From Scyliorhinus canicula (taxonomy: Eukaryota), in contig NC_052154.1 in assembly GCF_902713615.1 (NCBI RefSeq), positions 162,139,988 through 162,203,987 of the forward strand: a stretch of 64,000 bases of DNA. The letters are read 5' to 3'. Shown here piece after piece: positions 1 through 64,000 of the stretch. The translations under genes and the position numbers were made by a program. Under the pieces are notes generated by a model. It worked only from the letters and a program-made list of their open reading frames with translations. It was not told where the DNA came from and did no database searches. The stretch's first letter is position 1. Each line of letters opens with the position of its first letter.

Positions 1-132
1 GTGATGAAGGCCATCCAGGAAGCTCGTAAAATGAGAGAACAATTGCAACGAGAGCAGCAGTTACAGCAGCCTGGGATTGATGGGAAGATGTCATCCATGA
101 ATAGCCTGGGAATTAACTGCACGGGTAATAAG
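1..132 (+). CDS. SOX6: SOX6 coding exon, 5' end outside the window; coiled-coil/Q-rich region
   Basis: Translates [44 protein letters not shown], close to vertebrate SOX6 as recalled ([33 protein letters not shown]...). Ends at a consensus donor AAG|GTAAGT (GT 133-134), phase 0. Confidence 0.95.
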
Positions 133-2543
133 GTAAGTGTTTGCACTGACACTCTGCAGAGAGGGCCCCAGCAACACACAAAAAAGTAAACAGACTTTCA
201 TCTATTGGTTGAGTGACTTCTAGGGCAGAAATGAATATTGGGCTTTATTCCGTCATTTACCTCAGCCTTCCAAGTTAACAAGGTGCGGTTTCCACTTGGG
301 GCGCAATCAGAACTCCAGGTGCAAATTGCACTCAACGTTGTGCTAGTCTTCAGAAGTAATATTTTTGAATAGTTTCCTTATTGTTACGATGCAGCTAAGG
401 ACCAAAAACATTTTATTTAAAGTAGAAAAAGTTTGAAATCCCAGTTACCCACCAGGAGAATAAAACCACGAGATTTGGTTTTAAACAAGCAAATTTAACT
501 TTACCATATAAAGTTAGAAAATAAAACAATCGACAAAATCTAACTTATGTTAATTCTGAATGTTAGAATATGAGGTAAATCAAATTAAGCAGGTAAACTG
601 TGGTGAAACACACCAAAATGCACATTAAGAGGCAGATGGACCAAGACAGATCCTGTGGATTTCTTAGCAACCCATCCAGATGTTGGTGACCACTTTGAGT
701 CACAATATCTTGCTAAAACTCTTTTATGAGGATTTCAACTCTTCACTTTTGAAAATCTATCCTGTGAATTCCCTCAAAAACCTTAATGACTGCTCACCTC
801 CCAATGGTTCAATCTTCCCTCCTGAGACTGTGTTCCATAGGATTCACAAAGCTTTGTTCCAGCCTCTAACTACTGATACACTTACAACTCTGTTGCAGCT
901 CTCTAGCTTCACTAAGCTGGCACTGCCCCGGATTTATCCAAACTGTATTTTCCTGGCTGCACTGAGATGTAAAAGGCTCCCAGGGCTTCCTCTGAGCCCT
1001 AATCTTCCCCAGCATGAAACCAGCAACATTCCACCACCTGTTCCTCAGGTCTTCTCTGAGCCCTAACTGCCTAGAGCCTGTTGACATCTACCCGGCAGTG
1101 GGGTTCTCATTGTGGCCACCCCACGCCATCGGGAAATCCGTGGGCGTGGGTGCAATGGCAGAGGGCCGGAGGATCCCTCCGACAGAGAATTCCGCTGATA
1201 CCTTTCTAGCTATTAACCCCTTAAGTCAGTTGCCCAAATCTTTAAACATAATTGATTCCAATCTTCCTTAGTTGGATTTATTCCATTTTCTACAGTTAAA
1301 CTTTAATCTTCCTGAAATTAAACATTACCTCTAAAATATTAACAGGAACCATGAATTAGACACTTGTCACACCACAAATATATCACCAAATATAAAATTG
1401 TTCATGATCCATTGAAACAGGGCAACGATTAAAAGTGTACTTAAAAAAAAAAATTGGATAAAAAAAAATCCTTGATCCATTTGAGAATGGTAACCTGTTG
1501 CAGTTTCATTAATACAGCTGAAAATCAGTTAATCACAAAAAAATAAGCATTTCAAATCGGAGTAACTTGTCCAGCTGTAAGTAACTCAATTTTAAATAAT
1601 TGAAAAGTCTTTTAAAAGAGAAACACAGAACGATTCAGAAGTTTCATTGAAGCGCAGTAGTCGGTTTACAAGTAAGGTATTATTTTTTAACTTACAAGTT
1701 TTACAAAGCTGTGAATTTGTGTCCCTGCTGCTTAAAAAACAAAGCTTAATTTAAAGAGTCTCCTTAAGTGGCCCAAAAATGAGAGCCATTAGCAGAAACT
1801 TGCTGTGATGATTAATTTGTTCTCGGGCACGGTCAGTTTTGTGGCTAGGGCCAGCTTTCAACAAGATAGAAAATTGCAGATTTGCAGTAGACTCAACTTG
1901 TTTTAAATTCCTTGACCCTTTTCACTGGGTTAGACCATTTTGAACCTGTGAAAACCTGGCATAAACTCCAGGTCAAGATCTGTCTTGAGGTAGGGTGTAC
2001 ATTCTGAAAATCCAGGTTCCCCACTCCAGCCACCCCAGCTTGTGTAATTGGGGAACTCTTCATCATTTTAATGAACTATAACTTCATGAATTGTCGTTCT
2101 CACATTAGATAATTAACTGGATGACAAGCCAGGTTGTGCCAAAGATTTAGGCCATATTGTCACTGGAAAATTGCATCCTTGCAGTTTGGTAGATAAGGAT
2201 ATGTTTGGCAATTTGCCACCATTTGTACAATGGATCAGAATAATCATCAACGAGTGGCTATGAAAGCTAGAGCATTACCATTGGATTATGAGTATATCTC
2301 AGTGGGTTCATAGAATCATAGAATTTACAGTGCAGAAGAAGGCCATTTGGCTCATCGAATCCGTACCAGCCCTTGGAAAGAGCACTCTACCTAAACCCAC
2401 ACCCACCCTATCCCGACACATCCACTCTATCCCTGTAACCCCACCTCATCGTTTTTTGATGTGGAGATGCCGGCGTTGGACTGGTGTGAGCACAGTAAGA
2501 AGTCTTACAACAGCAGGTTAAAGTCCAACATGTTTGTTTCAAA

Positions 2544-2578
2544 CACTAGCTTTCAGAGCACTGCTCCTTCCTCAGGTG
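2544..2578 (-). ncRNA. Minimal hammerhead motif, mirror copy (one G-U pair in stem II)
   Basis: Minus strand reads CAC-CUGAGGA-A-GGAGC-agu-GCUCU-GAAA-GC-UA^GUG. Confidence 0.65.
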
Positions 2579-2596
2579 AATGAAGAGGTATGTATT

Positions 2597-2631
2597 CACC
2601 TGAGGAAGGAGCAGTGCTCCGAAAGCTAGTG
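2597..2631 (+). ncRNA. Minimal type I hammerhead ribozyme motif
   Basis: CAC-CUGAGGA-A-GGAGC-agu-GCUCC-GAAA-GC-UA^GUG: CUGANGA and GAAA cores, 5-bp stem II, palindromic AGCU stem III, UH site, CAC/GUG stem I. Confidence 0.75.
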
Positions 2632-3841
2632 TTTGAAACAAACATGTTGGAGTTTAACCTGGTGTTGTAAGACTTCTTACTAATCTTTTTTAGGACACTA
2701 AGGGCAATTTAGCATAGCCAATCTACCTAACCTGCACACCTTTGGACTGTGGAAGGAAACCGGTGCACCCGGAGGAAACCCACGCAGTCACGGGGAGAAC
2801 GTGCAGACTCCGTACAGACAGTGACCCAAGCCGGGATCGAACCTGGGACCCTTAAGCTGTGAAGCAACTGTGCTAACCACTGTGCTACCGTGCTGCTATA
2901 TGAGTTCACTAAGCTCCCTCATATAATCAGACTCAAAGACCACAAATTTCCCGCCAACAAGATGTTCTGGTCGAATTTGACCCGCCCACTGTTCTCCATG
3001 AGCGGGATGGGTGCACCATGAAAAATGCCATAGATTTTGGTAGGACCGGAAGATCCTGCCAATTGGCAATCTGCCTCCATTAAAGGAAACCCTGCTGCAG
3101 GGTGGGGGGGGGGGGGGGACTGAAATATTCCGGCATTGCTAGTCAGGGACCCAATATGCAGACCTTCTGAGTGAGCTGTTTCTAGAACAATCAGTCAATC
3201 CATAATGCCATGCTGACACACCATATAGCAAGTTGCACACTGAGGCTGGTAACTCAAAAGCAAGTTGTTTTAATCCGATCAAGGAAATATTTAAACAAGA
3301 CTACACAAAGATTGATAGAGGTGGGGCAGACAAAGCAAAATTAACAATAGCATAATTCTTTTATTTGTTTTTTCACAAGGGTTACTTTGATAATACCTCT
3401 TTCTGACTTGCAGCTAATAACTTGTTCAAGGATAATTTGCCATAGGCGTACCTGAAGTTCAAAGAATGAATGTTCCTGTTAATATGCATTTTAACTCCAA
3501 GTGCTTTGTTGCTTATTGGGTGGCACTATTAAGGCCTAAACAATTCCAGATAAGTGGAATTACGTTAACCTGCTATTTAGAGTGAAACACGTTTATGGCC
3601 AGAATTCTTCAGATGATGGTGTCTTGTTTCCTGTCATTCAAAGAGTTGGTGAGGAACTCATTCCCTCCAACTCCGACTACCCCACGGCCAATTTACGGTC
3701 CAATGGGCATTGATTGGCTTTGGGCGGGACTTCCACCCCATACTCGGGGGCAGGCCCATCTTAGACAGCTGCCAGCCAATCCCTGAAGAAATAGCACTGT
3801 AGTGGACAGAAGAAGAAATTCAAGAAAACTTCAGAGACAAA

Positions 3842-4818
3842 GGGCGGGATCTACCGTCACGTTGTGCCAGAACGGGAGCATGGCGCAGCCGGTAGATGCT
3901 GAGAGAGGCCTTCCGTGGGCTTCCCGATAGCCAGTACACCACATGCCACAATGGGCAGGACCAAATCGCGCAAGCCTAAGTAGCGTTAAAACCTGCTCAA
4001 CCCTAGGATTTAATCCTACTTATGCGTGCTTACCCCGGATCTATCAGGCTTGTGACATCTAACTGGCCTCCCCAGGGGGATCCCAGCCGGGCGCCATTCA
4101 CTGCTAATATGGACCAGGTGGAAAGGCACCTGGGATTCTCCCAGGACATTAGAGGCCCCTAAGTGGTCAGGGACAGGGCAGGGTGGCCCTCTGGCCCTCC
4201 CCCTTGAATTTGGGCACATGGCACTGCCAAGCTGGCATAGTGGCGCTGCCTCCCAAGCACGACCAAGGTGCCTGGGTGGCACTGCAAAGCCAGCAGAAGC
4301 ACTGCCAGGGTGGCACTGCCAAGGGTCAGGACCTGGGGGTCCATGCCCATGGGAAGAGCATGGGGGGTATGAAGGGTAGGGTCGTTGGGAGAGTATAAAG
4401 GGCCTCTGGAAGGATACGGGGAGGGTGAAGTGGGGGGGGGTTCTGGAAGGGGGGCCTGAAAGGTGGCATGGGAAGGCCTGAAAATTGGGGGGCCCCTCAG
4501 TGACCCACGGTGGGGTGTCATCACTTTGGGTGTGATCTTGCCCATTGGTGGGGGTGTGGAAACCCACAGGCTGACTTAGAGATCGGGGCACCCTTTCAAA
4601 ATGAAGGCCCAATCTCTGAGGAGCCGGCCTGGTCAGGGAGTTCAGCTCCCCAGGAATGAAATTAATTCTCAATGTTGGTTTGACTGCGGAGAAACCCCCA
4701 GGGCCCCAAAAAGTGACTAAGTGTGTTTATATAGGGAACTTGCCCACAGAGCCGGGATGAAAGTCCCAGCAAAACCCACCACAAATGATGCTTAGAACTT
4801 TTCCGTCAGATTGCGCCC
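3842..4818. mobile_element. ~1-kb non-autonomous TIR element, same family as 51904-52827
   Basis: Ends GGGCGGGATCT...AGATTGCGCCC; internal collinearity with the 52-kb copy (e.g. CCCCAGGGCCC-AAAAAGTGAC). Confidence 0.75.
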
Positions 4819-4966
4819 AAGTCCAGCAACGGGAAACACAGATAAATTCATGGGGCCAGCCTGCGAGGGTAGGTAGGGAAGGCCAGGGAAGATGTGGGAA
4901 GACCCGATCGGTGTCTCGGGCATAGGCTGGGGTTAAGGGAGGTCCAGAGGTCACTGGACCTTAAGG

Positions 4967-5000
<34 letters not shown>

Positions 5001-7265
5001 GGTGCCTGACTTCAGAGGGACTTCTGATGGAGGCACCTCCCATCCACCCTTCATGGTGAAGATGTAATTTTGTTTTATTTTCCGCTTCCCCTACGGATCT
5101 TCCTGGTAGCCTAAAACAATCCCCCTCACTGGTGTGGGAGTGTAAAATTCCAGCCTATGTTTTGCATATTTAAAGTTGTGGCCTGCTGTATCCAGGAAAG
5201 GAAAAATGAAATTCCTAAGCCTAGCATGAATCCCAACTATTTCAGTTGAGTTGAAAAGTATTTGTGAATAATTCAGTGGAGGTAGTTTGAGGCTAAGTGA
5301 AATACCCTGACCCAACCTTTGAAGAGAATCAGTTATGCGCTTGCAAGCCAAGTGTGAGTAGCAGAGTCACAGATCTTTTGTTAACCCATCCACTGCCTTC
5401 ATTGCATTTAATAATTTGATTGGAGCTATAAAATGTGTCACAAACTGATGGCTGGGATGAACCTGGAATGTTTACTGGCTTTACCACAGGATTTTTACAC
5501 AGGATTTAGGATTGTACACATGTATGAAAATCTGGGTAATGAGCACATGTGTAATGATCAGACTTTCTGTTAAAAGACTCATCTCAGAGGATGAAACCCA
5601 ATAACGCTCATCCAATCAATTGCCACTTCACTCCCTGCAGAATCTAACTTCAATTTCATTCCCACAGGTAGAGAGCTCGCAGGAAAGGACAGTTTATTTT
5701 GACATTTGATTTATAATCTGTGAAGCATGTAATATTTTAATGGAATTTCCTGAGATGTAAATATATTCGTATTACTACATGGCTTATATAAAGTGAGCAT
5801 TCAGATGAATTGAGACAGTGGAGTTTTGAAATGCATTCCTAAAGTACTGTGCAATATGTGTAGAAAAAAATGTTGCAGTGCATTTTATTTGGGATAAGAG
5901 AGGTGAGGATAGAAATTGGTCCTAGTTGCAGCAATGAAACTTCTAGCTATGAATCAAGTGGGAAATAAAAATGCTAAATATGATAACGAGGGTTTGAATA
6001 CCTATCACAAGACATTGGGCCCTGAATGGATGAGGCCTCATCCCTGTAATGCTCAGGTTTGTGGGCCCTCGTTAAGATGCAGCTTGGCCTCCCCTGGAAA
6101 TGTGTGTGAGTTTGTTTTATAGTGTGGCGATGTCAGAAGCAGAACTCCAGCTCGTTGTCAGCCATGGTCTATTTGGTCAAAAGTCTGTGGGTTTGAGTCC
6201 CACAAAATTGCAGGCTGGCTCTCCAGTGCAACTGAGGGAGTACTGCGTTGGTGTAGGTGTGCCATCTTTCAGATGAGACGTAAAACTGAGGTCCCATTTA
6301 TCCCGAGGTTAAAAAATCCCATAGCACTTTAAAGAAGATTAGGATAGTTATTCCCCAGTGTCATTACTAATATTTATCCCCCAAGCAACAGCAGAAAAAC
6401 TTATTGGGGTGGATTATCCAGGGTGGTAAAAGAAAGAGGAAATAGCAGAGCAGCCCCAACCCCCGCCCGCCCCAGCCCACACTCATTTTATGAACTGCGC
6501 CCCCCCCCCACCTTTGCCTTTAAATACATAAACTTCAACCCATATTGTCTGGTCACCATCACATTGCTGTCTGTGGGAACTTTCTATGCACAAATCATGT
6601 TATCAGATTTATTGGAGTTCTTTGATGGAGTCATGTGTGCCGTGGACGAAGAGGAACCAGTGGAAATACTGCACTTAGATCTCCAGAAGGCATTTGATGA
6701 GGTGCCGAATCAAAGATTATTGTGGAAAATAAAAGCTCATGGTGCAGGAGGTAACATATTGATATGAATAGAAGATTAGCTAACTAACAGGAAACATAGT
6801 TAGTGTAAATGGGCCACTTTTTGGTTGGCAGGATGTGATGAGTGGTATGCCACAGATATCAGTGCTGGGCCCTTAACATTTTACGCTTTATATAAATGAC
6901 TTGGATGAAGGGACCCAAGGTATGGAAGTGAAATTTGCTGACAACGTAAATATAGGTAAAAAGAGGATATAAGAATCTTAACAAAACAATGCAGATAAGT
7001 TAAGCAAGGACAAAGATCTGGCAAACAGAGGATGATGTACACAAATTTGAAATTGTCCATTTTGGCAGGAAGAATAACAAAGAAACGTATTATCTAAACA
7101 GTGAGCGATTGCAGAGCTTTGAGATTCCAAGGGATCTCGGTGTCCCCGTGTATGAATTATAATGCAGTGAGAGCAAATAATTAAGAAAACTAAATTTAAA
7201 AATTCTGATTTGTTGTGAGAGGAATTGTTTTGAAAAGGGGTTCTATGGAGTACTGGTTAGACCAC

Positions 7266-8568
7266 GGAGTGGATTCTCCATTTTCTGATGCCATGATCGC
7301 GATTCCCGATCGGGTGGAGCATGGAGTATCCCCTGAGAAACGGGTTTGGTGTTGCAATGCTCTAATCATCTGCCAGTGGCTTCTGCGTGCTACCCACCCC
7401 AAGCCGGTGGTAATTTCCATCTATTCCAAGTTAATTAACAGGATGGAAGCCCTCCCCCCACAACGGAAATCCTGCCCCTCCACCCCACTGACAAATAGGA
7501 GCATTCTTCCCCCACCACGGGAATAACGAGTCACCCCCTCACCTCCCCACTGTAGGCATGAGGGTGACCTGTCCTCTCCAACTGACCCTCCCCATCAGAG
7601 ACCCTCCCCATCAGAGCCCCTCCCCCACAAAAGACCTCGGGCACGATTCTCCGACCCCCACGCCGGGTGGGAGAATCGCGGGAGTGCCGGGCGATACACG
7701 CCACGCCGCCCTGGCACCCGCACACGATTCTCTCCCCCCCCCCCCCCCCCCCCCCCCCAAAGCTGCGTGTCGTGTTTTACGACAGGCCGCTCGGAGAATC
7801 GTCGCTCGCCGTTTCTAATGGTCGAGTGGTGATTCTCGGGCCCGGATGGGCCGAGCGGCCTGCCCAATATGACCGGTTCACGCCGGCGCCAACCACACCT
7901 GGTTGCTGACGGCGTGAATAGCGTGTGAACACTGCGTGTGGGGCCTGTGGGGGGGGGGGGGATCGAGCCCCAGGGGGGTGCTCAGGAGGGGTCTGTTCCA
8001 CGATCGGTGCCCACGCACTCTTTTCCCTCCGCCGCCCCGCAAGATCACTCCGACATGTCTTGCGGGGCACCGCGGGGAGGACGGCAACCGCACATGCGGG
8101 GGTTGGCACCGGCCAACTTGCGCATGCGCGGGTGATGTCATTTACGCGCCGCCGCTTTGACGTGGGCGCCAAGGTCCGGCACGCTTAATTGATGCGGCGC
8201 GCGTAATTGACGTGGCGTGCGTAATTGACGCGGCGCCGCTCCTCGCCACTTGTGGTGGGAGAATAGGGGGTGAGGAGCGACCTCCGACGCCGGAGTGAAA
8301 CACTCCGGTTTTCATTCCAGCGTCGGCACTTTGTCTCCCTTTGGGAGAATTGCGCCGCTCATCTTTGACAGCAGGGGCAGGATTAGCATTGGGGGGGGGG
8401 TAGGGGGACATCTCAACATGGCGTTCCAATGCCGCGATTCTGACGGAATCTGGCAAATTCTCCACCATGCATATATTTGTATGGTTAAGGAGCGAGACTC
8501 TCACTTAGTGCCAAAGGAATCAAGTCCCGATTTTTTGCACTTATTTTCCAGAATTGAGAATCCAGGTC
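7266..8568. mobile_element. MITE (outer), 3-bp TSD CAC
   Basis: GGAGTGGATTCTC...GAGAATCCAGGTC; CAC at 7263-7265 and 8569-8571; removal restores CR1 GTTAGACCACATCTGG. Confidence 0.8.
7639..8357. mobile_element. CpG-rich MITE (inner), 3-bp TSD CTC
   Basis: GGGCACGATTCTCC...GGAGAATTGCGCCG; CTC at 7636-7638 and 8358-8360; internal 18-nt x3 tandem at ~8185-8237. Confidence 0.85.
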
Positions 8569-10444
8569 CACATCTGGAATATTGTGTAGTGTATTAATCA
8601 CCTTATTTACGGAAAGATGTAAATGTATTAGAAGCAGCTTCGCAAAAGTTTACTAGAATAATACCAGGAATGGGTGGGCTATCTTAAGAGGAAAGGTTGA
8701 ACAGGTTAAGTTTGTATACTCTGGAGTTTAGAAGAGCAAGAGTTGACTTGATTGAAATCTTTAAGCTCCTGAGGGGTCTTGACAGGATAGATATGGAGAG
8801 GATGTTTCCTCTTGTGGGAGAATCTAGAAATAGGGGTCGCTGTTTAAAAATAAGTGGTTGCTCATTTAAGACCGAGATGTGGAGAATTTTTTTCTCTGAG
8901 GGTGGTGAGTCTTTAGAACTCTCTTCCTCAAAAGGCAATGGAAGCTGAGTCTTCAATTGAATATTTTTAAGGCAGAGCTAAATAGATTCTTGATAAACAA
9001 GGGGGTGAAAGGTTAGCGGGGGTAGGCAGGAATGTGGGGTTGAGGTTCCAATCAGATCAGCCATGACCTTATTGAATGACAGAGCAAGCTCGAAGGGCCG
9101 AGTGGCCTACTTCTGTTCCTAACTCATATTTTGTATGTATATAAATTGGCAGCCAGGTTTTCTACATTACACCAGTGAGTACAAATGAGAAATTGCTTCA
9201 TTGACTATAAAGTGCTTTGGATCGTCCATGGCCATGAAAGGTCCAACATAAATGCTAACTTTTATTACTTTCCTGGCTCCAAGTCTTTCTCCAGGCTGCT
9301 TCCAATTACGATCATCATCTTTTTAATAATAACTTCATTGCAATGTTAATGTAAGCCTTCTTGTGACAATAATAAAGATTATTATTATTCCCCTCTCCCA
9401 CCCACCAACATAACTACCTCCACCCAGGGGCTTTTCCAAAGCACAACTGGACTCAGCAGATCACTCTGAATATTTAGGTGCAGCACAAGGACCAGTTTCT
9501 TGTGGTCCTCAGACTGTAGTCTTTGGGTACATACATTTTTCCCTGCTACAATGTACCCCATTAAAGCAGCCTGAACGAATTTCTGGGTGTCTGAGTGAAT
9601 TATTATTCCCCTGTACCACTCTTTGTTTTAACCACCCGAGTAACCTTCCATCTGCCTTACTTTAACAAGATCTCAACGATAATAAAAGGAGAAGGCCATT
9701 AATTCCATCGCTTTTACCCATCGAGCAAGACATTCCCTCACTGAGGCATCCAATCAATTCTGAAATTATTGCAGGCATTTCACCTCAACTGCTCGATCCA
9801 GGAATCCATTCTATGCATTGATCATTCCTAGTCTTATGAATTTTGTCATATCAGCCCTAAATTTGATACTGAATAGTTTGAGTCTTTATGGCTCGTCATA
9901 CATTCACAATTTAGTTTTAAGTAATTTTCCTGATATATTTTTTCATACCATTTACCATATTGCATTTCCTCTCTGATCAACATATCGTGGAGAGATTCAT
10001 GAAAATGAATGAGCCAGTTGGCAGAGAGCCATTAAAGAAAATCATTAATTTCCTTAAACGAGTAGATAAAAGTGGTCTTGCATATTGTGCTTTATTTTTC
10101 ATTCCACTCAATTATTTGACCAATGTCCCTTTGAATTTGTGTACAAGTTGGTGTATAGTTCAAAATGCTCTATCCAGGAGTCCATTCCATGTATCAACCA
10201 TTTCTTGGGTGAAGAATTTCCTGTTAACAGCCCTAAATTTGCGACCGAATAGTTTGAGCCTGTGACCCCTTGTCATACATTCGAAGTCTAGTTCAAAGCA
10301 ATTTTCCTGATTTATCTTTTTCTATACCATTTGCTGTGCTCAGTATCTAAACTAGGTTTTGCATGTGGGAGCCTGAAATTCCTAGGTTAGGGAAAGATGA
10401 AAAAAGTGGGGGCTGGAATTTTGTGGCACGGCACAAAGGATTTC

Positions 10445-11116
10445 CAAGGCGCGATGGCCCGACGCCAACGTAAAAAAAGGCGCGAACCACACCGGGGTAG
10501 GGCCGACTGGAAGGTGCGGAATACTCCGCACTTCCGGGGGCTAGGCCGGTGGCAGAGGGGTTGGCGCCGCGCCAGCCGGCACCGAAGGGACTGCGTGAGT
10601 TAGCGCATGTGCAGAACTGCCGGTGTGGTTCAGCGCATGCGCAGACCGGCTGGTGTATTCTGGCGCATGCGCAGCGGGTCGTCTTCTCCGCACTGGCCAT
10701 GGCAGAGCCCTATAGGGGCTGGTGCGGAAGGAAGAAGTGCCCTACAGCACAGGCCCACCCATAGATCGGTGGGCCCCGATTGCGGGCCAGGCCACCATGG
10801 GGCCCCCCCACCCGGGGTTGGATCGCCCCACGCCCTCCCGAGGACCGCACCAGCCAACGTATCTGCCAGGTCCCGCCGTGTGGGACCATGTCCAATCCAT
10901 GCCGGTGGGACTGGCCAGAAACCGACGGCCTCTCAGCCCATTGGGGCCCGGAGAATTGCTGGGGGGGGGGGGGGGGGGGGGTGCTGCCAATGGCCCCCGA
11001 CCGGCGCGGCGTGATCCTGCCCCCGGTTGAAAACCAGTGCCGGGGAATACGGCGGGGCGGGATTCACGCCGCCTCCGAGGATTCTCCGACCCGGAGGGAG
11101 GTGGGAGAATCCCGCC
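10445..11116. mobile_element. CpG-rich MITE with left end lost; inverse-orientation relative of 25902-26554
   Basis: Right TIR GGAGAATCCCGCCC; shared AAGGTGCGGAAT-CTCCGCAC internal palindrome. Confidence 0.8.
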
Positions 11117-11399
11117 CCAGTTGTCATCTTTGTGCAGGCAAATGGGCAAAATTCCATCTAAGGTGGCACCAGAAGCTAGTTGCCTGCTGACCCCCACCCC
11201 CAAGCATGTGCTGCCACCACATCAAGAGAGATGGGGACTTCGTAAGCTATGCCCTCTAACTTCTTCTAAGGCCCAAATGGACTCACACCCGCTGAGGGAT
11301 GGTCTCAATCCCAATAGAACCCTCCGAAAACACTGAAGTTTCTGACAACTATTAAAAGATTGTGCCTTTTAGCTGAAACCAGAATCCTTGAAGGTCTCA

Positions 11400-11735
11400 T
11401 CACTTACCAAATTAACGTCCATTTTCTCCCATTTGAATCTTCAATTGGCTTGTTGCCCCTTCCACAACATTGGAATGGTCCTCGTCAAAAAGCTTAGTGG
11501 AATTATCTAGTTATTGTCGCTCGTTATCCTGTTTGACCTCAATGCAGTCTTCCACCACAAAAATCTAACTCCAGTGTCTCTCCTCTGTTGTCCAATGGGA
11601 CAGTGCTTGCTCGGTTCCACTCTAATTTATCCAATCACAGCCAAAGCATCTCTGCCATTTTTTTTCCAACCCCCACACAGCCACTTGTGTAGGTCCTTAA
11701 GGTCCATCCTTGGTCCCTTTCTCTTTATGTACAGG
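11400..11735 (+). mobile_element. Old L2-like LINE RT fragment
   Basis: Degenerate LVILFDLNAVF (LLDLSAAF) and ...SILGPFLF motifs. Confidence 0.55.
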
Positions 11736-11917
11736 TTTTTTCTTTGCATCCTCATAGAGTCATAGAACGGAATTTTCCCATTTTCAGACTTAAATGTGGT
11801 GGCGGAAAGCGCTGGCAATGCCAAACGCAATCCTGCGACAGATTCGTAGCCTTAATAATTAGACACCGGCAAGTTCCCCTCTGACTCTTCTTCCACCCAC
11901 CCACAGCTGATCGTAGA

Positions 11918-12212
11918 CTCCCTACAGTGCAGAAGGAGGTAATTCGGCCCATCGAGTCTGCACCGACCTTCTGCAAAAGCCCCATCATATCCCCGTATCC
12001 CGGTAACCCCACCTAACCTTTTGGATACAAAGGACAATTTAGGATGGCCAATCCACCTAACCTGCACATCTTTGGACTGTGAGAGGAAATCGGAGCATCC
12101 GGAGGAAACCCACGCAGCCACGGGAAAAAGTGCAAACTCCACACAGACAGTCACCCGAGGCCGGAATTGAACCTGGGTCCCTGGTGAAGCAGCAGTGCTA
12201 ACCACTGTGCCG
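11918..12212 (-). mobile_element. HE1/V-SINE
   Basis: V-domain, tRNA-like head and CR1-like tail on the minus strand. Confidence 0.9.
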
Positions 12213-35562: not shown

Positions 35563-38320
35563 TAGCATCTCCAGAGGAAAGGTGCTACCTCATGTGCTTT
35601 TCAACAGGGTGTCCCAAAGCTGGACTGCCATTGCCGGCACTGTTACACAGTAAAGGCAGCATCCGTCTACATCTGTATGTGTCCTCAACGTTTTCTGCCC
35701 ATCTGTTCCTTTTTGTGTGTTTATGGGTGTCTCACTGTCCATGTTTGCATAACATTCTTTGTGTAAATGTATGTGGGTTCTTCACACCTTTGCGCGTGTT
35801 TGCACCTCTCTATCTTGTTTGTGTGACTCTTAGTGTGTTTGTGTGCCTCTCCTTATATTTGTTTCTCACACCTCCTCACATGTCTTTCTGCATTGTGCAT
35901 GATTGTCTCTGATCTGTGTCTTTGTCTGTTTCTTCCTCTCTCTCGCTCACAGGGGTTGATAGTGTGAAACGGGCAAATCAGCTTGGCCACCCGTTAAATT
36001 CTTCCCCTGATATTCATTTCCATGGACTTCAATACTACCAAAGTCAAAATTATCCCCAGCATGTGAATTTGGCAGGTGTTTTTTCGATTAATTTTACTGA
36101 CGTTTCCTAACAATTTTCCCAGAGGATATGACTAACAATGAATTTTTGATTTTCCAAAGCCTTGTTGCAGTTTTGTCAAATTGCTGCTTCTGAATTCATT
36201 GGATTGACAACTGAATAAAGGGCTGAACATTTGCTTAAGCTGAAGCAAAGCTGAAAACCATGAACATAATGTAACTTCTTTAACCTCCTGCAACATTTAG
36301 GTGTAAACTGTGGATAGTGCTTGCATGGCATCGCAACATCAGCGTTAGTGCTTCTCATATGTAACTGCAAAGAGAAGCAATTCCGCCCGCGCCAATATTT
36401 GTCACGCATAAATATTTGTAACAGTTACCATGGTAGTTTCGAAAGAAAAGGCAAGAAGCAGCAAATGTTGAAAAGTTACACCAGGAACAAAGATAAATAT
36501 TTCTGGACAAGAATTTAAACTTTAGATAGAGTGTAGGTGAAACAGTGGAACAGTTATCGCACAGAGTGACTGTGGTCAAAAAGGAAGGCTAAGATTTTCC
36601 TTTACTTTCAGTCGACCATGAGTTTGCATCAATTCACCCACAATCTTTCGGTCTTTTTAAAACAAAAATGCTCAGATGTAAAACATCAGCAGAGACCACA
36701 AAGGCTTCAGTGAAGCCTTTTGTTCTCTCAGATGCGGTGGGTTTGCAGCTCTATGCTGCCCGGGTTGTGTGTTTGTTTCAGCTTACTTTGTCAGGAGTGT
36801 ATGGGGATAGGAACACAAGACATACAAGCAGGAAATGGACTAATCCGAACGTGGTTTGCAACAATATTAGACAAATTTAAAAAGGGACTGATTATCCATT
36901 ATGTTAGAATTGACTCCATATGGAGTTGGCAATAATAAGTCATTTTTCCCCCCTCAGGTTTGAATTGATGGTTCAAATTTCCTCTGTCTAAGAGTTCATA
37001 TGGAGGGAATTCTTTAACATTCTCAACAATCAAGGCTGTTGATTGCAGTTCAGAAGGCAAACTCATGAAACAAAAAGGTTTCTTTTTATCCCCTATATGT
37101 AACAATGAGGAAATATTATTGCACAGTGTTCAACATGTGTCTAGTTCAAAAACAAAGCATAGTTTTGTTCTTGGCTGGCTACATGGCATGGAGAACACAT
37201 TACCTGACTTGCTTCATTATAATTCCACAATTGTTCTCTGTCTATAAAATTCAATGATACTGCCCATTCATCTCCTGTCCCGAAGGTGCCACCTCGCGCG
37301 ACTTTTACAGCTGCCAGCCACCCGGAATCTTTCTCAAGTGGTCTATCTTCACCGTGAGCCAGGGTAATGAGCGGTAGCAAGCTGTTCAATTATGAGAGTC
37401 ATCACAAGCTTTCCTGATTCAGTGCTCACCCTATAATTTTTATAAACACACAGGCTTTCATCCAGGGGTCATTGGCAACAATTAGTACTGGGAACTCGTG
37501 GCTGATTTTGTTTTCTCCTCCTTCTCAATTATGATGACCTGATGTCACCCAGGTGGTGATGAACTAACTCAGCAGAAATTGAGGATCAGAAAGTGAATGT
37601 TTTTGCTGTCGATGGGTCAGTTTGACTCTGGGCAATTCATTTAATATCAGCTTCCAACACTACAATTTTAGTAGGCCCATTTAGGCAGGGGGTGACCCCT
37701 TAAGAACTGTAAGTGGCAAAACATAGAGCCCAGTCAGTGATAACTTGTACATAACCCAAAGATGCTAAGTTTATTACTTGAGGAGTAGTTAGCTTCCCCT
37801 CAATTGCCTGCAGACAGCTTGAAAATTCAACTGTTTATTAATCAATATTTTAATTCCTAATTACTGCTTTCTGTCATCTCACAATGTTATATCATGATTC
37901 AAATTGACGCCGATTAAGCATGCGTGCGTGAGATTTTTTATTAAGATTGCAACTTTTGCAAAAGTATTTGAAAAATAAATCCCTAAATCAAAATCTAAAT
38001 AAATAATAGAAATTGGACATTGGCTCATAGGTACGCTTGGACTGAATGCCTTGTAAATGATTCATTGTCACTTAAAATAAATGCTGATATTTTTGTTGGA
38101 CGCACCAGCTATAATTTGAGATGGTTACAAATCAAATGTACACAGCACATCATTTAAAGTAGATTGTCCTCCAGAGCAGAGAAAGGGCTGCGTTGTGCAT
38201 TTTTAAAAAAATGTTCAGTGCTGGATTGGATGGAGGAGAATTATGCCACTGACATCAGCTGACGATTCCTACTTTTGTTGGGATGTAACTTTAGCTGGCA
38301 GGCCATTTTGATGAACTTGA

Positions 38321-38638
38321 GGGCAGCACAGTAGCACAAGTGGCTAGCACTGTGGCTTCACAGGGCCAGGGTCCCAGGTTCGATTATCCACTGGGTCACT
38401 GTCCATGCGGTTCTCACCGTATCTGCGTGGGTTTCCTCTGGGTGCTCAGATTTTCTCCCACAGTCTAAAGACGTGCAGGTTAGGTGGATTGGACATGATA
38501 AATTGCCCTTAGTGTCCAAAAAGGTAAGGAGCGGTTATTGGGTTTCGGGGATAGGGTGGAAGTGAGGGCTTAAGTGGGTCGGTGCAGACTCGATGGGCCG
38601 AATGGCCTCCTTCTGCACTGTATATTCTATGTTCTATG
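38321..38638 (+). mobile_element. HE1/V-SINE
   Basis: GGGCAGCACAGTAGCAC...CTGCACTGTATATTCTATGTTCTATG. Confidence 0.9.
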
Positions 38639-38849
38639 TGCACTACTGAAGGAAAATTAAGAAATTGTGTTTGAGTGCAGTGTGATGTGGGTTTAATAGG
38701 AAGATCTGTTGCTTAGAAACTATAAGCTCTTTTACTGCTAGAGAAGTGGTCAGAGTTCTACTATGCCCCTGCAGGTAGGCTCAATGGCGGGGGGTGGGGG
38801 AGGGGGTGGGAGAATTCAGTGAGAGGTCCAAAAATAATTTTTTACGTCA

Positions 38850-39052
38850 GTGCGAATTTCGCAGAACCACAGAAGGTGGTGAGGGTCTGGAATGCACTTC
38901 CTGGGAGGGTGGTTGAGGCGGGCTGCCTCACATCCCTTAAAAAGTACCTGCTGGATGAGCACTTGGTATGTCATAACATTCAAGGCCAAGTGCTGACAAA
39001 TGCAGATTCGATGGGCCAAAGGGCCTCTTCCACACTGTATTTCTGTGATTCT
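38850..39052 (+). mobile_element. CR1 3' fragment
   Basis: QKVVRVWNALPGRVVEAG motif and CR1 tail. Confidence 0.8.
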
Positions 39053-39727
39053 GTCAGTCTGTGATTTTTCCCTGGAACCTTAGCCATTTGAGAGTTGGGA
39101 AAACTGGACCTGGAGAGGGAGACACTTTTCAGCTATCTGCACACACCGTTCGGTCCATCATAGTTGATTTTGCAGAGGTTCTGCCTGAATGCTCATGGAA
39201 CTGGCTTCAAGAAGGATACTAGCATTTGTTCAAAGGTCCTCCCATTAAATCTGAAGATGTGGCAGAGACATAGTTGGTGGTATTTCCCTCGAGCTCTTAT
39301 GTAGAGTCACTGATGCCTGCACAGTTCAGCTTGGGTGGCTCAGTTAGTGGCACTCCTACTTCTGAGCTGAAAACCCTGGGATCAAGTCCCACGCCAGGGT
39401 TTGATGGCCAGGGAAGGGGTGGTTCACATGGCTCAAAGCAGGTTGTCAATCCTACAAAAACCTTCCACCATTCTCCAAGGAGACAAATGACTATGAAGAT
39501 ATGCAAAATAACTAAATAAGGGAGCTTGAACAAGGTTCAGTTGAATAAACACAGCATAAATCTTTCTCAGCAAGATTTTCTAACCCGCAATGAACCCTGG
39601 AAGGTTGGCCAGAATTCTCATGCCGGTGGGATTCTTCGGTCCTACTGCATATAGTGGGAAAGAGAATCGAGGCTTATGATAAGTTTGGATGAGGAAAGAC
39701 AGGAGGAGGCTCAGGTGGAGCATAAAC

Positions 39728-40177
39728 TGTGGAGTTTGCACATTCTCCCTGTGTTCGCGTGGCTTTCGCCCCCAAAACCCAAAGATGGATTAGATTGGAT
39801 TGGATTGGATTTGTTTATTGTCACGTGTACCGAGGTACAGTGAAAAGTATTTTTCTGCAAGAAGCTCAACAGATCATTCAGTACATGGGAAGAAAAGGGA
39901 ATTAAACAAAGTTCAAGAAAATACAAGAAAATACATAATAGGGCAACACAAGATATACAATGTAATTACATAAGCATTGACATCGGATGAAGCATACAGG
40001 GTGTAGTGTTAATGAGGTCAGTCCATAAGAGGGTCATTTAGGAGTCTGGTGACAGTGGGGAAGAAGCGGTTTTTGAGTCTGTTCGTGCGTGGATGTGCAG
40101 GATAGGTGGATTGAACACGCTAAATTGCCCCTTAATTGGAAAAAAATGAATTGGGTACACTAAATTTATAAAAAAGA
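39728..40177 (+). mobile_element. 5'-truncated SINE with 13-bp TSD, interrupted by a LINE 3' end
   Basis: GTGGAGCATAAAC at 39715-39727 and 40178-40190; the host is an old CR1 tail. Confidence 0.8.
39788..40091 (-). mobile_element. LINE 3' end with (TCCAA)n tail, probably Rex1/Babar-like
   Basis: Minus strand ends TTTTCACTGTACCTCGGTACACGTGACAATAAAC followed by (ATCCA)n; clade assigned from recall only. Confidence 0.55.
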
Positions 40178-40764
40178 GTGGAGCATAAACCTCAACATGG
40201 AGTGGTTGGATCAAGTGTCCTGTTTCTGTGCTGTATTTCTATGTACAATCCAATGTTGCACAGATGTTAATTATGGGCGATGCATTGCATGACATTTTCC
40301 CGTCTTCAACTTACCAACAGGCCTGCCCAAATATGTATTGGATCACACAGCATCCACTGTAACTTCGAGTGAAACATCTCGTAAATATGGGCAGCTGTTA
40401 GAATGGTTCCCTACTATGTTCCTGCTCCTCTCTGCCCCAAGTTCAGCAGAAGTTGAGCAGACATTGCACACAAAATCTAGTTATGTGCTTCTTTGTGCAG
40501 TTATAATGCATGCTGAGAAGTTCAACTGCACCTAATTGGTGGTATTTTCTGTCAGCCTAGGTTTGGTGTTATCTGTTGTTGAACTGTGGATCAAGAAAAT
40601 ACAGTATATATTACTCATCCCTGATTTTCATAAGGCCATTAAGAGTCAACCACATAATCTGGGACTGGAGTCACATTTAGGCATGTTCAATTTCAGCAAT
40701 GGTAACCGGTTTCTTTCTCTGACAGGCATTGGTGAATCAATTGATTCATCTTAGACATTTTCTT

Positions 40765-40957
40765 TTCCCAATTAAGGGGCAATTTAGCATGGCCAATCCA
40801 CCTACCCTGCACATGTTTGGGTTGTGGGGGTAAGACCCACGCAGACACTGGGAGTATGTGCAAACTCCATATGGACAGTGACCAAGAGCCGGGATCGAAC
40901 TCTGGTCCTCGGAGCTCTGAGGCAGCAGTGCTAACCACTGGGCCACCATGTCACCCT
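40765..40957 (-). mobile_element. Short SINE subfamily copy
   Basis: GGCAGCAGTGCTAACCACTG and GGGGCAATTTAGCATGGCCAATCCACCTA. Confidence 0.85.
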
Positions 40958-43900
40958 CATCTTCTTCAGTATGATGCAATGTTCATCTATGGGAATGAAG
41001 TGGCATAACATAGCAGGCAATATACTTTGTGTATTAGGCACCATGTCCACTCGACTGGAGGCTCAGGTGCAGACCTGCTCTACCATTTCACTGCAGACTT
41101 GTACCTGCACCTTGGATTACCGTCCCCTGCGTGTGTACCTATCACTTCCTAGCCTTGCCCCTCTCCCTTCGTGACAAAGGTTGCTGGTGGATTGAAAGAT
41201 CTTCTGAGCCTTTTCAAAGACTTTCAAAATGTTGCCTCCTGCCTCCTCTGATTTTCAGTTAATTGATTTTAACACTCCTGTTTAATTCATCCCTTCTCTT
41301 TAAATGTTGTTCCCTTATTCTCTTACTCCTACCACAATATGCTATAAAGCTATACATATTAACTAACCTCAGAAACTTAGCTTAGCACTTTGACAATGGC
41401 CTCGGACCATCTTTACACCTCTCGTGTCAGAAAGGCGATGGCGACCGTCCTGTTAGAAATTTCATCGAGAATCAGTATTCCAGAGCAGAGATTTGCAATG
41501 ACATGAAGTATATTTATGTAGAGGTTTGATTTCTACTGGCAGAGAGCAAAGCAATATAATTCACTGCTGTTAGCTTGTGCTACTTAAATGCATGTTTCAG
41601 TGTGAAAAGATACCTGCGACTTAACCACAGCAGTGAATAGGGGTCACTTGTATTTCAGAACTCAGATTAAATCATTTTCTTCGAAGTATATTTGTTTATA
41701 TTCTTTAAATTCCCCTCTTCTCTCATTACATTGTTTCCTGAAGCTGAACATACAATGTTTGCGTGAGTGCTAATTCTTTGCAGGAGCCCATTTCACATAG
41801 TGGATTCCTTTGTGACAGCCTGTCTGCTGTGGCACAAAGACATAGTCAAAGATCAAGTGATGAGGTTTGGTGTTTGGCTGCATATCTCAACTGTTTCAAG
41901 TGCGGGCCTGCTTTAGACAGGTGTGATTAGGCACTACAGTTTTAAGGACCTTTATATTTGTGGTCCCCGTGAGGAACTGTTCAAAAATATTCTCGCAGTT
42001 ACCATAGTGTAAACACGCATTGTAAATCAAAATCTACAGTGAATTATGCTCACAAAGACCTATCAAATGGATAATGTGCCTGTCAAACATTCTTGTTTAC
42101 ATATGTGCTTGAACTAAAAGTCCCCATTACCTAACCCTGAAGTATTAGCAATTTGTACCTGTCAATGGACCACTCAGTTCGTTACAACTTATGAAAAGAA
42201 GAAGAATATTCCTTTTAATCTCATCTATGTTCATTTCAAATAAGTAATGCAGTACAAATAATTATCATAAAGCTGGTAATGCAAATTGTAAAATATGTGA
42301 GAGGGCTACTCTTACACAATGTAGACTAGATAGAATTTCAAATTAATTTGCTGTAGGTTATTTCTCAATGGATATATAGTGGGTGACATTACCATCATTT
42401 ATCCTCATATGCAAATACTGCTGTTGAACAACACAACTCTAATCAAATGGAAGCAAATCTGCCGCCATCAGAAAACAATTAATTTTTTTAACTTAATGAC
42501 AGTGATGGATAATTTGTCATGAGTTTTAAGGCTGTAATGCATTTCAGGAATCAAGCGAAGGTTATAAAACAATGATGTTAAAGTGGGTCACGATGTTGTA
42601 TAATTATAATCCTTAAAATCGTGCCAGAGATTTCTGGTCTACTTTAACTACCAGTTCTAAAGTCATTGAGTTGAAATTGGGTAGTATGACATTAGCCCGT
42701 GAATACATTGATCTGTTTTATAAACTGCCCTTCAGTATTTTAATGTTTCTTGCTCCTACAGCATAATTTCATCTTCCAGTTGTAATCCTTATCCAACTAT
42801 TTGAATCTCTTGATCAGATCTTTGTGTTGAAGGTAGCTGCTATTCTTGATTTCTTATTCAGTTCGCAGCCTGAAGGCAGATCGTCCAGTGATTATTTGTC
42901 AAACCTTAGCAAAGTGCTATGATTTTTGACTACAGGTGGGGTAAGGAGGCAGGACCTCAGCCAGAATCAGCATCAAACCCCATACTGTTAGCGTTAATCT
43001 AACCCGCAAACTAACCAACTGTGCTAACCAAGCCCCCCCCCCCCCCCCCCCCCCACCATCACCACACAATCTTGATTATTCAGCCAATATTGGGAAAGCA
43101 AGTTATGAAGCTCTATACATAAAGCTCTGCATTATGCAGCTCAATACCACTAGAATCGCAAAATGCTACATTGTATTGCTACTTGAAAAATGCAGCATTC
43201 AAGAGGTTAAAACATTGTGAGAACAACTGGAGTCTGTTTGGCAATCACAAAATGATTGAATAGTTTTAGATATCACAGGCATGCATGTGACTATAGATAA
43301 TGCAGACATGTCAGTACACACTGCAGGAGTGTGTAAAACCTACTTCATCAAATGCCTTTCTAGTGCCTGTTTAATCAAGGACAATATATCTAAATTCCTA
43401 TAACAGCATTTTCTATTTAAATTCAAATTCATTTTTAGTGAAACCTAAAAGGATCCACAGCCAATCTATCCTTAACTATCTGATGATCACTGTGTCTGCA
43501 ATAGTCTGGAATTGTTTAGTTAGCTATTACTTGAAAACACACCTCACTCCCACATAACTCAGGAAAAGCTGAACAGGCTTTTCTCTAGAAAAGAGATGAT
43601 TGAGACGTGGCCTGATAGAAATGTTTAAAATTATTAAGTGGTTCAATAGGGTTTATATAGTTTTGAATTGTGAGGGAGGAGCCTGTAGCTCAAATGGTTG
43701 CACTGCTGCCTCTGAACCAGAAAGCCTTGGTTTTAAGTCCAAGGATTTGTACGTTACAGAGTGTTCCTGTGCCTCAAAGCAGGCTGTTAATCAATAAATG
43801 TAAAATAATCACCGATAAGGAATTTTGAGGGAGGGGTCTGCTTTGGACAGTTGTGAATGGACAATAGAGTTTTAAGGACATTTAAATTTATGGTCCCCAT

Positions 43901-45659
43901 TCCACAAAATATAAAAGTGCCTTCAGAAAGGCCTTGAAACATGGTGTTTTGTGAATTAAAATCACCAGCGAATTTCCAATTCCTGACACAATTGTGTTTC
44001 ATATGCAGAATTCCCTATGAAGAATTCATGTGATACAGCACATATATGGCTAAAGCACATATATGGCTTTGGATGTTCAGCGGCGGAGCTGACTTCAGTC
44101 GTTAATTGATATCACTAAAGTTTATAAGCCCACCCCCAAACATCTTATCCTTTCCATGACATTCATGTTCCCAATTGTTGCTTTCTTGTTGGTGTTTTGC
44201 TGTGGAAAACTATATTTTCCATTGTGTTTGCACAATGGCTGCTATGGTCACCAAACTTTTCCTTTGAGGTTTGTATCAAGTGATGGGAAGAATGTGGTTG
44301 ACAGGGCTGTCATACAAAATAAGGAACTTGAGTGGAAAATGTATAACATGATTTTTCCCTACTGACAAGAAATGAATGCTTTTGTGAAAAAGAAGAGATT
44401 GACTTCAACTGAATTCTGCTACTTGTATCTATGCATCTTGGTGTTGAATTTCCACTGGGTGTTTCCAAATTGCCCTTATTGTAGCAAGATCTGTGGAAGC
44501 CTGTAGAAATAGCATGAGCATCGTTGATGCCATTTCACCAGACTTTTCTGTCCATATCATGGTGCATAATTGGGAGGATCCCAATGGAAATTGAATTCTG
44601 TGATGTTTGATCATCTCTAAGGTGCTGTATCCTTATTAATGTATCCAATGCATAGCTTTAACTCTCACTTCCACAACATATTATGTGTAGGATTGCCCAA
44701 AGTAAAATTGGATCAATGGACCCAGGCAAACTCTAATCGAGTTCTTCTGCAGCGTAACTTTGGAATTCCATTTGTTTGGCAATGTCCTTAAGTGCAGTCT
44801 TAAAGGGTAAATTTCTGAGTGCATGCTTCTGGTAAAGAGGCTTAGCTGCTGGGAGTGCATGTTGAGAATTTGGAGATGTGCTCCACATGACTTTCTATCT
44901 ACTCAAAAATCATCGAATGGAAAATGATGCAGACGACATGCCTGCCATTCCTGGTATGTTCTGCCTCTGAGAGAGGAATACAAGTTCAGAAAATTGCCTC
45001 TTTAGTGCAGCACTTACTGGGCGATACTTTCAGAATACATTGTGCGGTATATATATATTTAGATCAAATTCAATATCCTTTTATTCATTGATTGGATGTG
45101 GGCATCACTGGCAAGGCCAGCATTTATTCTGATGACATAAGAAAAAGTAGCAACAGAAAGTCATTTGCCTCTTCAAGCCCGCTCTGCCATTGAACAAGAT
45201 GATCTTCTCCATTAACTTAGGGTTCCCAACTGTGGTTAAATGTATTCCTGGAGGTTTCATCACATGACTTTTCACATCACATTGCATCACATGCCCCCAC
45301 GATCCAGCTACTAGTCACCACATCCGTCCTTATGACACACTACCTTCCTCAGCCATTTGGAAAGCAAAAAGATTAATTGCCCAATTGGATGATGCTTATC
45401 TGTCAGCCAAACAGCGTGTTCACCAACCACCGTGCCCCCTTCCCCCCGCTCCCAGTCCATTTTCAACATTTTTATATCCAGTTAAGAGAAATGTTGAAAG
45501 CAAATGGCAAAAATACCCTAATAGTTTTTAATGTCCTGATGGTTTTTCTCCAGGTTTGGAGACAGCAGTGCCTTGGATATTGATTTTCAATTCTTGGGGT
45601 CTACAGGTAAATCCTCAAGGGTTGGCAACCCGACACCAACTCCACCTTCCTTGTGCTAG

Positions 45660-45980
45660 CTCAATATCTTTTAATTTCCTTAGAACTCAAAGATTTGTCA
45701 ACCTTTGTCTTGAATATGCTCAACTATTCAGCATCCACAGTCCTCGGGAGCAGAGAATGTCAACGATTCACGACTCTTTGAGTGAAGAAATTTCTCCTCA
45801 TCTCAGTCCTAATTGGCCAGCCCCTTATTCTGAGACTGTGACTACCCCTACTCTTCCTCCCCCACCCCCCACTCCACCGCCTCACCCCACCCGCCCATGT
45901 TCTAGACTCCCGAATAAGGACGGAAAAATTTCACCATCAACCCTGAAAAGACCTTTTGAGGATTTTATACTTCAGTCAGA
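45660..45980 (-). mobile_element. Old CR1 3' fragment
   Basis: GAGTGAAGAAATTTCTCCTCATCTCAGTCCTAA motif. Confidence 0.65.
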
Positions 45981-46644
45981 TCATTTCTCATTATTTCCCC
46001 TTACTAATTGCCCGTGGGAAGGTGGTAGTGAACGATTTTCGAAAACATAACTGAGTAGCTTGCTTGGTCATTGCAGAGCGCAGTTAGGCTTCACCCAAAT
46101 CGACGTGGGTCTGGTGTCACATGCAGGTCACACCGGCTAAGGACAGGACATTTTCTTCTCTGAAAGATATCAAAGGGTTTTTCTTCAACATTCTGGTACT
46201 TTCATGGTCGTCATTACAGATACCAGCTTTTGATTCCAGATTCCAATTCCCCAGTTGCTTTGGTGGGATAACAACGCATGTCTCCAGTACATTAGTCCAG
46301 TCCCCTGGATTACTACATCAGCAGCACAGCCACTTTGCTACTGTACTCTCAAAGTTAATCTTTTAAATTCAAGCTAGATGAAACCTGAATGATGAATTCT
46401 AATCACATAATGAATTATTACATTTAAAAATTATGGATTTGAAATTATAATTAAAAAGGCAATATAATTCCAAGACAGAAACTGGTTGATGGCTGAAAAA
46501 TGCATCCCCTGCTTAGAGCTTTGTAGCACAAGGTTATTTGAGGGTATTACAGCATAAGCTCTTGTAATGAACATATATTTAATGAAAATACACTTGTATC
46601 GCAAATATCTAAATGTTATAATTCACTTATCAAGGAACATTATT

Positions 46645-46873
46645 GGGCGGCACGGTGGCACAGTGGTTAGCACTGTGCCTTACAGCGCTGAGGGCCCAGA
46701 TTCGATCTCGGCCCCGGGTCGCTGTCTGTGTGGAATTTGCACATTCTCCCCGTGTTTGTGTGGGTCTCACCCCCACTGCCAAAAGATGTGCGAGCTTGGT
46801 AGATTGGCCATGCTAAGTTGCACCTTAATTGGGGAAAAAAAGAATTGGGTACTCTAAATTTATTTTAAATAAA
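46645..46873 (+). mobile_element. Short SINE with TSD ATCAAGGAACAT
   Basis: TSD at 46629-46640 and 46874-46885. Confidence 0.9.
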
Positions 46874-47731
46874 ATCAAGGAACATCATAGAAAAATTTAT
46901 ACAGAAAGCAACACCACAGAGTGTGGGAAGAGAGTGATGTGAGAGAACGATGAACAAATGCCTGGATAATATTCATTCACTCTTGCTTCTTAATCAAACT
47001 AAAAATACTAAAAATGTTCACTCCGGCTTAGCTAAGAGAAGCTGTCCTCACATTGTGATTTCTGCTTGTGAAGCATGGTTTACTTACAGACCTGAAGGTG
47101 CACCTTCATTAGATTAGAGAGCCTTTTGAATTAGTGTCAAGAATGCAGCAATTTCAGATTGAGCTGAACCTGAACTTGCAGCTTTCTCCAGCTCATCAAA
47201 CTGTCACTCAGTAATACTCAGTCCTGACACACTGAACAATGTTTTGGTGCCAAAAGAGATCCGTGTGTTCACTCTCCGAGGGCCCCATTGCACAAGGGAC
47301 CGCGTGTTTATCTTTGTAAAGGTGCCGGAACCTGATGACTCAACATATTCTGACATGTAAGAATAAAGGTTGAACATTTATGCATGCACACAAGCATATT
47401 TATTCTGCTAAAAGAGTGTCAATCAGAAAGCAATGGCACCGGGGGCATCATAAATTTCTGAACTGATCCTGAGGAACAGACACTAGCTGTCATGTCTGAA
47501 CTAGCATTTCACTGCTGGGGTAATGGATGCCTTCATCTGGCCCAGCAGTCAGCAGATTGCCCTGTGTTGATGGATACTGTCAGCTGAATGCTACACTAGA
47601 TTTCACCGCACAATAAACACGGCTCTCTGAGCCCATGCAAAGTGAAATCAATTTATCCTGTATGCTCTGCGCATGCTAAATAAAATTAATGTACTGTGTT
47701 GCTCTCTTTTCTTCCTGCTCCAATGTTTCAG

Positions 47732-47965
47732 GGAGTAAGGCAATGAATGGGTCTCCAGCTAAACTACAGCAGTATTATTGTTGACCAACAGGAAGCACTA
47801 CGGTGACGGAGGCACGGGTCTACAGAGAAACCAGGGGTCGCAGCAACAATGAACCACATATCAAACGACCAATGAATGCGTTCATGGTGTGGGCAAAGGA
47901 CGAGCGCAGGAAGATACTGCAGGCATTTCCAGACATGCATAACTCAAACATCAGCAAAATCTTGG
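47732..47965 (+). CDS. SOX6: SOX6 exon with N-terminal half of the HMG box, long form (234 nt, phase 1 to 1), with in-frame TGA at 47782-47784
   Basis: Strong pyrimidine tract ending TTTCAG (AG 47730-47731). Translates (G)[76 protein letters not shown](G), the SoxD HMG signature. Donor G|GTGAGT at 47966. Confidence 0.9.
47792..47965 (+). CDS. SOX6: SOX6 HMG exon, predicted short form using the downstream acceptor (174 nt, open frame)
   Basis: CAG 47789-47791 is exactly 60 nt downstream of the first acceptor and in the same phase. Using it skips the TGA and gives ...[18 protein letters not shown]...HIKRPMNAF. Confidence 0.75.
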
Positions 47966-48457
47966 GTGAGTAGCTGAAGGAAATGTCTCAAACCACACTA
48001 TGGACACCCTTTAATAACTTTTTCTGACAGTATGATACCCAACTTATATAAATCATTATTGTACGTTGTATATCCAGAGTCAGAGGTCTGTACCGAAAAT
48101 AACTTTCAGCATTGCAATAAATATATTAACAAAGCCACATTTATGAATGGATATTTAGAATTTTGGTGTCATAGAGTCATACAGTACAGAAGAGGCCCTT
48201 TGGCTCATCGTTTTTATTTTATGGCACATTTTCCCATTTTGCACTTAGCCGTAATGACACCTTGTTGTTGATACTTGACGTAGATATTCTGTCCATCCCA
48301 CAATGATATAATTACAATGGAAACCACAGCAACTTTTTCAAATTGACGAGATGTCCTCCTGGATTTACGTGAGAGTTTTCTCAATCATTTGTTGTAGGAT
48401 CTATGAATCTTTGAAGTAACAGGACAAAACTAACTTTACTTCCTCGTGAAATATAGT

Positions 48458-49066
48458 GGGTGGGATTCTGTGATCCTGAGGCTAAGTGTTGACGCGGTCA
48501 GAAACACCGTCGTGTTTCTCGACGGTGTCAACACGGCCTCAGGATCAGCAATTATGGCCCCTACAGGAGGCCAGCACAGCACTGGAGTGGTTTATGCTGC
48601 TCCAGCTGCTGATCCAGTCGTAAACTGGGTGCCGCGGAATCCGCGCATGCGCAGTGGCTCTCTTCAACGCGCTGGCCCCGACGCAACATGGCGCAGGGCT
48701 ACAGGGGCCGGCCCCGATCGCGGACCAGGCCACATTGGTGCCCCCCCCCCCCCCCGGGTCGGACCCCACTCTTCCCCCCACCCCCACAGGCCTCCCGACC
48801 ATTCCACGGCGAGTTCCCGCTGGCTGAGAGCAGGTGTGGATGTCGCCGGTGGGACTCGGGTTTTTTACGATGGCCGCTCGGCCGAGAATCGGCGAGGGGG
48901 CCGCATAGAATGGCCCTCGACCGGTGCCGTGCCAACCACGCCTGCGCCAATGGCACCGATTCTCCACTCTGTGGAGAATCGCGCGCAGGCATCGGGGTGG
49001 CGAGGCGCGATTCGCACCAGTCGCGGGGATTCTCTGGCCCTGCCCTGGTCTGAGAGAATCCCACCC
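48458..49066. mobile_element. CpG-rich MITE, 3-bp TSD AGT
   Basis: GGGTGGGATTCT...AGAATCCCACCC; AGT at 48455-48457 and 49067-49069. Confidence 0.85.
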
Positions 49067-49319
49067 AGTATTTTGTTTCTGGGTCAACTTAGTAAAATAC
49101 AAAATTAAAGGTAAAAAGACGATTGAAAGCGTAAATGATGTAAGCAGTCAAAAGCAGAATCTTTACGGTCTAGAAAGATGGTGTTTAATGAGGGCAACAT
49201 CATCAAGTGAAATAAAATATTAGATGGTAAGGATAAACCAGTTTATTCCTTCAAATTAAGTCAAGGCAGAAGGATCAGAAGACATAAATGGAAATGAATG
49301 CCAAATGCGTTTAGGAGAG

Positions 49320-51830
49320 TCAAACAGTACAGAAGATATCCTTCGGTCCTTTGAGTCTGCGCCGACAAAACTATATTAAATCTACATTAATCCCACTTCC
49401 CAGCTCTTGAGCCATAACCTTGAACGTTATGACATTTCAAGTGCTCATCCATGTATTTTGTAAAGGTTGTGAGGTTTCCTGCCGATGCTACCCTCCCAGG
49501 CAATGCATTCCAGACTGCACCACCCTCTGGGTGAAAAAGCTTTTCCTCAATTCCCCTCTAAACCTCCTACTCCTCACCCTAAAAGGGAACAACTGCTCCC
49601 TATCTACCTTGTCCATACCCCTCATAATCTTATACACTTAATCAGTTCCCCCTCAGCCTTCTCTGCTCAAAAGAAAACAACCTGAGCCTACCCAACCTCA
49701 CTTCATAGATCAAATGGTCCATCCCAGGTAACATTCTGGTGAATCCGGACCTGAGGATTTGTCCACTTTTCAGCCCACTAAAACCTCCAATACCTCCTCA
49801 CTTCCTATGTCGAACTATTCAAGAGCCTCACAGTCCCTCTCGTACCTACATCCTCCTTCTCCCATGTGTAGACTTGTGAAATACTTGTTTAACACCCTAC
49901 CAATGTCCTCTGGTTCCACTCACAGGTTGTCCCTTGGCCCCTAATGGGTCTTATTCCTTCCTTGGTTACCCTCTTCCACTTAATATACTTATGGAATATT
50001 TTAGGATTCTCCCAAATCTTACCCACCAGTGCTTTTTCATGCCACCTTTTTGCTCTCCTAATTTATTTCTTAAATTCCCCTGCACTTTCTATAGTCCACT
50101 AAAGCTTCCAATGGTTTGCTTGCCTTGTACCTGCTAAAAACCTCTCTATTCTTTCTTATCCAGTCCTGAATTATCCCTCGACATCCAGGTTTTCTGGGCT
50201 TGTTGCTCCTATGTTTCACCCTAAAGGAAACATGTTGGGCCTGTATTCTTCTCTATTTCCTTTATGAACCCCCCCCCCCCCCCCCCCCCCCCCCCGGCCA
50301 CCCCGCCCACCCCACTGCTGTGCTATAGACTTTCCAACAACAAGCTGTTCCCAGTTAACTGTGGGCAGCACGGTAGCATTGTGGATAGCGCATTCGCTTC
50401 AGAGCTCCAGGGTCCCAGGTTTGATTCCCGGCTTGGGTCACTGTCTATGCGGAGTCTGCACATCTTCCCCGTATGTGCGTGGGTTTCCTCCGGGTGCTCC
50501 TGTTTCCTCCCACAGTCCAAAGATGTGCAGGTTAGGTGGATTGGCCATGCTAAATTGCCCTTAGTGTCCAAAATTGCCCTTAGTGTTGGGTGGGGTTACT
50601 GGGTTATGGGGATAGGGTGGCGGTGTTAACCTTGGGTAGGGTGCTCTTTCCAGGAGCCGGTGCAGACTCGATGGGCCGAATGGCCTCTTTCTGCACTGTA
50701 AATTCTATGTAATCTATGTAATATCCTGGCTTCTTTTAATGAAATCTGCCTTCCGCAATCCAAAACCGTTTTTTGCAGACTATCTTTTTTCTTTTTCGTT
50801 GCAAACTTAAATGGTACTGTGTTGTGTTCACTACACTAAAATGCTCCCCCACTGCGACCTCGAACACCTACCTGGTTTCGACCCCCAGAATTAGATACAG
50901 CACTGCGCCGTCCCTTGCTGGAACCTGCCACATATTGATAGAACAAGCTCTCCTGAATACTTTTCAAGAAATCCGCCGCCTCTAAACCTTTTACACAATG
51001 GCTATCCCAATTAATGTTGTAGAAATTGAAATGTCCGAATATAAATGACCCTATTCTCATTTTTAAACACTTGTACATTGTCTACTGAATTAATTTAAAC
51101 ACCTTCCAGCAGCAGTAGTAAACCCAGACACAAGGGTGTTGGGTTCATTCTGGTTCTGGGACAGACCACCCGGCTTGTACATGTCCCAACTTCCCTGAAA
51201 CGGCCTCCATGGCCCTGGAATCTAAAACCATTCTTCCTGCACCATGACCTCTGACATATCATCCTCACCCTTTTGGACGTCCTGCAGCCATTGAGTGACT
51301 TACCTGACCCTAACGCCAGGGAGCCAACACACCATCTTGGAGTCACGTCTGTGGCCGCAGAAATGCCTGTCTGTTCCCCTAACTAATGAATTCCCTATTA
51401 CTATTGCTCCTTCTTCCTCCCCTCTGGTGCTTGTGGTGCCAGAGGCTTAGCTCTGACTGCACTCCCGTAAAGAACTAGCGTCCGCACCAGCTTCCAAAGT
51501 GGGAAACCTATTTATAGCAGGATCCTAGTGGATTCCTGCACTACCTGCTTGTTTCTCTCGGACAGCCCGGTGATCACCCTTCATTCCTCCAGTTCCCTGA
51601 GCTGTGGTGTGATCACATCTCTAAATGTGCTATCCACGTAACTCTTAGCTTCTCGGATGTGCCACAGTATCTCCAGCCGCTGCTTGAGCTCCAAAACCTG
51701 GAGCCCAAATTCCTGCAGTTAGGAGCACGTCTTGAACATGTGATACTCTAGGATGCCAGCAGAGTTTATGACTTCCCACATGACAGATCACAAATTCCAC
51801 TTGGCTGACCTTACCCGCCATGCCTTAACT
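49320..51830 (-). mobile_element. Internally deleted CR1 LINE with remnants of ORF1 (SGNH esterase), endonuclease and 3' end
   Basis: Minus strand near 51290-51407 reads AIVIGNSLVRGTDRHFCGHRRDSKMVCWLPGVRV; also RSWCRKNGFRF, and GHFNFYNINWD...FLKSIQESL (endonuclease). Confidence 0.8.
50362..50720 (+). mobile_element. Young HE1/V-SINE inside the CR1
   Basis: Near-intact head, V-domain and tail. Confidence 0.9.
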
Positions 51831-51903
51831 TAAGCGTACTTTGTGTTGCTTGCTAACCTTCCTAATTACTTTGTCTTAAAAGGCACTCTTTTTACCTTTA
51901 CAT

Positions 51904-52827
51904 TGGATGCAATTCTCCAGCCGCACTGTGCTCAAGGGAGAGCGCAATGTGGCTGGAGAATCTCAGGGAAGCCCTCCAGCATGCCTCCCGACAGGCTCCG
52001 CGCCTCGCGGGATTCTCGGGTCCTGCGAGATGTCAGAGTCGGAACCCGCCCCAAATGGGCAGGACCAAATGACGCTCACGGAAGTAGGTCTTAAACCTAC
52101 TTACGACCTACCTGCGCGGGATCCATCATCCTCCCATGATTCTTCGACCTCCCCATGAAGGCTGCGGCTGAGCGCCGATCAGTACTGGTCTACACAATCG
52201 TGGACCAGGCGGAACAGCACCCAGGGGCTCTCCCGGGCCAGTGGAGGCACCTGGGTGGTCAGTGTACTTGCAGGGCAGCCCCTTGGCTCTCCCTGGAACG
52301 TGGGCACCTTGGCACTGCTGAGTTGGCACCTTTGCACTGTAAGGGGGCTTGGGGATTCTGAAGAGGGGTGACCCCCAGGGACCCCATTGCAGGATATCCT
52401 CACTTGGGGGCTATGGGGTAGTGTCCATGTGTGTGGGGGGTGACATTGCCTATGGGTGGGGGTGTAGCTCACATAGAAATCGGAACACACTTTCAAAATG
52501 CTGCCTGATCTCGGGGTTCAGTTCCCCACTGCTAAAAAATTTTTTAAGTGTGGGCTAAACCGGTTAGAAACTCCCCAGGGCCCAAAAAAGTGACCAAGGG
52601 CTGGATTCCACCCTGCCTGCCTCGAGGATGCCACAGGCAAGCCCCGTACAATGGAGAATTCCATTGATCTCGGGCAGGATTCTCTGGTTACCGGGTGAAC
52701 ACGGCCAGAGAATCCTGCGCTAAGTGTCATTGAATAGCAGTGAGGAACTCGCCAGCAGAGCCGGCGGTAAACTCCCTGAAAAACCCATCACAAATTAACT
52801 TAGAAATTTTTTGGGAGAATCAGGCCC
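51904..52827. mobile_element. Non-autonomous TIR element (family of 3842-4818) carrying a nested mini-MITE
   Basis: Ends ...GCAATTCTCC and GGAGAATCAGGCCC; collinear with the 3.8-kb copy. Confidence 0.7.
52598..52720. mobile_element. 123-bp mini-MITE, TSD (C/T)AA
   Basis: GGGCTGGATTC...GAATCCTGCGC; the empty site AAGTGACTAAGTGT is seen in the paralogous copy near 4711. Confidence 0.75.
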
Positions 52828-53206
52828 ATAGTCTCCTTGTCAAATTCTACCTCAACCTTACTTATCTTTGTATTAGTTACTTTAATAACTTGTCATTTTA
52901 TTATGCTGGATCAGACATATTTTACTTTTCTCTGGAGCTTCTCAATCAATCCCTTAATATTACACTTTTCTAATTTACTATTATTTTGGATCAGTCCCTA
53001 ATGGTCCTCACCAGCCAAGTTCAGGTCACGCAACCTTACCTACCCTATCATCTGCTTCTTCTTCTCCTGTGTTACTTTCTGGATCCTGATGTCATGTCAG
53101 GAGCTCCTCCTCTGGATTCAATGAGGATTTTCCACCATTCCGATCAGCTGCTCTCCCCCCAGGTTCACTCACTCTTCAGCCCCTCGTGCTCTGTGCCGGA
53201 TATCAG

Positions 53207-53374
53207 AGAGCTGGATTCTCCACCGGCCGGATGCTCCGTTTTGCCAGCAGCCGGGGGGTTTCCCGACAGCGTGGGGCTGCCCCACAATGGGAAACCCCAT
53301 TGACTAACCGGCGTAACAGAGCATCCCGCCGGCGGGGTGAAGCAGAAATGTAGCGGGGCGGAGCTTCCCGCCCC
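53207..53374. mobile_element. Short MITE of the same TIR superfamily
   Basis: GAGCTGGATTCTCC...TCCCGCCC; similar older short copies near 1075-1197, 2968-3135 and 16707-16910. Confidence 0.6.
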
Positions 53375-56044
53375 AGATTTTCTTCATTTAAATTGTGATA
53401 AGGATTTGGAATAATCTAACAAATAATCTCTTTAAACAGCTGGTGAAAGCAAAGAGACAAACATTTCTTTAGTCAATGTGGAGCTATGGTACAGATAAGG
53501 CCTATATTTTACTTTTTATGTTTAATAGCTTTGAAGAGTTTTTTTTTAATGTGATCAGCCTGAGTTTCTTGCCTTGCTAAACAAAAAGCCACCAGTTTAG
53601 CCAACAGGCATAGTGGACAGAATTTTACAATACCCCGCCAGAGGGCTTACAGGCAGGGGTACCCGTGATATTCAATCTCCGCTGCCTGTCCGCAGAAATT
53701 TTACAGGGTGGGGCATGTGTGGCCGAGTGCGGCCATTTGCCCTTGCCCCAATTGAGTGGCCAGTTAATTGTCACTTGTCACCCAGCTGCAACTTTAAGGC
53801 TCGTAGGAGGAGGGATGAGGGATAAACCTGCTCTCAAAGCCTTGGTAGGAAAATGGTGTCACCTCCAACATTGGCCCCTCTTTCCTGATCAGGGCATCAC
53901 TCTCCCCCACCCCTCTTCCCCCCCCCCCCTTCCCCCACCAAGGTCTGCCTCCCCCACTCTCTGCTCCCCTCCCCCACCCTTTTGAAGACAAACCCCGCCT
54001 GCATCAGCCCTCCTCACAGCCTCTCCCACCCTCAAGAATTAAGGGACTGGTATTGTGAATAGCATTTAGGTTAAGGCATACAAATGATCGCATATACCCA
54101 GAGTGGAAAATGTTCAGTGATCGCAGGAAACCAAACAAATGTTGGAACACTGGGAATGTCCAGTCACAGACACAATGGTACCCATTCCGAATACTCATCT
54201 TGCAGAATCAAGTATTGTGGATTGCTGAGACAGGCAGCAACTGAAGCTGAAGGTCAACACTGTGGGGAAGCAGGAGCCACATCTTAGTCCAGTGTAGTGT
54301 CCGGCTGACAAAGCCGGAAGTATTGCCTGCGATTTTCCAAACCCCAAGAGCCCACTGGCAGATCAGCGGTTTGTAGCACTGACGGGGATCAAAAGGCAGA
54401 GCTCCGTGGGCCAATTCACATTGAGAAGCGGGCGGATCTGTCTGGCTGGCTGCTGTTTGGACACTACTGGCTTGGAATTTCTAATATCTCTCTCAATAAT
54501 TCAACATACAGTTCTTTTATTTCTCTCAATTCAGCACCTTAATTTATGCTGTAATGAAATGAGCAATTCTTTTCAGAGAAGTGATGATTGGTATTTGTAC
54601 AGCATTAATATGATTTAATCGAACACTGATTGATCATCACCCTCAAACCACCCCTCCCTCAATTGATATCAACAGGGACTCGTGATTGCATTATCCATAA
54701 AATGAAGAGTTAAATATAACACCATAAATATCAAATTATACTATAATTATTAATGTAAAATTAGCTCTTAACATTGAACTGTTTCTATTATGAAGGAGTG
54801 TTTTGCTTATTTAACTTGTGATAGTTACTCAGCCATATCCGTTTGCCACTCTCGAGTTTATCTCATTGATTATGGTTTTGTTAGAAATTCAAATCCCTCT
54901 ATTTCTCTTGATGTATGTCTGAGTTTATGTTAAATTTGAAATATTTATTGGAAATATATGTCAATCCATTTCATTCAATTAGTTATTTATTATATGTTCA
55001 AATACTCTATCTCAATATTTATTAGTAATGTAATTTTGACACAAAATCTGGGACCATGCCTACATGGGGAGGTTAACTCTTTCTGAACAGTTGTGAGTTA
55101 CTTTAACATGCAGATTATCTCTGACATGACTGCCTCAAAAAGGGATTCCTTCCTACTGAATAATAGATCTGTACCTTGAAAGGATGGTGTGGAATGTTCG
55201 AGCTTGAATCGTCTGATCAAATTACTCTGCTGTTTTAAAAATTTAATATATTTTTTAAAAAATGAATGGGAAGGCGTTTCATATACTGTAAACACATTAA
55301 ACCTTTGTTTGCTAAGATCCCAGTAGGGAATTTTAAGGTCTGAATTTTAGTACGATATAGAGATGCAGAAACAGGGATATATTCATGGCAAACAACTAGT
55401 GATTGCACAAAAGTATGGAACGACAATACCCTTCAATTCTCTGGGTATTACATTTTGTTTGATTACACTCAAATAGTAGATAACATTTGGTTCCAAATGG
55501 TTGCTATGCCCAAGCTTTGTCTTTATTTATTACTTTTCAACCGTTAATTCTTCATGAAATTAAATTTTTAAGATGATATTTTCACAAATGATCGGCTTAC
55601 CAAAAATTAATTAATTTTTTGAATAGCTGGTTGAAGACTAGAATCGGGTAAAAGACCAAATCCACTTCCATTCACTTCAATTGTACAGAACGCCTGATCT
55701 GATAAACATGAAAATGCAAACTTAAAATGCAAGTTCAAAATATTCTGCAGCTTTCGAGCGCACTTTAAAAGTCCATTCTGACGTCCAGGTTTATGAAGTA
55801 CGCTTGTGTTTGCGTTGACATTGAACTGCTGAATGAATGTGGAAGTGGGTGAGGAGATGCAGAAATGCCACTTTGCAATTTTATTCACAGTTTCTACAAT
55901 CCTGAATTCAAGCATGACACCCGAGAAGCACTCATGTGCATTTTATCGAACTCAGTTGGATTAAAACACGTTTCCACTTTCAGCAATGATGTGCTAAAGC
56001 CCTGGTACCATCCAGTGAGATAAAAAGATTGAAACATACTTCGT

Positions 56045-56815
56045 AAGACCACAGGATATAGGAGCAGAATTAGGCCATTTGGCCCATGGAGTCTGCTTTG
56101 CCATTCAATCATGGCTGATATGTTTCTCGTCCCCATTCTGCTGCTTTTTCCCCGTAACCCCTGATCGCCTTATTAATCAAGAACCTATCTATCTCTGTCT
56201 CAAAGACACTCAGTGAAATTGCCTCCACAGCCTCCTCCGGCAATGAGTTCCACAGATTCACCGCCCTCTGGCTGAAGAAATTCCTCCTGATCTCAGTTTT
56301 AAAGGATTGTCCCTCAGGTTCTAGTCTCTCCTCCTAGTGGAAACATCATCTCCATGTTCACTCTGTCTAGGCCTCTCCGTATTCTGTAAGTTTCAATAAG
56401 AACCCCCCCTCATCCTTCTAAACTCCATTGAGTCCTCAACCGCTCCTCATGTGAAGAGCCCTTCATTCCTGGGATCATTCTTGTGAACCTCCACTGCACC
56501 CCTTCCCAGGCCTGCACATCCTTCCTTACATATGGGTCCAAAATTACTCACAATACTCCAAATGGGGTCTGGCCAGAGTCTTATACAACCTCAACAGTAA
56601 ATCCCTGCTCTTGTATTCTAACCCTCTGAAATGAAAACTAACATTGCATTTGCCTTCCTAACTGCCAATTGAACCTGCTAGTTAACCTTAAGAGAATCCT
56701 GAACTAGGACTCCTACGTCCTGTTGTGCTTCAGATTTTTGAAGCCTTTACCCATTTGGAAAATAGTCTCTGCATTATACTTCCTACCAAGGTGCATTAAC
56801 CTCTCACTTCTCCAC
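56045..56815 (-). mobile_element. CR1 3' fragment
   Basis: Tail ATAGGAGCAGAATTAGGCCATTTGGCCC and GAAGAAATTCCTCCTGATCTC motifs. Confidence 0.85.
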
Positions 56816-57499
56816 AAGAGGCACATTTTTACTTATGGAGCTTACAATACTGGTTTGGGTTGGGAGTGCTCCTGTTAAAGACAGTACACTAAGAGACTGC
56901 ATCAGATTTGCTAAGAGAAAAGTTGAGTGTTCATAACAGTTCAATCAATAGCTAGAAGAAGGTGTTAGTTTCACCTTTTCAATTGTGATTCATTATCAAC
57001 CGATTTGCTTGGATGGAAAGTATTGTCAGTATTTTGTCAGTTTTAGTGAGGAGCTGAAGGATATTAGTATTTGTCGAGAAATGGTTTTGAAGAAATGAAT
57101 GGGATTGAAGGCGGATAATATCCAGGGCTTGATAATCTTCATCGCAGAATACTTAAGCAAGTAGCCCAAGAAATAAATGATCCATTGGTGGTAATTTTCC
57201 AAAACTTTTTGGACTTTGGAATGGTTCCTACAGATTGGAGGCTAGCTAATATAACCCTGCTGTTCATAAAGGGAGGTAGAGAGAAAACAGGGAACGATAG
57301 ACCAGTGAGCCTAACGTCGGCAGTAGGGAAGCTGTTAGAGTCCATTATCAAGGATTTTATAGCACAACATTTGGAAAGCAGTGGTATAATCAGACAAAAT
57401 CAGCATTGATTTATGAAAGGGAAATCATGCTTGACAAGTATACTAGAATTATTTGAAGATGTAACTAGTAGAGTTGACCAGGGAGAACTGGTGGATGTG

Positions 57500-58118
57500 G
57501 GCCAGGATTCTCCGAAAGTGTTGACACCGGCGTAAACACCGGAGTGGTGTGCACCGGCATCAACGGGCCTCCTGGCCCAGCAATTCACCGCTGTTCAGGG
57601 ACTAGGATGGTGCCGGAGAGCTGTGCACTGCTCCGGCAATGAAAGGCAGCCCTGCCCGGCCTGTGCGGGTCCGCGCATGCGGCGACGGCCGTCTCCGCGC
57701 AGGAGCATGCGCGTGGTTGCTGTCTCTGCGCCGGCGTGGAGCAGTGTGTCGGGGACTTTACGATCGGATGCCTCCGATCACGGGCCTGGACCCCGTGGAG
57801 GCCCCCCCTGGAGTCAGATCCCCCCGCGCCCCCACCAGGACATCCACAGCGGCCACGGGTCCGAGCTCCCGCCGGGTGGTACCTGGTTAGAACCATACCG
57901 ACGGGACTCGGCGTGAGTTCGGCCCCTCGCCCGTGGCGATTCATCGCGGGGGCTCTATTTCAGTGGCCCCTGACCGGCGCCGCAGAGACCGAGCAGGCGT
58001 GATTGGCGGCAATTCTCCGGTCGCCGGAGAATCTGCGACCCGGCGTCGGAGCGGCGTGGCAGGAATTTCCCGCACCCTCGGCGATTCCAACCCGGCGCAG
58101 GCTCGGAGAATCCCGCCT
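57500..58118. mobile_element. CpG-rich MITE, 3-bp TSD GTG
   Basis: GGCCAGGATTCTCC...GGAGAATCCCGCCT; removing it plus one GTG restores CR1 GTG GAT GTG GTT TAT TTA (VDVVYL). Confidence 0.9.
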
Positions 58119-58582
58119 GTGGTTTATTTAGATTTTCACAAGGCTTTCGACAAGGTCTCACACAGCAGATTACAATGTAACGTTAAAGCACATGGGAATG
58201 TGAGTAGTGTCTCGAGATGGATAGAAAACTGGTTAGCAGACAGGAAGCAAACAGTTGGAATAAGTGGGTCTTTTTCCGATTGGCACGCAGTGACTAGTGG
58301 GGTACCGCAGGGATTTTTGCGAGGACCCCAATTGCTCACATCTACAAGATACAAGCCAGGAGTGTAATGGAATACTATCCACTTGCCTGGATGAGTACAG
58401 TTCCAGCAACAATCAAGAAGCAGAGATGCTTCAGCAGGATTTGGACAGGCTGAGTGAGTGGGCTTGTGCATGGAAAATGCTGTATAGTGTGGATAAATGT
58501 ATGGATGAATATGGGTATAGAGGGATACGGCACTAGGAAGTGCTGAGAGTTTTGGCCAAGGGTGGTATCATGCCCTGGTATC

Positions 58583-58912
58583 AGGGCAGCACAGTAGCAC
58601 AGTGGTTAGCACAGTTGCTTCACAGCTCCAGGGTCCCAGGCTCGATTCCCGGCTTGGGTCACTGTCTGTGCGTAGTCTGCACATTCTCCCCGTGTCTCCG
58701 GTTTCCTCCCACAGTCCAAAGATGTGCAGGTTAGGTGGATTGGCTATGCGAAATTGCCCTTCGTGTCCAAAAACGTTTAGGTGGGGTTACAGGCATAGGA
58801 TGGAGGTATAAGGATAGGGTGAAGGTGTGGGCTTAGGCACTCTTTCCAAGCGCCAGTGCAGACCTGATGAGCCGAATAGCCTCCTTCTGCACTGTAAATT
58901 CTATGATTCTAT
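58583..58912 (+). mobile_element. HE1/V-SINE
   Basis: Head, V-domain and TTCTATGA tail. Confidence 0.9.
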
Positions 58913-59939
58913 GACCGGTGCAGGCTTGGAGGGCTGAAGCGCCTTTCCTGTGCTGTATTGTTCTTTGTTCTTTATCCGCTTCGGTAGAAAAAATAGGAAG
59001 GCAAATTATTATTTGAATGGGTGGAAATAGAGAGAGGTGGATACTCAGCGAGACGTCGGTGGTCACGCGCATCAGTCTCTGAAAGTAAGCATGCAGGTAC
59101 AGCAGGCAGTAAAGAAGGCAAATGGTATGTTGGCCTTCATAGCAAGAGAATTTGAATGTAGGAATAGGGATGTTTCACTCCAATTGTATAAGGCATTGGG
59201 GAGGCCACACCTGGAGCATTGTGTGCAGTTTCGGTGTCCTTATCTGAGGAAGGATGTTCTTGCTTTGGAGAGAGTGCAGCGAAGGTTTACCAGACTAATT
59301 CCTGGAATTGCGGAACTGTCATATCAGGAAAGACGAGGTCGGTTAGGATTATATTAATTGGAGTTTAGAAGAGCGAGAGGGGAAAATCTAGAAATTTATA
59401 AAATTCTAACCGGACTAGACAGGGTAGATTTAGAAAGAAATGTTTCCGATGGTGAGGGAGTCCAGAACGAAGGGTCATAGTTTGAGGATAAGTGGTAAAC
59501 CTTTCAGGTCTAAGGTGAGGAGAAATTTCTTCACCCAGAGAGTGATGAATCTGCGGCATTCACTACCACAGAAAGTAGTTGAGGCCAAAATGTTGTGTAA
59601 TTTCATGAATAAGTTAGATATAACTCTTGGGGCTAAAGGGATCAAGGGATATGGAGGGGGAAGGCTGGATCAGGGTATTGAACTTGATGATCAGCCATGA
59701 TCATAATGAATGGTGGAGCAGGCTCAGAGGGCTGAATGGCCTCCTCCTGCTTCTAGTTTCTATGTATGTTTCTATTTCTGACACTACTCCAAACCCCTGA
59801 ATAGTTGGAGATGGAAACATTTGTTATCACAGCTGGTGTGTTTGGGGAAAAGGGAGAACTAAGTGACAAAAATGATGAATCAGGCTAGTTTTTAAAGCAA
59901 GTCACTCGACAACCTACTTAGGAACCTTTTTTTTTCTTT

Positions 59940-60216
59940 TTTTCTTGTCACAAGTCGGCTTACATTAACACTGCAATGAAGTTACTGTGAAAAGCCCCTA
60001 GTCGCCACATTCCGGCTCCTGTTCGGGTACACGGGGAGAATTCAGAATGTCCAAATGACCTAATAACGTCTTTTGGGACTTGTGTGAGGAAACTGAAGCA
60101 CCCGGAGGAAACCTACGCAGACTCTGGGAGAACGTGCAGACTCCGCACAAACTGACCCAAGCTGGGACCCTGGTGCTGTGAAGCCATAGTGCTAACCACT
60201 ATGCTATCGTGCAGCC
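59940..60216 (-). mobile_element. V-SINE with a different 3' tail; an isolated copy of this tail is at ~9330-9390 (+)
   Basis: GGCTTACATTAACACTGCAATGAAGTTA tail plus V-domain. Confidence 0.8.
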
Positions 60217-60269
60217 ACATTGCATCATGATAGCCATACATTTTATAAGATTTTTACCCTTAACCTTTT

Positions 60270-60490
60270 TTTTGTAAGTTTAGAGTACCCAATTATTTTT
60301 TTCCAATTAAGGGGCAATTTAGTGTTGCCAATCCACCTAGCCTGTACATTTTTTGGGTTGTGGGGGCGAAGCCCAGGCAAACACGGGGAGGTGCAAACTC
60401 CACACGGAAGGTGACCCAGAGCCGGGATAGAACCTGGGACCTTGGCGCCGTGAAGCTGCAGTGCTAGCCACTGTGCCACCGTGCTGCCCT
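60270..60490 (-). mobile_element. Short SINE subfamily copy
   Basis: Flanking near-duplication TACC(C/T)T(T/C)AACCTTTT; tRNA-like head. Confidence 0.85.
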
Positions 60491-63400
60491 CTACCTTCAA
60501 CCTTTTAATATATTTTACACTCATTGAGGTGAAAGATGTCCATCCTGTTGAGTGAAACACATTTTTGGTACCCACGTCCAAAGTTCCATTCAAAAGTTAG
60601 GTCAAAAATAGGCTGCTGAGACTTACTTTTCTGAAGCCTCAGCTATACTATTGTCTGATGAGAGTTGCACTTGAACGGAAATAAAAATATTGCACATTTA
60701 GCAGCATAAGACTCAAACCTCTGCGACTAGCGACCCATGGCATATATATTGTGGTTCAAGTGCGAGTATGAACTGTATGCTCCTTGCCCACAATTAAATT
60801 CCCAGTCATCCGAATGGAAAGTTTTTTCTGCGTCAAGTGATGGTATTCGCTTCTGCAGTTTCTTTAAATGATGGATTTTTAAAGTCACACAGGATGGTCC
60901 AATGGTACAAACAAAAGGGATTTCACACTGGTGCCAAGGAGTATGAAGCACATGAATTTCATACCTCCAGTACAGTAAATGCCCCGCCAGGCAAAGCACT
61001 CCTTTTTCACTGTTGAATATAATTTATTGTTTAAGCATGTTATTTTTCTCTTACATCGCATTTTAAATGCTGAGTAATAAATGAACTTGGGATCATTTTT
61101 GAAAGTAGCATTACTGATAGTGTTTTAGGGGAATAAATTAATTTAAAGTCTGAATTAAATGAATCTGCGTCTACTTTATCAGTTTAGATTCAAGGAGATT
61201 AGAAGAAATATAGAGCGGCGTGGGTGGCAGGACAAGTGATGTTTTCATCCTTTCTCTCCTTCCCTGAGGCAAAACATGCACCACCTAAAGGCTCATATAG
61301 GGCTACTGAAAATGCAATCCAGATGCGTCAGGCAGGTCTAAGCATTGTGCAGCTCTGATTGTTGAACTTACGACCGGTTATTTTGAAAGCTATTGAAGGA
61401 CCATGCTGCCTCATTACCAGACATGTTTTTATTCGTATCGAAGATAAACAATGCAGGTTTAAAGCAAGGAAGGTGGATATTTTATGATGTATTGTCAGGT
61501 AGAATAGACAATGCGAAAGACACCAGTCATGTTGTATTCTGAGAGAAAGGAACATTTTTGGCACCAGACTCGGGCCACATGGACAGACTGCCGAAGTTCT
61601 TTAAGGTGCTAGAAAACTATGCTAGCAACCAATGCATACTCGAAAGTAGCCGAGAGCAGCTCTGTCTGAATTTTAAAAGGAGATCACAATGTGAAAAATA
61701 GCAGAGTGAGTTAAAAATTAAATTACAATCATTCCAAGGCATATCAACTGATAGTGGGGGAAAGGGGGAGGAGGACAACAAGCTGACTAGGAACACAAAT
61801 TCAGATCAAATGCTTTCCCCCTCAGTTAACTCTCTTGATTTGCCACTGTGACCATTGTTAGCCTCTGCCCTATTTCAGATTCTAAAAGAGGCAGCATTCT
61901 GCACACATTCCACAGGGCCAGACTATATTTTTAAAAATGTGTAACTGATGGGGAATAGGAGTGAATCCCACAAGTTTGGAAAAAATGGAATGAAAGATGA
62001 CGTGAATCAGGAAGCAATGACTCGGCGACACCAAACTTCAGTTTTAAAAACATATAAATGGATGCACACCGTTTTAATTCCTATAAGGGAATGAGCTAAA
62101 AGGAAGAGTGAGTCATCATTTCTACACAGTGTAGGTGCAGGAAAGAAGAAATGTAGAATGATGTTGAGTTGCTGAAGTTGACAGAGGAAGGCTGTGGTGA
62201 TGCCAAGCCAAAATTCAAGTTTAAGGGGGAAGATAAATTTGGAGGGTGGTGACTTTACGTCAGTCAGAAAGGACACATTTGAGTACGTAGGAAAGGAATG
62301 GGTCTGTGGTGGTGTGACCGCAGTTGGCAATCACCTCTTCAATGAGATACTTCCCTTGTCTGCAATCTGACATTAAAAGGATGTGTTATTGAGACATTTC
62401 CGGTCCGCTGACCTGCCATTCCTAAAAAGATTTTAGGACCCCCTTTCTACTTGTTAGCGCTCTTGCGCTTAGAGAGGGATATGGTTCCCTGTGTGAAATC
62501 ACAAAATATCCCAAAGGAAAAGAAAAGCAAAATAATCAAAAATAATGGAAAAAAGTCCTATGGTCCTTCTGAAAGAAGCTCATTCCATCTTTGATATTCA
62601 TTAAAGAAAAGTAAATCCTTACCACAACAATTGTTCCACAGAATCTGTTTCTCTTTAAATGATTTGTTGATATTCCATTTCCTCCACAGCAAAACAATCT
62701 GTTGGAAATTAAGGCCCCTTCGTACAATATTTCTCCTACCATTTTCAAGCAAAAGGGTCTACCTTCCGTAACTTTGCACGATGAGGGGGACCCCTTTACT
62801 CTCAGTTTTATATTACGGCTAATGTTTCGAAGTTGTGTATAAAAGCTAGGACAGTTCTGTTGGCAGCAATAGTGTATCTGTCGGGCCTAAACTGCTGTGT
62901 AGATTGAGTGGCAACATCAGGCCTGTCTTTAACATTACCCTGACCAAGACCTTTTCAGAAACCGCCAACTGTTTTTAATTACAATCAGTATGTTTATAAT
63001 CACTCCGGCTACTTTATTTCAGTAATATCCTGAAAAATGTGGCAAAAATACAAGACCTGGTGAATTGTGTCTCTCCCCAAAATAGGAAAGTCCTTGTTTA
63101 ATTTAAATTAATTGAATCAAGTATACTCAGAAGCCATATTATTCTTTGTGCAATTTTCACAGCCTGAGGAGCATAAGTGGATGTAATAATAAAGCCTAAT
63201 ATTGATTGGAGAAAGTATAGATACTGAACGGAAAAGTTCCTATCACCACATCAGAATATTGTAAATGTTTGAGACGAAGAAACTACAGAGTCAGAATTAC
63301 AAAGCAAGTTCTACATAGTTTTTTGTTTTTCTTTTCTCTTTTGCTTGCTACTGTGCTCTCCAAGAAGTTGTCCCCGGGAGAATTGTTAGTATAGTAGGGT

Positions 63401-64000
63401 TAAGCCTTAACATCCTTAAATTAATGCTTTCAACATTTTTTACTTGGCAGTCTCCTCAAAAAGGAAGACTTTAATGATAAAACGGAAACATACGGTAGCA
63501 ACTTAACCACTTCAGTTTAACTTTTACCCGCATTTTCTTTTTAAAAAAAGGTAAGTTACAATGCAAGGGTGTCATCATAAAAACATTGCATGTTTGCTTT
63601 CAAAAAGTGTTTTTTAGTGACAAATTAATCATTTGGAACTTGCAGAAAGAAAAGAAGCTGCTCTATTGTTCTACCTGCTACTGAGGGAATAGAAACATTG
63701 GAAATGGTTATCAGGCAGATTGTGTGTAGGTTGCATATCGTGAAGATTGATTGAATAGTTGCAGGACGTGCATGTAGCACACGTGCACCTGTATCATGAC
63801 ATTTGCTGGTTGAACTGCAAGTTCAGTCAAACCAAGCTCTAGTCCACAGTAACATCATTCAGAACAGGAGTTAGTGAGGAGCAACCAAACAGCTGAACAA
63901 TGGTTCTGTGGGTAAATGCACCTGATGATATTTCCCGGACCTGCGGGGCATTCTTCAGGCACTGGCTTCAGTGCCCCTGGAGAAAAGAGGAAGAAAATAT

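What the first reader, a model, noticed from the sequence alone, without database searches (positions are those of the whole stretch)
47732..47791. In-frame UGA replacing a conserved Trp in SOX6, inside a 60-nt segment between two in-frame acceptors just upstream of the HMG box
Seen: the strong acceptor (AG 47730-47731, long pyrimidine tract, TTAAT branch-like motif 47686-47690) opens [23 protein letters not shown] weaker CAG exactly 60 nt later skips the stop in frame. Knowledge (recalled): mammalian SOX6 reads [20 protein letters not shown] here and has isoforms lacking this segment. So 18 of 20 codons keep the amino acid and the stop is one G>A from TGG, which does not look like neutral decay. 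Inference, four options: (a) an alternative-3'ss poison switch, since the stop is 181 nt upstream of the next junction and should trigger NMD; (b) a truncated SoxD that keeps its dimerisation coiled-coils but lacks the HMG box, i.e. a dominant negative; (c) recoding, either A-to-I editing (UGA>UGI, read as Trp, restoring the ancestral residue exactly) or readthrough in a UGA-C context; (d) a private allele or assembly error.
Basis: partly seen in the sequence, partly recalled or inferred. Interest (0 to 1): 0.9.

Follow-up and report, generated by a model that had tools for sequence, protein, structure and literature searches.

The report
Stop codon in optional SOX6 segment
The developmental regulator gene SOX6 in this genome has a real stop codon where every other vertebrate examined has tryptophan. 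It lies in a 60-base stretch that splicing can skip, so it most likely removes only the longer of two protein versions, not the gene.

Summary
Exon 47732-47965 encodes the SOX6 linker and the start of the HMG box, and TGA at 47782-47784 replaces a Trp that is invariant in 132 of 132 fetched SOX6 proteins. It is not an assembly error: 31-letter words covering 47784 occur in eight DNA runs from two samples of the species, plus one run under another label. Runs of two close relatives hold about 0.6 of the surrounding words but none of these, so the stop looks young.

The stop sits in a 60-nt 5' extension found only in SOX6. SOX5, SOX13, hagfish, lamprey and amphioxus SoxD lack it. A smelt, a gadiform and a tetrapod-like species have lost it. 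Teleost short forms, including the named trout SOX-LZ entry, join at exactly the distal acceptor.

The extension is 90-93% identical in nucleotides to tetrapod-like contigs, more than the HMG-coding part. RNA assemblies of this species hold a word share matching the short exon only.

Most likely a recent TGG>TGA change disables the long isoform, whose transcripts should undergo NMD, while the short isoform carries function. Editing and readthrough find no support. This is a new member of a known kind, of moderate interest.

The parts
1..132 (+). SOX6 coding exon, cut by the window start (…[20 protein letters not shown]…NCTGNK)
   Evidence: tblastn of bird and pangolin SOX6 (P0016, P0027) on the window
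31953..32061 (+). SOX6 exon just upstream ([36 protein letters not shown] + first base of Gly), donor GTGAGT
47686..47690 (+). Branch-point-like TTAAT, 41 nt upstream of the proximal AG. An AAT/AAC motif sits at the same place in the aligned bird-like and teleost contigs.
47706..47731 (+). Pyrimidine tract and proximal (upstream) acceptor, AG at 47730-47731
   Evidence: 12 of 16 pyrimidines at -20 to -5; conserved in L003-L006
47732..47791 (+). 60-nt SOX6-specific 5' extension of the exon (20 codons). It serves both as long-isoform coding sequence and as the 3' splice region of the distal acceptor. It is 56/60 and 54/60 identical to the tetrapod-like contigs.
47782..47784 (+). In-frame TGA at the position of an invariant Trp (TGG in all aligned species). 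The A at 47784 is position -8 of the distal acceptor.
47789..47791 (+). Distal acceptor CAG, in frame. It is the same junction as in SOX5, SOX13, cyclostome SoxD and teleost short SOX6.
47792..47965 (+). Core exon shared by both isoforms: the linker plus the first 35 positions of the HMG box (the Pfam match starts near 47860)
   Evidence: PF00505, 45.4 bits, cutoff 25.4
47966..47971 (+). Donor GTGAGT. The next SOX6 exon lies beyond the window.

Best explanation
A germline TGG>TGA substitution has hit the optional, SOX6-specific 60-nt extension of the exon that precedes the HMG box. It is young on an evolutionary scale but present in at least two sequenced samples. The exon has two in-frame acceptors. 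The distal one (exon start 47792) gives the ancestral SoxD arrangement and an intact protein. The proximal one (exon start 47732) now gives an mRNA with a stop 181 nt upstream of the next exon junction, which should be removed by nonsense-mediated decay. SOX6 function in this species is therefore carried by the short isoform, and the long isoform (the one seen in all fetched tetrapod proteins) has been lost or turned into an unproductive splice product. Shown: the base, the two acceptors, the frame, the conservation, and the dispensability of the extension in other lineages. Inferred: that the short form is the expressed one here, that long-form transcripts undergo NMD, and that relatives still have TGG.
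For: The TGA is real in DNA of two samples and one further label. Trp is invariant in 132 of 132 proteins, and TGG is present in every aligned genomic copy. The extension is absent from SOX5, SOX13, hagfish, lamprey and amphioxus SoxD, which join at the position of the distal acceptor. It has been lost independently elsewhere: in Osmerus the proximal AG is now CTG and the coding sequence has decayed; in Muraenolepis it is replaced by a (GT)n run; in the tetrapod-like contigs L001/L002 it is absent. All 120 best hits to a salmonid short junction are short forms from many teleost orders, among them a GenBank entry named SOX-LZ from trout. The 23-nt block around the distal AG is identical, synonymous sites included, in bird-like, mammal-like and two teleost contigs. 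This fits a functional distal splice site. RNA assemblies of organism A (X17, X20) hold 0.20 of the sampled words of 47400-48100. The expected share is 0.215 for the short exon and 0.304 for the long one. X20 holds none of the three words that cover 47784. DNA runs of relatives B and C hold 0.64 and 0.61 of the surrounding words but are not among the holders of those three words. The other SOX6 exons in the window are intact.
Against: Isoform use therefore rests on word shares of assembled contigs, which drop rare variants. The proximal acceptor looks stronger than the distal one (12 versus 9 pyrimidines of 16; five other AGs lie in between), so much pre-mRNA may still be spliced to the poisoned form. 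The letter at 47784 in the relatives is inferred, not read. No cartilaginous-fish SOX6 sequence could be retrieved. Use of both acceptors in a single species with an intact extension was not directly shown.
Confidence: 0.6

Rival explanations
1. A selected poison switch: the stop is kept because choice between the two acceptors, coupled to NMD, tunes the SOX6 dose.
For: The anatomy matches AS-NMD: two in-frame acceptors, a stop only in the long form, 181 nt before the next junction. The extension and its flanking intron are unusually conserved in nucleotides (56/60 versus a bird-like contig; only 94/117 in the HMG part), as is typical for regulated alternative splicing.
Against: That conservation is shared with species that have TGG and so reflects the ancestral coding and splicing role, not the stop. 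Relatives B and C lack the words that carry the TGA, which suggests a young change. No expression data are available.
Confidence: 0.15
2. A segregating loss-of-long-isoform allele: the TGA is a polymorphism, perhaps heterozygous in the sequenced animals, and TGG alleles are common in the species.
For: Only two or three samples are known to carry it. Assembled contigs cannot show a second allele. Very close relatives appear to lack it.
Against: It was found in every DNA sample of organism A that was listed as a holder, from two studies five years apart, and under a second organism label. RNA assemblies show no long-form words at all, which would be unexpected if an intact long allele were expressed.
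Confidence: 0.15
3. A truncated SOX6 that keeps the coiled-coil dimerisation region but lacks the HMG box is produced from the long transcript and acts as a dominant negative partner of SoxD proteins.
For: The proximal acceptor is intact and looks strong. The stop lies just before the HMG box. HMG-less Sox isoforms exist in nature, for example t-Sox17 (abstract of PMC2120827, listed).
Against: By the 50-55 nt rule (established knowledge) the stop position predicts NMD. RNA assemblies of the species do not hold the long-form words. No protein evidence exists.
Confidence: 0.06
4. Recoding restores the long protein: A-to-I editing of UGA to UGI (read as Trp), or stop-codon readthrough.
For: One G>A step separates the stop from the ancestral codon. 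The base after the stop is C, the leakiest context for UGA (established knowledge). The rest of the segment keeps its coding sequence.
Against: The 201 nt around the site fold no better than shuffled sequence (z = +1.1). No inverted repeat within 1 kb pairs with the site. The edited A would have a 5' G, the neighbour ADARs like least (established knowledge). There is no UGA-CUAG readthrough motif. The intact coding state is equally explained by a young mutation.
Confidence: 0.03
5. A sequencing or assembly error: the true base is G.
For: A single-base difference in an otherwise invariant block.
Against: Exact 31-mers covering the A are present in eight DNA runs of two samples and in one more run.
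Confidence: 0.01

Closest known systems
Short SOX6 isoform of teleosts (e.g. rainbow trout SOX-LZ, BAA09617.1, P0381)
   Same: The junction …[10 protein letters not shown]|G/S…EARVY… is the one the distal acceptor at 47792 would give here. It yields a full SoxD protein without the 20-residue segment.
   Different: In Osmerus and Muraenolepis the extension itself is degraded or gone. Here the extension is almost perfectly preserved and carries a single stop.
Alternative splicing coupled to nonsense-mediated decay (unproductive splicing at an alternative 3' splice site)
   Same: Two competing acceptors, with a premature stop only in one product, more than 55 nt upstream of a downstream junction.
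   Different: Classical cases are ancient, conserved and autoregulatory. Here the stop seems confined to one species or a very narrow group, and the poisoned form is the ancestral coding isoform. NMD and regulation were not tested.
SOX5, SOX13 and cyclostome or invertebrate SoxD genes
   Same: The same exon with only the distal-type junction, and the same HMG start.
   Different: They never had, or do not show, the 20-residue [20 protein letters not shown] segment.
HMG-less Sox isoforms such as t-Sox17 (PMC2120827)
   Same: A Sox product without a working HMG box arising from alternative mRNA processing. This is what the long transcript would encode here if translated.
   Different: t-Sox17 is a documented stable mRNA isoform. 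Here the truncated product is hypothetical and expected to be removed by NMD.

Membership tests
SOX6 (SoxD group) gene | HMG box of the Sox type at the right place | tested here: met
   PF00505 at 45.4 bits (cutoff 25.4) on residues 26-60 of the post-stop piece. The piece is 85-92% identical to SoxD proteins.
SOX6 (SoxD group) gene | SOX6-specific flanking exons and the [19 protein letters not shown] segment | tested here: met
   Three exons align in order to bird and pangolin SOX6. The segment occurs only in proteins named SOX-6, not in SOX5, SOX13 or outgroups.
Alternative 3' splice site coupled to NMD | Two usable acceptors, with a stop only in the longer product | tested here: met
   AG at 47730-31 and at 47790-91, 60 nt apart and in frame, with TGA at 47782-84 between them.
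Alternative 3' splice site coupled to NMD | Stop more than 50-55 nt upstream of a downstream exon junction | tested here: met
   181 nt to the donor at 47965/47966. Further SOX6 exons must follow, because the HMG box is incomplete.
Alternative 3' splice site coupled to NMD | Both splice forms are made in vivo | tested here: inconclusive
   The word share of RNA assemblies fits the short exon only (0.20 observed against 0.215 expected). Read-level junction counts were impossible.
Alternative 3' splice site coupled to NMD | The long form is stabilised when NMD is blocked | not testable with these tools
   Needs UPF1 knock-down or cycloheximide treatment of cells from this species.
ADAR A-to-I recoding site | Double-stranded RNA around the edited A | tested here: not met
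   MFE -46.3 kcal/mol against a shuffle mean of -50.8, z = +1.1. No inverted repeat covers 47770-47800 within 1 kb on either side.
ADAR A-to-I recoding site | A-to-G mismatch between RNA and DNA | not testable with these tools
Word data only show that RNA assemblies lack the unedited long-form words.
Programmed stop-codon readthrough | Readthrough-promoting context (UGA-CUAG or a downstream structure) | tested here: not met
   The context is UGA-CCAACA, with no stable structure downstream. Only the +4 C is favourable.
Selenocysteine codon | SECIS element in the 3' UTR | not testable with these tools
   The 3' UTR is outside the window. There is no SECIS hit in the window. Sec replacing a conserved Trp has no precedent known to me.

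The most novel reading that the evidence does not exclude
The UGA is decoded, by readthrough inserting Trp or by A-to-I editing, so that this animal still makes the long SOX6 isoform from a gene whose DNA says stop. Recoding would then add a new layer of control on a master regulator of cartilage and muscle.
Probability: 0.03. Interest if true: 0.85.

Novelty: new member of a known kind. Interest (0 to 1): 0.4.

Why it matters
SOX6 is a key regulator of cartilage, muscle fibre type, erythroid and neuronal development. Every tetrapod SOX6 protein fetched here contains the 20-residue segment. Its nucleotide sequence is more conserved between this genome and tetrapod-like contigs than the HMG-box coding sequence itself. 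A natural allele that stops only this isoform in a cartilaginous-fish-like genome is a ready-made isoform knock-out. It suggests that the short, ancestral-type isoform is enough for viability. It also gives a way to ask what the extension does, and whether the ultraconserved block is kept for splicing control rather than for protein. If the proximal acceptor is still heavily used, the mutation would also lower SOX6 output through NMD, a dosage change in a dosage-sensitive gene. None of this is a new kind of mechanism.

Tried and rejected
So there are no read depths, junction counts or RNA/DNA comparison.

2. Retrieving cartilaginous-fish SOX6 proteins failed.
- A region search with a mammalian SOX6 returned only mammals and one bird in the best 120.
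- A search with the 60-residue window piece is limited to proteins of 33-105 residues and found nothing above 88% identity, apart from a 55-residue carp fragment at 94%.
- I tested offline whether a profile built from a hagfish or multi-HMG scaffold plus window pieces would rank shark-like proteins first. The gain was only 4-22 bits against isoform differences of up to 80 bits, so I dropped it.

3. Exact look-ups of three window ORFs near the exon, meant to fetch Logan contigs of this species or its relatives, found nothing on record.

4. A metagenome scan for the 29-nt block with N at 47784 found nothing.

5. Literature searches found no description of this 60-nt alternative acceptor or of an NMD isoform of SOX6.

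6. The TTGAC (yUnAy) motif created by the G>A change at 47781-47785 was considered as a new branch point. I rejected it as unlikely because it is only 7 nt from the distal AG.

7. L001/L002, the best protein hit (92%), were considered as possible cartilaginous-fish copies. They are closest to the tetrapod-like contigs (82-83% against 79% to the window).

Full report
**What is there**

The window holds three consecutive SOX6 coding exons: 1-132 (cut by the window start), 31953-32061 and 47732-47965. They align in order to bird and pangolin SOX6 proteins.

The third exon follows a pyrimidine-rich tract and an AG at 47730-47731, and starts in phase 1. From 47734 it reads [16 protein letters not shown], then TGA at 47782-47784, then [60 protein letters not shown], up to a GTGAGT donor at 47966. 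The part after the stop matches the Pfam HMG box at 45.4 bits, against a cutoff of 25.4.

A second CAG ends at 47791, exactly 60 nt after the first acceptor and in frame. The stop is 181 nt upstream of the exon's donor.

**Is the stop real?**

I could not lay reads.

The run index gives indirect but strong evidence. I queried 47754-47814, a 61-nt stretch in which every 31-letter word covers 47784. All three sampled words are held by four DNA runs of a 2024 sample and four of a 2019 sample of the same species ('organism A'). One DNA run under another label ('organism I') also holds them. An assembly or consensus error is therefore very unlikely. Whether the animals are homozygous cannot be told from assembled contigs.

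**How unusual is it?**

A profile-free search of 1.84 billion representatives with the post-stop piece, and a region search with a full SOX6, returned SOX6 proteins of mammals, birds and teleosts. They read …[35 protein letters not shown]… or teleost variants of this. Trp is present in 132 of 132 fetched proteins that carry the segment. This genome matches the mammalian 20 residues at 18 positions; the differences are Ala to Pro and Trp to stop.

I fetched genomic copies of the exon from a bird-like contig, a mammal-like contig and two teleosts and aligned them. Nucleotide identity of the window to the two tetrapod-like copies is:

| Part of the exon | Identity to the window |
|---|---|
| 60-nt segment | 56/60 and 54/60 |
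| Linker | 36-38/57 |
| HMG-coding part | 94-100/117 |

A 23-nt block, TATTATTGTTGGCCAACAGGAGG, is identical in all four copies, synonymous positions included. The window differs from it only by the G>A at 47784 and one base after the distal AG.

So the stop is a single change in one of the most constrained stretches of the gene. That is expected if the change is recent. It also shows that the stretch is constrained as RNA or DNA, not only as protein.

**What the 60 nt are**

SOX5, SOX13, a hagfish Sox-6-like protein, a lamprey SoxD and amphioxus SoxD all lack the 20 residues. They join the preceding exon directly to …EAR(V/I)(Y/F)R…. The distal acceptor is thus the ancestral SoxD junction, and the 60 nt are a SOX6-specific 5' extension of the exon.

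The extension is dispensable in evolution:
- In Osmerus mordax the proximal AG has become CTG and the segment's coding sequence has drifted, while TTGGCCAACAG|G is kept. The annotated protein uses the distal site.
- In Muraenolepis the segment is replaced by a (GT)n run.
- In two contigs of a tetrapod-like species it is absent.

A search with a salmonid short junction returned 120 of 120 short forms from salmonids, cyprinids, elopomorphs, gadiforms, pipefishes, notothenioids and others. Among them is a GenBank entry named SOX-LZ from rainbow trout. A catfish is annotated with the long form. A Logan genomic ORF whose linker matches the cyprinid short forms exactly still has the open extension with Trp. 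Both forms therefore probably coexist in some fishes, but I did not show that in one named species.

**What this species expresses**

Only word shares are available. Two RNA assemblies of organism A hold 0.20 of the 69 sampled words of 47400-48100. The expected shares are:
- 0.215 for a message that holds only 47792-47965;
- 0.304 for one that holds 47732-47965;
- 0.258 for the long form with the words over 47784 broken.

One of these runs, and nine further RNA assemblies of the species, hold none of the three words over 47784. This fits the short form as the assembled message. It does not exclude a minority of long-form transcripts.

An RNA run of another organism (D) holds 0.28. That would fit a long form differing at or near 47784, but this is a reading of counts, not of sequence.

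**Age of the stop**

DNA runs of two close relatives (B, in at least five samples, and C) hold 0.64 and 0.61 of the words of the 701-nt stretch. That corresponds to about 1.4-1.6% divergence if spread evenly. They are not among the holders of any of the three words over 47784. The block is otherwise invariant from teleosts to mammals. The simplest reading is therefore that they carry G at 47784 and that the stop arose after the split. This is an inference; I put it at roughly three in four.

**Mechanism and rivals**

With the stop only in the proximal-acceptor product, and 181 nt before the next junction, the long transcript is a textbook NMD substrate (established 50-55 nt rule). The short transcript encodes a complete SoxD protein of the ancestral design.

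I therefore favour a recent isoform-specific nonsense mutation (0.6). The rivals are:
- **A selected AS-NMD dose switch (0.15).** It shares the mechanism but needs the stop to be maintained, which the relatives seem to contradict.
- **A segregating allele (0.15).** This cannot be excluded.
- **A truncated, HMG-less dominant-negative protein (0.06).** It requires escape from NMD.
- **Recoding (0.03).** It finds no support. The region folds no better than shuffles (z = +1.1). No inverted repeat pairs with it. The A has a 5' G. The downstream context is CCAACA, not CUAG.

One caveat concerns the acceptors. The proximal one looks the stronger of the two (12 against 9 pyrimidines of 16), and five other AGs lie between them. 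Much primary transcript may therefore still be spliced to the poisoned form, which would lower SOX6 output.

**Comparison and verdict**

The thing works like alternative splicing coupled to NMD. It resembles the loss of the extension seen in several fish lineages, caught here at its first step. It is a new member of a known kind. It is interesting mainly as a natural knock-out of the ultraconserved long SOX6 isoform, and as a pointer to a deeply conserved alternative acceptor for which I found no description in four literature searches.

I score 0.4.

Noticed in passing
window 35315-35391, minus strand: Rfam gathering-level match to the CPEB3 (HDV-like) self-cleaving ribozyme: 37.4 bits against a cutoff of 35, full model length. 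It lies in the SOX6 intron, antisense to the gene. The outer helix has two non-standard pairs and a 2-nt deletion. It could be a retrotransposon-borne HDV-like ribozyme.
   Followed up: partly
window 47732-47796 and the intron just upstream (47686-47731): The 60-nt SOX6 exon extension is 90-93% identical in nucleotides to tetrapod-like contigs, more than the HMG-box coding part (80-85%). A 23-nt block around the distal AG is identical, synonymous sites included, in bird-like, mammal-like and teleost copies. Parts of the upstream intron (an AAT/AAC motif and TTCTTCCTGC) also align. This suggests a deeply conserved splicing-control element.
   Followed up: partly
L007:17297-17516 (Osmerus mordax) and L008:12105-12292 (Muraenolepis orangiensis): Independent loss of the SOX6 long isoform. 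In the smelt the proximal AG is CTG and the segment has drifted. In the gadiform the segment is replaced by a (GT)n microsatellite.
   Followed up: yes
L001:1030-1401 and L002:875-1246 (Logan contigs of SRR32377441 and SRR32377442): A SOX6-like HMG exon with only the distal acceptor and no trace of the 60-nt extension. In nucleotides it is closest to the tetrapod-like copies. The organism is unknown.
   Followed up: partly
window 48173-48203 and 49316-49346: Two copies (84% alike) of a 31-nt motif, AGAGTCATACAGTACAGAAGAGGCCCTTTGG, probably part of a dispersed repeat just downstream of the exon.
   Followed up: no
window 47520-47576: This stretch made the read-laying tool refuse the whole call. 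The tool says the filter also trips by chance and is no evidence of anything. Future calls should start at about 47600.
   Followed up: no
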